Assembly: GCA_035358815.1 (NCBI GenBank)
Contig: DAOPQC010000013.1
Location: forward strand, 9,999-73,998
DNA from: Thermoanaerobaculales bacterium
GTDB taxonomy: Bacteria; Acidobacteriota; Thermoanaerobaculia; Thermoanaerobaculales; Sulfomarinibacteraceae
DNA: 64,000 bases
Direction of reading: 5' to 3'
Shown here: positions 1 to 64,000 of the stretch, one piece after another
How positions within the stretch are numbered: position 1 is the stretch's first letter
How the letters are laid out: each line of letters starts with the position of its first letter
Notes under the pieces: generated by a model
Databases searched by the model: none
Told to the model about the DNA's origin: nothing
What the model saw: only the letters and a program-made list of their open reading frames with translations
Translations under genes and position numbers: made by a program

Positions 1-1172
1 TGGACGACCATGCCCGCGCGGTCAAGGCCCGCTTCGAACCTCAGCGCTGGCGCGCCTTCGTCGAGGACACCCGCTACTTTCTGACCAGCAACAGCTACGA
101 CTACATCGAGAGGATCCGCAAGGACCACGGCTACAACCCGACCCCGACCTGGACCTTCACCGCACGTCTCTTCTCGCGCTGGCTCGCCGCCGGCGACGAC
201 ACCCTGGCCGCCCTCGCCTGGATCGACCCGCTGCTGCTCGCGGCCATGTTCCTCGCGATCTTCCGGACCTTCGGCAGCCGCATCGGCTGCCTCGCGCTCA
301 TCGTGTTCGGGCTCGGCTACCCGTGGCGCTTCGACTGGGTCGGCGGTGCGTTCCTGCGCCATGACTGGCTGGCCGCGATCGGCGTCGGGGTCTGCCTGCT
401 GCGGCGGGAGCGGTTCCGGCTCGCGGGGGCGCTGTTCGCCTACGCGGCGATGGTGCGGGTGTTCCCGGCAGGCTTCCTCCTCGGCCCCGCGGTGGTGGCG
501 CTGCGTGAGCGTCTGGCTCACCGTCCGCCGGGATGGATGGGGAAAGTCCTCGCAGGCTTCGCGCTCGGTGTCGTGGTGTGCCTGATCGCCGGCGGAATGG
601 TCGGCGTCGGGGTGGATGCGTGGCCCCAGTTCATCGACAACCTCGAGAAGCACCACGGCACGTGGCTGACCAACAACGTCGGTCTCGAGAACGTGCTGCT
701 GTACGACGCTGCGACGATGCGCCGCGCCGACGTGCGCTGGGAGCTGGCCGAGCCGTGGCTGCTGTGGCAGGGCAAGATGAACCGGCTCGAGGCGCAGCGG
801 CGGCCGCTCCTGCTTGCCGCGGCCGCCGCCATGCTGCTCATCGTCGCGGCCGCGGCGTGGCGGTGGCCGCGTGACTGCGCCGCCGTGCTCGGGGTGGCGG
901 TCGCGTTCGCGGCCGTGCTCCTCACCTGCTACTACTGGGTGATGCTGCTGCTGATCCCGATCGGCCGCGGTCGCTGGCTGCCGACCGCCGGCTGGCTGGC
1001 GATCAACCTCGCCCTGTGGGGCCTCCACCTCGCGACCCCGGCCTTCGAGCTGATCTACGGCCTGATGTCGTGGGCGCTGCTCGCCTTCTTCCTGGCCTGG
1101 CTCGGCCCCGACGCGCTGCGCACCGCTCGTGAGCTCGTTGGGAGGGGCTCAGGGCCAGGGGCTAGGGGCTAG
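1..1172 (+). CDS. polytopic integral membrane protein, 5'-truncated by window edge (function not recognised; GT-C-like topology possible)
   Basis: Frame is open from nt 3 into listed ORF 246..1172. Many hydrophobic helices (LALIVFGLGYPW, LLLAAAAAMLLIVAAAAW, LLTCYYWVMLLLIPIG). The last ~10 codons and the TAG stop lie inside repeat module A. Confidence 0.6.
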   Translation, partial: DDHARAVKARFEPQRWRAFVEDTRYFLTSNSYDYIERIRKDHGYNPTPTWTFTARLFSRWLAAGDDTLAALAWIDPLLLAAMFLAIFRTFGSRIGCLALIVFGLGYPWRFDWVGGAFLRHDWLAAIGVGVCLLRRERFRLAGALFAYAAMVRVFPAGFLLGPAVVALRERLAHRPPGWMGKVLAGFALGVVVCLIAGGMVGVGVDAWPQFIDNLEKHHGTWLTNNVGLENVLLYDAATMRRADVRWELAEPWLLWQGKMNRLEAQRRPLLLAAAAAMLLIVAAAAWRWPRDCAAVLGVAVAFAAVLLTCYYWVMLLLIPIGRGRWLPTAGWLAINLALWGLHLATPAFELIYGLMSWALLAFFLAWLGPDALRTARELVGRGSGPGARG

Positions 1173-1365
1173 GGGCCACCACCCACCCGCTTCGGCGCCC
1201 GCTTCCGTTTCCGAGGCGATCCCGACCATTCTCTGTCGGACGACGCACGAAGGACAGTGAGCGAGCGTCGACCGTCGGACCACGTCATCCGGGAACGGGG
1301 ACGGGAACGGGATCGGGAACGGTGCCGCCGCCCGCTTCCGCGCCCGCTTCCGCGCGCGCCATCGG
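1141..1365. repeat. mosaic intergenic repeat, copy 1 (modules A, B, inverted hexamer array, B)
   Basis: Module A: AGGGGCTCAGGGCCAGGGGCTAGGGGCTAGGGGCC at 1141-1180. Module B-like: CGCTTCGGCGCCCGCTTCCG. Hexamer array (GGGAAC)n at ~1289-1322. Module B: CCGCCCGCTTCCGCGCCCGCTTCCGCG at 1327-1356. The same modules recur at 13 other loci. Confidence 0.85.
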
Positions 1366-1470
1366 GCACTTGAACCGCGAAGGCGCAAAGAACGCGAAGA
1401 CGACGATGAAGACGGACGGCCGCTCCGGTTCACGATCCCGAGACGATCCCGGCCGCTCTCGGTGGGTCGC

Positions 1471-1950
1471 TCACATTGGATACAGCCCGTCGTCCCGGGT
1501 GGGCGCGGCGCCGCTGGTCCCGCCCGCCTCGCCCATCTCCTCCTCGAGGGCGTCGCCAAGCTCCTCCTCGAGCCGCTCGGGATCCTCGCCGGCCTCGAGA
1601 CGGCGGATCATCTCCTCCATCGCCGGCGTGACCGGCTCGCCCGCCAGCTCGGTCATCCGGCGGACCGCGGCGGCCATCTGGCGCGGATCCCCCTCGTCCA
1701 TCCCCTCGAGCTCGGCCGCGAACCGCATCATCTCGCGCTCCATGCGCGGGTCGTCGTGATCCGGTCCCTCGCCGCCCTCTCCTGGGGGCGCGGCCTTCGA
1801 CGCGGCGGCGACCCCGAACCGCGACGGTACCCGGCGCAGGTCCTCCGCATCGCACTTGGGGCACCGCGGGACCCGGGCCGTCTCGACCCGGAAGGAGTGG
1901 AAGCTGAAGATCCGGTTGCAGCGCGGGCACAGGAACTCGTACACCGGCAT
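1471..1950 (-). CDS. FmdB-family zinc-ribbon protein with acidic C-terminal tail
   Basis: MPVYEFLCPRCNRIF...CPKCDAEDLRRV is the CxxC...CxxC FmdB-type signature. I place the start at the internal ATG 1950 (the ORF track starts at 1983) because it overlaps the hflX TGA by 1 nt (TGATG). Confidence 0.75.
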   Translation of the reverse strand: MPVYEFLCPRCNRIFSFHSFRVETARVPRCPKCDAEDLRRVPSRFGVAAASKAAPPGEGGEGPDHDDPRMEREMMRFAAELEGMDEGDPRQMAAAVRRMTELAGEPVTPAMEEMIRRLEAGEDPERLEEELGDALEEEMGEAGGTSGAAPTRDDGLYPM

Positions 1951-3266
1951 CAGGCGCCTCCGCCAGGCTCGGTCGACGTCCACCCGGCCACCCGGAACGG
2001 GTCGAGGTCAGCCTCGCTCAGCTGTCTGCCGTCGACGCGCATCGCCAGCTCGAGCGTGCTGCCGCCGAAGCGCTGGGCGAGCCGATGCGGCAGCCGCACC
2101 GCGCGCTGCACCGCATCCGCCTGATCTAGCGGTATGCTGAGGAAGGTGACCCCAGGAGCGGCCAACAGCGTCCGGCGAGCGACACGGCGGAGCTCGTCGA
2201 GGCCCTGCCCGGCAGTCGCCGAGACCGCGACCGACTCGCGGCCGGCCGGCAGCCAGGCCGGCCGGTGGGCGGGCAGCAGGTCGATCTTGTTGAGCACGAC
2301 CAGGGTGCGCTCGCGCTCCACGCCGAGCCCCTCGAGCACCTCGTCGCCGACCTCCAGCTGCTCCTCCCAGCTCGGGTGCGCGACGTCGACCACGTGGAGC
2401 ACGAGATCGGCCTCGGTGGCCTCCTCGAGCGTCGAGCGGAACGGCGCGACCAGGTGGTGCGGCAGCTTGCGGATGAAGCCCACGGTGTCGGTGAGGATCG
2501 CGATCACGCCGTCACCCAGCGCCACCCGGCGCGCCCTGGGATCGAGGGTTGCGAACAGCCGGTCCTCGACCAGCACCTCGCTGCGGGTCAGCGCCCGAAA
2601 CAGCGAGGACTTGCCGGCGTTGGTGTAGCCGACCAGGGCGATCGCCGGCAGCTCGCTCCGGCCCTGGCGCCGGTGGCGCCGATCGCGCTCGATGGCCTGG
2701 AGCTTGTCCCGGAGCTGGGCGATCCGGCGCGAGATCAGGCGGCGATCGATCTCGAGCTGGGTCTCGCCGACGCCCCGCGTGCCGATGCCGCCCGCCTGCC
2801 GCGACAGGTGGCGCCAGCGCCGGGTCAGGCGGGGCAGCAGGTAGGAGAGCTGGGCGAGCTCGACCTGCGTCTGGGCCTCGCGGCTGCGCGCCCGCTGGGC
2901 GAAGATGTCGAGAATCACCGCCGCGCGATCCAGGATCTTGACGGCGGCCGGCAGCGCGCGCTCGATGTTCCGGACCTGGGAGGCTGTCAGGTCCTCGTCG
3001 AAGACGACGACCTCGATCCGCTCGTCACGGCAGCGCTCGGCCAGGCGCTCGAGGAAGCCGGCGCCGACCACGGTTGCGGGGTCCGGGGCCGGCCGCTCCT
3101 GGATCTCGCGCACTGCGACCACTCCGCCGGCGGTATCGACCAGTCGCCCCAGCTCCTCGAGGTGCTCCTCGACCACCCGCCGGGGCGCGTCGCCGCTGAC
3201 CAGCGCCACCAGCGCGGTGCGCTCCGCGGCCCGATGCGTCGGCTCGGTTTCGTACCCGCTGCTCAT
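1950..3266 (-). CDS. hflX: GTPase HflX
   Basis: 438-aa ORF with an HflX-type N-domain followed by G motifs GYTNAGKSSLFRAL (G1), DTVGF (G3) and NKID (G4). Confidence 0.9.
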   Translation of the reverse strand: MSSGYETEPTHRAAERTALVALVSGDAPRRVVEEHLEELGRLVDTAGGVVAVREIQERPAPDPATVVGAGFLERLAERCRDERIEVVVFDEDLTASQVRNIERALPAAVKILDRAAVILDIFAQRARSREAQTQVELAQLSYLLPRLTRRWRHLSRQAGGIGTRGVGETQLEIDRRLISRRIAQLRDKLQAIERDRRHRRQGRSELPAIALVGYTNAGKSSLFRALTRSEVLVEDRLFATLDPRARRVALGDGVIAILTDTVGFIRKLPHHLVAPFRSTLEEATEADLVLHVVDVAHPSWEEQLEVGDEVLEGLGVERERTLVVLNKIDLLPAHRPAWLPAGRESVAVSATAGQGLDELRRVARRTLLAAPGVTFLSIPLDQADAVQRAVRLPHRLAQRFGGSTLELAMRVDGRQLSEADLDPFRVAGWTSTEPGGGA

Positions 3267-3269
3267 CTC

Positions 3270-4475
3270 TCAGGGGAGATCTTCCTGGTGGAGCCGCAGC
3301 AGGACCCGCTCGCACGCCGCCAGCGTCTCGTCGACGTCCTTGGCGCCGTGCGCGCTGGACAGGAACGCCGCGCCCCCCGGCTGGCGGGGTAGCAGGACGC
3401 CCTCGCCGCGCAGGCCCTCCGCGAGCCGCCAGTAGGTCGTGGCGTCGGCGCGACGGGCTCCCCGGCAGTCGGCCACCGCCTTGGCCGTCATGTAGAGCGC
3501 GAACACCGACCCCGCCCGGTTGACGGTCATCGGTCGAGAGAACCTGCTCGACAGTCCTTCGATGCCGGCGGCGAGCTGGATCGCCCGCTCCTCGATGCGC
3601 TCGTAGAAGGTCTCGTTCCTGAGGATCGACAGGACGGCCTCGGCAGCGGCGAGCGACACCGGGTGGGGGGTCGGCATGCGGCCGTCGCCCTTGTGGACGG
3701 GCTCGTCGATGCCCTGGCGGAAGCCCACCACGCCGATCGGAAACCCGCCCCCGAGCGCGCCGCCGTACACCGCCGCGTCCGGCGTCACGCCGCTCAGCGC
3801 CTGGGCCCCGCCGCGGTGGACCCGGAAGCCCGAGACGCGTTCGTCGAACAGCAGCATCACCCCGTGCTCACGACAGGCCGCCGCGAGGCTGGCGAGAGCC
3901 CCGTCCGGGACGGGGATCACCCCGGCCCGGCTCATCAAGGGGTCGACGACCAGCGCGGCCAGCCGGCCGCCCGCGGCCGCGAGCTCGCGCTCGATGCGGT
4001 CGACGTGCCACCCGGCCACCTCGCGGATCGGGAAGCTCCCCGAGTCCGCCGCGGCCGGGGCGATCCTGACCCGGGCGCCGCCGTCGAGCATCAGGATCCC
4101 GGGCTTGCCGGTGGTCTCGCGAGCCCACTGCAGCAGCTGGTAGATCGCCTCGTCCTCGGTGCGGCACAGCCACCAGTTGCCGACCCACGGCAGGGCCTTG
4201 CCGAGCGCCTCGGCCAGGTCCACTTCCTGGGGCACGTGGAAGCCGTCGGGAACGCCGTTGCCGAGCACCTTGCGAACCGCGTCGAGCACGAACTGGTTGG
4301 CGTACCCGACGATCGCCGAGCCGCCGCCGCCCTGATAGTCGATGTAGCCGACGTTGTCGGCGTCGTAGACGCGCGCGCCCTGCGCCTTCGACGCCACCAC
4401 CGAGCGCTCGAACCCGGCGCGCAGGCCGGGCAGGGCCTGCGCTCGCTTGAGGAGCTCTTCGCTCAGCCTTGCCAT
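3270..4475 (-). CDS. glutamate-1-semialdehyde 2,1-aminomutase-like (class III aminotransferase fold) protein lacking the PLP lysine
   Basis: Alignable by eye to HemL (YIDY, LLFDERVSGFRV vs LIIDEVMTGFRV). The Schiff-base motif LGKIIGGGxPVGA reads YGGALGGGFPIGV, so K is replaced by G. An AGGAG RBS lies 5 nt upstream of ATG 4475. Confidence 0.7.
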   Translation of the reverse strand: MARLSEELLKRAQALPGLRAGFERSVVASKAQGARVYDADNVGYIDYQGGGGSAIVGYANQFVLDAVRKVLGNGVPDGFHVPQEVDLAEALGKALPWVGNWWLCRTEDEAIYQLLQWARETTGKPGILMLDGGARVRIAPAAADSGSFPIREVAGWHVDRIERELAAAGGRLAALVVDPLMSRAGVIPVPDGALASLAAACREHGVMLLFDERVSGFRVHRGGAQALSGVTPDAAVYGGALGGGFPIGVVGFRQGIDEPVHKGDGRMPTPHPVSLAAAEAVLSILRNETFYERIEERAIQLAAGIEGLSSRFSRPMTVNRAGSVFALYMTAKAVADCRGARRADATTYWRLAEGLRGEGVLLPRQPGGAAFLSSAHGAKDVDETLAACERVLLRLHQEDLP

Positions 4476-4481
4476 ATGCTC

Positions 4482-4691
4482 CTACTCATCCCCTGCCGGC
4501 TCCTCGTCGCCGTTGCCGAAGAAGAACATGGCGCGGCAGCGGTCGCTGCAGAAATCTCGCCCGTACCCCGGCACCGAACAGTATTGGCAGAAGAGAATAC
4601 GGCAGATCGAGCAGTCCCGCAACTGGAAGGGGAGGATCTCGTGTCCGCAGCTCGGACATCGCCGGCGCGCAGGGTCACGTTCATCGACCAC
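4482..4691 (-). CDS. small Cys-rich (multi-CxxC) zinc-finger-like protein, hypothetical
   Basis: 69 aa with a GTG start. Cys pairs: CPSC, CSIC, CQYC and CSDRC. Its TAG stop sits inside the RBS of the downstream hemL-like gene, consistent with translational coupling. Its own RBS is weak. Confidence 0.45.
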   Translation of the reverse strand: MVDERDPARRRCPSCGHEILPFQLRDCSICRILFCQYCSVPGYGRDFCSDRCRAMFFFGNGDEEPAGDE

Positions 4692-4710
4692 CTCAGAAGT
4701 ATAACCTCGG

Positions 4711-4740
4711 TTGACACCCCCTCTCGCCGCGCCGTATAGT
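4711..4740 (+). promoter_or_regulatory. sigma70-type promoter candidate for tRNA(CAU) and possibly tilS
   Basis: TTGACA (4711-4716), 18-nt spacer, TATAGT (4735-4740). The tRNA 5' end is at 4751. Confidence 0.6.
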
Positions 4741-4750
4741 GTTTCGCCCG

Positions 4751-4825
4751 GGCGGTGTAGCTCAGAGGCAGAGCAGGGGTCTCATAAGCCCTGTGTCGGT
4801 GGTTCAACTCCACCCACCGCCACCA
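4751..4825 (+). tRNA. tRNA with CAT anticodon (elongator Met or lysidine-modified Ile2), CCA encoded
   Basis: Cloverleaf folded by hand. Acceptor GGCGGTG/CACCGCC; D arm GCTC-AGAGGCA-GAGC; anticodon arm GGGGT-CTCATAA-GCCCT (anticodon CAT at 4783-4785); T arm GGTGG-TTCAACT-CCACC; discriminator A followed by CCA. Confidence 0.9.
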
Positions 4826-4866
4826 ATTCGGCCTCCCGAAGCTGCGGTTTCGGGAGGCCGAATTGG
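4823..4866 (+). terminator. 18-bp perfect hairpin starting at the tRNA CCA end (terminator, processing or attenuation element)
   Basis: CCAATTCGGCCTCCCGAA (4823-4840), loop GCTGCGGT, TTCGGGAGGCCGAATTGG (4849-4866). It is followed by TTCGCTGATAG with no strong T-tract. The tilS ATG is 22 nt downstream. Confidence 0.4.
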
Positions 4867-4887
4867 TTCGCTGATAGCATTCGGGTG

Positions 4888-6192
4888 ATGGAAGCAGAGG
4901 ACTTCGTCAGCCACTTTCAGCGGGCCTTCCCAAGTCTGGTGGGGGCTCGAGTTCTAGTGGCGCTGTCGGGGGGCGCGGATTCGGTTGCCCTGTTCCATCT
5001 CCTGGCCGACCCCGCGCTCGCGCTCCGGCTCGAGGCCGCCCACGTCCACCACCGGGCGCGCCGCGCCGAGGCCGATCGCGACGCGGAGTTCTGCCGCTCC
5101 CTCTGCGAGCGCCGCGCGGTCCCCTTTCACCTGCTGACGCTCGCCGCCGAGCCGGCGCCCCGCGAGGGCCGCGAGGCCGCCTGGCGCCGCCTCCGCTACC
5201 GCGCGCTGCTCGACCTCGCGGCGCAGCGGTCGCTGGCCGCGGTCGCCACCGCCCACCACAGAGACGATGTCGCGGAGAGCGTCATCATGCAGCTGCTGCG
5301 CGGCGGTGGGCCGCGCGCCCTGGCCGGGATCTCGTCTGCCACCGACGCCGGCGTGATCCGGCCCCTGCTGCGGTGGCGCCGGACAGAGATCGTCGAGTGG
5401 CTGCGCGCCAGCGGCATCGGCTGGATCGAGGACAGCTCCAACGCCGACCTCGATCACCTCCGCAACCGGGTGCGCCACGTCGTCCTCCCGGAGCTGCGCC
5501 GCGCCTCCCCGCGCATCGACGACCACCTTGTCCACCTTGCCGGCGCCCTGGCCGAGGACGAGGCCTTCTTCGCGGCATCACTCGAGCGGGTGGCGCTCTG
5601 GATCTCACCCTGGGCGCCCGACGGCGGCGTGCCGGTGGACGCCGTGCGCGCTCTCTCCCGCCCCCTGCGATCGCGCTGGCTCCACGCTCAGGCCGCCCGG
5701 ACCGGCATCGGGCGAGTGACGCGACGGCAGATCGAGCTGCTGCACGCCCTGGTCGAGGGCTCGGCCCCGCGCTCGGTGACCCTGGCCGACCGCTGGCGGA
5801 TCCGCCTCGCGCGCGGACGCCTGTGGCTCGAGCCGCCCGGCGCCCGCGAGCCGTACGATCACCCGCTCGAGGATGGGGTGGTCACCGCGCTGTCGATCCC
5901 GGGCTGGCGGGTGCGGTTGGCGGGCGATCGAGCGCCCTCTCCCGACGCGCGCTGGCACTGGCGCGCGCGGTCCTCCTTCCGGCTGACCGTCCGAACGCCA
6001 CGTCCGGGCGACTCGGTCGAGCTCGCCGGCGCGACCGTCCCTGTCAGTCGGCTGATCGCCCGCTCGGCCCCCAGGCACCTCCGGCCCGCCTGGCCGTTAC
6101 TCTGTGAAAATGCTAGAATTGCGTGGATTCCTGGCGTCTGGCAGGGAGCCTCCTCCGGGACCCTGCTGGTGGAGGTGTTGACGGATGGGTGA
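4888..6192 (+). CDS. tilS: tRNA(Ile)-lysidine synthase TilS
   Basis: PP-loop motif VALSGGADSVALFHLL. The internal ATG at 4888 is chosen because the listed ORF (4711) would run through the tRNA gene. The tilS-hpt-ftsH order is conserved. Confidence 0.85.
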   Translation: MEAEDFVSHFQRAFPSLVGARVLVALSGGADSVALFHLLADPALALRLEAAHVHHRARRAEADRDAEFCRSLCERRAVPFHLLTLAAEPAPREGREAAWRRLRYRALLDLAAQRSLAAVATAHHRDDVAESVIMQLLRGGGPRALAGISSATDAGVIRPLLRWRRTEIVEWLRASGIGWIEDSSNADLDHLRNRVRHVVLPELRRASPRIDDHLVHLAGALAEDEAFFAASLERVALWISPWAPDGGVPVDAVRALSRPLRSRWLHAQAARTGIGRVTRRQIELLHALVEGSAPRSVTLADRWRIRLARGRLWLEPPGAREPYDHPLEDGVVTALSIPGWRVRLAGDRAPSPDARWHWRARSSFRLTVRTPRPGDSVELAGATVPVSRLIARSAPRHLRPAWPLLCENARIAWIPGVWQGASSGTLLVEVLTDG

Positions 6193-6706
6193 GCCCCGGG
6201 TCGTCCACTCGGCCGGCGAGATCCGGGAGCGTCTGGCCGAGGTCGCCGCCCGGATCTCCCAGGACTACCAGGGCAAGCAGCTCATCCTGGTCGGGATCCT
6301 CAAAGGCGCGGCGTTCCTGCTGGCAGACCTCGCGAGGATGATCACCGGGCCGGTCGACTTCGAGTTCGTCGACGTCGAGGTGTCGTCGGGCGATCGCGGG
6401 GAGATCGTTCACCTGACCTACGCCACCCACATCGAGGTCTCGGGCCGGCACGTGCTGGTCCTCAAGGACGTCTGCCACAGCGGGGTGACCGAGAACTACC
6501 TGATTACCCACCTGAGCCAGCAGCACCCGGCGTCGATCGAGGTCGTGGCCCTCGTCGACCGACCCCACCTGAGGAGCGTCAACCTCGCCGCCAGGTACGC
6601 CGTGTTCCGCGACGACGCGGACGGCTACCTGGTCGGCTACGGGCTGGGCCTCGAGTGGGGCAAGCACACCAATCGACCCGACCTGTGCGTGACCGAACGA
6701 GCATAG
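6185..6706 (+). CDS. hpt: hypoxanthine phosphoribosyltransferase
   Basis: 173 aa with PRPP-binding loop VLVLKDVCHSGVT and the LVGILKGA motif. It overlaps the tilS end by 8 nt. Confidence 0.85.
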   Translation: MGEPRVVHSAGEIRERLAEVAARISQDYQGKQLILVGILKGAAFLLADLARMITGPVDFEFVDVEVSSGDRGEIVHLTYATHIEVSGRHVLVLKDVCHSGVTENYLITHLSQQHPASIEVVALVDRPHLRSVNLAARYAVFRDDADGYLVGYGLGLEWGKHTNRPDLCVTERA

Positions 6707-6757
6707 ACCGGAGCGCCGGCGGGCGCCCGACGAGCAGGGGAACAAGCCAACTCGGCA

Positions 6758-8694
<1,937 letters not shown>

Positions 8695-8698
<4 letters not shown>

Positions 8699-9564
8699 AC
8701 GGCGCTCGCACGGGGGACCTCCCGCAGCCCGGCGTGGATCGGCTCGACGGTCTCTGGCCGCGCCCCGTGCCGGTGGTGATGGCCGTTCTCAACCGCACCC
8801 CCGACTCGTTCTCGGACGGCGGGCGCTTCCTGGATGACGAGGACGGCCTCCGGCACGCCGAGCGGCTGATCGCCGATGGCGCCGACATCGTCGACATCGG
8901 GGGCGAGTCGACCCGGCCCGGCGCGGACCCGGTCCCCGCCGTCGCCGAGCTGCTGCGGGTGGTGCCGATGGTCGCCGAGCTGCGGCGGCGCCGGCCCGGC
9001 GTGGTCATCTCGGTCGACACCTCGAAGTTCGAGGTGGCGGAGGCGGCGCTCGAGGCCGGCGCCGACCTCGTCAATGACGTCACCGCCGCCGCCGACGGGC
9101 GGATGCTCGGGCTGGTCGCCGAGCGGGGCGCCGCGATCGTGCTCATGCACATGCGCGGGTCGCCGGCGACGATGCAGCTCGACACCGTGTACTCCGACGT
9201 GGTCGCCGAGGTCCGCGACTTCCTCGGCCGGCGCGCCGAGGCGGCGGTCGCGGCCGGGGTTCCAGCTCATCGGGTGTGGATCGATCCCGGCATCGGCTTC
9301 GGCAAGGACGTCGACGGCAACCTCAAGCTGCTGGCCGCGCTGCCCGAGCTCGCCGCGCTCGGCCACCCGGTGGTCGTCGGCCCGTCGCGGAAGTCGTTTC
9401 TGGGCCGGCTGACCGGTGCGCCGGTCGACGGCCGGCTGGCCGGCAGCCTGGCCGCCCTGGTGCCCACCATCGGCCTCGAGCGGGCGGTGGTCCGGGTCCA
9501 CGACCCCGGGCCGACGGTCCACTTCCTCGAGGTCGCGTGCCGGCTGCGCGGGGCGGCGCCGTGA
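8695..9564 (+). CDS. folP: dihydropteroate synthase
   Basis: Motifs [21 protein letters not shown] and DPGIGFGK. The proposed GTG start overlaps the ftsH TGA (GTGA); the start is uncertain. Confidence 0.85.
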
Positions 9565-10367
9565 ACTGGCTGATCGGCGCCCTGCGCTCGCTCACCGAGC
9601 TTGAGGTCGGCGTCGCCGACGTCGTCGACATCCTCACCGTCGCGCTGCTCATCTACGCCTTGCTGGCGCTGCTGCGGGGCACCCGGGCGATGCAGATGCT
9701 GTGGGGCATCCTGGCCATCACCGGCCTCTACCTGGTGGCCTCCACCTTCAAGCTGATCACGCTGTCGACCATCCTCGGCTACCTGCTCGCGTTCCTGCCG
9801 ATCGCCATGATCGTGATCTTCCAGCAGGAGATCCGGAGGATGCTGTCGGCGTTCGGGTCGACGGCGTGGTTCCCGTGGGGCCGCGGGCAGAACGAGGGAC
9901 CGGTGATGATCAACGAGCTCGCGCTGGCGGTCCAGGCCCTCGCGTCCAAGCGCACCGGAGCCCTGATCGCGCTCGAGCGGCACGACTCCCTGGCGGCGTG
10001 GGCCGACACCGGCATCCCTCTGGAGTCCCGCTTCTCCTACGACCTGGTACTCAACATCTTCATTCCCGGCACCCCGCTGCACGACGGCGCGGTGATCATC
10101 AGCGGCGAGCGCATCGTCGCGGCCTCCTGCTTCCTGCCGCTGACCACTCGCCACGAGCTGTCGTCCGAGCTCGGCAGCAGGCATCGCGCGGCGATCGGGC
10201 TGACCGAGGAGAGCGACGCGCTCGTCATCGTGGTGTCGGAGGAGACCGGCATCATCTCTCTGGCCGTCGAGCAGCAGCTGCTGCGGCCGCTCGACGAAAC
10301 CACGCTGCGCAACGCGCTCGCCGAGCACCTCTACCAGCTGCGGCCGCGGCAGGAGTCCGACTCGTGA
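9561..10367 (+). CDS. cdaA: diadenylate cyclase CdaA (c-di-AMP synthase)
   Basis: Three N-terminal TM helices followed by DAC-domain motifs HDGAVII and GSRHRAAIG. The GTG start overlaps the folP TGA (GTGA). Confidence 0.85.
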   Translation: MNWLIGALRSLTELEVGVADVVDILTVALLIYALLALLRGTRAMQMLWGILAITGLYLVASTFKLITLSTILGYLLAFLPIAMIVIFQQEIRRMLSAFGSTAWFPWGRGQNEGPVMINELALAVQALASKRTGALIALERHDSLAAWADTGIPLESRFSYDLVLNIFIPGTPLHDGAVIISGERIVAASCFLPLTTRHELSSELGSRHRAAIGLTEESDALVIVVSEETGIISLAVEQQLLRPLDETTLRNALAEHLYQLRPRQESDS

Positions 10368-11035
10368 GGCTGCGCCCCCGCTACCCACTGCTGTTCCTGG
10401 TGTCGGTGCTGGCCGCGTTCCTGCTGTGGTACGTCCTGTCCGCGCAACGGACGCGGGAGATCTCGGTCCGCGGCGTTCGCGCCCAGCTCACCCTGGTCAA
10501 CATCCCGAGCAACCTGGTCCTGGTCTCGGGCGTCCCGGACACCGTCCTGGTCCAGCTGCGCGGGCCGCTGTCGCGGGCCCTCGACCCGCGCGCCACCCTG
10601 GAGGTCCTGCTCGACCTCTCGAACGCCCGCCCGGGCACCAGCTCCTACCCGATCAACGGGAGCGACATCCCGCTGCCGCCCGAGGTCGAGGTGGTGAGCG
10701 TCGAGCCGGCCGCCATCTCGCTCGAGCTCGAGCGGCGGCAGACCCTCAGCGTGGCGGTGAGGCCGGTCGTCGAGGGCGTGCCGGCCGCCGGCTTCGCGAT
10801 CGCGGCGGTGCGCGTGGCGCCGGAGCAGGTGGCGATCCAGGGGCCAGAGAGCCGCCTCGACGGCGTCGACTTCGTCGCGACCACTGCGGTGTCGGTGGAG
10901 GGCGCGACCGGCCCCGTCCAGGCGGTGGTCGAGCCGATCCTCCCCGACCCGCTGCTGCGGCTGCTGTCGGCCATCCCGATCCAGGTGGTGGTCCAGATCG
11001 AGCCGGGGGGCGCCCCGACGCCGGTGCCCCGCTGA
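10364..11035 (+). CDS. cdaR: CdaA regulatory protein CdaR (YbbR-like domains)
   Basis: N-terminal TM helix followed by beta-rich YbbR-like repeats. It sits between cdaA and glmM. The GTG start overlaps the cdaA TGA (GTGA). Confidence 0.6.
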   Translation: MRLRPRYPLLFLVSVLAAFLLWYVLSAQRTREISVRGVRAQLTLVNIPSNLVLVSGVPDTVLVQLRGPLSRALDPRATLEVLLDLSNARPGTSSYPINGSDIPLPPEVEVVSVEPAAISLELERRQTLSVAVRPVVEGVPAAGFAIAAVRVAPEQVAIQGPESRLDGVDFVATTAVSVEGATGPVQAVVEPILPDPLLRLLSAIPIQVVVQIEPGGAPTPVPR

Positions 11036-11099
11036 GCCTCCGGACGGGGTTGACGCCGCCCGGCGTCCTGTGGAAAGGTGACACGATTCCGGGAGACTG

Positions 11100-12425
11100 A
11101 TGAGCACCCTCTTCGGCACAGACGGGATCCGTGGACGGGCGTACTCGCCGCCGCTCGACGAGGACACAGTCCGCCGCCTCGGCGCGGTGCTCGCCGAGCT
11201 CCTGGGCAGGCGGACGGGGCGGCCGGTCCTGCTCGGCGGCGACACCCGTGCCTCGACCGAGACCCTGGCGCGCTGGTTCGCGGGCAGCTTCCAGGCGGCC
11301 GGGGGACGCGTCACCTGGGCCGGGGTGCTCCCGACCCCGGCGGTGTCGCAGCTCCTGCGCGGCGGCGGCTATGCGGCCGGGGTCGTGATCTCGGCGTCCC
11401 ACAACCCCGCTCACGACAACGGCATCAAGATCCTGGAGCCCTCCGGGGAGAAGCTGGCCGACGCCGCCGAGCGTCAGATCGAGGCCCGCATCGGCACCGT
11501 TCGGTCGACCGGCGACATCGCGCTCCCTCCGATCGACCGTTCCCTGGCCGAGCTCTACCTCGGGCTGGTGGTCTCCTCGGTCGGTGACGGGAGACCGCTG
11601 GCCGGCCTCCGGCTGGTGGTGGACGCCGCGAACGGAGCGGCGTCAGGGCTGGCCGAGGGCCTCCTCGAGCGCCTCGGCGCCCAGGTGACCTCGATCGCCT
11701 CGGCGCCGGACGGCAGCAACATCAACGCGGGCTGCGGCGCCACCGCCCCGGGGCGGCTCGCCGAGCGGGTGCTCGCCGAGCGGGCCGACGGCGGGCTTGC
11801 CCTCGACGGCGACGCCGACCGCGCGATGCTCGTCGACGAGGCGGGCAAGGTGCTGGACGGCGACGACATCCTGCTCGCCTGGGCACGCCAGCTCGCCGCC
11901 GACCGCCGGCTCCCCCACCGCCGGGTCGTCGCCACCGTCATGAGCAACTTCGGGCTCGAGCGCGCGCTCCGCCGCGATGGCATCGAGCTGCGCCGATGCG
12001 CGGTCGGCGACCGCTGGGTGTGGCAGGCGATGCGCCAGCACGAGGCCGCTCTCGGCGGCGAGCAGTCGGGCCACGTCATCTGTGCCCACCACGAGGTGTC
12101 GGGCGACGGCCTGCTGACCGGCAGCCAGCTGCTCGCCATCGCGGCGCGGCGTGGGGTGCCGGTGTCCGCGCTGTCCGACCTCGAGCGCTTCCCGCAGGTG
12201 CTCATCAACGTGCCGGTGCGGCGCAAGGCCCCGTTCGAGGACCTGCCTCCCGTCCGCCGCCAGCTGGAGCACGCCGAGGCCCGGCTGCAGGGCCGCGGCC
12301 GGGTGCTGCTTCGCTACTCGGGGACCGAGGCGCTGGCGCGGGTGATGATCGAGGGGGAGGACTCCGACGAGATCCACGCGCTGGCCGAGGAGCTCGCTGC
12401 CGTGATCAGGCGCGAGCTGGGGTAG
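11100..12425 (+). CDS. glmM: phosphoglucosamine mutase
   Basis: 441 aa with phosphoserine loop SASHNPAHDNGIK and an MSTLFGTDGIRG N-terminus. Confidence 0.9.
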   Translation: MSTLFGTDGIRGRAYSPPLDEDTVRRLGAVLAELLGRRTGRPVLLGGDTRASTETLARWFAGSFQAAGGRVTWAGVLPTPAVSQLLRGGGYAAGVVISASHNPAHDNGIKILEPSGEKLADAAERQIEARIGTVRSTGDIALPPIDRSLAELYLGLVVSSVGDGRPLAGLRLVVDAANGAASGLAEGLLERLGAQVTSIASAPDGSNINAGCGATAPGRLAERVLAERADGGLALDGDADRAMLVDEAGKVLDGDDILLAWARQLAADRRLPHRRVVATVMSNFGLERALRRDGIELRRCAVGDRWVWQAMRQHEAALGGEQSGHVICAHHEVSGDGLLTGSQLLAIAARRGVPVSALSDLERFPQVLINVPVRRKAPFEDLPPVRRQLEHAEARLQGRGRVLLRYSGTEALARVMIEGEDSDEIHALAEELAAVIRRELG

Positions 12426-12436
12426 ACGGAAGAGAG

Positions 12437-12743
12437 GATCTAGGATCTGGGATCTAGGGGATAGGGCCGCCGCCCGCTTCCGCTTCCGCGCCCGCTTCCG
12501 TCTCCGTTCCCGTTCCCGTTCCCGTTCCCGATCGCCAGCTCCGTCCTCGAGAGCGCTTCGCGCCCCTCCTCTGGAGGCGCTCTCCGAGGGTGCCACCGCT
12601 GACACTTTCGAGCCTCCGCACTGTGTGCAGCCCGCAGAGATGCGACCCCGAAAGTGTCACCAGTGGCACGCCCGCAGGACGCGATCTCCCGGTACTCGCC
12701 TCGTCATCCGGGCGCGGAAGCGGAAGGGCAAGCGGAAGCGGTG
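12437..12743 (+). repeat. mosaic intergenic repeat, copy 2 (A-B-C-D-E-F-G-B')
   Basis: A at 12437-12467 (GGATCTAGGATCTGGGATCTAGGGGATAGGG); B at ~12467-12503; C, (CCCGTT)n, at 12504-12530; D at 12541-12589; hairpin core E at 12590-12669 (arms 12590-12610 and 12649-12669); F (GCCCGCAGGACGCG) at 12670-12683; inverted B at 12710-12743. Confidence 0.9.
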
Positions 12744-12778
12744 TCTTTCCCACCGGGCCCGTACTCGCGTCGCAACCG

Positions 12779-13585
12779 CTACGCGACGCTCAGATGAGAC
12801 GCGATCAGACGCGCCACCCGCGCCGGGTCCTCGAAAAGGTGCAGGTGGCCGAGGCCGGCCAGCACCTCGAGCCGCGCACCGGGGATCCCGGAGGCGATCT
12901 CCGCGGCCCAGGCCCGGAACCCGGGCAGCTCGAGCTCGCCCACCGTCACCAGGGCCGGCACCGCGATCTCCGCGAGGCGGCCCGCCGCGGTCCACGAGCG
13001 CTCGACCCGGTCGCGCTCGGTGGCGAGGTACTCGGCGCCCGGGAAGCCGCCGACCAGCTCGGCCAGCCGCTCCCGCACGGCGGGCCGCGCGATCGACCCC
13101 TGCCACAGCGGGCTTTCGAGCCAGGGCCCGAGCATGGCAGCGCGGATGCCGTCGCGGCGGGCGGTGCGGGCGACCTCGCGCAGGGTGGCGAGGAACTCGG
13201 GCTCGTACTCCCGGTCCGGCAGCACCGGAGAGAGCAGGACCAGCTCCGACACCCGGCCGGGCATGGTCAGCGCCATCTCGAGGGCGATCCCGCCCCCGAT
13301 CGAGTAGCCGATGACGGCCACCCCCTCGACCCCGGCCGCGTCGAGCACCGCCGCCGCGTCGGCCGCGTGGTCCGTCCAGTGGTAGCCGCGGGACGGCCGG
13401 TCACTGCGGCCGTGGCCGCGCAGGTCGTAGCGCACGGTGCGCCGGCCGGCGGCGTGGAGCGGACCTGCCACGTCGTCCCAGATCCTCAGGTCCAGGGTGT
13501 GGCCGTGGATCAGCAGCACGGGCTCGCCCTGGCCCTCGTCGAGGACGTGGATCCGCACGCCGTCCGCAGACGTCACTTCGTTCAC
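12779..13585 (-). CDS. alpha/beta-fold hydrolase
   Basis: 268 aa with HG oxyanion motif LLIHGH and nucleophile elbow GYSIGG. Confidence 0.75.
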   Translation of the reverse strand: MNEVTSADGVRIHVLDEGQGEPVLLIHGHTLDLRIWDDVAGPLHAAGRRTVRYDLRGHGRSDRPSRGYHWTDHAADAAAVLDAAGVEGVAVIGYSIGGGIALEMALTMPGRVSELVLLSPVLPDREYEPEFLATLREVARTARRDGIRAAMLGPWLESPLWQGSIARPAVRERLAELVGGFPGAEYLATERDRVERSWTAAGRLAEIAVPALVTVGELELPGFRAWAAEIASGIPGARLEVLAGLGHLHLFEDPARVARLIASHLSVA

Positions 13586-13597
13586 CCGACCACCCTA

Positions 13598-13830
13598 CCA
13601 GGGGTGAGGGGTCAGGGGTTAGTGGTCCGGCCCCCCCGCCCGCTCTCGTCACGGCGAAGCCAACGGCGAAGCCGGATCCGCATCCGCACCCGCATCCATC
13701 CCCGCTCCTGTCTCCGCTCCCGTTCCCGTTCCCGTTCCCGTTCCCGAAAACGGACGAACCGGCCGGCACAGCGTCACCCGTGCGCGGGTGCGGGGGACAA
13801 AACCCGCTTCCGCTCCCATACCCGGGATTG
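13598..13830. repeat. mosaic intergenic repeat, copy 3 (A-like, H, B-like, C)
   Basis: A-like CAGGGGTGAGGGGTCAGGGGTTAG; module H GTCACGGCGAAGCCAACGGCGAAGCC; B-like GGATCCGCATCCGC; (CCCGTT)n at ~13717-13746. Confidence 0.8.
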
Positions 13831-13855
13831 CCTTCTGCCCGCTCTCCGTTACACT
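13828..13855 (+). promoter_or_regulatory. sigma70-type promoter candidate for apbC
   Basis: TTGCCT (13828-13833), 16-nt spacer, TACACT (13850-13855). It lies ~40 nt upstream of ATG 13894, which has a GGAGGA RBS. Confidence 0.35.
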
Positions 13856-13893
13856 GGCGGGCCGGCCGCGCGCGCGGCGGTGGAGGACGCACC

Positions 13894-14967
13894 ATGGGCC
13901 TGACCGAGCAGGACATTCTCCGCAAGCTGAGCGCCATCCCGGCGCCCGAGGGCAGCCGCGACCTGGTGTCGGCCGGCGCGGTTCGCCAGCTCGAGGTGGA
14001 CGGGGAACGAGTCCGGGTGCTGCTCGCCGTCGAGGCTGCGCGACCCGCCATCGCCGACGCCTTGCGCGGCGAGGTCGAGCGCCAGCTGCTCGCGCTGCCC
14101 GGCGTCGCCGCCGCCGAGGTCAAGCTGCAGACCCTGCTCGCCACCGTGCAGAGGCCGTCCCAGACCCAGGCCGCACCCCAGCCCAAGGGCTGGGCTCACC
14201 TGATCCCGGGGGTCGAGCGGGTCATCGCCGTGGCTTCGGGCAAGGGCGGCGTCGGCAAGTCGACCGTCGCCGCCAACCTCGCCCTCGCCCTGGCGCGGCG
14301 GGGCAAGCGGGTCGGCCTCCTCGACGCCGACATCTACGGGCCGTCGCAGCAGCTGATGATGGGCGCGGACCAGGGCCCCAGCGCCGACGCTGCCGGCAAG
14401 ATCCAGCCCGTCGATGCCGCCGGGGGCGTCAAGGTGATGTCCTTCGGCTACATCGTCGATCCCGATCAGCCCGTGATCTGGCGCGGCCCGATGCTGCAGA
14501 AGGCGCTCGAGCAGTTCGTCGGCGATGTGCTGTGGGGTGAGCTCGACTACCTGGTGGTGGACCTGCCCCCGGGCACCGGCGACGTCGCCCTGACCCTCTG
14601 CCAGAACGTCCCGCTGGAGGGCGCGGTCATCGTCACCACTGCCCAGGACGTGGCCCTCATCGACGCCCGCAAGAGTCTCCACATGTTCCGCAAGCTCGAG
14701 GTCCCGGTGCTCGGGCTGGTGGAGAACATGTCCCACTACACCTGCCCGGAGTGCGGCCACGTCGAGCACGTGTTCGGCTCGGGCGGCGGGCGCCGGACCG
14801 CCGACGCCCTGGGCGTGCCGTTCCTCGGCGAGATCCCGATCGATCCGGCGGTTGCGGCGGGCGGCGACACCGGCCATCCGGTCGTCCTGGAGAGGCCGCA
14901 GTCGCCGGTCGGCCGCGCCTTCACGGCGCTGGCGGAGGCGGTGCTCGAGAGGACGATGAGGATGTAG
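13894..14967 (+). CDS. apbC: Mrp/ApbC/NBP35-family Fe-S cluster carrier ATPase
   Basis: N-terminal MIP18-like domain, deviant Walker A SGKGGVGKST, and CPECGH cysteine pair. The internal ATG 13894 is chosen because it has an RBS. The TAG stop lies in a TAGGGG repeat unit. Confidence 0.85.
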   Translation: MGLTEQDILRKLSAIPAPEGSRDLVSAGAVRQLEVDGERVRVLLAVEAARPAIADALRGEVERQLLALPGVAAAEVKLQTLLATVQRPSQTQAAPQPKGWAHLIPGVERVIAVASGKGGVGKSTVAANLALALARRGKRVGLLDADIYGPSQQLMMGADQGPSADAAGKIQPVDAAGGVKVMSFGYIVDPDQPVIWRGPMLQKALEQFVGDVLWGELDYLVVDLPPGTGDVALTLCQNVPLEGAVIVTTAQDVALIDARKSLHMFRKLEVPVLGLVENMSHYTCPECGHVEHVFGSGGGRRTADALGVPFLGEIPIDPAVAAGGDTGHPVVLERPQSPVGRAFTALAEAVLERTMRM

Positions 14968-15168
14968 GGGGTAGGGGCTGGAGGTTAGGGGCACACCCGT
15001 TCGTTCCCGTTCCCGTTCCCGAAAAGCACGATCAGGCCCCCGGGCCGTCACTGGGCATCCGGCGCCGCTCCCAGCTTCGCCGTGACACGCGGGCGCGGAA
15101 ACGGGCGCGGGCCGGAGCCCTCACCCCCGACCCCCAGATGCTATCCCCTATCCCCTGACCCCTGGCCG
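14965..15168. repeat. mosaic intergenic repeat, copy 4 (A ... C ... H' ... inverted A)
   Basis: Left end TAGGGGGTAGGGGCTGGAGGTTAGGGGC; (CCCGTT)n at ~14996-15021; CTTCGCCGTGAC (inverted module H); right end CCAGATGCTATCCCCTATCCCCTGACCCCTGG, which is the inverse of the A-type block. Confidence 0.8.
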
Positions 15169-15180
15169 GGTGGCGGCGGG

Positions 15181-15948
15181 CTAACCCCCACCTTCCTGGT
15201 AGGACACCACGACGCGGGTCGCGCCCTCCTCGGTGCGGATCATGGCCGTCACGCTGCGCTGGCCGTCGCCCTGCGAGCCGGTCACGACCGCGCCCGAGTC
15301 GTCCTTCCCGAGCGAGAAGGTGTTGACGCGGACCTCGAAGCCGCCGCTCTCGAGCTTGCTGCGATAGAACTCGACCGCACCATCGACCGACTCGCCGCTG
15401 TTGAGCTGGAAGCCGCCGCTCACCCTGCCCTCGCCGTCGACAACGTGCGTGTTCGAGACCTCGGCATCCGGGAGCACCGGCACCCAGCCCGGCAGCTCGC
15501 CGGCGGTGTCGACGCCGGTCTTCAGCTTCCAGGTCTCGTCGCCGCGGCTGACGCTGAGGGTGCCCTGCTCGGCGTCGCCCTCGGCCTTGACGCTCACCTC
15601 TCCCTCGTCGGTGGTGAAGGTGATCCGGCCCTCCTTGAGGTCCTGGATGCTGACCGTGACGATCTCCCCGGTCTTCTTGTGGCGGACGGTGATCGTCCCC
15701 GCCTCTTCATCCGAGGACACCTCCTCGATCTCCGGGTTCACCTTCACGATCAGCCGCGCGGCGGCCATCTCCGGGTTGTCCTTGAAGTCCCCGGCGACGT
15801 CCTTCGCCTTCTTGACCACGAACAGGGTGGCGACGACCATCACCGCGGCCACGATCACCACCAGCACTCCGCAGCCGATGCCGATCCAGGCCAGGGTGCT
15901 GAGCCCTTTCTTCTTGGGAGCCGTCTCCTCGGTCATGGCGTCCTCCAT
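15181..15948 (-). CDS. single-pass membrane-anchored protein, hypothetical
   Basis: 255 aa with one N-terminal TM helix (LSTLAWIGIGCGVLVVIVAAVMVVATLFVV) and a beta-rich, acidic C-terminal domain. No motif recognised. Confidence 0.55.
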   Translation of the reverse strand: MEDAMTEETAPKKKGLSTLAWIGIGCGVLVVIVAAVMVVATLFVVKKAKDVAGDFKDNPEMAAARLIVKVNPEIEEVSSDEEAGTITVRHKKTGEIVTVSIQDLKEGRITFTTDEGEVSVKAEGDAEQGTLSVSRGDETWKLKTGVDTAGELPGWVPVLPDAEVSNTHVVDGEGRVSGGFQLNSGESVDGAVEFYRSKLESGGFEVRVNTFSLGKDDSGAVVTGSQGDGQRSVTAMIRTEEGATRVVVSYQEGGG

Positions 15949-16010
15949 TCTCGGTGCCGCCGGCAGCGGCGTGTTTCCGCGTGATCCGAGCGGAGCATAT
16001 CACCTGCATG

Positions 16011-16285
16011 AGGGGCTAGGATCTGGGATCTAGGGGATAGGGCCCGCCGCCCGCATCCGCGACCGCTTCCGGGTTTTTCCCCGTTCCCGTTCCCGTTCCC
16101 GTCCCCGTTCCCGTTCCCGTCCCCGTTCCCGTTCCCGCTCGTTCGCTCCGTCCTCGAGATCGCTTTGCACCGATTCTCTGGAGGCGCTCCCCGGGGTTGC
16201 CACCTTTGGCATTTCAGGCCTCGAGCACCCCTTGAGGAGGAATGTCGTCCTGAAATCGCCAAAGATGGCACGCCCGCAGGACGCG
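16011..16285 (+). repeat. mosaic intergenic repeat, copy 5 (A-B-C-D-E(subfamily II)-F)
   Basis: A at 16011-16041; the longest hexamer array, (CCCGTT/CCCGTC)n with ~9-10 units, at 16079-16136; D at 16146-16195; hairpin core at 16199-16269 (arms GCCACCTTTGGCATTTCAGG and CCTGAAATCGCCAAAGATGGC); F at 16270-16285. Confidence 0.9.
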
Positions 16286-16307
16286 GTTCCCGCAAACTGG
16301 CCCCGCG

Positions 16308-17852
16308 TCACTTCAGCCGCGTGAACGCGCCCTCCGGCTGAAGCAGGCTGCGGCAGCGGTAGAGCAGGACCGAGCGGATCACCTTGCCGTCGCGTTCGAT
16401 CTCGATCGGCGGCTCGGCGCGGACCTCCTCGAAGAGGCCGCGCAGCACCTGCTCCTGGCCTTCCCGATCGGTGACGAACAGCATGTCCCGCCCTGCGAGC
16501 TCCCCGGGTCGGTACCAGTAGAGCGAGGCCAACCCGTGCTTGCCGCCGCGGATGTTGGCGAGCCGGGTCGGCAGCCGCCCTCCGGACAGGAAGGCGTAGA
16601 GGTGGACGTCGCTGTAGCTCTCCGACGCCACCAGCTCGTCTGGCCGGCGCAGCGCCTCCAGGCGGGCGACGATCTCGTCGTTGCCGACCAGCTCGGCGAG
16701 GGCGCCGGTCGAGATCCTCTTCGGCTGCCCGCGGTAGCTCCAGGAAACGGCCAGCAGCCGTTCCGGCTGGAGCACGATCGCGACCGCTGCCAGCGACAGG
16801 CCGAGCCCCACCACCGCCCCGCACGCCACCAGCGCCGACCGGCCGCGGAACGCGACCAGGACCAGCAGCACCGCGGCGACCACGACACCGGTGGTCCCCC
16901 AGTGCGGGGACACCCGGGTGCGCAGCCCGACGGCGGCAAACAGCGCCAGTGGAAGCACGGCGGCCAGGCGGGCCGCGAGCCAGTCGGGTCGGCATGGCCG
17001 ACGCGAGCGCCACCAGGCGACGGCGAAGGCTGCCAGCAGGAAGGGCGTCAGCAGCAGCGCGATGGCGCCCAGGTACTCGCCCAGGTAGGTGAGGGTGAAG
17101 CCGGTGTCGGTGTGGCGGCCCTGGAGCTGGAATCGGATGTTGTCCCAGTCGTGCTGGACGGCCCACACCCACACCGGAAGCGTGAGCCCGCAGCTCAGCG
17201 CCGCCGCCAGGTACGGCACCGGCGTCCGCAGATGGCCGCGCGCCGGCCCCCGGAGGATGGCCGGCACGACCGCCGGCAGCACGGTGACAATGGGGAACTT
17301 GGCGAGGAACCCGAGGCCGGCGGCGATCCCGAAGCCCCACCACGCGCGCTGCTCTCCCTGGGCCAGCGCGACCGCAGCCCACGCCGCTCCGAGGTAGGCG
17401 GCCGCCATCGCGATGTCGGTGGACGCGTAGAACGAGCCCAGGAACATCAGCGGCGTCAGGTGCAGCACGAGGTAGGCAAGCGCGGCGTGGCGGGGGGTGC
17501 CGCCGAGCCGGCGCGCCAGCGGCAGCAGCATCAGACCGATCAAAAGGCTTGCGACGACCGCCGGCGCGCGGACCGCGAGCCGGGTCTCGCCGAGCACGGC
17601 CCGGAACGGGGCCATCGCCCAGATCACCAGCTTCGGCTGGTCGAAGGTGCTCCACTCGGCGTGGCGCGAGCAGTCCCAGTAGTAGGCCTCGTCGCCCGAG
17701 ACCGGCAGCGCGACGGCCAGCACGATGTGGAGCGCGGTCAGGGCGAGCAGCACGGCGGCGAAGCAGCGAAGCCCCGCGAGTCGGTCACCCTCGGGCAGCG
17801 CGGTCGAGGACCCCGCGCCGTCGGCGGTCACAGGCGTCGGCGCAGCTTCCAC
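16308..17852 (-). CDS. ArnT/PMT-like (GT39/GT83-type) membrane glycosyltransferase
   Basis: 514 aa and polytopic, with the N-terminal loop motif SGDEAYYWDCSRH typical of the family. It overlaps the upstream GT2 gene by 25 nt. Confidence 0.7.
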   Translation of the reverse strand: MEAAPTPVTADGAGSSTALPEGDRLAGLRCFAAVLLALTALHIVLAVALPVSGDEAYYWDCSRHAEWSTFDQPKLVIWAMAPFRAVLGETRLAVRAPAVVASLLIGLMLLPLARRLGGTPRHAALAYLVLHLTPLMFLGSFYASTDIAMAAAYLGAAWAAVALAQGEQRAWWGFGIAAGLGFLAKFPIVTVLPAVVPAILRGPARGHLRTPVPYLAAALSCGLTLPVWVWAVQHDWDNIRFQLQGRHTDTGFTLTYLGEYLGAIALLLTPFLLAAFAVAWWRSRRPCRPDWLAARLAAVLPLALFAAVGLRTRVSPHWGTTGVVVAAVLLVLVAFRGRSALVACGAVVGLGLSLAAVAIVLQPERLLAVSWSYRGQPKRISTGALAELVGNDEIVARLEALRRPDELVASESYSDVHLYAFLSGGRLPTRLANIRGGKHGLASLYWYRPGELAGRDMLFVTDREGQEQVLRGLFEEVRAEPPIEIERDGKVIRSVLLYRCRSLLQPEGAFTRLK

Positions 17853-18499
17853 AGCTTGATCAGGGTCCCGAACGCGATCCAGAGGCGGACCTTGGACTCG
17901 CCGTAGACGCGCGGCCGGTGGGTCACGCCGATCTGGGCCCAGCGCAGCCCGGCGCGGCGGGCGCGGGCGTAGATCTCGGCGTCGATCAGGAAGCCGTCCT
18001 CGGTCAGCTCGACCATGTAGAGGAAGGAGCTGCGGAACAGCTTGAGGGCGCAGTTGACGTCCCGCACGTCGAGGCCGAGGACGCGGGACTGCAGCCAGTT
18101 GTAGGTCGCCGAGACCCGCCGCCGGACCCAGGTGTCCTCACGGCCGACGCGGATGCCGCCGACCATGTCGGCGTCCTTGAGAAAGGGGTAGAGGTTGGAC
18201 GCCTCGCGCAGGTCGAACTGGCCGTCGGAGTCGGTCAGGCAGATCACCATGTAGCGCGCCGCCTCGAAGCCGCGGCGGATGGCGAGCCCGTAGCCCAGGT
18301 GCCCGTACTGGGTGAAGGCGCGGATCCGCGGGTCCCGGGCGGCGAACTCCTCGAGGATTGCCGGCGTCCGGTCGGTGGAGCCGTCGTCGACGACGATGAT
18401 CTCCCAGCGGCCGCAGATCTCGTCGAGCGCCTGCACCGCCTCGGGGATCACCACCGGCAGCGCCTCCTCCTCGTTGAGCGCCGGCATGACGACCGACAT
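17828..18499 (-). CDS. family 2 glycosyltransferase (polyprenyl-phosphate sugar synthase-like)
   Basis: Motifs MSVVMPALNEEE, VVDDGSTD and TDSDGQ. The internal ATG 18499 is chosen because the upstream part of listed ORF (to 18643) translates repeat DNA (RERGRERERG). Confidence 0.8.
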   Translation of the reverse strand: MSVVMPALNEEEALPVVIPEAVQALDEICGRWEIIVVDDGSTDRTPAILEEFAARDPRIRAFTQYGHLGYGLAIRRGFEAARYMVICLTDSDGQFDLREASNLYPFLKDADMVGGIRVGREDTWVRRRVSATYNWLQSRVLGLDVRDVNCALKLFRSSFLYMVELTEDGFLIDAEIYARARRAGLRWAQIGVTHRPRVYGESKVRLWIAFGTLIKLWKLRRRL

Positions 18500-18596
18500 C
18501 TCCGGGATCACGGGGTCGGGAGCCGTGGCATCCTCCTTCGGTTCGGACGTGCGGATTGTAGCAAAGCGCGCTCGTTCCAACGGCGCACCACTTCTC

Positions 18597-18708
18597 CGTC
18601 CCCGTTCCCGTTCCCGTCCCCGTTCCCGGGTGGTTGACCGCACCGGCAGATGGCGACCAAAGAGCCACGCAATCGTCGGGAACGGGCACGGGAACGGTAG
18701 CGGGAACG
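18597..18708. repeat. mosaic repeat, copy 6: inverted pair of hexamer arrays
   Basis: (CCCGTT/CCCGTC)n at 18597-18628 and (GGGAAC)n-like at 18677-18708, flanking ~48 nt. Together they could form a long imperfect hairpin. Confidence 0.8.
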
Positions 18709-18739
18709 AACCGGGAGGTGGTCGTCGAGAGCGTGGCGC

Positions 18740-19696
18740 TCACTTCCCCCGCACCACCGGGGTCGGCGGCTCGCCGCCCTCCAGCGCCGCGATCACGTTC
18801 GAGGCGGCGAGCTCGGCCATCGCCGCGCGCGTCTCGAGCGTCGCCGATCCGACGTGGGGCAGCAGCACGACGTCGCGCCGCCCGAGCAGCCCGGGGTGGA
18901 CCTCCGGCTCGTGCTCGTAGACGTCGAGGCCGGCTCCGCCGAGGTGCCCGGACTCCAGCACCCTGACCAGCGCCGCCTCGTCGACCAGCGGCCCACGCGA
19001 GGTGTTGACGAGCACCGCGCCGCGCGGCATCGACCGCAGCCGGCGCTCGTCGAGGAGGTGGCGGGTGGAGGCGTCGAGCGGCGCGTGCAGCGACACCACT
19101 GCGCTGGTCGCCAGCAGCTCGTCGAGCGGCAGCTGGGCCGCCGGCGGGACGGCGTCGCCGATCGGCTGGCGGTCGCTGCAGGCGATCTCCATGCCGGCGG
19201 CGAGGGCGCGCCGCGCCACCGCCCGCCCGATCCGGCCATAGCCGACGATGCCGATCCGCTTGCCCTGGAGGCCGGTGCCGAGCAGCAGGTCGAGCGCCCA
19301 CCCCCGGAACCGTCCCTCGCGCAGGAAGCGCTCCGCCTCGCCGAGGCGGCGGGTGACCGCCAGCACCAGCGCCCACGCCAGATCTGCGGTGGCCTCGGTG
19401 AGCACGTCCGGGGTGTTGGTCACCCAGACCCCGCGCTCGGCGGCGGCGGCGACGTCGACGTTGTCGTAGCCGACCGCGACGTTGCCCACCACCCTGAGCC
19501 CGGGGCAGCGCTCGAGCACCCTCCGGCTCACCGGGTTGGCAAGCAGGGTCACGGCCCCGGCGGCGGCGCCGATGAAGCCGACCAGCTCGTCCTCGCCGGT
19601 CAGCGCCGGGCCCCGGTGGACCCTGATGAGGAAGCGGGCGGCCAGCATCGCCTCGGCCCGCCCCGGGAGCGCCGAGCAGACAGCAACCTCGGTCAT
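18740..19696 (-). CDS. D-isomer-specific 2-hydroxyacid dehydrogenase (glyoxylate/hydroxypyruvate reductase-like)
   Basis: NAD-binding site GIVGYGRIGRAVARR and the LLPHVGSAT catalytic His region. ATG 19696 overlaps the upstream TGA (ATGA). The N-terminal part of listed ORF 18740..20809 is out-of-frame overlap with the upstream gene. Confidence 0.85.
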   Translation of the reverse strand: MTEVAVCSALPGRAEAMLAARFLIRVHRGPALTGEDELVGFIGAAAGAVTLLANPVSRRVLERCPGLRVVGNVAVGYDNVDVAAAAERGVWVTNTPDVLTEATADLAWALVLAVTRRLGEAERFLREGRFRGWALDLLLGTGLQGKRIGIVGYGRIGRAVARRALAAGMEIACSDRQPIGDAVPPAAQLPLDELLATSAVVSLHAPLDASTRHLLDERRLRSMPRGAVLVNTSRGPLVDEAALVRVLESGHLGGAGLDVYEHEPEVHPGLLGRRDVVLLPHVGSATLETRAAMAELAASNVIAALEGGEPPTPVVRGK

Positions 19697-22140
19697 GGCC
19701 AGCCCTCCACCGGCGCCAGGAACTCCACCAGCAGCTCCTCGAGTGGCCGCTCCGCGGTCTCCACGATCCGGCCGAGCTCCGCGCCGAGCTCGTCGAGGAC
19801 GAAGATCGTCGGCACCCGATCCATCACCGTGCCGCCCGGGAGGAGGGCGGCGACCTCGGCGTCGGTCACCTGCTTGGTCCGATCGACGCCGACCAGCACC
19901 GCCTCGAGGCGGCCGGCGCCGACCTCGTCGAGCACCCGCAGCAGCCGTGGCACCTCGCGCGCCGAGTCCTCGCACCAGGTGCCGAGCACCATGACCACCC
20001 GGTAGCGGCCCGTCGTCGAGGCGAGCTGCGCGATCGCGCCGGCCTCGGGAAGGTAGATGTCGTGCTCGGCCTGCCAGCCCTCGACCGCGGCGAGCTCCGG
20101 CCAGTCGAGGCGGCCGAGGAGCACCGCCGGGGGGCGCGCCGGCTCGGGCCCGGATGCGGCCTCGACCTGGACGATCCGGTCGCCGACCCGCAGCCGCTCC
20201 AGGACGTCGCGGCCGGCGACGACCTCGCCGAGGTTCGTGTAGTGGCCGGTCAGCCGGTCGGCCGGCAGCGTGGTCACGAACAGCTGGCAGCCGCCGGTCT
20301 GCGGCCCCGAGGTCGCGATGCCCACCCGCCACGAGTCGAAGGGACGGATGCTCGGCTCGTCGGGCAGGACGAAGCCCGGGCCACCCCAGCCGTCGCCCCG
20401 GGGGTCGCCGCCCTGGACGACGAAGTTCGGCACCACCCGGTGGATGGTCAGGCCGTCGTAGAAGCCGCCCTCGGCGAGCTCCCACACCTCGCACGCGCTG
20501 ATCGGGGCGTCGCCGAGCTCGAGCCGGACCCGGAAGGTGCCGCGCACCGTGACCACGTCGAGCCAGCGCTCGACCTCGATGAAGCGCAGCAGATTGCGGT
20601 ACCACTCCCGTCCGTGGCGAGGCTGACCGGCGGGCAGCGACGCCGCGATCCCGAGGCGTCGCGCCTCGTTGACGACCGTCGCGCGGACCGCCGGCAGCGG
20701 GTCGGCGGCCGCCAGCTCCAGCACCGCCCGCCGGTCGCCCTCGGCGGACAGGTCCAGCGCCGCCACCAGCGCCGCGGCGCGGGCGTCGGCCGCTGCGTCG
20801 GCCGACCACGACCGGTGGAGCTCGAGCGCCGCTTCCCGCCCCCCGAGCGCGCCCGCGGAGTGCAGCAGCTCGACCGCGCGCGCCCGCACGGCGACGTCCG
20901 GATCACGGCGCAGCATCGCCCGCAGCGCCTCGGACCTGGCCCCGGCGGCCGCCGCGTCCACGGCCTCCAGGAAGGCGAGGCGGACCCCGGGATCGGCGTC
21001 CGCGACCGCCTGCCGCTCGACCGCCGCCGCCGCCTCGGCAGGAAGCAGGGGCGCGACCGCCGCCGCGGCCCGCCGGCGCCAGGCCTCACCCTCCCCGATC
21101 CACCGCGCGGCGAGCTCCCCGGCCGCCGCGGAGCCGCGGCGGGCGAGGGCCGCCAGCGCCTCTGCCGCCAGCCACGGCTCGTCGCCGTCGGCGATCGCGA
21201 GCAGCGCGGCGTCCGGCCCCAGCGCCGGCCGCCCGGCCGCGGCCCGCAGGGCGCTGACCGCGAGCTGGGCCGGCTCGGCCGACCACAGCGCGACCAGCGC
21301 CGCGGCGCTGTCACCTGCAACCTCGATCTCCGGGCGGGACGCCAGCGCCTGGCAGGCGGCGGCGCGCACCCGCCAGTCCGGGTCGCCGAGCGCGCCCGCC
21401 ACCGCCCGCCGGTCGGCCTCGTCAAGCGGTCCGGCGGCGAGCCCGGCGAGCGCGGTCGCCCGGATCACCGGCTCGACGTCGCCGATCAGGAGGCGCAGCG
21501 CCTCGGAGCGCTCCGGCCGCCGGCTGCGGGCCAGTGAGACGGCCGCTGCCCGGCGCAGGCCGGGCTCTTGGCGGCCGGCGAAGCGGGCGGCCTCGGCCTC
21601 CCACGGCCGCTCGCCGAGCCGCCACAGGTTGGCCAGGGCGGCCTCGAGCACCGCCGGCTCGCGCTCGCCGCGGAGCAGCCTCGCGAGCGGCTCGAAGGCC
21701 TCCTCGCCGCCGTGGCACGCCGCCCACGCCGCGGCCTGGCGGACCAGCGGCACCGCGTCGGCGAGCCCCCGCAGCGAGACGGCGAGCGCGGGCGGGCCGA
21801 TCCGGCCGGCCGCCACCATCGCGTAGCAGCGCGCCCCCGGGTCGCCGTCGCCGGCGTACTGGCCGACGAGAGTGACCCGCGACGGATCAGCCTCCGACGC
21901 CAGCGCCCGCGCGGCGTCCGTGTGCGCTTGCGGGAACGGGTCCTCCAGCACGGCGATCGCCAGCGAGCTCGGCAGGCCGCCGAAGTCGAGCGCCTCGAGC
22001 AGGGCGGCCCGCCGCTCGTCGAGCTGGCCGAAGTCGTCCTGGGCCGCGGCCGACACCGGGCCGGCCATCACCAGGGCGGCGAGCGCGGCCGCCACGCGCA
22101 GTCGAAGCACCGGGGTTCCAAGAGCCTGGATCACGGTCAC
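19693..22140 (-). CDS. secreted HEAT-repeat / cyclophilin-type PPIase / thioredoxin-like fusion protein
   Basis: Signal peptide followed by ~470 aa of Ala/Arg-rich HEAT-like repeats (DPDWRVRAAACQALA, DPDVAVRARAVELL). The cyclophilin core is HRVVPNFVVQGGDPRGDGWGGPGF. The C-terminal Trx-like fold carries WCEDS (CxxS). The GTG start overlaps the upstream TGA. Confidence 0.8.
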   Translation of the reverse strand: MTVIQALGTPVLRLRVAAALAALVMAGPVSAAAQDDFGQLDERRAALLEALDFGGLPSSLAIAVLEDPFPQAHTDAARALASEADPSRVTLVGQYAGDGDPGARCYAMVAAGRIGPPALAVSLRGLADAVPLVRQAAAWAACHGGEEAFEPLARLLRGEREPAVLEAALANLWRLGERPWEAEAARFAGRQEPGLRRAAAVSLARSRRPERSEALRLLIGDVEPVIRATALAGLAAGPLDEADRRAVAGALGDPDWRVRAAACQALASRPEIEVAGDSAAALVALWSAEPAQLAVSALRAAAGRPALGPDAALLAIADGDEPWLAAEALAALARRGSAAAGELAARWIGEGEAWRRRAAAAVAPLLPAEAAAAVERQAVADADPGVRLAFLEAVDAAAAGARSEALRAMLRRDPDVAVRARAVELLHSAGALGGREAALELHRSWSADAAADARAAALVAALDLSAEGDRRAVLELAAADPLPAVRATVVNEARRLGIAASLPAGQPRHGREWYRNLLRFIEVERWLDVVTVRGTFRVRLELGDAPISACEVWELAEGGFYDGLTIHRVVPNFVVQGGDPRGDGWGGPGFVLPDEPSIRPFDSWRVGIATSGPQTGGCQLFVTTLPADRLTGHYTNLGEVVAGRDVLERLRVGDRIVQVEAASGPEPARPPAVLLGRLDWPELAAVEGWQAEHDIYLPEAGAIAQLASTTGRYRVVMVLGTWCEDSAREVPRLLRVLDEVGAGRLEAVLVGVDRTKQVTDAEVAALLPGGTVMDRVPTIFVLDELGAELGRIVETAERPLEELLVEFLAPVEGWP

Positions 22141-22892
22141 ACTCCGTAGAGGAGGCGGTCGCCGAGGACCGCCGGCAAGCCGGCCTGGAGGATCCGCTGC
22201 CGCGCCAGTGACACCCGGTAGTCCACCCGGTAGAGGTGGAGCCGGGACAGCTCGTCGTCGAAGATGGCGTAGGACGCCCGCGGGTCGCGGTCCCTGGGCT
22301 GTCCGACCGAGCCCGGGTTGATCAGGTAGCGGTGGCCCGGCTCGAGCTTGACCGTCACCCGCCGGCCCGACAGCAGCCGCACCCCGAGGGCCGAGCTGTC
22401 GCCCCCGGCCCCGAGCTCGAACAGCGACGGGACGTGGGTGTGGCCGAAGAAGATCACCGGCTGCGGCAGCGCCCCGAACGACAGGGTGGCGTCGAAGGCC
22501 GAGAAGATGTAGGCGTCCTCGTCGATCGCCGACCCGTGGCAGATCGCGATCCGGTCGGTCAGCTCGCGCGGCCCCACCGGCAGCGCCCGCAGCAGCTCGA
22601 GGTGGTGCGGCTCGAGCTGGCCGAGGGTCCAGATCGCCGCCTCACGGGCAAAGCGGTTGAAGTACTCGGGGCTGTCGAGTCCCCCGCACACCCGGTCGTG
22701 GTTGCCGCGCACCGCGAGGGGCTCCGGCTCGAGCGAGCGCAGCCAGCCCATCACCTGGTTGGGAGAGCCGCCGTAGCCGACCGCATCGCCCAGGAAGATC
22801 ACCCGGTCGAAGCGCTTGCGCCTGACATGGGCGAGCACGGCATGGAGCGCCTCCCAGTTGCCGTGGACGTCGCTCAAGATCAGGTAGCGCAC
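22137..22892 (-). CDS. metallophosphoesterase (YfcE/MJ0936-like)
   Basis: Motifs SDVHGN, GDAVGYG, GNHD and GHTH. Confidence 0.85.
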   Translation of the reverse strand: MRYLILSDVHGNWEALHAVLAHVRRKRFDRVIFLGDAVGYGGSPNQVMGWLRSLEPEPLAVRGNHDRVCGGLDSPEYFNRFAREAAIWTLGQLEPHHLELLRALPVGPRELTDRIAICHGSAIDEDAYIFSAFDATLSFGALPQPVIFFGHTHVPSLFELGAGGDSSALGVRLLSGRRVTVKLEPGHRYLINPGSVGQPRDRDPRASYAIFDDELSRLHLYRVDYRVSLARQRILQAGLPAVLGDRLLYGV

Positions 22893-23049
22893 GGCGCCCC
22901 CGGCGACACCGTGGCCGCCCGCGACGCCGGCACCCGGCCGACCGCCGACTCCCCCGCCCCCACGAAGCCCGCCAGGTAAACGTCGGACATCCTGTTAATT
23001 GTAGCTGCTGTCGACCTTTGGCAGTCGAAGTGCCGTTCCACTTCGCGAC

Positions 23050-23216
23050 CACCCGCATCCGCGCCCCGCTTCCGCGCCCGCTTCCGGATTCGTCCCGGTC
23101 CCCGCCCCCGCCCCCGGTTGCGGCCTTTGAACTGGCGATGCAGCGCGCTCGGCGACCGCCAGCCCACACGACACTCTGAAATCCGTCATTTCGGGAACGG
23201 GAGCGGGAACGGGAAC
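23050..23216. repeat. mosaic intergenic repeat, copy 7 (B ... inverted hexamer array)
   Basis: Module B: CCCGCATCCGCGCCCCGCTTCCGCGCCCGCTTCCGG at 23052-23087. Hexamer array (GGGAAC)n-like at ~23192-23217. Confidence 0.75.
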
Positions 23217-23280
23217 GTGTACGGTGGTACGAGCTCACCCACTCTCGGCTGTGCCCGGGGGCCAAGCCACCGCCAGCGCG

Positions 23281-24621
<1,341 letters not shown>

Positions 24622-24622
24622 C

Positions 24623-25087
<465 letters not shown>

Positions 25088-25101
25088 CGTGCACACCCAC
25101 C

Positions 25102-25455
25102 CTAGACGAATTCGGAGTACAGGCGCGCGCCAACCAGACGGCTGAGCAGACGCCCCTTGCCGGCCAACGCGCCGCGGTCGAGCACCAGCAGCAGGAAGTA
25201 GCCGGCGGCCAGGCTGGTCAGGATCATCAGGCGGTCCTCGGTCCACACCGACACCTGCTCGAGGCTGCCGTGGTCGAACTCCCGGCCCGCCCGGTCGATC
25301 CCGGCCACCACCGCCGCGAGCTCGGTGCCGAGCGCCTCCAGCGAGCGGTCCGCCGGGGTGGAGGCCACCGGGATCCCGTCGGGATCGACGATCGCCGCCC
25401 CCCGGGAGCCCGGGCAGCGCTCGACCAGCTTGACGATCTCAGCCTCGAAGTTCAC
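25102..25455 (-). CDS. Roadblock/LC7 (MglB-like) domain protein
   Basis: 117 aa. The pattern GSRGAAIVDPDGIPVAS ... MILTSLAAGYFLLLVL matches the Roadblock/LC7 fold signature. The ATG overlaps the upstream TGA (ATGA). Confidence 0.6.
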   Translation of the reverse strand: MNFEAEIVKLVERCPGSRGAAIVDPDGIPVASTPADRSLEALGTELAAVVAGIDRAGREFDHGSLEQVSVWTEDRLMILTSLAAGYFLLLVLDRGALAGKGRLLSRLVGARLYSEFV

Positions 25456-27053
25456 GGGCCGCGCCGCTCAGAGCCCAGTCTAATGGTGTCGAGCCAGCCC
25501 CGCAACGCCGCCACCTTGGCCGCGGGCGAGCTGACGCGCTTCCCCTCCGGCGAGGCCTCGCCCTGCAGCTCCGCCAGATAGCCCGCGGCCTCGAGGTTGT
25601 CGGGCTCGCGCTCGAGCAGGCGCTCCAGGGTGGTCACCGCGAGGCCCCACGCGCCCTGGTGGGCGGCGAGCCGGGCCAGGGTCAGGGTCGGCAGCGGGCC
25701 TTCGTCAGCCTCCGCTTCGAGCCCGAGGGCGGGCGCGGGCGCCATCTCGTCCCCGATCGCGGCCGGCGGGGCGGGCGCGGGCTCGCCGCCGAGCTCCAGG
25801 GCCAGGTCGGCCCACGACTCGGGCTCGAGCTCGTCCCGGACCTCGGGCGCGGCCGCGGGCAGCGGCGTCACCGCGACCTGCTCCACCGGAACGAACGGGC
25901 CCTCCAGACCGGGCGGCGGGGTCCTCTCGAAGATCTCGTCCAGGGTCTCGGCCTCGGCCCGCTCGGCGCCCTCGAACAGCTCGGCAAGGTCGGCCGCCGC
26001 GATCGGCTCGAAGGCCTCGATCGGCCCGGCGGGCACAACCGGCTCGACCGGCTCGAGTGGCCCGGCCGGCGCAGGCCCCGGCAGCGCGGCCACCTCGGTC
26101 GCCACGTCGGCCCACGACTCGGGCTCCGCCTCGACCGGCGCCGGCTCGAACGGGCGCAGCGCCTCGACGACCGCCTCGTCCACGGGCGGCGCCTCCAGGA
26201 CAGGCGGCGGCTCCGTCAGGGGCAGCGGTTCGACGACCGGCGCAGCCTCCTCGCGGGGCGCGAACACGTCACCGGCACTCTCCCCCAGGGGGATCCCGAC
26301 TCCGGTCAGCTCGCCGAACGGGTCACCGTCGGCGATCCGCACGACCTCGGCGGGCGGCCGCAGCCGCCACTCGAGCAGCGCCATGCGGGCCGCGGCCTCG
26401 GCGGCCTCCTCCGCGGCGCGCCGCGCCTCCTCCTCGGCCCTGCGGGCCTCCTCTGCCGCTCGCTGCGCCTCCTCCTCCGCGAGCCTCCGCGCCTCCTCGG
26501 CGGCCCGGCGCGCCTCCTCCTCGGCGAGCCGCGCTTCCTCGGCCGCTCGCCGCGCTTCCTCCTCGGCCGCCCGCCGCGCCTCCTCCTCGGCTTTCCGCGC
26601 CTCCTCCTCGGCGACCCGCGCCCGCTCGGCGGCGGCCGCCGCCTCGAGCTCGGCGATCCGGCCGTCGACCTCGGCGATCAGGGCCGCCAGCTCGGAGTCG
26701 GCGGCGGCGAGAGGGCGCACCTGCTCGAGCGCGGCGGCGGCGGCAGGCCAGTCCGAGGCCGCGGTGGCCGCCTCGGCGACCGCGCGCGCCGCCACCGGCT
26801 GGGCCTGGTCGAGGGCGTGGGCGCGGGCGAAGGCGGCCGCCGCGCCGTCCGAGTCCGCCTGGCCGCGCAGGCCGCGGCCGAGCGCGACCCAGGCCGCGGC
26901 CGTGCGCGGGTGGTGCTCGAGGCCGCTGCGCAGCACGTCGATCGCCTCGGCGGCTTGGCCGTCGGCCTGGAGCAGCTCGGCGAGGCGCAGGAAGACCCGC
27001 GACGAGGGGTCCTCGCGCAGCTGGTAGCGCAGGCGCTCGATGCGGTAGCTCAT
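25452..27053 (-). CDS. TPR-repeat protein with central charged (EEARRAA)n coiled-coil repeat
   Basis: N- and C-terminal TPR-like helices, with ~12 tandem EEARRAA-type heptads encoded at ~26400-26640. The start is placed at ATG 27053 (MSYRIERLRYQL). Confidence 0.6.
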   Translation of the reverse strand: MSYRIERLRYQLREDPSSRVFLRLAELLQADGQAAEAIDVLRSGLEHHPRTAAAWVALGRGLRGQADSDGAAAAFARAHALDQAQPVAARAVAEAATAASDWPAAAAALEQVRPLAAADSELAALIAEVDGRIAELEAAAAAERARVAEEEARKAEEEARRAAEEEARRAAEEARLAEEEARRAAEEARRLAEEEAQRAAEEARRAEEEARRAAEEAAEAAARMALLEWRLRPPAEVVRIADGDPFGELTGVGIPLGESAGDVFAPREEAAPVVEPLPLTEPPPVLEAPPVDEAVVEALRPFEPAPVEAEPESWADVATEVAALPGPAPAGPLEPVEPVVPAGPIEAFEPIAAADLAELFEGAERAEAETLDEIFERTPPPGLEGPFVPVEQVAVTPLPAAAPEVRDELEPESWADLALELGGEPAPAPPAAIGDEMAPAPALGLEAEADEGPLPTLTLARLAAHQGAWGLAVTTLERLLEREPDNLEAAGYLAELQGEASPEGKRVSSPAAKVAALRGWLDTIRLGSERRGP

Positions 27054-27070
27054 GGCGTCGCCATTATGAC

Positions 27071-27107
27071 AAAAAAAAAGAACGGCCGGGCCGCGGGGCC
27101 CGGCCGT
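27071..27107 (-). terminator. canonical rho-independent terminator of the pil operon
   Basis: On the minus strand: ACGGCCGGGCC-CCGC-GGCCCGGCCGT (27107-27082) followed by TCTTTTTTTTTG. It lies 12 nt after the stop of the 27120..29747 gene. Confidence 0.85.
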
Positions 27108-27119
27108 GGTCTCCATCGG

Positions 27120-29747
27120 TCAGACGCCGTTGCCGCTGACGGTGATCTCCACCGACATCGGCTGCGCGTCGCTCTCGCTCGCAGTGATCGTCAGAATCGC
27201 CGAGAACGCCCCCACCGCATTCGGGTCGAAAGTGATGTGGAAGTCCTTGGACGACATCGGCGGCACGAACCTGTCGGCCGCGCCCTCCTGGATGAAGAAG
27301 CGGTCAGGATCGGTACCGCTCTTGACCAGCGTCCAGGTCAAAGTGCCGGTTCCGCTGTTGGTGATGGTCAAGGGCGTCGGATGGGGCGCCGCGCCACCGG
27401 CAACCGGCGTGTCGGGGAAGACGAAGTCGGTCTGGTTCACCGACCAGATTCGCGACTCCTCGCTGCCGCTCAGGGGAACGCTGTAGGGGGTGGTCGGGGA
27501 GCTGTTCTGGATGATCAGCTCGCCGACGTAGGCGCCGCCGTTGTCGAGGTCGGGGCAGAAGTAGATCGGGATCGGCGCACCCGTTCCGTACGGCGCCACG
27601 GTAAACCCGCCGCTGCTCTGGTTGGTCGCCCCGCTGTCGAAGTAGAAGCGGCCCATGAGGTTCATCTGGTAGACCTCGAGGGTCCCGGCGCCGCCGTTGG
27701 ACACGACCAAGTCGGCGGTGGAGCAGCTGCCGGCCTGGGCTGCCGGGAACACCGGCGCCGGCGCGATGATGGTCGCGGAGGCGACGCACTCGTCGTCACC
27801 GGGCTCGTAGATCAGGCCGCCGGCCAGCGTGCTGCCGCAGTTTCCGGGCAGGTTGACGACGGTGACGTCGACCGGGGTCGGCACCTCGCGCAGGCCAGGA
27901 ACGCCGTCGCCGGTGATGCAGGGCGTGGTGTCGAAGACCAGGCCGAACTCGTTCGGCGCCGGGATGCCGGTGACCTCGATGGTGCTCTCGTCGACCACCG
28001 TCACCGCGCTCGTCGCCATCACGTAGTCGGCGATCTTGACCAGCAGGGTCTCGGAGAAGTCAGCGCCGAAGACCGTGATGTCGGACGGGTTGACGTAGTT
28101 GCCGCTGGCGTCCGCCTGGACGAACGTCGGTTCCACGCCGGTGACGGTCGGCTGGTTGCCGCGCAGGGTGAACGTGCCGCCCGTGGCCTCCTGGTTGCTG
28201 TCGATCAGCTTCACCCGGAACTGCCCGGTGCGATCGCTGCAGGTCACTGCCAGGTCGGGCGGGAAGCGGACCAGGACCTCGGTCCCGGACACGCTCTGCA
28301 CCTCGAGCTCGATGTTGTCGACCGTGAAGAAGGCTTGCAGCGGGTCCTCGAAGCCGGCGCCGTAGATCACGACCTGGTCGCCCGGCCGGCCGTCGGTGGG
28401 CGAGTTGCCGGAGATGAACAGATTGTCGCCGTAGGTGAACTGGCGCGCGTTGGAGATCTTGCCGCTCGTCATGTTGGTGACGGTGACTTCGACGACCACC
28501 GGCGGCACCTGGCCCTGGTGGCTGTAGTCGGGCGACAGGCAGGTGATGACGTCCTGGTCGGCCGGGCTCTGGTCGTCGATCACGTTGACGTCGGTCGCCG
28601 TCAGATTGCCGAACCTGACCTGGACCGGCACCTTGAAGCCGGACCCGAAGATGCTGACCAGGGTACCGCCGCCGAGCGGCCCGGCGATCGGCGACAGCGA
28701 TGCGATCTCCGGCGTCGGGTCGTCGGCGATCACCGTGAAGGCCTGGGTGAGGGTGGAGTCCCCGGACGGGTTGGTGGCAGTGAAGTCGGCGAGCTCGTTC
28801 ACCTCGAGCGGGACCGCGCTGAACCGCGGCGTGACGATCTCCATCTGCAGGCCGTCGGGAGACGCAGCCAGGATCTCGGCGATCAGGGCGGCGCCGCGGA
28901 AGGTGAAGGTCGTCCGGGTCACCGTCTCGAGGTTGCGCCCCAGCACGTTGACCTGGTCGCCGCCGGCGGAGCGTCCGAAGTTGGGCTCGAGAACGTAGAT
29001 CACCGGCGGCCCGCCGCTCGTCACCTCCATGAAGGTGAACGCCGAAGGAAGCGTGACCGTCTGCTCGCTCGCCGTCCCGACGCCGCGCCTGACGATCACG
29101 TTCGCGATCGTGTCCTCGGTGCGGTTGATGACGTCGATGAAGGGCGTCTGCACCTCGATCTGGCCGGGGCCCGACAGCGGGTTGCTCTCGATGACCTCGA
29201 CGACGATGGCCGGGAAGAGCGCGCCCTCGACGTCGAAGATGACCTCGGCCGGGCTGCGGATGCCGGTGCCCCGCAGGAACACCGTCTCGCCGCCGTCGTA
29301 CGAGCCGACGTTCGGGATCAGCGGCAGGTGGATGACCAGGTCCTCGTCCGTGTCGGGGTCGCGGTAGGTCACGGCCACCTGGCGGGTGACGGCCCGCACC
29401 CGCGCCTGGATGAGGTAGTTCCCGGGAGCCGCGGCGGTGAACTGGACCGCGGCGTGCCCGCCCACGGTGTTCACCGAGGCCTCGGTGGTGCCGTTGACGA
29501 ACTGCCCGCCCGAGGCCAGGAACTCGACCGCCGTGCCGTCCGGCGCGTCAACCCCGTTCTTCTGGACCTCGGCCTCGACGAGGATCGTCGCGCCGATGTC
29601 CGGGTTGGGGTCGCTCACCGTCAGGCTCGAGATCGCCCACTCGTCCGGAACCACCGTCGGGACCGGTTGCGCGGTGGGGCTGTCGCCGGAGCACGCGGCC
29701 ATCACCACGAGCCCGAGAAGTGCAATGCTGTAGACAAGCTTCTTCAT
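27120..29747 (-). CDS. large surface lipoprotein with Ig-like (Big_1-type) and IPT/TIG repeats
   Basis: Lipobox LVVMAAC. N-terminal Ig-like domain (GTAVEFLASGGQF...GNYLIQARV). About 5 IPT/TIG-like repeats (ISLSPIAGPLGGGTLVSIFGSGF). C-terminal beta-sandwich domains (LTITNSGTGTLTWT). The start is ATG 29747 (MKKLV) with an AGGTG RBS. Confidence 0.7.
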   Translation of the reverse strand: MKKLVYSIALLGLVVMAACSGDSPTAQPVPTVVPDEWAISSLTVSDPNPDIGATILVEAEVQKNGVDAPDGTAVEFLASGGQFVNGTTEASVNTVGGHAAVQFTAAAPGNYLIQARVRAVTRQVAVTYRDPDTDEDLVIHLPLIPNVGSYDGGETVFLRGTGIRSPAEVIFDVEGALFPAIVVEVIESNPLSGPGQIEVQTPFIDVINRTEDTIANVIVRRGVGTASEQTVTLPSAFTFMEVTSGGPPVIYVLEPNFGRSAGGDQVNVLGRNLETVTRTTFTFRGAALIAEILAASPDGLQMEIVTPRFSAVPLEVNELADFTATNPSGDSTLTQAFTVIADDPTPEIASLSPIAGPLGGGTLVSIFGSGFKVPVQVRFGNLTATDVNVIDDQSPADQDVITCLSPDYSHQGQVPPVVVEVTVTNMTSGKISNARQFTYGDNLFISGNSPTDGRPGDQVVIYGAGFEDPLQAFFTVDNIELEVQSVSGTEVLVRFPPDLAVTCSDRTGQFRVKLIDSNQEATGGTFTLRGNQPTVTGVEPTFVQADASGNYVNPSDITVFGADFSETLLVKIADYVMATSAVTVVDESTIEVTGIPAPNEFGLVFDTTPCITGDGVPGLREVPTPVDVTVVNLPGNCGSTLAGGLIYEPGDDECVASATIIAPAPVFPAAQAGSCSTADLVVSNGGAGTLEVYQMNLMGRFYFDSGATNQSSGGFTVAPYGTGAPIPIYFCPDLDNGGAYVGELIIQNSSPTTPYSVPLSGSEESRIWSVNQTDFVFPDTPVAGGAAPHPTPLTITNSGTGTLTWTLVKSGTDPDRFFIQEGAADRFVPPMSSKDFHITFDPNAVGAFSAILTITASESDAQPMSVEITVSGNGV

Positions 29748-29767
29748 GGCACCTGACCCCCACCTGT

Positions 29768-30331
29768 TCACGGACTGACACAGAAGAAGTTGAAGGCGAT
29801 GTTGACCGGCACCGTGCTCACCGCCTTGCCGGACACTGTGCGGCCGAACATCTGCAGCCGCAGCGTCTGGCGGATGTTGTTGTGGCCGGTCTCCGGATCG
29901 AAGCCGCCGTTCTCGGGAAGCAGGTTCGACAGCGGCAGCTCGAGGAAGTACTCGGCCGGGTAGACGCGCCAGTTCTCGAGCTCGGTCTCACCGTCGGCCG
30001 GCACGAAGATCCCCTGGTCGACCACCCACTCCGGCGACGCGGTGGTGCCGCCGTCCGACCGGGAGGGGGTGATCACCCAGCGGGTGATGTTGACGTCGTT
30101 GTTGGTGCCCAGGACCGTGCCCGGCGCCTTCGGGTTGGAGATCACCGTCATCTCCGCGATCGTGACGTCGACCCCGGCGGCGCCGCAGATGTCGATCTCC
30201 GGGTTGTACAACGTGACGTCCACCGTCAGCACCACGGCGGCCTCGGTGTCGTCGAGGGTCGAGTTGCCGCCGCACGAGGCCGCCAGCAGGGCCAGGGCCG
30301 CGAGGATGCAGAACTGGGGAATGCGCTTCAT
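29768..30331 (-). CDS. small lipoprotein of unknown function, co-transcribed after pilQ
   Basis: 187 aa with lipobox LLAASC and a GGAGGA RBS. There is an 11-nt gap after the pilQ stop. No motif recognised. Confidence 0.65.
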   Translation of the reverse strand: MKRIPQFCILAALALLAASCGGNSTLDDTEAAVVLTVDVTLYNPEIDICGAAGVDVTIAEMTVISNPKAPGTVLGTNNDVNITRWVITPSRSDGGTTASPEWVVDQGIFVPADGETELENWRVYPAEYFLELPLSNLLPENGGFDPETGHNNIRQTLRLQMFGRTVSGKAVSTVPVNIAFNFFCVSP

Positions 30332-30342
30332 TTCATCCTCCC

Positions 30343-32733
30343 CTAGTACTTCACGATCCGCGGGGTGATGAAGATCAAGAGCTCGTCATGACGGTTGGTC
30401 GAGGTCTTGTTCTTGAACATCCACCCGAGCACCGGGATCTGGGACAGCCCTGGCACCCCGTTGACGGAGTCCTGGTTGTTGATCTGGTAGATGCCGGCGA
30501 TCACCGTGGTCCCGCCGTCGCGGACCATCAGCTGGGTGGTCGCGTCGCGGGTGAAGATCGGGACGTTGTTCCCGCCGGTGATGTTGGCGCCCGGCGCCGG
30601 CTCCTGCTTCTTGATGTCGATGTCGAGGTTGACCGTGCCCTCGGCGGTGATCTGCGGCGTCACCTCGAGCTTGAGGGTCGCGTCCACGTACTGCACCGTC
30701 ACCGTGTTGTTGGCGATGGTCTGCACCGGGAGCTGGTAGCCGGAGCGGATCGACGCCGTCTGCAGGTTCTGGGTGGTGACCCGCGGCGTCGAGACGATCT
30801 TGATCAGCCCGTCGTTCTCGGCCGCCGTGAGCTGGAAGTCGAGGTTGAAGGTGTCGAGGATGTCGGCGAAGGCGAAGCCCAGCGTGCCGTTGGGGACGAT
30901 GCCCAGGTCGACTCGGCCGGCGCTCTCGATGGAGTTCGGGAACTCGAGGCCGGTGTCGTTGCCGTGCTCGGCGTCCATCACCGAGGAGAAGCCCCAGTTC
31001 ACGCCGAGCGCGCGCCCGAACTCGCGGGTCGTCTCGACGATGCGGCCCTCGATCACCACCTGGGGGGTCGGCTGGTCGAGGGTCTCGATCAGCCTCAGGA
31101 TGCCCTCGACGCGGTCGACCACGTCGCGGATGATGAGCTTGTTGGTGCGCTCGTCGACGACCACCGAGCCGCGGTCGGAGACCAGGTAGGACTCGGTGGT
31201 GAGCAGCTCCGCCACCTGGTCCGCCTTCGCGTAGGACAGCGGCTTGACCACGGTCTTGAGCGGCCTGGCCAGCTCCTGCTCGCGCTCGAACGCCGCGCGC
31301 GCCGACTTCTCCGCTGCCAGCTTGGAGATCGGCGCCACCCGCAGGACGTTGTTCTCGAGCACGTAGTCGAGGCCGTTGATGCGCAGGATCAGGTCGAGGG
31401 CCTGGTCCCACGGCACGTCGCGCAGCTCGACCGTCACCGACCCGGAGACGCCCGGGTCGAGCACGATGTTGAGCTGGGTCAGGGCGGAGAAGGTGCGCAG
31501 GACGTCCTTGATGTCCGCGTCCTTGAGGGTGAGCGTGATCGGCTCGCCCGTGAACTGGACCTCCTGGGTCGAGACCTCGGTCGGCTGGAAGTCCTCCTCG
31601 GACAGGGTCTGGGCGTCGAGGACCTGCGCCGCCGGGGCGCGCTCGATCAGCTGCTTGGGATCGGCCACGAACGGGCTGCGCGCGGCCGGCGCGCTGGCGG
31701 GGCGCTCGGCCGCCACGGCGGCCTCGGCCGGCCGCTGCGGCTCGGGCGGCAGCTCGAACAGGGCCGACTCCACCGCGCCGCTGTCCCTGGCGGCTGCCTG
31801 TGCCACCTGCGAGCGCTCGACATCGATCGATCCCGAGGCGTCGGCGATGGCCGTGCCCGGCCCGCTGCCGGCGGCCACCGCGAGCACCGCGCCGCCGTCC
31901 GTCACGTCGAACCGGAAGTCGGCCGGGCTCTTGAGGTCGACCACCACCCGGGTGATCGGCTCGGGCTCGGCCCGGAACTGCGCCACCCGGACCTGGCTGA
32001 CCAGGCCCGAGTTGACCGCGAACAGGTGGCGGCGCTCGAGATTGACCACGCCGTTGAGGTCGACCACGACCCGCGGCGGGTTGTCGAGGGTGAAGGGCTG
32101 GCCCTGGAGGGCCGCGTCGCCGCGCAGCTCGACCACGACGCCCTCCCCGGAGCGCACCGGGACCACCGAGTGGAGGCTGCGGGTCGACGCCGCAGCGGGC
32201 TGCGGGCCGGCGACGGCGGTCACCGTCGGCAGCCGCCGCACCAGGTCGTCGGCAGGCGGCGCCTCGGCCGGCGCCTGCTCGACCGCGGCGCGCGCCTCGG
32301 CGGGGCGGGTGGCCAGCGTCGAGAAGCGGAGCTCGAGGCCCGACGCGACCGGGGCCATCTCCATCTCCGCGGGCTCGGCGAGCCACACGGTCAGGCGGGT
32401 CACCCGCTTGCCGAACTCCTCGACGTCGCTCAGCTCCGCGCGCTCGATGCCGAGGCCGGGCGCACTGAGGCGCGCTGCATCCTGACTCCAGCTCGCCGCC
32501 GGCATCTCGACGATCCAGACCCCGGGCTGCGGCGAGTAGTGGACGGTGTCGAGCTCGCCGGTCGCGTCGAGGTGGATCAGGGCGCCTCGCTCGGCGGCCT
32601 CCGCTGTCAGCCCGCGGATGACGGTGACGGGATCCGCTGCCCAGGCCGGCAGGCCAGGTCCCAGCAGCACACAGATCGCCATGACCACCGGGATGCGGAC
32701 GTTCTTGATCATCATGCGATCCCCCAGTTTCAT
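30343..32733 (-). CDS. pilQ: type IV pilus secretin PilQ
   Basis: AMIN-like N-terminal repeats and a secretin C-domain (GVPGLSQIPVLGWMFKN...LLIFITPRIVKY). An alternative start at ATG 32715 or 32712 (MMIKNVR signal peptide) is possible. Confidence 0.9.
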   Translation of the reverse strand: MKLGDRMMIKNVRIPVVMAICVLLGPGLPAWAADPVTVIRGLTAEAAERGALIHLDATGELDTVHYSPQPGVWIVEMPAASWSQDAARLSAPGLGIERAELSDVEEFGKRVTRLTVWLAEPAEMEMAPVASGLELRFSTLATRPAEARAAVEQAPAEAPPADDLVRRLPTVTAVAGPQPAAASTRSLHSVVPVRSGEGVVVELRGDAALQGQPFTLDNPPRVVVDLNGVVNLERRHLFAVNSGLVSQVRVAQFRAEPEPITRVVVDLKSPADFRFDVTDGGAVLAVAAGSGPGTAIADASGSIDVERSQVAQAAARDSGAVESALFELPPEPQRPAEAAVAAERPASAPAARSPFVADPKQLIERAPAAQVLDAQTLSEEDFQPTEVSTQEVQFTGEPITLTLKDADIKDVLRTFSALTQLNIVLDPGVSGSVTVELRDVPWDQALDLILRINGLDYVLENNVLRVAPISKLAAEKSARAAFEREQELARPLKTVVKPLSYAKADQVAELLTTESYLVSDRGSVVVDERTNKLIIRDVVDRVEGILRLIETLDQPTPQVVIEGRIVETTREFGRALGVNWGFSSVMDAEHGNDTGLEFPNSIESAGRVDLGIVPNGTLGFAFADILDTFNLDFQLTAAENDGLIKIVSTPRVTTQNLQTASIRSGYQLPVQTIANNTVTVQYVDATLKLEVTPQITAEGTVNLDIDIKKQEPAPGANITGGNNVPIFTRDATTQLMVRDGGTTVIAGIYQINNQDSVNGVPGLSQIPVLGWMFKNKTSTNRHDELLIFITPRIVKY

Positions 32734-32746
32734 CAGTCCCTATCCG

Positions 32747-33271
32747 CTATTTCACGAGCTCTTTCACGACCTCTTCGTAAGGCCGGATCTGCTTCGGGTC
32801 GTTCACCTGTCGCTCGAAAATCACTCGGTCGGGCAGGATCTCGCGGACCTGGCCGTCGTACAGCTTGGTGCCAGGGCGGATGATGTAGGAGAGGTTGTCG
32901 CGCCCCTGAGCGAAGGCCAGAATGCCTTCCGGAGTCTTGATGATGCCCTCGATCCGGAGCTCGTCGACCAGCATCCCGGGCAGCCCCGGGGGCCGCACCT
33001 TGACCACGCCCGCCTCGGCTTCCTCGAAGCCGATCAGGAGCGAGCGGAACGGGTCGCGGCGGCCGGCCGGGTCGTAGCTGAAGAGCTCGCCTTCGAGCGA
33101 TTCCTGGTCGCCGCGGAGGATGTCCTCGATCCCGGACACGTCGACGTCCTCGGCCTCGAGATCGAACGCGTCTTCCTCCGCGGCCGGCTCCGCCTCCTGT
33201 GCCGGCAGCAAAGCCGGCACCGCGAGGGCCAGCGCGACCACACCGCACAGGATCAACCACCGGGATTTCAT
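32747..33271 (-). CDS. pilP: pilus assembly protein PilP-like
   Basis: Signal peptide MKSRWLILCGVVALALA and a C-terminal beta domain (LRIEGIIKTPEGILAFAQ...YIIRPGTKLYDGQVREI). ATG 33271 overlaps the pilO TGA (ATGA). It sits between pilO and pilQ. Confidence 0.65.
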   Translation of the reverse strand: MKSRWLILCGVVALALAVPALLPAQEAEPAAEEDAFDLEAEDVDVSGIEDILRGDQESLEGELFSYDPAGRRDPFRSLLIGFEEAEAGVVKVRPPGLPGMLVDELRIEGIIKTPEGILAFAQGRDNLSYIIRPGTKLYDGQVREILPDRVIFERQVNDPKQIRPYEEVVKELVK

Positions 33272-33837
33272 TGCGCCGGTCCTTCCTTGTAGATGAAGGT
33301 CTTCTGGACGAAGTTGGCGTGAATCGAGTACTTCTCTCCGCCCTGCGCGATCGGCGAGATGTCGAGGTCGTCGACGTTGATGATCCGCTGGAAGCGGCTC
33401 AGCCGATCGAACAGCAGGCCCAGCTCGTGGTACGTCCCGTCGACCTCGACCCGGATCGGCCACTCCTGGTAGAAGTCCTGGTCCACGTACTCGCCGGGCA
33501 CGAAGCTGGTCAGGCGGAAGCGCCCGCGCTCGGTGAGCTGCTTGAGCCGCTTGATCAACGCCGGGGTCTCCCGCTTGGTCGGCAGGATCTTGCGCAGCCG
33601 GTCGAGGTCGAGCTCGAGGTTCTTGATGTCCTCCTCGAGCTTCGGCAGGTCGGCCTTGGCCGCAAGCCCCTTCTCGATCTCGCGCTGCAGCTCGTCGATC
33701 GTGACGGTGCGCTTCTCGATCTCGACCTGCATGTCCTTGAAGACGTACATCTGCAGGACGACAAAGAGCGCGATGCCGAGGACCGCGCCGACGATGACCG
33801 CCACGTACCATGGTTTGTCATTCAGATCGATGGCCAC
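33268..33837 (-). CDS. pilO: type IV pilus assembly protein PilO
   Basis: 189 aa with one TM helix, a coiled coil and a ferredoxin-like C-domain. It follows pilN. Confidence 0.75.
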   Translation of the reverse strand: MAIDLNDKPWYVAVIVGAVLGIALFVVLQMYVFKDMQVEIEKRTVTIDELQREIEKGLAAKADLPKLEEDIKNLELDLDRLRKILPTKRETPALIKRLKQLTERGRFRLTSFVPGEYVDQDFYQEWPIRVEVDGTYHELGLLFDRLSRFQRIINVDDLDISPIAQGGEKYSIHANFVQKTFIYKEGPAQ

Positions 33838-33858
33838 GGCTCTGCCCCTCCGTCTCCA

Positions 33859-34461
33859 TCAGGTCCCGGAAGCTTCGTCCTCGCCGGACAGCTCCGGCGG
33901 GGCGTACGTGAACGTGCAGTCGAGGACGAAGCTGAAGGAGTCCTCCTTCCCCCGCGCCATCCTCTTGAGCGTCGGCTCCTGGAAGAAGGGAGACGAGTCG
34001 AGATTCGAGATGTAGTTCGCAACCGCGGTCTCGTCCATGGCGACGCCGCTGATGGTGAGGCTGCTGCCCCTCATGGTCATCCTGGTCAGCCACACCAGGT
34101 CGGGCAGCGCCCGTGAGACCTCGTCCATGATCCGCACCGGGCCCCGCTGGTTCTGCTTCAGGTTGTTGATCACGCTGATCTTGTGGCGGAGCTGGTCGCG
34201 CTTGGCCTCGAGCTCCTGGACCTTCTGGATGTACGGCTGCAGCTCGTCGCGCTCGGTCCGCTTCGCCCGCTCCACCTCGCGCAGGTGATCGCGCTCGTTC
34301 TTCAGCAGAAGCCACCGCGTGCCGATCCCCAAAAGGGCGATCCCCAACACCGCCAGCAGCAGGATGTCGCCCTGGCGGGCGCCGAGCGAAAGCTCGGGCC
34401 GCGGACCCTTGGGCCCCTTGACGCGTGCCGGCGCTTCCGCGACGAGGTTGATCTTGATCAT
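33859..34461 (-). CDS. pilN: type IV pilus assembly protein PilN
   Basis: MIKINLV N-terminus typical of PilN, with one TM helix and a coiled coil. It follows pilM. Confidence 0.8.
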   Translation of the reverse strand: MIKINLVAEAPARVKGPKGPRPELSLGARQGDILLLAVLGIALLGIGTRWLLLKNERDHLREVERAKRTERDELQPYIQKVQELEAKRDQLRHKISVINNLKQNQRGPVRIMDEVSRALPDLVWLTRMTMRGSSLTISGVAMDETAVANYISNLDSSPFFQEPTLKRMARGKEDSFSFVLDCTFTYAPPELSGEDEASGT

Positions 34462-34465
34462 CGCG

Positions 34466-35512
34466 TTAATCTCCGACCGTTCGCACGGCGAGGCCCACCG
34501 CCACCGACATGGCCGGGGCGTGCCGGTTGATCCACTCCGGATCGAAGTCCGATTCGCTGTAGCGGATGTTGCGGAACGGGTTCATGACCTCGACGTCGAC
34601 CTGGAACCGGTCCTTGAGGATGGTGTCGAGGTTGAGCACCAGGGAGCCGCCGCCGGCCAGCACCACCCGGTCGAGTCGGTCCACCGAGGAGGTCGCCACG
34701 AAGAAGTCGAAGGTCTTCTGGAGCTCGGCAGCCAGGTCCTCGGAGACGCTGTTGAGCACCCCCATGACCTGCTGCAGGGAGTGCTCCCCGACCTGCTCTC
34801 CGAGCTTGAGCCGCTCCGCCTCCTCGCGGGGCAGGTTCAGCTCCCGCTGGATCGCCTCGGTGTACTGATTGCCTCCGAACGCGACGTCGCGCCAGAAGAT
34901 CGACGTGCCGTTGTGGAGGACGTTGATGTTCATCACCGAGGCGCCGATGTTGACCAGGCCGATCGTCCCCTCGCCCGGCGCGTAGTTCGTCTCGAAGGCG
35001 TTCTGGAGCGCGAACACGTCGACGTCGACCAGCACCGGCTCCTTGCCCGCCTGCACGATCACCGAGGTGTAGTCGGCGATCCGGTCCTTCTTCACGGCCA
35101 CCAGCAGCACGTCCATGGTGTCGCCGGACGACTCGAGCACCACGTAGTCGAGGTTGACGTCGTTGATGTCGAACGGGATGTACTGCTCGGCCTCCCACTG
35201 GATGGACTCGGTCAGCTCGGCCTCGGTCATGGCCGGCAGCTGGATCTTCTTGATGATCACCGAGTGGCCCGACAGCGAGCCGCCGAAGTTGGGGTTGCGG
35301 ATGCTGTTGTCGGCGATCAGCCGGGACAGCGCCTCCACCACCAGCGAGGAGTCCATGATCGCGCCGTCGACAATCGCCTCGGGCGAGAGGTTGGCGATCG
35401 CCGCATGAACGAGCTGGTACTCGCCGTTTTTGAGCGGCTTGAGTTCCACGATCTTGATGGAAGACGAGCCGACATCGCAGCCGACAACCTGCTTCTTTCT
35501 TTTACCAAACAC
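34466..35512 (-). CDS. pilM: type IV pilus assembly ATPase-fold protein PilM
   Basis: 348 aa, actin-like fold (VGCDVGSSSIKIVEL). GTG start preceded by GAAGGTGGA. Confidence 0.9.
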   Translation of the reverse strand: MFGKRKKQVVGCDVGSSSIKIVELKPLKNGEYQLVHAAIANLSPEAIVDGAIMDSSLVVEALSRLIADNSIRNPNFGGSLSGHSVIIKKIQLPAMTEAELTESIQWEAEQYIPFDINDVNLDYVVLESSGDTMDVLLVAVKKDRIADYTSVIVQAGKEPVLVDVDVFALQNAFETNYAPGEGTIGLVNIGASVMNINVLHNGTSIFWRDVAFGGNQYTEAIQRELNLPREEAERLKLGEQVGEHSLQQVMGVLNSVSEDLAAELQKTFDFFVATSSVDRLDRVVLAGGGSLVLNLDTILKDRFQVDVEVMNPFRNIRYSESDFDPEWINRHAPAMSVAVGLAVRTVGD

Positions 35513-35571
35513 GGTTGTCCACCTTCGCGTCGAAAGTTTGTCCGAGGTTGTTCATGTCCCCTCTAGCTAGC

Positions 35572-35600
35572 AGGCTAGCAAAGGGCAAATGTACTGTCAA
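35572..35600 (-). promoter_or_regulatory. sigma70-type promoter candidate for pilMNOPQ
   Basis: On the minus strand: TTGACA (35600-35595), 17-nt spacer, TAGCCT (35577-35572). The -10 region overlaps the duplicated GCTAGC palindromes (GCTAGCCTGCTAGCTAG). Confidence 0.35.
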
Positions 35601-35849
35601 GAACAAGCGAAACAGCATGATAGCTATCACAAAATCACCTTGGCACCTTCAATCGTCCCGCGAGGGTCGCAAATTGATACAGCGAAGGGTGGGCAATTCC
35701 TGCACCACGAGGGCAGTGCAAAACTGCTCGGTTTTCGAGCAACCTCCGATGGAAATCCGAGGCAATTTCGTGAGCTATTCCGGCGCCACCAACAGCGACA
35801 TTCAGGTGATGAAGATCAACCGATTGCGGGGCAATCCCCGGCCCCGCTC

Positions 35850-35879
35850 TTGAAATTCGCGGCGGCCTGTGGTAAAAAT
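35850..35879 (+). promoter_or_regulatory. sigma70-type promoter candidate for rpmB plus leader hairpin
   Basis: TTGAAA (35850-35855), 17-nt spacer, TAAAAA/T (35873-35879). A GC hairpin CCGCCCCCA-GTGTG-TGGGGGCGG (35882-35904) follows. GAAGGAG is the RBS before ATG 35919. Confidence 0.45.
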
Positions 35880-35918
35880 CCCCGCCCCCAGTGTGTGGGG
35901 GCGGTGAAGGAGCGAGAC

Positions 35919-36116
35919 ATGGCGCAGCGATGCGATATCTGCGGCAAGGGGCCGATGACCGGCAGCAACATCTCCCATGCTCACAACGTCACCAAGCGGC
36001 GCTGGTTGCCCAACCTGCAGCGGGTGCGTGCGATGGTCGACGGCCGTCCGAAGTACATCCGGGTGTGCACGCGCTGCCTGCGCTCGGGCAAGGTCGTCAA
36101 GGCCCCCCGCCTCTGA
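35919..36116 (+). CDS. rpmB: 50S ribosomal protein L28
   Basis: 65 aa, [34 protein letters not shown]. The upstream part of listed ORF 35589..36116 is non-coding leader. Confidence 0.9.
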
Positions 36117-36212
36117 CCCCCGGGGCTCTGATCCACCACCGAACACCCCGATTCTCGAACCCAGCTCGACCCGACCGCGGTGGCGGCCGTTGAGCGCGTT
36201 ACGAACCCACCC

Positions 36213-36537
36213 CTGCCCGCTTCCGCGCCCGCCCCCCTTCGTTCCCGCTCCCGTTCCCGTTCCCCCCCGCTCGTTCGCCTCGTCCTCGAAGACGCTTCGC
36301 GCCGATTCTCTGAAGGTGCTCCCCGAGGGAGCCACCTTTGGCGATTTCTGGACTCCAGAACTTCTTCAGGAGGAACGTCGCCCCCGAAATCGCCAAAGAT
36401 GGCACGCCCGCAGGACGCCCTCACCTCGTGCTCGCCTCGACCCGGGCGCGGATCCGGCGTCGTCCTGCGGCCGACGCCGTAACAAGAGCGGGCGGGGGGG
36501 ACTCTCCCTAGATACTATTCCCCAGATCCTAGATCCT
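36213..36537 (+). repeat. mosaic intergenic repeat, copy 8 (B-C-D-E(subfamily II)-F-G ... inverted A)
   Basis: B at 36213-36235; C at ~36238-36266; D at 36279-36330; hairpin core at 36331-36403 (arms GCCACCTTTGGCGATTTC and GAAATCGCCAAAGATGGC); F at 36404-36418; right end CCCTAGATACTATTCCCCAGATCCTAGATCC (inverted A). Confidence 0.9.
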
Positions 36538-36552
36538 GGCCGGGCGGGGGCG

Positions 36553-38733
36553 TCAGCCCGCCTGGCCCCTGCGCTCGACCTGCAGCATTCCGGACAGGGA
36601 CTGCAGGCGGTCGATGATGCGGGCGAGCTGGGGCGCGTCGCGGACCAGGATCGTCAGCGCCGCGACGCCGGTGTCGTTGTCCTCGGTGCGCAGCTGGCAG
36701 CTCAGGATGTCGCTCCCCTCCTCGGTGATGGTGTGCGAGATCGAGGCCAGCATGCCGCTGCGGTCGCGGAACACCATGTCGACGTTCACCCGCGATGGCG
36801 CCGCCGACCTCGATCCGGCGTTGGTCGCCCACCGCACCTCGATCTCGCGCTCCGGGTGGTAGAGCAGGTTCCTGACGTTCGGGCACGACCGGGAGTGCAC
36901 CGCGACGCCCTTGCCGCGAGTGACGTAGCCGACGATCGGCTCGCCGGGCAGCGGGCTGCAGCACTTGGCCACGTAGACCAGGAAGTCGGCGTCGCCGGTC
37001 ACCTCGAGGACCTGCGAGTCGAGCGGGTGGGTCGGCTCCCGGACCTGCAGCGGGCTGCGCTGCTCGGCCGTCTCGGCCGCCGCCGGGGCAACCGCCGCCG
37101 AGACGGTCGCGGCAGCGACCTTGCCAAACCCGATCGCCGCCAGCAGGTCCTCCTCGCTGGAGACGCCGTGCGAGGCGATCTCGCGCTTGATCTCGGCGCC
37201 GCCGGCGAGCTTCTTGAGGGAGGTCCCGGCCCTGCGGAGCTCTCGCTCGAGCAGCTTCCGCCCGACCTCCACCGCCCGCTCCTTCTCCTCGAGCTTGAGC
37301 CACGCCCGGATCTTGCTGCGCGCGCGGGTGGTCACCACGATGCTCAGCCAGTCGTGGTGCGGCCGCTGCTGGGGCGAGGTGGTGATCTCGACGATGTCGC
37401 CGTTTCTAATCTCGGTCTTCAGCGGCACCCAGCGGCCGTTGATCCGGCCGCCGACGCACTTGTGCCCGACCTCGGTGTGGACCCGGTAGGCGAAGTCGAG
37501 GATGGTCGCGCCGCGCGGAAAGGAGAAGACGTCGCCGCGCGGGGTGAAGCTGTAGACCTCGTCCGGGTAGAGGTCGACCTTGAGAGAGTCGATGAACTCC
37601 CGCGGCGAGGTGCCCTCGGAGTTGTCGAGCACGCCGCGCAGCCAGGCGAGCCGAGAGTCCTCGGCCGGCGCCTGTGACCCCTGCTCCTTGTAGCTCCAGT
37701 GCGCCGCGATCCCGAACTCGGCGATCTTGTGCATCTCCTCGGTCCGGATCTGAACCTCGAAGGGGTGGCCCTCGGGGCCGATCACCGAGGTGTGCAGGGA
37801 CTGGTAGGCGTTGGGCTTGGGAATGGCGATGTGGTCCTTGATCCGGCCCGGGACCGGCGACCACTCCTGGTGGATCAGGCCGAGGGTTGCATAGCACTCG
37901 CCGACCGTCGAGACGATGATCCGGAAGGCGAGCACGTCGAAGACGTCCTCGACGTCGACCCGTTGCCGCTTGAGCTTCCCCCAGATCGAGTAGAGGTGCT
38001 TGACGCGCCCCGAGATGGTGGCCTCGATGCCGTTCTTCGCGAGCAGCGCTGCGAGGTCCTCGCGGATCTTGGTGAACCACCGGTCGGCCGCCTTGGCGCG
38101 CTCCTCGACCTGCCGGGTCAGCGCCTTTGCCTCGTCCGGGTGGAGGTACTCGAAGCAGAGGTCCTCGAGCTCGAACTTGATGCTGCCGATGCCGAGCCGG
38201 TTGGCGATCGGCGCGTAGATGTCGAGGGTCTCCCTGGCGATCGCCAGCTGCCGTTCGCGCTTGAGGAAGCCCAGGGTGCGCATGTTGTGGAGGCGGTCCG
38301 CGAGCTTGATCAGGATCACCCGCGCGTCGTCGGTCGAGGCCAGCAGCAGCCGGCGGAAGTTCTCCGCCTCGGTGGCCTCGTGGCTGGAGAAGGAGCTCTC
38401 GAAGGTCGAGATCTTCGTCAGCGCCGCCACCAGCCGGGTGACCTCGGGCCCGAACTCCTCCGCGAGCTCGGTCGCGGTGGTTTGGGTGTCCTCCAGGATG
38501 TCGTGCAGCATGCCGGCCGCGATCGCCGTCTCGTCGAGCTCCATCTCGGCCAGGATCCAGGCCACCGTCAGCGGGTGCACGAGGTAGGACTCGCCCGACC
38601 GCCGCACCTGGCCCTGGTGGCGATTGGCGGCGAACACGTAGGCGTGGCGGAGCAGGTCCTCGTCGTAGTCCGGGAGGTAGCTCTCCACCCGGTAGAGGAT
38701 GTCCTCGATGCGGATCCTGCCCGCCAACTCCAT
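36553..38733 (-). CDS. rel: bifunctional (p)ppGpp synthetase/hydrolase (RelA/SpoT homologue)
   Basis: 726 aa. HD hydrolase motif (HPLTVAWILAEM...HDILEDT), synthetase region (RVKHLYSIWGKL), and TGS and ACT-like C-terminal domains. Confidence 0.95.
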   Translation of the reverse strand: MELAGRIRIEDILYRVESYLPDYDEDLLRHAYVFAANRHQGQVRRSGESYLVHPLTVAWILAEMELDETAIAAGMLHDILEDTQTTATELAEEFGPEVTRLVAALTKISTFESSFSSHEATEAENFRRLLLASTDDARVILIKLADRLHNMRTLGFLKRERQLAIARETLDIYAPIANRLGIGSIKFELEDLCFEYLHPDEAKALTRQVEERAKAADRWFTKIREDLAALLAKNGIEATISGRVKHLYSIWGKLKRQRVDVEDVFDVLAFRIIVSTVGECYATLGLIHQEWSPVPGRIKDHIAIPKPNAYQSLHTSVIGPEGHPFEVQIRTEEMHKIAEFGIAAHWSYKEQGSQAPAEDSRLAWLRGVLDNSEGTSPREFIDSLKVDLYPDEVYSFTPRGDVFSFPRGATILDFAYRVHTEVGHKCVGGRINGRWVPLKTEIRNGDIVEITTSPQQRPHHDWLSIVVTTRARSKIRAWLKLEEKERAVEVGRKLLERELRRAGTSLKKLAGGAEIKREIASHGVSSEEDLLAAIGFGKVAAATVSAAVAPAAAETAEQRSPLQVREPTHPLDSQVLEVTGDADFLVYVAKCCSPLPGEPIVGYVTRGKGVAVHSRSCPNVRNLLYHPEREIEVRWATNAGSRSAAPSRVNVDMVFRDRSGMLASISHTITEEGSDILSCQLRTEDNDTGVAALTILVRDAPQLARIIDRLQSLSGMLQVERRGQAG

Positions 38734-38774
38734 CTATTCATTGTATCGAGGGGGTCAAGGACGGGGGGGAGGAT

Positions 38775-39408
38775 GTAGGGGCTAGGATCTGGGGGCTAGG
38801 GCCACCCGCCCTCTCCTTCCGACACCGCGCCCGCTTGTCACGGCGAAGTGACAGGCGAAGCCGGATCCGCTTCCGCGCCCGCTTCCGCGCCCGCTTCCGG
38901 ATTTGTCCCCTTCCCCCTACCCGTGCCCGTTCCCGTTCTCGCTCAATCGCCCGATCCTCGAGAGCGCTTCGCGCCGATTCTCTGGAGGCGCTCTCCGAGG
39001 GTGCCACCGCTGGCACTTTCGGGCCTCCGCATTGTGTGCTACCCGGAGAGATGCGACGCCGAAAGTGTCACCAGTGGCACGCCCGCAGGACGCGCCTGCC
39101 TCGTACCCGCCCCGCCTCTCGGGCGCGGAAGCGGGCGCGACCGCGTTCCCGTTCCCGTTCCCGTTCCCGTTCCCGCTCAATCGCCCGATCCTCGAGAGCG
39201 CTTCGCGCCGATTCTCTGGAGGCACTCTCCGAGGGTGCCACCGCTGGCACTTTCGGGCCTCCGCATTGTGTGCTACCCGGAGAGATGCGACGCCGAAAGT
39301 GTCACCAGTGGCACGCCCGCAGGACGCGCCTGCCTCGTACCCGCCCCGCCTCTCGGGCGCGGAAGCGGGCGCGGAAGCGGAAGAAGGTACCGCGACGACC
39401 GGCTCGAC
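38775..39408 (+). repeat. mosaic intergenic repeat, copies 9 and 10 (A-H-B-C-[D-E-F-G-B'] x2, 234-bp tandem duplication)
   Basis: A at 38775-38802; H (GTCACGGCGAAGTGACAGGCGAAGCC); B x3 at 38856-38900; hairpin cores at 39001-39080 and 39235-39314; hexamer array at 39145-39175 between the two units. The units are offset by exactly 234 nt. Confidence 0.9.
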
Positions 39409-39444
39409 AAACCAACGCCCCGGTCACCCGGGGCGTCGACGATG

Positions 39445-39542
39445 GCAGGCAGGATGCCTGCGCTCAAGCAGGCTGGAAGCCTGCGCTACAAAGCAGGCTG
39501 GAAGCCTGCGCTACAAAGCAGGCTGGAAGCCTGCGCTACAAC
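39445..39542 (-). repeat. tandem array of four 23-25-nt stem-loop units directly after the secF stop
   Basis: Three exact 25-nt units (39468-39492, 39493-39517, 39518-39542). The first two read GCAGGCTGGAAGCCTGCGCTACAAA and the third ends ...CAAC. Each contains the hairpin GCAGGCT-GGA-AGCCTGC. A fourth unit at 39445-39467 carries a compensated stem, GCAGGCA-GGA-TGCCTGC. Confidence 0.85.
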
Positions 39543-39543
39543 G

Positions 39544-40740
39544 CTACCTGCGGCCCTTGCTGCGACGCTGCTCGCGGCGCGCCGTGAGCAGCCGGCTGAT
39601 CCACAGGGCGACCGGCGAGGCGACGAAGACGGTCGAGTAGACGCCGACGAACAGGCCGACCAGCAGCACGAACGCGAAGGTGTTGATGACCTCGCCGCCG
39701 AAGATGAACAGCGGCAGCACCACCATGAGCACGGTTCCCGACGTGATGAAGGTCCGCGACAGGGTCTGGTTGATCGACAGGTCCATGATGTCCTCGAGCC
39801 GCTCGCCGCGCCGCAGCCGCAGGTTCTCGCGCACCCGGTCGAAGATCACCACCGTGTCGTTCACCGAGAAGCCGACCAGGGTCAGCAACGCGGCCACGGT
39901 CGGCAGGTTGATCTCGCGCTGGGTGATCATGAGCGCGGTCAGGGTGGTGATGACGTCGTGGAACAGCGCGACCACCGCCCCGATGCCGTAGGGCAGCTGG
40001 AAGCGGACCCAGACGTAGACCAGCATGCCCAGCAGCGACAGCGCGATCGCCATCGTCGCCGCCTTCTTGAGGTCGGCGCCCACCGCCGGTCCCACGCTCT
40101 CGACCCCGAGCAGCGCGAAGGAGCCGACCGCGGCCCGCTCGCGGATCGCCGACCTCGCGGCCGGGCTCAGCTCGGGGATGCCCGCGAGCTCATCGAGCGA
40201 GCGGAAGATGCCGCGGCTCTTGCGATAGTCGAGGACCGCCTCGGCCATCGGCGAGTAGTGCTGCGCGAGGTCGGCGCCGCCGGCCGCCACCCGGTCGGGA
40301 TCGGCGTCGGCCAGGAGCAGGGCCAGCGCCTGGGAGCCCTGGGTGTTGAGGTCGAAGCGGCGGCCCACGTCGGCGTTGAACTCGGCCACCATGTGGTCGA
40401 TGATCGGCCGGGTGAGGTCGCCCTCCTCGTCGGACGGGTTCTGGACCCGGATCAGGACCTCGTTCTTCTCGGCCTCGTCGTAGCGCTGGATGATCGGTGC
40501 GTCGGGCGAAACGGCAGCCAGCGAGCTGCGCAGCCGGTCGAGGTCGGGAGCGTCGCGGAACTTGGCCAGGACCTGGGTGCCGCCGGTGAAGTCGATGCCG
40601 AACCTCAGCCCCGGGATCCCCGGGCTGAGGAATCCGGCGACGAGCCACACCAGGCCGGCGCCGACGACGATCGCCGAGGCCGTGACGGCGATCCTCCGGT
40701 AGGAGAGAAACGGGATGTGGGTCTCGCCGATGATGCGCAT
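39544..40740 (-). CDS. secF: protein translocase subunit SecF
   Basis: 398 aa, polytopic, directly after secD in the tgt-yajC-secD-secF order. Confidence 0.9.
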   Translation of the reverse strand: MRIIGETHIPFLSYRRIAVTASAIVVGAGLVWLVAGFLSPGIPGLRFGIDFTGGTQVLAKFRDAPDLDRLRSSLAAVSPDAPIIQRYDEAEKNEVLIRVQNPSDEEGDLTRPIIDHMVAEFNADVGRRFDLNTQGSQALALLLADADPDRVAAGGADLAQHYSPMAEAVLDYRKSRGIFRSLDELAGIPELSPAARSAIRERAAVGSFALLGVESVGPAVGADLKKAATMAIALSLLGMLVYVWVRFQLPYGIGAVVALFHDVITTLTALMITQREINLPTVAALLTLVGFSVNDTVVIFDRVRENLRLRRGERLEDIMDLSINQTLSRTFITSGTVLMVVLPLFIFGGEVINTFAFVLLVGLFVGVYSTVFVASPVALWISRLLTARREQRRSKGRR

Positions 40741-40750
40741 TGCCCCTCCC

Positions 40751-42310
40751 TCACACGCTCAGCGTCTCGACCCGGTCCCTGCTGGCGAGCAGCAGCATGT
40801 ACAGGGTGCGTGACACGAAGACTGCGGTGAACATGCTCGCCACGAGGCCAATTGACAGGGTGACCGCGAAGCCCTTGACCGGGCCGGTGCCGAACTGGAA
40901 CAGGAAGAGCGCGGCGATCAGCGTGGTCAGGTTGGAGTCGAGGATGGTCACGAACGCCCGCGAGAAGCCGGTGTCGATCGCCGACCGGACGGTCTTGCCG
41001 ACCGCCAGCTCCTCGCGGATGCGCTCGAAGATCAGCACGTTGGCGTCGACCGCCATGCCGATGGTCAGGATGATCCCCGCGATGCCCGGCAGGGTGAGGG
41101 TGGCCCCGAAGTAGGACATCGCGCCGAGCAGGATGACGACGTTGAGGATCAGGGCGAACACCGCGTTGAGGCCGGACAGCTTGTAGTAGACGACCATGAA
41201 CACGATCACCAGGAGCAGGCCGACGAGCCCGGCCCGCACCCCATGGACGATCGAGTCGCGGCCGAGCGACGGGCCGACGGTGCGCTCCTCGAGGTAGTTG
41301 ATCGACGCCGGCAGGGCGCCGGCGCGCAGCTTCAGGGCGAGGTCCTCGGCGGTCTCGATGCTGAAGTTGCCCTCGATGTAGCCTTCGTCCCGGATCCGCG
41401 ACCGGATCACCGGCGCCGAGATGACGTTGCCGTCGAGCACGATGGCGGCGGGGTCCCCGATGTGGGCGCCGGTGAACTCGGCGAACTTGTCGCCGCCGGC
41501 GGGCACCAGGTAGAAGTTGACCACCGCCTCGCCGAACTGGCCCTGGCCGCGGCGGGCCGTCCGCAGGTCGCGGCCGGTGACGATCGCCGCCTTCCGGAGC
41601 AGGTAGTAGTCCTTGCCGACGACCACGCCGGACGCGTCCTCGCGGTCCTCGGTGGCGACCTCGGCGTCGGACGGCACCTGGCCGCCGGTGCGCGCGAGCA
41701 GGATGTCGCGGCTCGGCGCCGGCCCCGCGATCACCTCCTTCCACTCGAGGAAGGCGGTGTTGGAGATGATCTCCTTGACGCGGGTCGGGTCGTCGACGCC
41801 GGGCAGCTGGACGAGGATCCGGTCGTTCCCTGTCCCCTGCCGCTGGATCACCGGCTCGGCGACGCCGAACTGGTCGACGCGGTTGCGGATCGTCTCCAGC
41901 GCCTGGCGCACGGCCAGGTCGCGGATGTTGCCCTCGACGTTGGGCTTGAAGGCGAGGCTCCAGGCCTCGGTCCCGGTGCTGAGGTCGTACTCGGGCAGGA
42001 AGTCGTCGACCAGCTGCCGCAGGGCGTTGCGGTCGACGTTGGGCGGCACCGCCACCCGGAGGGTGAGCTTGTCGACGTCGACCGACCACTCGCCCAGCGT
42101 GATGCCCTTCTCGCCGGCCCGCGTCTTCAGCCGGAGCGCCGCGTCGTCGAGCTCGGCCTTGATGGCATCGTCGGTCTCCACCTGGAGAACCAGGTGAATG
42201 CCGCCGGAGAGATCGAGCCCGAGCGGGAGCCTCCGCTGGACCAGCGCGAAGACGGAGGCCGCAACCACGGCCACGATGATGACGATGCGCCAGATGATCT
42301 TGCGGTCCAC
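40751..42310 (-). CDS. secD: protein translocase subunit SecD
   Basis: 519 aa with an N-terminal TM helix, a large periplasmic domain and a C-terminal 5-TM bundle (LTLPGIAGIILTIGMAVDANVLIFERIREE). Confidence 0.9.
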   Translation of the reverse strand: MDRKIIWRIVIIVAVVAASVFALVQRRLPLGLDLSGGIHLVLQVETDDAIKAELDDAALRLKTRAGEKGITLGEWSVDVDKLTLRVAVPPNVDRNALRQLVDDFLPEYDLSTGTEAWSLAFKPNVEGNIRDLAVRQALETIRNRVDQFGVAEPVIQRQGTGNDRILVQLPGVDDPTRVKEIISNTAFLEWKEVIAGPAPSRDILLARTGGQVPSDAEVATEDREDASGVVVGKDYYLLRKAAIVTGRDLRTARRGQGQFGEAVVNFYLVPAGGDKFAEFTGAHIGDPAAIVLDGNVISAPVIRSRIRDEGYIEGNFSIETAEDLALKLRAGALPASINYLEERTVGPSLGRDSIVHGVRAGLVGLLLVIVFMVVYYKLSGLNAVFALILNVVILLGAMSYFGATLTLPGIAGIILTIGMAVDANVLIFERIREELAVGKTVRSAIDTGFSRAFVTILDSNLTTLIAALFLFQFGTGPVKGFAVTLSIGLVASMFTAVFVSRTLYMLLLASRDRVETLSV

Positions 42311-42321
42311 TGTCGCCTCCG

Positions 42322-42621
42322 CTAGCTGCCGGCCGTGTCGTCCTCGCCGGCGGCCATGCCGGCGATGGCGTTCTTGGCCACCCTGATCTTGACGTTCTCG
42401 GCCACCTTCAGCAGCAGCGCGGTGTCCTCCACCGCCGCCACCGAGCCGAAGATCCCGCCGGTGGTGACCACGCGGTCACCCTTTTTGAGAGCCGAGATCA
42501 TCGCGTCCTTCTTCTTCTGCTGCTTCTTGGCGGGCAGGATGACGATGAAGTAGAAGACCGCGAAGATCAGAACGAACGGCACGAGCATGGTCAGGGGGTT
42601 CCCCCCCGCGGCGTTTCCCAT
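42322..42621 (-). CDS. yajC: preprotein translocase subunit YajC
   Basis: 99 aa with a single TM helix and the KKGDRVVTTGGIFG motif. Confidence 0.9.
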   Translation of the reverse strand: MGNAAGGNPLTMLVPFVLIFAVFYFIVILPAKKQQKKKDAMISALKKGDRVVTTGGIFGSVAAVEDTALLLKVAENVKIRVAKNAIAGMAAGEDDTAGS

Positions 42622-42650
42622 GGATCACCCCTCAGTGTCGGCGCAGGCTC

Positions 42651-43781
42651 TCACCCGGCGTCCGCCCTTCTGGCGAGCTCGACTCGCGTCCTGAACCGCG
42701 AGTAGCGGCCCGCAATGATAGCCTCCCGGGCCCCGCGCATCAAGCTCAGGAAGAACGTCAGGTTGTGCACGGTCAGCAGGACCACCGAGGTCGCCTCCCG
42801 GGCAACGTACAGGTGGCGGAGCGCGCCCCGGGAGTAGGTGGCGCAGGTCGGGCACGGACAGTCCGGATCGGGAGGGCGGTCATCGTCCGCATGGCGGTTG
42901 TTCTTGATGTTGAGCTCGCCGCGTGACGTGAACAGCTTGCCGGTGCGCGCCGAGCGGGTCGGCAGCACGCAGTCGAAGAGGTCGACCCCGCAGGCCACGG
43001 CGTGCAGCAGGTCCTCCGGGTACCCCACCCCCATCAGGTAGCGGGGGCGATCGGCAGGCAGCAGCGGGGCGAAAGCTGCGACCGAGTCGCGGAGCTGCTG
43101 CTGGGGCTCGCCCACCGCCAGCCCCCCGACCGCGAAGCCGTCGAAGGGGTGCTCGGCGAGGGCGTCGCCGCACCGCCGGCGGATCTCCGGGTTGGCGCCG
43201 CCCTGCTGGATCCCGAACAGCCCGCCGGCCCAGCCGCCCTGCCGGCGCTGCGACGCCTGGCGCAGCCCGCGCAGCGCCCACCCGACCGTCCGCTCGGCGG
43301 CCCGCTCCACGGAGCTGCGATCGGCGTCGTGGGGCAGGCACTCGTCGAGCACCATGGCGATGTCGACCCCGAACCGGGCCTGGGCGTCGACGGCGCCCGC
43401 GGGCTCGAGCCGGTGGCTGCTGCCGTCGAGGTGCGACTGGAAGGTCACGCCGTCGTCGTCCACCGTGCGGCGCGTCGCCAGCGAGTGGACCTGGTAGCCC
43501 CCCGAGTCGGTCAGGATCGGCCCTTGCCAGCCCATCAGGCGGTGCAGGCCGCCCAGCCGCTCGATGAGCTCGACGCCGGGCCGGAGCAGGAGGTGGTAGG
43601 TGTTGGCGAGAACGATCTCCGGCGCGAGCCGCGCGAGCTCCCACGCCGCGATGCCCTTGACGGTTCCGGCGGTTCCCACCGGCATGAAGGCGGGCGTGCG
43701 CACGACGCCGTGCGGCGTCGCCAGCTCGCCGGCGCGGGCGGCAGTGTCGTGGTCACGGAAGGTGATCGCGAACGGCAGCAT
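42651..43781 (-). CDS. tgt: queuine tRNA-ribosyltransferase (tRNA-guanine transglycosylase)
   Basis: 376 aa with motifs TPAFMPVGT and DSGGYQ and zinc site CPCPTC...H. Confidence 0.95.
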   Translation of the reverse strand: MLPFAITFRDHDTAARAGELATPHGVVRTPAFMPVGTAGTVKGIAAWELARLAPEIVLANTYHLLLRPGVELIERLGGLHRLMGWQGPILTDSGGYQVHSLATRRTVDDDGVTFQSHLDGSSHRLEPAGAVDAQARFGVDIAMVLDECLPHDADRSSVERAAERTVGWALRGLRQASQRRQGGWAGGLFGIQQGGANPEIRRRCGDALAEHPFDGFAVGGLAVGEPQQQLRDSVAAFAPLLPADRPRYLMGVGYPEDLLHAVACGVDLFDCVLPTRSARTGKLFTSRGELNIKNNRHADDDRPPDPDCPCPTCATYSRGALRHLYVAREATSVVLLTVHNLTFFLSLMRGAREAIIAGRYSRFRTRVELARRADAG

Positions 43782-43812
43782 GAGGGCAACCAGGGAGACC
43801 GGCCGATGGGCC

Positions 43813-44553
43813 TCAGCCGAGGCCCGACGAGGCGTCGATGGTCTCCACCGAGATGCTGTCCGAGAACTCGAGCAGGAAGCGGGAGACGTCGAGGTGCGGG
43901 TCGATCTGGATGCCGTGGAACTCGTAACGGGTCGCGTCGCCGTCGGCCTCGTGGAAGTCCACGACCACCGGCAGCAGCAGCGAGCGGTCGACCTCGAGTG
44001 AGAGCGACCGCAGCCGCCGGCGCAGCGACGCGGCCGTCGGCTCGAGCACGAACACGTACGGCTGGGGGGCGGTGCGCTCCTCGAAACGGATCCGGAAGTA
44101 GGTCAGCAGGTCGTCGAGGGGAAGCGTCCCGGCGAGCGCCTGGACGAACCGCCGATCGCCGCTCGAGACCTTGACCCGTTCGGCGCGCTTGCCGGCGGGG
44201 TGGAAGGTGGTCACCCAGTCGTCCGCGAACAGCACCACCATCGCGTCCGGCTTGCGGTAGTCCCACCGCACGCGGTCCGGCGCGAGGTAGCAGAACTCGC
44301 CGGTCGACCGCACGTCACCGAGCAGCAGCTCGCTCGAGCGGACCTGGACGAACTCGGCGCGCATCGACCGCAGGGCGCGCTGGCGCATCACCACCCGGTC
44401 CATGACGGCCTCGAGCTTGGCGCTGCCGTGGAGGCTGTCGAGCGGAACCTCCCGGGTGCTGCCGTCGGCCGCCAACGGGCCCACCACCCACAGCAGGGCA
44501 CCGGTCCCCAGGCAGGCTGCAAGAATCCACAGGGGAATCGCGACTCGACGCAC
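43813..44553 (-). CDS. LolA-like outer-membrane lipoprotein carrier family protein
   Basis: 246 aa with a signal peptide. Pattern LRSMRAEFVQV...GEFCYLAPDRVRWDY...VLEP is typical of the LolA/LolB fold family. Confidence 0.55.
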   Translation of the reverse strand: MRRVAIPLWILAACLGTGALLWVVGPLAADGSTREVPLDSLHGSAKLEAVMDRVVMRQRALRSMRAEFVQVRSSELLLGDVRSTGEFCYLAPDRVRWDYRKPDAMVVLFADDWVTTFHPAGKRAERVKVSSGDRRFVQALAGTLPLDDLLTYFRIRFEERTAPQPYVFVLEPTAASLRRRLRSLSLEVDRSLLLPVVVDFHEADGDATRYEFHGIQIDPHLDVSRFLLEFSDSISVETIDASSGLG

Positions 44554-44583
44554 CGGGCCTACTCTAGCACGAAGAAGCGGATC

Positions 44584-44890
44584 GGATCTAGGATCTGGGA
44601 TCTAGGGAATGGGCCCCGCCCGTCCCCGCTCCCGCTTCCGCGCCCGCTTCCGGTTCCGCGCCCGACGGGTGAGGCGAGCACGAGGAAGGCGCGTCCTGCG
44701 GGCGTGCCACTGGTGACACTTTCGGGGTCGCATCTCGCCGGGTCGCACACACCACGCGGGGGCCCGAAAGTGTCAGCGGTGGCACCCTCGGGGAGCGCCT
44801 CCAGAGAATCAGCGCGAAGCGCTCTGGAGGACGGAGCTAACACGCGGGCACGGGCACGGAGACGGGCACGGGCAGGGGGAGACCCCCACC
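44584..44890 (-). repeat. mosaic intergenic repeat, copy 11 (A-B then inverted G-F-E-D-C)
   Basis: A at 44584-44613 in forward orientation and B at 44625-44660. The core is inverted: F' at 44690-44703, hairpin at 44704-44785, D' at 44786-44832, and a (GGGCAC/GGGAAC)-like array at 44844-44878. Confidence 0.9.
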
Positions 44891-44934
44891 CTACCGCTCG
44901 CCCCACCCGGGTATGATCATCCCGGAGGCCAGCC

Positions 44935-45240
44935 ATGACCGACTCGAAGAGCCCCCCGCCCGCGCCGCGGATGACCGTCAGGGACGAGATCGCTCTCGGC
45001 CAGTACTCGAACTTCGTCAGCATCGCTCACAACTACGCCGAGGTGCTGCTCGACTTCGGCCGCACGCTGCCCGGGCGGCAGGACATCCCGGTGGTCGCGC
45101 GGATCATCATGAACCCGTTCCAGGCCAAGCAGCTGGTGCGGGCGCTCGCGCACAACCTCAAGCTCTACGAGCAGAACTACGGGGAGATCGCCGAACCGCC
45201 GAAGCCCCCGCCGGGCACCGTCCCTGGGGGCCCGAACTAG
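44935..45240 (+). CDS. DUF3467-family small protein
   Basis: 101 aa; YSNFVSIAHNYAEVLLDFG matches the DUF3467 core as I remember it. The TAG stop lies inside the left inverted repeat of the next element. Confidence 0.6.
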   Translation: MTDSKSPPPAPRMTVRDEIALGQYSNFVSIAHNYAEVLLDFGRTLPGRQDIPVVARIIMNPFQAKQLVRALAHNLKLYEQNYGEIAEPPKPPPGTVPGGPN

Positions 45241-45554
45241 GATCTGGGGGCTAGGATCTAGGGCCCCCGCCCGTGCCCGTGCCCGTTACCGTTTCCGTGC
45301 TGTGGGAGGAGCTCGGAACACGGCCAACCTCAGTCTCGATTTCGCTTCCTAGCACTTTCACTCACAGTGGTATGGCGGCTCGAGTCTCGACGGGCGACCG
45401 CCTGTCCTCGCCACGATGTCCAGCAGACCGCACCGGTGGCCTGAGCGGGTCGAGATCCTATCCCCTGGATCCCAGATCCCAGGGCAAGCCACCCGCCTGG
45501 GGACCGACGGCGTCGAATCCCGTCGGCCCCTAGATCCTAGCCCCCAGATCCTAG
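45237..45554. mobile_element. MITE-like member of the repeat family bounded by perfect 27-bp terminal inverted repeats
   Basis: Left TIR CTAGGATCTGGGGGCTAGGATCTAGGG (45237-45263). Right TIR CCCTAGATCCTAGCCCCCAGATCCTAG (45528-45554), its exact reverse complement. The interior has degenerate C (CCCGTG)n, remnants of the hairpin arms (CACTTTC...CAGTGGTATGGC), and a 7-bp hairpin CCGACGG/CCGTCGG. No ORF. Confidence 0.5.
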
Positions 45555-45644
45555 ATCCTGTCGACCCGCAACGACTTGCCCCCACCCGAAGAACAAGGGC
45601 GCGCCGCAGCGCGCCCCGTCACCCTCGAAGCCGCCCTTGGCCGG

Positions 45645-47156
45645 CTACTGGTCGAGCTTCAGGATCGCGTAGAAGGAGCGCTCCGCCCTGGGCCTGAAGA
45701 CGTAGAGCCTCAGGTAGCCGCCCTCCTCGACGCGCTTGACCTCCGCGATCAGATCGGCGACGGAGCCGACCGCGCGCCCGTTGGCCTCGGTCACGACGTC
45801 GCCGCGCTGCAGGTCCTCCTCGGCCGCCGGCGACACCGATCGCACGCGGGTGATGACCACGCCCGCAACGTCCTCGCCGATGCCCCAGTACTGGCGCGCC
45901 CGGCCGTCGAGCTCGGCGACGCTGATGCCGACCCGCTCGTCGGCGGAGTCCTGGGCGCCCTCGTCGGCCGCCAGGTCGGGCTGCTCGCCCTCCTGGAGCC
46001 TCTCCTCGAGCTCGACCGTGATCTTCCGGTACGTGCCGTCCCGCTTCACCCCGAGGGTGACCTTGCTGCCGGGAGGCATCGCCGACACGCCGTCGATCAG
46101 CTCGCGGGTGTCCTTGATCCGACGGCCATCGATGTCGACCACCACGTCGCCGTGCCGGATCCCGGCCTTGTCGGCGGCATGGCCCTTCAGGACCTCCTGG
46201 ACGAACGCGCCGTCCCGGGTGTCGAGCTTGAACGCCTCGGCAGTCTCCTGGTCGATCGGGCCGACCATGAGGCCCAGGTAGCCCCGGACCACGCGGCCCC
46301 GCTCCCGCAGCTGCCCCAGGATCCTGGTCGCGATGTCGATCGGGACGGCAAAGCCGAGGTTCTGGCCGCGCGCGTTGATGGCGGTGTTGATGCCGACAAC
46401 CTCGCCGCGGAGGTTGACCAGGGGGCCGCCGGAGTTGCCGAAGTTGATCGCGGCGTCGGTCTGGATGAAGTTCTCGAACGAGGAGTCCGACAGCCCGAGC
46501 ACCCGGCCCTTGGCCGACACCACACCGACAGTGACCGTGTGATCCATGTTGAGCGGGTTGCCGACCGCCATCACCCACTCGCCGACCCGCAGCCGGTCCG
46601 CGTTGCCGAGGGCCAGATAGGGGAAGTTGCGGTCCGCCTGGGCGACCTTGAGCAGGGCGATGTCGGTGGCCGGGTCACGGCCCACGACGTCGACCTGGTA
46701 GCGCGTCCCGTCGGCGAGCTGGACCTCGATCTTGTCCGCGGCCTCGACCACGTGGTTGTTGGTCAGCACCTCGCCCGACGGCGAGATGAAGAACCCCGAT
46801 CCGGCGGACCGGCGCACCATCGGCTCCGAGTCGTCCTCGCCTTCGGGGCCCATCTGCGGGCCGAAGAAGAAGTGGAAGGGGTCGCGCGGCATGCCGCGGC
46901 CGCTGCCCTCCTCGGCGACCTCCCTGGAGTACACCGACACCACGGACGGAATCACCTGGTCGGCGAGAGCCACGAAGTCGGGGGCGCCGGCAGCCGCCAG
47001 CGGCGCCGCCGCGGCGGCCGGCGCCACTGCTGCCGGCGGCCGGTCGGCGGTGGCGGGCGGCGTGACGTTGAGGGCGCCGGCGATCACCATGCCGAAGAGC
47101 ACCGCCGCGACGACCACGGCGGCGAGCGAGAAGAGCCTGAGCTGTCCGCTTTCCAT
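45645..47156 (-). CDS. htrA: periplasmic serine endoprotease DegP/HtrA (two PDZ domains)
   Basis: Catalytic triad contexts TNNHVV, DIALLK and GNSGGPL, plus two PDZ regions. ATG 47156 (MESGQL) has an AGGAGGA RBS; the listed ORF to 47495 runs into repeat DNA. Confidence 0.9.
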   Translation of the reverse strand: MESGQLRLFSLAAVVVAAVLFGMVIAGALNVTPPATADRPPAAVAPAAAAAPLAAAGAPDFVALADQVIPSVVSVYSREVAEEGSGRGMPRDPFHFFFGPQMGPEGEDDSEPMVRRSAGSGFFISPSGEVLTNNHVVEAADKIEVQLADGTRYQVDVVGRDPATDIALLKVAQADRNFPYLALGNADRLRVGEWVMAVGNPLNMDHTVTVGVVSAKGRVLGLSDSSFENFIQTDAAINFGNSGGPLVNLRGEVVGINTAINARGQNLGFAVPIDIATRILGQLRERGRVVRGYLGLMVGPIDQETAEAFKLDTRDGAFVQEVLKGHAADKAGIRHGDVVVDIDGRRIKDTRELIDGVSAMPPGSKVTLGVKRDGTYRKITVELEERLQEGEQPDLAADEGAQDSADERVGISVAELDGRARQYWGIGEDVAGVVITRVRSVSPAAEEDLQRGDVVTEANGRAVGSVADLIAEVKRVEEGGYLRLYVFRPRAERSFYAILKLDQ

Positions 47157-47218
47157 TGAGGGGTTCCTCCTGAGGTCCGGGAGGCCGCACACACGCCTCC
47201 CGTCGCCCTCACGATAAC

Positions 47219-47234
47219 AGCAAGATCCTTGCCA
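47219..47234 (-). promoter_or_regulatory. sigma54 (-24/-12)-type promoter candidate upstream of htrA
   Basis: The minus strand reads TGGCAAGGATCTTGCT, against consensus TGGCACG-N4-TTGCW. The GG-N10-GC spacing is exact, with one mismatch. It lies ~65 nt upstream of ATG 47156. A GGAAC motif sits 3 nt further upstream. Confidence 0.35.
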
Positions 47235-47377
47235 GCGTTCCAAGCCGGCCTGCGGCCCCGTCGGTTGCCGTGCGAACCGCCGCGCGGGGCGCCGGCAAGG
47301 GCGCCGCCGCCAGCCCGGGGGATGCCTGCTGGCAAGCAACTGGGCCGCAGGCCGGCCAATTTGGCACTGCCGCCGAC

Positions 47378-47640
47378 ACGCTTCCGCTTCCCCTTCCGCG
47401 CCCGAGAGGCGAGGCGAGCACGAGGAGAGGGCGTCCTGCGGGCGTGCCACCGGTGACACTTTCGGGGTCGCGTCTCTCCGGGTTGCACACTCCACGCGGG
47501 GGCCCCGAAAGTATCACCGGTGGCACCCTCGGAGAGCGCCTCCAGTGCACCGGCGCGAACCGCTCTCGCGGACGGAGCGAACGAGCGGGAACGGGAACGG
47601 GAACGCGAACGGGAGCGGGAGCGGAAACGTGGACAGGGGA
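47378..47640 (-). repeat. mosaic intergenic repeat, copy 12 (inverted B-G-F-E-D-C)
   Basis: B-like at 47378-47400; G' (GAGGCGAGCACGAGG); F' at 47430-47443; hairpin core at 47444-47526, the best-paired copy with arms GTGCCACCGGTGACACTTTCGG and CCGAAAGTATCACCGGTGGCAC; D' at 47527-47575; (GGGAAC)n at ~47586-47629. Confidence 0.9.
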
Positions 47641-47646
47641 ACTACC

Positions 47647-48843
47647 CTAACCCGGCTGCGCCGCGACCCGGACCTGGTTCTTGCCCTCGGCCTTGGCCTG
47701 GTACATCGCCTGGTCGGCAGCCCGCAGCAGCAGGTTCTTCTTGAGGTCGATGTTGCCCTCGCGCGACAGGTGGACCGGGTAGACCGCGATGCCCACCGAG
47801 GCGGTGAGCGGCTCCCGCCAGTAGATCGGGCCCTCGGCCCAGGAGAACGAGCCCTGCAGGAACGCCGTGCCCTTGAGGGCCCTCTGGATGGTCCCCGCGA
47901 CCGCCAGCGTGCGCGCGACGTCGTGGTCGGGCAGGATGATCACGAACTCGTCGCCGCCGTAGCGGGCGAGGGTCGCGCCGGTCACCGTGACCGTCTGCCG
48001 GAGCAGGTAACCGAACTCCTTGAGGACCTGGGACCCCGCGAGGTGGCCGTGGGTGTCGTTGACGTTCTTGAAGTTGTCGAGGTCGAGGAAGATCAGGGCG
48101 ACGTTGGAGTGGGTGACGTCGGCGCGGATCAGGTCCTCGGTGAGCCGGTGGTGGAAGAAGCGGTCGTTGTGCAGCCCGGTCAGGTCGTCCCGGCGGGCCA
48201 TCTCGTTGGCGCGCTGGGCGTCGAGCAGGTTCTCGATCGACACCGAGGTGTAGCGGGCGAAGATCTCGAGCAGCTTGAGGTCGCGCTCGGTGTACAGCCG
48301 GTCGACCTGCCGGTTGACCAGCTCGAGCACCCCGCACACCGTGCGCTCGATCCGGATCGGCACCGCGATCGCGCACGAGGTCCGGAACTCGTTGCGCTCA
48401 TCGAAGACCGAGTAGAAGTTGGGGTCGGTCTCGGGATCGTTCATCAGGTAGGACTCGCCGTTCCGATAGACGTAGCCGACCACTCCGCGGTCGGCGCGCA
48501 GGCTCTGGCCGAGGATGTCAGCCGCCGCGTGCCCGAAGGCGGCGACGAAGTAGAGCAGGGTGTCGGCCGGCGTGTCGCCGCGCTCGAACGGGCGGTCCAT
48601 CAGGATCGAGCCCGCGGACGAGGGGACGAAGTCGTTGGCCTTGATCAGGATCTCGGTCAGGAACGAGCTGAACTGGAGCTGGGACAGCGAGAAGACCGAG
48701 TAGCGGCGGCGATCGAGGAAGGGATCGAGATCGTCCGCCGGCAGGCTGAAAACCTCGAGCTTGCCCACCGCGTCAGTGTAACGCGGCCCTCGCCGGCGAG
48801 ACTGTGATCCAGACAACCGGACCGCCGACCGGGGAAGGGGCAT
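47647..48843 (-). CDS. GAF-domain diguanylate cyclase (GGDEF)
   Basis: A GAF-like region (VGYVYRNGESYLMND...VCGVLELVNR) is followed by a GGDEF domain (LTGLHNDRFF, DLDNFKNVND, RYGGDEFVIILPD). The N-terminal start is uncertain. Confidence 0.85.
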   Translation of the reverse strand: MPLPRSAVRLSGSQSRRRGPRYTDAVGKLEVFSLPADDLDPFLDRRRYSVFSLSQLQFSSFLTEILIKANDFVPSSAGSILMDRPFERGDTPADTLLYFVAAFGHAAADILGQSLRADRGVVGYVYRNGESYLMNDPETDPNFYSVFDERNEFRTSCAIAVPIRIERTVCGVLELVNRQVDRLYTERDLKLLEIFARYTSVSIENLLDAQRANEMARRDDLTGLHNDRFFHHRLTEDLIRADVTHSNVALIFLDLDNFKNVNDTHGHLAGSQVLKEFGYLLRQTVTVTGATLARYGGDEFVIILPDHDVARTLAVAGTIQRALKGTAFLQGSFSWAEGPIYWREPLTASVGIAVYPVHLSREGNIDLKKNLLLRAADQAMYQAKAEGKNQVRVAAQPG

Positions 48844-48844
48844 C

Positions 48845-48940
48845 CGGCTTCGCCTTCCGGCTCCGTTCTGCGAACTCCGCCGTCACGAGTCGGCTTCGCC
48901 GTGACAAGCGGGAACGGGGACGGGAACGGGGAGGGGTGCG
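48845..48940. repeat. mosaic intergenic repeat, copy 13 (short: H hairpin plus hexamer array)
   Basis: GTCACGAGTCGGCTTCGCCGTGAC (module H and its inverse) followed by (GGGAAC/GGGGAC)n at ~48908-48936. Confidence 0.75.
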
Positions 48941-48961
48941 GGCTCCCCCGACCGACGCCCG

Positions 48962-50626
48962 TCAGGCGCGCCGCAGCAGCCTCCGCAGCCGCTCCTCGAG
49001 GCCGACGATGGTCTCGGAGTGGTCGGCGCGGCCGGGCGCGAAGCGCACCGCCTCGAGCTCTCGCCGCAGCGCCTCCATCTCCGCCTCCAGCCCGTCGCCG
49101 GCCTTTCGGGACCGGACGTCGATCCACCACCGCTCGAGCGCCACCTGCAGGGAGCGGGCGCGCTCCGCCGGGCTCTCGCCGGACACCCGCGGCGGTATCG
49201 CCGACCGCCGTCGTGCCCTGCCGATCCACCAGACCGCCGCCCCGCCGAGCAGGATGCCGAGCCCGAGCGCTCCGGCTGCAGGCAGCCACCAGGCCGGCGT
49301 GCGAGCGCCCGCCGGGACCGCCGCGCCGGGCTCGGGAGCCGCGGCCGGAGGCTGGGCACCGACTGCCGGCGGCTGCCCGGCCGGCACCGGGGTCGGGGGC
49401 GGCGGGGCCACCACGAGCTCGAGCGGGCCCAGGGTCTGGCGGACGTAGCGGCCGGCTGCCGCATCGAAGACCGCCATCTCCACCGGGCCGAGCTGCAGGC
49501 GGCCCGACTGCCTCGGCACCAGGGTGACCCGCCACGCCCGGCTGCCGTGGATCCCGTCATCGTCCACCGCGACTCGATCGACATTCTCCGGCGGATAGGC
49601 GTCGCACGCGTCACAGGTCGGCCAGCGCGAGGGGGTCTCCACCAGCGGCAGGTTGCCGGTCCCCGCGATCTGCACCGTCACCACCGCCGACTCACCGAAC
49701 GCGATCTCCGCCGGCTCCACCGTCGCCGTGTAGCGGAGGTTGCCGACCGCTCCGCCGTAGCCGGCGGGCGCCGGCGGCCGCTCGGACACCGCGACCCGCA
49801 GCTGAGCGGTCGAGCGCTCCACCACCAGGCCGGGGTCGAGAAAGCCGCGTCCCCGCGCACCGACGCGCGCCTCGACCTCGGGGATCACGAGCTCGCCTGC
49901 GCGCAGCGGGATCAGGGCGTGCCGGCTGACCATGAACCGGTTGAAGCGCACGCCGTCGACCTCCACCGGCTGCGGCGTGACCTGCTCCGGCGGCTCGACG
50001 CGCTGGGTCCACCAGCCCGGGTAGCTGGGAGCGGCGACCCAGGCGAACTCGTCGACCGCGGCGGTGGTGTCGAGGAACACCGTGGCGGTCACCGGCTGGC
50101 CGACGACGGCGCTCGACGGAGTCACGACGTGCCGCAGCGCGACCTTCGCCTCCTGCGCCGGCTGGCGACGGCCGTAGAGGTCCCCGAACGGGTCGACCGG
50201 AAACGGCGAGACGCGGCCGCCCCGCCGCGGCGGCGCAACGCTGCCCGGCGCCACCTCGACGGTCACCGGGCCCGCCGCCAGCTTCCTGTCGCCTGCCGTC
50301 ACCGAGACCGGGCCGACCGACGCCGGGCCCTCGGCCTCGGCGCGGACCACGTAGCTGAAGCTGACCGCGGAGCTGGTGACGCCGTTGACGAAGCTGAACT
50401 CGGAGCCACGCGAGGGGCCCGCCACCACCCGCAGGTTGGTGAGCTCGCCGAGCTCCGGCTCCCCCAGCTCCGACGGCGGCTCGTGGACCCTGATGACCAG
50501 CCGCGCCACGTCCTCGACCCCGAAGCGCTCGGGCTCGAAGCGGACGTCGAGGGTCGGCTCGGCCGCACCGGCCGCGCGGAGCGCGACCGCCGCGAGCAGC
50601 AGCATGAGCCCCAGCCTCCGCATCAC
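48962..50626 (-). CDS. batD: BatD-like protein (aerotolerance operon)
   Basis: 554 aa with a signal peptide, a large beta-rich ectodomain, a Pro-rich linker, a C-terminal TM helix and a cytosolic tail. It is the last gene of the moxR-bat operon and overlaps batB/C by 4 nt. Confidence 0.6.
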   Translation of the reverse strand: MMRRLGLMLLLAAVALRAAGAAEPTLDVRFEPERFGVEDVARLVIRVHEPPSELGEPELGELTNLRVVAGPSRGSEFSFVNGVTSSAVSFSYVVRAEAEGPASVGPVSVTAGDRKLAAGPVTVEVAPGSVAPPRRGGRVSPFPVDPFGDLYGRRQPAQEAKVALRHVVTPSSAVVGQPVTATVFLDTTAAVDEFAWVAAPSYPGWWTQRVEPPEQVTPQPVEVDGVRFNRFMVSRHALIPLRAGELVIPEVEARVGARGRGFLDPGLVVERSTAQLRVAVSERPPAPAGYGGAVGNLRYTATVEPAEIAFGESAVVTVQIAGTGNLPLVETPSRWPTCDACDAYPPENVDRVAVDDDGIHGSRAWRVTLVPRQSGRLQLGPVEMAVFDAAAGRYVRQTLGPLELVVAPPPPTPVPAGQPPAVGAQPPAAAPEPGAAVPAGARTPAWWLPAAGALGLGILLGGAAVWWIGRARRRSAIPPRVSGESPAERARSLQVALERWWIDVRSRKAGDGLEAEMEALRRELEAVRFAPGRADHSETIVGLEERLRRLLRRA

Positions 50627-52332
50627 CAGTCCTTGTCCACGGTCCGCGCCACCGGAGTCGGCGATCGCATCTCCTGGCGGGCCTGCGCCTCGGCGCGCTC
50701 GAGGGCCGAGTAGAGGGCCTCCTGCCCCTGCGGCGTCGGCGTCGGGGCGGCCGCGGCCGGCGCCGGTGCCGGGGTCGGCGTCGGCTGCGGCTGGTCCTGC
50801 TGTTGCTGTTGCTGCTGCTCCTGTTGCTGCTGTTGCTGCTGCTCGAGCAGGCGCAGCGCAAGCTCATAGTTGCGCTTGGCGTCCGCCTGGTCGGAGCCCT
50901 CGAGCAGCGCCGTGCGCAGCCACTCTACGGCTCGCTCTCCGCGGCCGGCGAGCAGGGAGGCGGTGCCGCCGTTGTAGGCCGCGTCCCCGACCCCACCGGC
51001 GTGGGCGCGCTCGAACAGCGGATCGGCGGCCTCGGCCTGGCCCTGTGCCGAGAGCGCGGTCGCGAGATCGTACGCGCGGTCGGATCGACCGGGGGCGAGG
51101 GCCGCCGCGGCCGCGAAGTCGCGCACGGCGGCCTCGGTGTCGCCGGCCCTGTACTCCGCGGCCCCGCTCCTGGCGAGGCGGCGGCTGCCGCCGGGGATCA
51201 GCCGCTGCCACCAGGGCGCTGCCGCCGGCGCCGCCGCTGCTGGCGGCTGCGCCGCGGCGCTCGACGGGGGCGGCTCGCCGCCGGCGGACTGGGCCTCCAG
51301 CGGCGCCGGCAGGCATGCCGCTACGAGCAGGGCGGCCAGCGCCAGCCGCCGCCAGGGCGACAGCGCGAAGCCGGCGGCGAGCAGCAGCGCGGCGGCGGCG
51401 AGGAAGACCGGGAAGCGCTCGACCCGCTGCACCGTCCTGGTCGCCTCGAGCTCGCGGGTCCGCAGCTCCTCGACCGACTGGACAAGGGCGCGCATGACCT
51501 CGCGGTCGCCGAGCTCGATCACCTTGCCGCGGGCGTCGCCGGCGAGCTGGTGCAGCGTCTCGGGCTGCGCCCGGGTCACCACCGGCTGGCCCTCCGCGTC
51601 CCGCTTGTAGTGCACGCCGCCGCCCGGCGACGGCATCGGGATCGGGCCTCCGGAGGAGGTGCCGGCCACGATGCCGAGCACCCCGACCCCGGCCCTGCGC
51701 AGCGCGTCGGCAGCCGAGGCGACGCTGCCCTGCAGGTTCTCGCCGTCGGTGATCAGCACCACGACCCGGCCGTCACCCTCGGGCGGAAGGAGGCGCAGGG
51801 CGGCGTTCACCGCACCCTCGATGTTCGAGCCGGGCAGGGCCACCATCCCGGGCTGGACGCCCTCGAGGAAGGCCGCCACCGCGCCGAGATCCGTGGTCAG
51901 CGGCACCAGCGGGTAGGCCTCGCCGGCGAACACCACGACCCCGAGCCGGTTGCCCTCGAGCGCCGGCAGCGCCCGGGTCAGCATCTCGAGCGAGCGGGCG
52001 AGGCGGGTCGGCCGCAGGTCGGGGCAGAGCATGGAGTCGGAGACGTCGATCGTGACCACCAGATCACGGGTCCGCACCGACTCCTCGCCCGGGAGCTCGC
52101 CCCACTGCGGCCGCGCCAGCGCGATCACGATGAGGGCTCCGGCGCCGGCCCAGGCCAGCATCCGGAGCAAGCCGGTCGCGGGCGCGCCTCCCATCACCCG
52201 CTTCCACACCGCAGGCGACGCGAGCCGGCGCTGCTGGTGCAGGCGGCTGCGGTGCCGGAGCACCGCCGCCAGCGCCGCCGACGCCGGCAGCAGCAGCGCC
52301 CACAGCATGGCCGGCTCGGCGAGGCTCACCAC
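50623..52332 (-). CDS. batB: fused BatB (VWA) / BatC (TPR) protein with poly-Gln and Pro/Thr/Ala tail
   Basis: Two N-terminal TM helices, then a VWA domain (VVTIDVSDSM MIDAS motif), a further TM helix and TPR-like helices. The tail is EQQQQQQQEQQQQQQQDQPQPTPTPAPAP. The start is GTG 52332 or 52329, or ATG 52308. The rest of listed ORF 50623..53427 is out-of-frame overlap with batA. Confidence 0.65.
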   Translation of the reverse strand: MVSLAEPAMLWALLLPASAALAAVLRHRSRLHQQRRLASPAVWKRVMGGAPATGLLRMLAWAGAGALIVIALARPQWGELPGEESVRTRDLVVTIDVSDSMLCPDLRPTRLARSLEMLTRALPALEGNRLGVVVFAGEAYPLVPLTTDLGAVAAFLEGVQPGMVALPGSNIEGAVNAALRLLPPEGDGRVVVLITDGENLQGSVASAADALRRAGVGVLGIVAGTSSGGPIPMPSPGGGVHYKRDAEGQPVVTRAQPETLHQLAGDARGKVIELGDREVMRALVQSVEELRTRELEATRTVQRVERFPVFLAAAALLLAAGFALSPWRRLALAALLVAACLPAPLEAQSAGGEPPPSSAAAQPPAAAAPAAAPWWQRLIPGGSRRLARSGAAEYRAGDTEAAVRDFAAAAALAPGRSDRAYDLATALSAQGQAEAADPLFERAHAGGVGDAAYNGGTASLLAGRGERAVEWLRTALLEGSDQADAKRNYELALRLLEQQQQQQQEQQQQQQQDQPQPTPTPAPAPAAAAPTPTPQGQEALYSALERAEAQARQEMRSPTPVARTVDKDW

Positions 52333-53324
52333 AGCGTCCTCCCGGCGACCGCCTCGACCAGGACCCCGCCGACCATCAGCAGGAGGGCCGCGAGCGCCCA
52401 CGGCTCGAATCGCTCCCGGTAGCGCACCAGGCGGGTCGAGGTGAACTCCGTCTTCTCGAGAGCGTCGATCTGCCGGAACACCTCCAGCAGCGCCTGGGGG
52501 TCCTGGGCCCGAAAGGAGCTGCCGCCGGTCTTCCGCGAGATCTCGGCCAGCAGCTCGGGGTTGACGTCGACCTCGACCTCGACCACCCGCTGCCGGGTGC
52601 GGCCGGTCCGCGGGTCCTGCTCGCGCACCGGGATCGGCACCCTCCCGCCGCGGCCGACCAGCACCGTGTGGACCACGATGTCCTGCTCCGACGCCAGGTC
52701 GGCGGCGGTCAACGGGTCGAGCTGCCCGGTGTTGTTGGAGCCGTCGGTGACCAGCACCACCACCTTGGACGAGGCCTCCGAGGCCCGCAGCCGGTTGACG
52801 CTGGTCCCCAGGCCGAGCCCGATCGCGGTGCCGTCGGGCAGGGTCTCGAGCGCGACCTGGTCGAGCAGCTGCTGGACCACGTCGTGGTCGAGCGTCAGCG
52901 GGCACAGGGTCACCGCCGCGCCGGCGAAGACGACGAGCCCGATGCGGTCGTTGACGCGCTGGGCGATGAAGCTGCCGATGACGTCCTTGGCCACGCCGAG
53001 GCGGTCGCTCGGCTGGAAGTCGAGCGCCGCCATCGACCCGGAGACGTCGAGGGCGATCACCAGATCGACGCCCTCGGCGTGCTCGAGCCGACGCGACAGC
53101 ACCTCCTGCGGGCGTGCCAGCGCCACCGCCAGCGGCAGCAGCGAGGCGGCCACCACCACCCCGGCGAGCGTCGACCTGCTGATCCCCCACGACCGGGCGC
53201 GCGGCAGGCGGCCGGCGTCGGGAAACGGGAACCGCTGCCAGCGCCGCCGCAACAGCCAGAGGGCCAGCAGGAGAAGGGCGAGCGCGATCAGCGCCAGCCA
53301 CCACGGGGCCGCCAGCCGCATCAC
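52326..53324 (-). CDS. batA: BatA-like VWA-domain membrane protein
   Basis: 332 aa with an N-terminal TM pair (PWWLALIALALLLLALWLL) and VWA MIDAS motif (LVIALDVSGSM). Confidence 0.75.
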   Translation of the reverse strand: MMRLAAPWWLALIALALLLLALWLLRRRWQRFPFPDAGRLPRARSWGISRSTLAGVVVAASLLPLAVALARPQEVLSRRLEHAEGVDLVIALDVSGSMAALDFQPSDRLGVAKDVIGSFIAQRVNDRIGLVVFAGAAVTLCPLTLDHDVVQQLLDQVALETLPDGTAIGLGLGTSVNRLRASEASSKVVVLVTDGSNNTGQLDPLTAADLASEQDIVVHTVLVGRGGRVPIPVREQDPRTGRTRQRVVEVEVDVNPELLAEISRKTGGSSFRAQDPQALLEVFRQIDALEKTEFTSTRLVRYRERFEPWALAALLLMVGGVLVEAVAGRTLW

Positions 53325-54284
53325 GAGGCGGCCTCCATCGGCAGCTCAGCCGGCTCGAGGTGCAGCTCGAGGCCGCGCGCGCTGTCGACCGCGGTCGAGA
53401 TCGCCTGCCGCAGCTCGCCCTCGCCAACCCCGCAGCGGCCGAAGCGCACGGAGTCGACCACCTTCGTCACCCGGTGAAGGCCGCGCTGCACCGCCTCCGG
53501 CCAGCCCCGCCGGCGCGCGAGCATCCGCAGCTCGAACGAGGTCATCTCCAGGGCCGGCTCGCCGGTCCGGCGCTCCAGGTAACGGCGCAGCCCGGCGGCG
53601 AGCCGGTCGCAGACCAGCTCGGGCTGCGATCCGGGCAGCCCCGACTCGAGCGCCCGCGCCAGCTCCTCGAGCTGCGCCAGCGGCGGCAGGGAGGCGCCGG
53701 CCTCCTCCGGAACCGCGCGGCGCCGCCGGCGCAGCCACCAGTGCTGGGCCGCCAGCGCCGGGACCAGCACGATCAGGATCGGCGCCAGCCACTCCCACGG
53801 CAGCCCATGGACCCCGATCGGGCTCCGCAGCGGCGACGGCTCCGCCTCCTCCCCCTGCGGCAGCACCGAGGCCACCTCGAGGGAATGGGTCTCACCCGGC
53901 TTCACCGCGCGCGGCTCGCCGTCTGGCGGCCGCACCGACGCCCGCATCTCGGGCAGCGGGATCGCGCCGGTCTTCATCGGGGCGAGGGTCAGCTGCCAGG
54001 CCGGCGGGCGGGCGCCCGCCACCTCGTGCGGGCCGTCGATCACCGCCCACGGCCCGTCGGCGGTCACCTGCACCGCGAGCTCGCCCCACAGCCAGCCCTC
54101 GCCGCCGCGCGCCTGGACGCGCACCGGCACCCGATCGCCGACCGTCGCCGGGCCGCGGGGGGCGGACACCTCGAGCGTCGGCTCGGCGGCGAGCGCGCTC
54201 ACGGCCACCAGGGCCAGCGCTGCGGCCACCCGCCCGGCCTGCGTTCGGCCGGGCCCGCCGAACGGGCCGGTGCGGCGCGAGCTC

Positions 54285-54295
<11 letters not shown>
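53321..54295 (-). CDS. hypothetical membrane protein of the moxR-bat operon (occupies the DUF4381 position)
   Basis: 324 aa with a signal peptide, a beta-rich domain, one TM helix (WLAPILIVLVPALAAQHWWL) and a helical tail. It sits between the DUF58 gene and batA. Confidence 0.5.
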
Positions 54296-56152
<1,857 letters not shown>

Positions 56153-56321
56153 GACCTCTCCTTCGCGCCAGCTGGCACAGGGATTGTCGCAGGCAAGGAT
56201 CGCGCCCGCAATCCGCCCGGCCGCACCGGCCCGCCCGACGTCGAATCGGCCGACGCGGCGTCAGATCGGCGCGCCGCGGCCGGGCCGGCGCGCCGCCGGA
56301 CCGCCCCGCCCCCACGCTACA

Positions 56322-58271
56322 ATGGTCGCGATGCCCGCCAGCCGCATCGGCCGCTACGAGATCGTCAAGCCGCTCGGCCGCGGTGCGATGGGCGTCGTCT
56401 ACCTGGCGCGCGACCCGATCATCGACCGCAGGGTGGCGCTCAAGACGCTGCGGGTCGACCTCGACGACGACGTGGCCGGGGAGTTCCGCGAGCGGTTCCT
56501 GCGCGAGGCCCGGGCGGCGGGCCGGATCAACCACGCCGGCATCGTCACCATCCACGACGTGGGCGAGGACCCCGAGTCCGGCCTGGTGTTCATCGCCATG
56601 GAGTACATCGAGGGCATGGACCTCCGGCAGCTGATGTCCTCCGGCTACCGCTTCCGCCCTTCCGAGGCGGCGCGCATCGCCGCCGACGTCGCGCGGGCGC
56701 TCGACTACGCCCACTCGATGGGCGTGGTCCACCGCGACATCAAGCCGGCGAACATCATCCTGACCCGCGACGGCACCGCGAAGATCACCGACTTCGGCAT
56801 CGCCCGCGTGGAGTCCTCCAACCTGACCACCGAGGGCCAGTTCATCGGCACCCCCAACTTCATGGCGCCGGAGCAGATCACCGGCAAGCCGGTGGACGGC
56901 CGCGCCGACATCTTCTCGCTCGGGGTGGTGCTCTTCAACCTGCTCACCGGGCAGCGCCCGTTCCCCGGCGACACCCTGCACGAGGTGACGCTGAAGGTGG
57001 TCGGTGAGCCGAGCCCGATCCCCTCGGTCGTGGCGCCGCATCTGCCCTCGGCCTTCAACCCGATCATCCTCAAGTGCCTCGAGAAGGACCCCGACCGCCG
57101 GTTCCAGACCGCTGCCGAGCTGGCCAACGTGCTGGCGGCGCTGGCCCGCTCGCTCACCGACCGCGAGCCGGACGACGTCGCAGCGACCGGGGTCTTCCAG
57201 CCTGACCTGGCGACCGTGATCGACCGGACGACCGGCGAACCGGCGCAGCCCACCGGTCTGCGGGCGCTGCTGCGCGACATCACGGCGCCGCGAAGGCCGG
57301 CGACGAAGGCCGCCGGGCCGACGGTGTGGGACCGGCTCCACCTGCCGGAGTTCATGACCTGGGAGATCAACCCGCGGTGGGTCCGCATCCTGCTCGCCGG
57401 CTGGGCGATCCTGTGGGCGGGCTGGATCGCCGCGCTCGCGCTGCAGCGGCCGGCTGCACCGGACCCGGCCCCCCGGGACGCGATCATCCGCAGCCGCCAC
57501 GACACCGCCCGGCTCCTGATCGAGGCCCGGCGCCGGCTGCACCGCGGCGACGCCCGGGGCGCCGAGGCCGCCGCCGCGGCCGCCCTCGACCAGGTGCCGG
57601 CATCGGCCGGGGCGCGCACGCTGCTGGCGCGGTCGCGGCTCGCGGTCGAGCAGGTGCGCCTCGGAGAGGCGGCCAGGGAGTCGGTGGCCCGCCTGGTCGC
57701 GGAGGGCCGGGAGTCGTACCGGGAGCGGCAGTACGCGACCGCGGCCGAGCGCTTCGAGCAGGCCCTCGCGATCGACCCCACCAACGAGGTCGCGGCGAGC
57801 TACCTGGAGCTCGCGCGGGAGCGCCGGCAGGGGCGGGCCGCGGCGGCGCGGGCCGTGGCGCGCCCGGCACCGACGCCCCCGGTCGCGGCGGCGGCGCCCG
57901 CCGGCGAGCCCGAGCAGGTCGCGCCGGTGCCCGGCAACGCCCGCATCACGATCGCGTTCAACTCCCCGATCGCGAGCGGCGGGATCCTGGTGACGGTGGA
58001 CGGCGCGACGCTGGCGGAGATCCCGTTCGACTTCACGACCAAGGGACTGTTCGGGGCCCGCCGCGGCGGCACCGGCGCCGTCAAGCGCGTCGTCCTGGTT
58101 CCATCCGGCCGGCACTCGATCACGGCGGCCCTGCGCGACGGCGAGGGCGCGCTTCGGGGGTCCCAGACCTTCGACCGCGAGCTGCCGGCGAACAGCGACT
58201 GGACGCTGCGCTTCGACCTGCCGTCCAAGGACGCTACCGCCACGGTGTTCCTGGTCCGGGTCAGCGGCTGA
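56322..58271 (+). CDS. Ser/Thr protein kinase with TM helix and TPR-like / beta-rich extracytoplasmic region
   Basis: Hanks motifs GRGAMGVVY, VALK, HRDIKPANI, DFG and APE. One TM helix (VRILLAGWAILWAGWIAALAL). The start is ATG 56322 or 56331. Confidence 0.9.
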   Translation: MVAMPASRIGRYEIVKPLGRGAMGVVYLARDPIIDRRVALKTLRVDLDDDVAGEFRERFLREARAAGRINHAGIVTIHDVGEDPESGLVFIAMEYIEGMDLRQLMSSGYRFRPSEAARIAADVARALDYAHSMGVVHRDIKPANIILTRDGTAKITDFGIARVESSNLTTEGQFIGTPNFMAPEQITGKPVDGRADIFSLGVVLFNLLTGQRPFPGDTLHEVTLKVVGEPSPIPSVVAPHLPSAFNPIILKCLEKDPDRRFQTAAELANVLAALARSLTDREPDDVAATGVFQPDLATVIDRTTGEPAQPTGLRALLRDITAPRRPATKAAGPTVWDRLHLPEFMTWEINPRWVRILLAGWAILWAGWIAALALQRPAAPDPAPRDAIIRSRHDTARLLIEARRRLHRGDARGAEAAAAAALDQVPASAGARTLLARSRLAVEQVRLGEAARESVARLVAEGRESYRERQYATAAERFEQALAIDPTNEVAASYLELARERRQGRAAAARAVARPAPTPPVAAAAPAGEPEQVAPVPGNARITIAFNSPIASGGILVTVDGATLAEIPFDFTTKGLFGARRGGTGAVKRVVLVPSGRHSITAALRDGEGALRGSQTFDRELPANSDWTLRFDLPSKDATATVFLVRVSG

Positions 58272-58279
58272 CGGATGCC

Positions 58280-59131
58280 ATGAGCCTGCGCACCCTGGCA
58301 CTCGACACCTCGTGGGGCGCGCTGACGATCGCGGGCGGCTCCCGCGCCGGCGAGGGCACGCTCGTCCTGCTGCCCCAGTTGCGGCTCGCCCTCGAGGGCG
58401 GGCGCCCGCACCGGGCGCTGGCGCCGATGAGCACGCTGCTGGTCAGCCACGGCCACATGGACCACATCGGCGGCCTCGGCTACTGGGCCAGCCAGCGCTA
58501 CCTCAACTCGATGGGACCGGGCACCGTCATCGCCCCGGCCGAGATCGCGGGCCAGCTGCAGGCCCTGCTCGAGACCCTGGCCCGGCTCGAGGGGGGCCGG
58601 CCCTACGGCGTCGACGTCGTCGCGGTGGCCGCCGGCGACCGCCGGGGCGTGCGCCCCGACATCGAGCTCGGCTTCTTCGCCACCGACCACTGGGTGCCGA
58701 CGTTGGGCTGTCGCGTCACCTGGCGCACGCAGCGCCTGCTGGCGGAGCTCAGCGGCCTGGCCGGGGACGAGATCGCGCGCCGCCGGCGCGCCGGGCTGCC
58801 GGTCACCGACGAGCGCCGGGTCGACCTGCTGGCCTACTGTGCCGACAGCGGGCCCGGCCTGTTCCGGAGCGCCCCCGAGGTGCTCGCCGCCGAGGTCCTG
58901 CTGGTGGAGTGCTCGTTCTTCCGGCCGGCCGACCGCGAGCGGGCCGTCCGCTTCGGCCACATGCATCTCGAGGACCTGCTCGCGGTGGCCGGGCACCTGC
59001 AATGCCGCCACCTGGTGCTGCTGCACGCCTCGCGGCGTCAGCGGCTGCGCGAGGTGGAGCGCTTCCTCGACGAGCAGCTGCGGCCGCAGCTGCCGTGCGC
59101 CCTGCACCATCTGGTGGTGGACTGGGAGTGA
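58280..59131 (+). CDS. MBL-fold metallo-hydrolase (RNase Z/ElaC-like)
   Basis: HGHMDH motif. 283 aa. ATG 58280 lies 9 nt after the kinase stop. Confidence 0.7.
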   Translation: MSLRTLALDTSWGALTIAGGSRAGEGTLVLLPQLRLALEGGRPHRALAPMSTLLVSHGHMDHIGGLGYWASQRYLNSMGPGTVIAPAEIAGQLQALLETLARLEGGRPYGVDVVAVAAGDRRGVRPDIELGFFATDHWVPTLGCRVTWRTQRLLAELSGLAGDEIARRRRAGLPVTDERRVDLLAYCADSGPGLFRSAPEVLAAEVLLVECSFFRPADRERAVRFGHMHLEDLLAVAGHLQCRHLVLLHASRRQRLREVERFLDEQLRPQLPCALHHLVVDWE

Positions 59132-59145
59132 GGTCGCAGACAGCA

Positions 59146-59487
59146 GGATCCAGGGGCTAGGATCTGGGATCTACGGGATAGGGGTCACCCGTCCCCGTTC
59201 CCGTTCCCGTTCCCGAGCCACTCCGCTTCCGCATCGGCTTCCGCGCCCGTCCCCGCTCGCTCGCTCCGTCCTCGAGTTCGCTTCGCGCCGATGCTCTGGA
59301 AGCGCTCCCCGTGGGTGCCACCGCTGACACTTTTGGGGTCCCCGCGCGGTGTGTGCAACCCGGAGAGACGCGGCCCCGAACGTGTCACCAGTGGCACGCC
59401 CGCAGGACGCGATCTGCTTGTGCTCGCCTCGCCTTGCGGAAGCGGGCGGGCGGGGGCGCTATCCCCTATCCCCCAGATCCTAGATCC
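59146..59487 (+). repeat. mosaic intergenic repeat, copy 14 (complete A-C-B-D-E-F-G-B'-A')
   Basis: A at 59146-59184; C at 59188-59215; B-like at 59222-59250; D at 59266-59314; hairpin core at 59315-59397; F at 59398-59411; G (CTTGTGCTCGCCTCG); B' (GCGGAAGCGGGCGGGCGG); A' at 59459-59487 (CTATCCCCTATCCCCCAGATCCTAGATCC). The M16 TAG stop (59480-59482) lies inside A'. Confidence 0.9.
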
Positions 59488-62149
59488 TCTCCGGCGGCGG
59501 GAGCGGGGGCAGGGTCCCGGCAGCGGCGACCACCACCCGCTCGGGGTGGAGGTGGCGCCGGATTGCGGCCACCACCTCCTCGCGCGTCACCTCGAGCAGC
59601 CGCTCGGGGTAGTGGTCGAGCGAGGCCACCGCCTCGCCCGCCGTCAGCGCCGCCACCAGCTCGCGGGCGACGCCGCCGTTGGTGGCCAGGCCGACCCGAT
59701 AGGCGCCGGCCTGGGCGAGCCGCTCGTCGGCCAGCTCCTCCTCGGTCGGCCCGGCAGCGGCATAGCCGGCAAGCACCTCTCGCGTCAGGGCCACCGCCCG
59801 GTCCAGGTTGTCGCCGGCCACTGACAGCGAGATCGCCCACGGCCCGGCCATGCGCAGGGTGCCGAAGAAGCGGGAGTAGATGCCGTAGCTGAGGCCGGCT
59901 TGGTCCCTCACCGCCAGCCCGAGCCGCGAGGTCAGCGTCGACTGGCCCAGGCAGGCGTTGGCGAGGATCGCCGCCGGATGGTCGGGATCGCCGCGCAGCA
60001 GCTCGCCTCGGTGGCCCAGGAAGACGTCGAGATTGGGCCGGTCCGCCACCTCGATGCGCTGATCGCCGCCCCCTGATGGCTCCGCCGCGGGGAAGGCCGC
60101 CGGCTCGACGGCCGCGCCCCGCCAGCGGTCGAACGCCTCGCCGAAGCGCGCGATCACCTCGTTCGCCTCGACGTCGCCCACCACCGCCAGCGCGACCGTC
60201 GCCGGGCCGTAGGCCGCGGCGTGGAATGCGGCCAGGTCGTCGCAGGTCACCCCGAGCACCTCGCGCTCGCGCGCCTCGATCGCCCGCTTGTGCAGCGGGT
60301 GGCCCTCCGGGTAGAGCTGCCTGATCAGCGCGGCGTAGGCGAGCGCGTGGGTCTCCTCGCGCTCCCGCACCAGGGCGCCGAGGACCCGCTCACGCAGCTT
60401 CTCCAGCTCCTCGGCCGGGAAGGTCGGATGCTGCAGGACCTCGAGCAGGAGGTCGACGACCCGGGGCAACTCCTCGGCCAGGGCCTGGGCCGAGAAGGAC
60501 ACGGTGGTGGGCGCGCTTCCCGAGGCGCTGACCGTCAGCTGGAGGCCATGGTCCTCGAGCTCACGGGCGAGGCCCATCCGGTCGAAGCGCCGGGTCCCCC
60601 TGTCGAGCATCGCGGCGGTCAGGCCGGGCACGCTCCAGCGGCCGTCCGCCGCGCATGCCAGGCCCGCCTGCAGGGTACCGGTCACAGTCACGGTCGGTGC
60701 GTGGCGGTTGGTGAGCACCGCGATCCTGGCGCCCGAGCGGTGGTCGCGCACCGCCACCCGCTCGGCGAACGGCGCCCGCAGGTGACACGGGCGGGGCTGC
60801 GGCGACCCGGCGCGAGCGCCGCCGCCCGGGGCCTCCGGCACGAACCACCCGGTGGTCAGCCGCTGGTCGGTCAGGTAGTCGCCCGCGACCCGGGCCACGT
60901 CCTCGGCGGCAACCGCCGTCACCAGCTCGAGCTCGCGCGGGAACCGCCGCCAGTCGCCCATCGCCACCGACTCGGTGAGGCCGGACAGGATCTGGGCCGG
61001 CGACGAGCGGTGGAAGGCGAGGTCGGTGCGCATCTGGACCTTGGCCCGCGCCAGCTCGTCGGCGCCCGGCGGTGCCTGCCCGGCGGCGGCAACCTCCTCG
61101 CGGATGGCGTCCTCCACCTCGCGGTGCTCGACGCCCGGCGCGAGCGACGCCGCGATCTGGAGCACGCCCGGGTCGTGGAGCTCGAGCGCGTAGGCGTGGA
61201 CGCCGAGGCAGCGGTTGGTCTCCACCAGCCGGCGGTGGAGGCGGGAGGTGACGCCGTCGGCCAGCACCTGGGCCAGCACCGACAGCGCCGGCAGGTCGCG
61301 GTGGGTGCCGTGCGGGATGTGCCAGGTCAGCACCAGGTTGCCGAGCTCGCCGGCGCGCCGGATCTCGAACCGGCGCTCGCCCCGCTGCTCGCTCTCGGTG
61401 ATCGCGACGGCGGGAACCGGCGCCGGCGCCGGCGGCAGGCCGCCGAAGCCGCGCCCGACCTCGGTCAGGGCGCGGGCCTCGTCGATGTCCCCGACCACCA
61501 GCGCGACGGCGTTGTCGGGGTGGTAGTAGGTGTCGTAGAAGCGGCGCAGCACGTCGCCGGTCATCGACTCGACGTCGCCGCGCCAGCCGATGGTCGGGTG
61601 GCGGTAGGGGTGCTCGAGGTAGGCCTGGGCAAAGGCGCCCCTCATCAGCAGCTCGAACGGCTCGTTCTCCCCCATCTCGAGCTCGTTGAGCACCACGGTG
61701 CGCTCGCTCTCGAGGTCACAGTCGCGGACCAGCGCGCCGCGCATCCGGTCGGCCTCGACGTCGACTGCGAGCGGCAGGTGCTCCACCGGCAGCACCTCGT
61801 AGTAGCTGGTCCGGTCGAGCCAGGTGGTGGCGTTGAAGCTGGCGCCGACCCGGTGCAGCACGCGCGCGATCTCGGTCCCGCTCTCCCGGTTGAACCGGCG
61901 CGATCCCTTGAACATCAGGTGCTCGAGGATGTGGGTGGCGCCGGTGTGGCCGGTTCCCTCATGCCGCGACCCCACCCGGTAGACGATCCCGAAGCCGACG
62001 ACCGGGGCAACCGGGGTCGGCCACACCAGCAGGGTCAGGCCGTTGTCGCGGTGGCGCCACTCGCTGGCCCCTTCCAGGCGATCGACCAGGGCGAACCGGC
62101 TGTCGGCCATGCCACCTCCCGGCGCCCAGCGCCGCGATCCTGCCATCAT
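59480..62149 (-). CDS. fused two-module M16 (pitrilysin/insulinase) family zinc peptidase
   Basis: 889 aa. The inverted zinc motif [10 protein letters not shown] (HxxEH) is in the first half and the second half is a non-catalytic M16C-like repeat. The start is uncertain (MMAGS or MADSRF). Confidence 0.85.
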
Positions 62150-62206
62150 ACCGGGCCGGCTCTGGTTCGCCCACCGGCTGGCGCCGGCGCCGCGCCGGGC
62201 CGGCGA

Positions 62207-62235
62207 TTGACGGCGGACGGCGCGAGTGCTACAAG
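62207..62235 (+). promoter_or_regulatory. sigma70-type promoter candidate for typA
   Basis: TTGACG (62207-62212), 17-nt spacer, TACAAG (62230-62235). It lies ~35 nt upstream of GTG 62269. Confidence 0.35.
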
Positions 62236-62268
62236 AACGGGCCCCGCCGCTCGGGCCCGGAGCGAAGC

Positions 62269-64000
<1,732 letters not shown>

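Follow-up and report, generated by a model that had tools for sequence, protein, structure and literature searches.

A palindromic intergenic repeat family of uncultured Holophagae that behaves like REP/REPIN-type DNA repeats rather than a structured RNA gene

The window, by which we mean the whole 64-kb stretch of DNA analysed here, contains eight copies of an inverted-repeat hairpin termed E, all located between called genes. The first is a subfamily I hairpin on the forward strand at 12590-12669, with the sequence given for it in the initial annotation, and together with its invariant tail GCCCGCAGGACGC (12670-12682) it spans 12590-12682. It is nested within a larger D-E-tail-F unit at 12528-12713 (D 12528-12589, F 12683-12713), to the left of which lies a period-6 (CCGNNN)n tract at 12474-12533 with an inverted partner of the GCGGAA/GCGGGC type at about 12714-12741. 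Two subfamily II hairpins follow on the same strand, and their coordinates, like all those below, include the tail. One at 16199-16284 has a 1-nt deletion in the 5' arm and belongs to a unit at 16135-16315 whose degenerate F abuts a gene stop at 16308 and whose left (CCGNNN)n / (CCCGTT)n tract occupies 16051-16139; the other at 36331-36418 belongs to a unit at 36267-36449. The other copies are all subfamily I. Hairpins at 39001-39093 and 39235-39327 (forward strand) are repeated with a period of 234 in two tandem units, 38939-39124 and 39173-39358, that make up a block at 38939-39358 with a (CCCGTT)n tract between them; comparison with the 99%-identical contig L094 indicates recent conversion of the second tandem copy by the first. 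Two reverse-strand copies are found at 44691-44785 (unit 44660-44847), in a divergent intergenic region between a LolA-like gene and a DUF3467 gene and beside a hexamer tract at 44614-44667 with its partner at 44842-44877, and at 47431-47526 (unit 47400-47588). The last copy is on the forward strand at 59315-59410 (unit 59253-59441).

The eight copies and the division into two arm subfamilies, both previously proposed for these positions, were recovered by two approaches. A subfamily I arm pattern gave 12 matches that constitute six hairpins in the window and none in 100 shuffles, and a covariance model trained on 86 copies recovers the eight window copies at 62-101 bits and nothing else there, not even degenerate extra copies. 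Outside of the window there are about 84 further copies in loci of three Holophagae MAG species, again all between called genes, as well as 15 distinct subfamily I copies in metagenome contigs. The contigs UPTA01001736 and ERZ1645192 NODE-3991 match the window itself. The neighbours are housekeeping genes such as those for GlmM, L28, RelA/SpoT, SecF and LolA and an rlmB-like-ispD-frr cluster. Viral contigs, plasmids and phages yielded no E matches, and a phage, plasmid or viral origin was rejected on that account. Rfam likewise has no family that matches E; the only match in the window at the gathering threshold is a tRNA and the best scores over the elements at E <= 10 are 18-26 bits versus gathering scores of 48-126. 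We found no description of these repeats in the literature on Holophagae. The E hairpin is a genuine core of an undescribed, non-coding palindromic repeat family present in a few uncultured Holophagae (Acidobacteriota).

The E stem has 21-22 positions per arm and encloses a loop of 30-41 nt, with 1626 of 1778 stem cells being Watson-Crick paired. Its imperfections are fixed, with a C.A mismatch at position 5 in subfamily II and C.A and C.C mismatches at positions 6 and 8 in subfamily I (GCCACC numbering). These long-stem mismatches coincide exactly with the tetraloops of mini-palindromes, since GCCA-N4-TGGC is present in both arms of both subfamilies, as GCCA-CCTT-TGGC and GCCA-AAGA-TGGC in subfamily II and, with 6-bp stems, as GTGCCA-CCGC-TGGCAC and GTGTCA-CCAG-TGGCAC in subfamily I. 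With a mini-palindrome in each arm, E amounts to an inverted doublet of REP-like units ~21 nt long, which flank a free-drifting spacer of 30-40 nt. Single arms are essentially absent, and therefore the doublet and not the lone arm is the unit. The doublet is in turn nested within the conserved D-E-tail-F unit of ~185 nt, which sits between inverted period-6 tracts in intergenic DNA. Constant flanks had been proposed on both sides of E; this is correct for the right flank, where GGCACGCCCGCAGGACGC is exact in all eight window copies, but not for the left flank, where variants occur at 36.3 kb (CTGAAGGTGCTCCCCGAGG), 39.2 kb (..GGCACTCTCC..) and 59.3 kb (..CCCCGTGG). The inverted repeat noted in module D is also present, and at ~11-12 bp with a bulge (CCTCGAGAGCGC / GCGCTC(T/C)CCGAGG) is longer than the 8 bp first claimed.

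Sequence conservation is distributed very unevenly over the unit. Arms, tail, D and F retain at least 90% identity, whereas the enclosed loop has drifted to ~70%, with a divergence of 0.03-0.04 differences per site in the arms versus 0.29-0.30 in the loop. This pattern holds even for nearest paralogues, which differ by 11-14% in the loop (on average 3.4-4.3 of 30 nt) and by only ~3% in the arms, and their loop divergence exceeds that of true orthologues (~7%). All 86 E cores are distinct, with no identical copies. The conserved feature is thus the sequence of the arms.

Both strands of the element fold better than shuffled sequences. As RNA, D plus E reaches -74 and -86 kcal/mol, with z = -3.4 on either strand, and as DNA, E alone reaches -26.1 kcal/mol with z = -3.9. 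Compensatory changes in the stem had been taken as a sign of selection on folding, a view that our analysis does not bear out, given the conservation of the arms in sequence and the small number of events behind the double-sided pair changes (RNAalifold on 86 copies; pair counts on 14 subfamily I copies). One such event is the subfamily I/II split itself, a second is a G-C to A-U change common to the orthologous copies L022 and L047, and a third is confined to a single inner-helix pair. In the outer stem of subfamily I, 12 of the 23 pairs are invariant across the 14 copies and a double change is seen at none of the 23, while the covariation score within this subfamily, equalled in 35 of 500 shuffles, is not above controls. 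The reported alternation of the inner helix is real as variation, but only one of its four pairs varies on both sides (A-U in five copies, G-U in four, G-C in five), the other three being constant or simply broken in one to three copies. The fully paired arms of the 47.4 kb copy, CACCGGTG/CACCGGTG, were confirmed; pairs 8-76 and 10-74 are formed in this copy alone among the 14. Mutual information within the loop reflects lineage haplotypes and not Watson-Crick pairs. Complementarity in an inverted DNA repeat exists by construction, and hairpin-templated repair can restore it.

The orientation of E relative to neighbouring genes is random. Between tandem gene pairs, 15-17 copies point in the direction of the genes and 13-14 are opposed, with a further 22-24 copies in convergent and 10-11 in divergent regions. 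Orientation also changes over short evolutionary distances, as 4 of 10 orthologous pairs in FeB_10 (PQAJ01) and the MAG MFD00032 (bin.2.196, CAVQXZ01), compared at 88-97% nucleotide identity, are in opposite orientation. For example, the breakpoints of the L022/L047 flip fall inside the flanking CCGCTTCCGC / GCGGAAGCGG tracts, while in L084 the loop alone is inverted with the arms unchanged. Replacement of the hairpin is observed as well. The 47.4 kb site of the window, subfamily I, is occupied by subfamily II in its FeB_10 ortholog (L045) with ordinary divergence in D, and loops are paralogue-like in 6 of 13 orthologous comparisons. Subfamily I has spread to at least six sites in the lineage of the window, and both arms changed together in this subfamily. 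Additionally, whole units come and go. The two-unit block at 38.9-39.4 kb is missing from the orthologous MFD00032 spacer (L052), L083 carries a 244-bp unit where L053 has none, with a 4-nt CGCG at both junctions, and E is present in L048 and L053 at a place where L085 and L083 have other centres. No clear case of target-site duplication was seen in these comparisons, the CGCG being the only microhomology.

We searched for a cognate enzyme in the window plus 100 loci, which cover ~0.8 Mb around the copies. A tblastn search with E. coli RayT was negative over this DNA; the best match, in L007, runs antisense to the likely gene and was rejected. Profile HMMs built from 120 close RAYT homologues and from 116 diverse RAYT representatives, both drawn from class-2 RAYTs, were equally negative against six-frame translations of the window and the loci, as was a class-specific HuH/Y motif scan of these translations that included the class-3 motifs (NHVH ... 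YV[VI]xEQ). The sole YIxxNP match has no HuH motif and no RAYT HMM score, and its sequence suggests a small membrane-anchored protein. No repeated IS-like gene of at least 350 bp occurs near copies in the loci, and the search proposed in the initial annotation for IS200/IS605, RAYT, IscB or TnpB genes ending in the same hairpin found none in the window and 100 loci. Genes enclosed by inverted copy pairs were also considered and rejected as the element's own: the ORF in L040 is lipoprotein-like and those in L099 are rlmB-like, ispD and frr.

In published REPINs, two invariant inverted ends enclose a spacer that is less well conserved, the fold is a hairpin or a clover, and clusters in tandem occur (PMC3116915). 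E shares much of this organization (Bertels & Rainey 2011, PMC3116915): its inverted ends are highly conserved and each overlaps a short palindrome, the spacer between them varies more, and the predicted fold is either a long hairpin or a clover. The copies, which number in the tens or more, are extragenic, occasionally cluster in tandem and persist vertically at orthologous sites, and subfamilies occur within one genome. It differs in that no GTAG is found next to either arm, the flanks being ..CCCCGAGG(g/t)(t/a) and GCCCGCAGGACGC; a CGTC does occur on the other strand, 8 nt past the 3' arm. E also has a fixed 13-nt tail on one side only and is embedded in the larger conserved D-E-F unit with its period-6 inverted tracts. 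Furthermore, the family has no dominant master sequence, all cores being distinct, no RAYT was found for it in ~0.8 Mb (window and 100 loci), and its host belongs to the Acidobacteriota/Holophagae and not to the Proteobacteria or Cyanobacteria.

Acidobacteria have been reported to contain TIRYT and class-3 TnpA-Y1 genes flanked by atypical hairpins that are present in hundreds of copies (PMC3733652; PMC6006769). These TIRtrons and class-3 systems, known from Planctomycetes as well, occur in the same phylum as E, and each genome likewise contains many hairpins or inverted repeats that lack a GTAG. Their structures are reported to be preceded on the 5' side by a CnGA-type motif (PMC3733652; PMC6006769). 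Comparing by description only, CCGA precedes the stem by 4 nt in most E copies, with CCGG or CCGT in its place in several. Neither a class-3 nor a TIRYT gene turned up when the window and 100 loci were translated in six frames. The E. coli BIMEs, Neisseria mosaic intergenic repeats and S. pneumoniae BOX elements are likewise modular mosaics of palindromic units and short motifs in which modules are gained, lost and shuffled between sites, but their sequences are unrelated to the modules of the E family, which are D, E, F, X, hexamer tracts and CTAGG-type ends. MITEs such as Correia/NEMIS, ERIC and RUP are also short, non-coding and intergenic, with inverted ends and presence/absence polymorphism between relatives; unlike these, the E family has no parent IS in the loci searched and no demonstrable target-site duplication, and its inverted "ends" (the hexamer tracts) also occur at sites lacking E. 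Integron attC sites, like E, are imperfect inverted repeats in which the mismatches are conserved and the centre varies, and E may also share their recognition as a folded single strand. However, the E arms have no R/L core (GTTRRRY), and there is no cassette array or integrase, with E copies lying kilobases apart among housekeeping genes. An attC reading of TGGCACG was rejected by eye for the absent cores.

On balance, we favor the reading that E is a REPIN/BIME-like DNA repeat and that its arms are putative sequence-specific recognition sites of a protein. The anatomy described above is best accounted for by one of the explanations offered at the outset, a DNA hairpin recognised by a single-strand transposase, although no gene for such an enzyme was found in the ~0.8 Mb searched. 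Under the REPIN/BIME-like reading, the arms would be candidate sites for a trans-acting protein that recognises them in the form of a single-strand hairpin, a clover or a cruciform and that may obtain the polarity of the site from the fixed mismatches and the one-sided tail. The likeliest such protein would be a single-copy HUH/Y1 enzyme that is RAYT-, TIRYT- or class-3-TnpA-like, or another recombinase. Subfamily I may have arisen through a changed recognition specificity of this protein and may then have overrun resident subfamily II copies, either through re-insertion or through gene conversion that uses the D and F flanks common to both. Recombination between inverted arms and between inverted hexamer tracts could account for the flips and replacements. 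There are also observations that run against this reading. Besides the negative enzyme search, they include the lack of a GTAG at the arms and of a clear target-site duplication. No recent burst is evident in the MAGs, where 86 of 86 cores are distinct and the loops of paralogues differ more than those of orthologues. Conservation of the arms after duplication needs either in-situ purifying selection or arm-limited conversion, and is not predicted by a purely selfish copy-and-decay model by itself.

A host-serving RNA structure is an alternative that we regard as unlikely. It holds that D plus E, co-transcribed as part of a UTR (3' or 5') or of the spacer between cistrons, adopts a three-way fold that stabilises the ends of mRNAs, stops exonucleases or is bound by an RNase or RNA-binding protein, roles that have been described for E. 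coli REPs. Given its palindromic stem, such an element would function whichever way round it lies. The strong folds of both strands are consistent with it, as are the intergenic location of the copies, some of them within probable operons (L099), the slight over-representation of convergent and under-representation of divergent sites, and the in-situ conservation of the arms, which suits a host function. Additionally, the non-Watson-Crick pairs of subfamily II, excluding the fixed mismatch, are mostly A.C on the plus strand (37 versus 9 G.T) and would read as G.U on the minus strand; this excess nevertheless derives from a few shared variants, with position 19 alone accounting for 18 copies, and is absent from subfamily I. 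Against a host RNA structure are the copies in divergent, promoter-only regions, stem covariation unlike that of a purely structural RNA stem, and the lack of a terminator-like T-run. Moreover, the asymmetric tail, D and F match the stem in conservation, yet they point in random directions relative to transcription, and closely related genomes differ in this direction. A scan of five copies gave no sigma-70-like promoter and no intrinsic-terminator-like site, and a sigma-54 reading of TGGCACG was rejected by eye for want of a -12 element. With random orientation, flips at 4 of 10 orthologous sites and no promoter- or terminator-like site in those five copies, the structured RNA of the initial annotation (a 3'-UTR, sRNA or terminator element), and a strand-specific RNA role for E in general, is disfavoured.

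Marginally less plausible is that E acts as double-stranded DNA. Each arm would then be a putative 12-16-bp palindromic, operator-like site with a GCCA-N4-TGGC core for a dimeric DNA-binding or nucleoid-associated protein, and paired sites ~55-60 bp apart would, together with G-quadruplex-prone tracts, form supercoiling barriers, insulators or a chromosome-structuring array without hairpin extrusion. Such a role agrees with conservation that falls on arm sequence rather than on pairing, with the palindromic nature of each arm with copies that are old and maintained in place, and with the observed independence of orientation, which such sites would predict. However, the inverted relation runs past the mini-palindromes (TTTCGGG / CCCGAAA), and the arms are therefore a true 21-22-nt inverted repeat. 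Double-stranded sites also leave unexplained why an invariant tail is found on one side only and why D and F are conserved along with E, do not account for the joint switch of both arms in subfamily I, and have no known candidate protein.

We consider it rather improbable that the family is a decaying relic with no present function that is shaped only by inter-repeat recombination and hairpin-templated repair. The absence of identical copies and of a transposase in the loci would fit such a relic, as would the plentiful recombination seen as flips, conversions and deletions. The contrast in conservation between the arms, tail, D and F and the loop, even for nearest paralogues, speaks against it. 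Inter-copy conversion would homogenise the loops too, and a new arm subfamily has reached at least six sites in the lineage of the window. A more speculative possibility, to which we give still less weight, is that the D-E-tail-F units are not selfish but are cassettes of a host-maintained, switchable intergenic system in which a dedicated non-RAYT protein reads the arms and polar tail, while inverted G-quadruplex-prone (CCGNNN)n tracts drive frequent cassette inversion and replacement. The orientation or variant of a polar intergenic element would therefore be a heritable, reversible state, and if true this would be a new kind of DNA-inversion or insulator switch. Maintenance of the arms in place beyond a species split, the flips at 4 of 10 orthologous sites and the failure to find a transposase are compatible with it.

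It is highly unlikely, despite the stable fold and conserved flanks, that E is a small RNA gene in its own right or a guide-RNA-like relic left by an IS200/IS605, IscB or TnpB element. There is no Rfam match, even at E <= 10, including to omega-RNA or HEARO-type families, nothing resembling a promoter or terminator in the five scanned copies, and no Y1 match, adjacent TnpB, IscB or TnpA-like gene or IS200/IS605-type repeated gene near any copy in ~0.8 Mb; furthermore, the variable loop lacks pairing covariation, and orientation flips and loop inversion leave the copy intact. A micro-ORF (MARPQD...) can be practically dismissed. Its frame, MARPQDALSSYSPRLPG..., would begin within the 3' arm, at an ATG in subfamily II and a GTG in subfamily I, and continue through the tail and F. 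Both subfamilies retain the start codon, and the two positions at which F varies most are third in their codons. Against this, the frame can be as short as 10 or as long as 190 codons and its stop is not conserved, several copies have a TAC to TAG stop at codon 11 or 1-nt indels in F, and a Shine-Dalgarno at a workable distance is absent.

If the REPIN/BIME-like reading is true, REPIN-type replicators, which have been studied mostly in Proteobacteria and Cyanobacteria, extend to the Holophagae, where they take an unusual form in that the tail is polar, the centres can be replaced and the whole is nested in period-6 inverted tracts. The family would then also provide a natural experiment in the co-evolution of a repeat and its recognition protein, with two arm specificities that coexist and one that overwrites the other at orthologous sites. 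There are practical consequences as well. In abundant Acidobacteriota of wastewater and soil, many of the spacers between genes are filled by elements of the E family; these will disrupt short-read assemblies and give long spurious ORFs in a 72% G+C genome, and covariation screens that are blind to the genealogy of copies can mistake them for structured RNAs.

Hairpin E, an ~80-nt element of two inverted arms around a variable loop, occurs eight times in the window (G+C of 71.6%), and a covariance model built from 86 copies finds nothing further there, in line with the count in the initial annotation. The sequence at 12590-12669 agrees with that text, and the six hairpins with arms of subfamily I, one of two arm-sequence types, lie exactly where it had placed them; the arm pattern gives 12 matches (two arms in each of six hairpins) and none in 100 shuffles. 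The right flank is constant as claimed, with an 18-mer (GGCACGCCCGCAGGACGC, the 3' arm end plus the right flank) exact in 8/8 copies. Also as described, CACCGGTG in the 47.4 kb copy is fully paired, one pair of the inner helix switches between A-U, G-U and G-C, and the neighboring module D contains an inverted repeat, which is ~11-12 bp long and interrupted.

E is the center of a larger conserved unit in the order D-E-tail-F, composed of D (~62 nt, CGCTCGTTCGCTCCGTCCTCGAGAGCGCTTCGCGCCGATTCTCTGGAGGCGCTCCCCGAGG), the hairpin, a tail directly after it (GCCCGCAGGACGC) and F (~30 nt, sCTyTCCtCGTACTCGCCTCGCCTCCCGGGC). Beyond this unit conservation fades, giving way to tracts of period 6 that read (CCGNNN)n to the left and the inverse to the right, and at several sites stop-rich modules (CTAGGATCTGGGATCTAGGG and its inverse) are outermost. 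In the window period-6 tracts flank every E unit and are also found at 1287-1355, 13672-13749, 14996-15110, 18596-18703, 23066-23213, 45264-45287 and 48907-48942, while the outermost module (CTAGGATCTGGGATCTAGGGGATAGGG) occurs at 1162, 12440, 16016, 38782, 44588, 45237, 45251 and 59157 and its inverse (CCCTATCCCC..AGATCCTAG) at 36524, 45532, 45546 and 59475. Many tracts match a G-quadruplex pattern (G3-N1-7 x4), with the strand switching from one side to the other. This hexamer scaffold is also present in spacers with other centers that lack E. Many intergenic spacers, some of them E-free, are filled by (CCGNNN)n on one side and its inverse on the other, and the layout is a nested palindrome of TAGGGG-type module, C-hexamers, center, G-hexamers and CCCCTA-type module.

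Additional modules accompany the unit. In 14/93 MAG copies (L047:320-420, L062, L085, L023 and 10 others) an insert of 99 nt, module X (GACTCGCGGCCGGCGGCCGCGGTGACC...GCCGCTGCCGTCGGCAGGT), separates D from E precisely at the 5' foot of the hairpin; it is conserved at 90% or more, has small palindromes of its own and resembles a second element targeting this junction. A further repeat, GTCACGGCGAAG..AACGGCGAAGCCGGATCCGC, is present at 13650-13690 and 38835-38870 and in MAG loci L042 and L052, with its inverse (CTTCGCCGTGAC) at ~15075 and 48895. At 39445-39541 a small hairpin unit (GCAGGCTGGAAGCCTGCGCTACAAA) forms a tandem array of period 25 (4 copies, 94% matches) that is kept in the orthologous MFD00032 spacer (L052 ~1910-2100) and differs in copy number in contig L094 (99% identity with the window). 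A 21/42/87-nt tandem repeat at 26390-26695, inside an ORF at 25452-27119 (-), is unrelated to E and would encode a low-complexity Ala/Glu/Arg-rich segment.

Each E arm is itself a small palindrome: GCCA-CCTT-TGGC and GCCA-AAGA-TGGC in subfamily II, GTGCCA-CCGC-TGGCAC and GTGTCA-CCAG-TGGCAC in subfamily I. In both subfamilies the long stem's fixed mismatches (C.A at position 5 in II; positions 6 and 8 in I) coincide exactly with the tetraloops of the mini-hairpins. Thus, E consists of two oppositely oriented REP-like units, able to fold into either a single long hairpin or a clover. It thereby shares with REPINs, published as inverted REP doublets, both their definition and their dual fold (PMC3116915). 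Single arms are essentially absent.

A scan of relatives for exact 19-mer matches, using one genome per species, returned 89 stretches, mostly from three Holophagae MAG species (MFD00032.bin.2.196, FeB_10 and MFD00709.bin.2.175), the remainder being chance matches inside unrelated genes. The covariance model recognizes ~84 copies in the MAG loci, 5 of them without an exact anchor, and all complete copies belong to subfamily II. In FeB_10, at L013:72-90, the end of a D module is followed by an isolated subfamily-I-like 5' arm (GCCACCCCTGACACTTTCGGGG); it may be a relic, in which case subfamily I would be older than the lineage of the window. Searching metagenomes with the subfamily-I arm yielded 11 contigs, and two of them (from an activated-sludge assembly and ERZ1645192) match the window at 99.2-99.9% identity; the others are relatives at 80-86% with subfamily-I arms and partly or wholly different loops. 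Nothing similar to E was found in viral contigs, plasmids or phages, no Rfam family matches it, and we found no description of these repeats in the literature searched.

The neighbors of E are core genes, including those for a GlmM-type mutase, L28, RelA/SpoT, SecF, LolA, a GGDEF protein and a rlmB-like-ispD-frr cluster. E is independent of gene orientation: by a crude GC3-based gene call, it is co-directional in 15-17 and opposed in 13-14 tandem gene pairs, and lies between convergent genes in 22-24 copies and between divergent genes in 10-11. An RNA structure of untranslated regions is an unlikely alternative reading of E.

Constraint is concentrated in the arms. Within each MAG, copies differ per pair at 0.03-0.04 of arm sites and 0.29-0.30 of loop sites; the comparison covers arms and loop, the tail having served as the search key for copies. 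Nearest paralogues differ at 3.4-4.3/30 loop positions versus ~1.2/42 arm positions, and loops of true FeB_10/MFD00032 orthologues differ at ~7% of positions. Consequently, most duplications predate the split of these two species and the arms have been kept since. The compensatory changes had been taken to indicate selection on folding, a claim that was not supported. In the outer stem of subfamily I, 12/23 pairs are invariant and none has a double change, and its covariation score is equalled in 35/500 shuffles. Among the 86 copies, double changes are confined to the I/II split and a single change from G-C to A-U common to two orthologues. Mutual information in the loop joins columns that do not pair and therefore marks lineage haplotypes. 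The visible selection acts on arm sequence rather than on pairing as such.

Binding sites in duplex DNA would also call for constant arm sequence, and we rate them slightly below an untranslated-region structure. An inert relic is improbable in turn. An sRNA or guide-RNA relic is very doubtful; five copies scanned show no sigma-70-like promoter and no intrinsic-terminator-like site. A micro-ORF is hardly credible.

The window shares synteny with MAG loci (83-92% identity), and comparison of orthologous sites reveals turnover. At 12.6 and 47.4 kb the window carries subfamily I and FeB_10 subfamily II, with position and orientation unchanged and ordinary divergence of D. The double unit at 38.9-39.4 kb is missing from the orthologous MFD00032 spacer, and at 23.1 kb, where both MAGs carry E, the hexamer tracts of the window enclose another center. 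Orientation is opposite in 4/10 FeB_10/MFD00032 orthologous pairs; L022/L047 and L078/L086 share the same loop and are thus simple flips, while L027/L057 and L052/L073 have different loops and are thus replacements. The L022/L047 breakpoints lie within inverted CCGCTTCCGC / GCGGAAGCGG tracts, and the period-6 tracts act as scaffold and inversion breakpoints of the units. At L084:5675-5761 the arms and tail are in the normal orientation and the 30-nt loop, apart from 3 differences, is a common loop type in reverse complement; the copy scores nearly equally on both strands, and this sequence suggests that the loop was flipped via recombination between its two arms. Additionally, L083 contains a 244-bp unit where L053 has an empty site, with CGCG at both junctions, and comparison with the 99%-identical contig shows a recent conversion in the strain of the window, in which tandem copy 2 took on the sequence of copy 1. 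The alpha/beta-hydrolase gene at 12779-13594 (-) of the window is shared with a metagenome relative (L098), in which two direct E copies flank the gene; FeB_10 (L036:5819-6121) lacks it and retains one E, a difference suggesting that the gene was gained or lost when repeat copies recombined. The changes at E sites are DNA-level events, namely inverted- or direct-repeat recombination, insertion or deletion.

REPtron-type genes would be expected near repeat copies. In ~0.8 Mb adjoining E copies, a small part of the genomes, we obtained no match by tblastn with E. coli RayT, with an HMM from close RAYT homologues, with one from 116 RAYT representatives of <50% mutual identity, or by HuH/Y motif scans including the class-3 signature, and we found no repeated genes near the copies. 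Published work reports RAYT-like TIRYTs and class-3 TnpA-Y1 genes in Acidobacteria, flanked by non-GTAG hairpins that have a CnGA foot and can reach hundreds per genome (PMC3733652; PMC6006769). In most E copies CCGA is found 4 nt ahead of the stem, a likeness that is a lead and not a test.

How E is built, where it occurs, how it is constrained, its independence of gene orientation and its turnover are shown by the sequences; recognition by a protein, the class of that enzyme and the way the repeat spreads are inferred. On balance, we favor a reading of E as the central part of a REPIN/BIME-like mosaic repeat, new and restricted to its lineage, with arms that would be sequence-specific sites for a putative protein. 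The main difficulty for this REPIN/BIME-like reading is that no enzyme was found in the ~0.8 Mb and that the MAG copies are old, all distinct and keep their arms, which points to a host-level role or arm-limited conversion. The putative protein, whatever its class, would probably act on folded single-stranded or cruciform arm DNA, and subfamily I may be a specificity variant that spread over resident copies. The flips and replacements seen among these lineages would then arise where the inverted arms and the hexamer tracts recombine.
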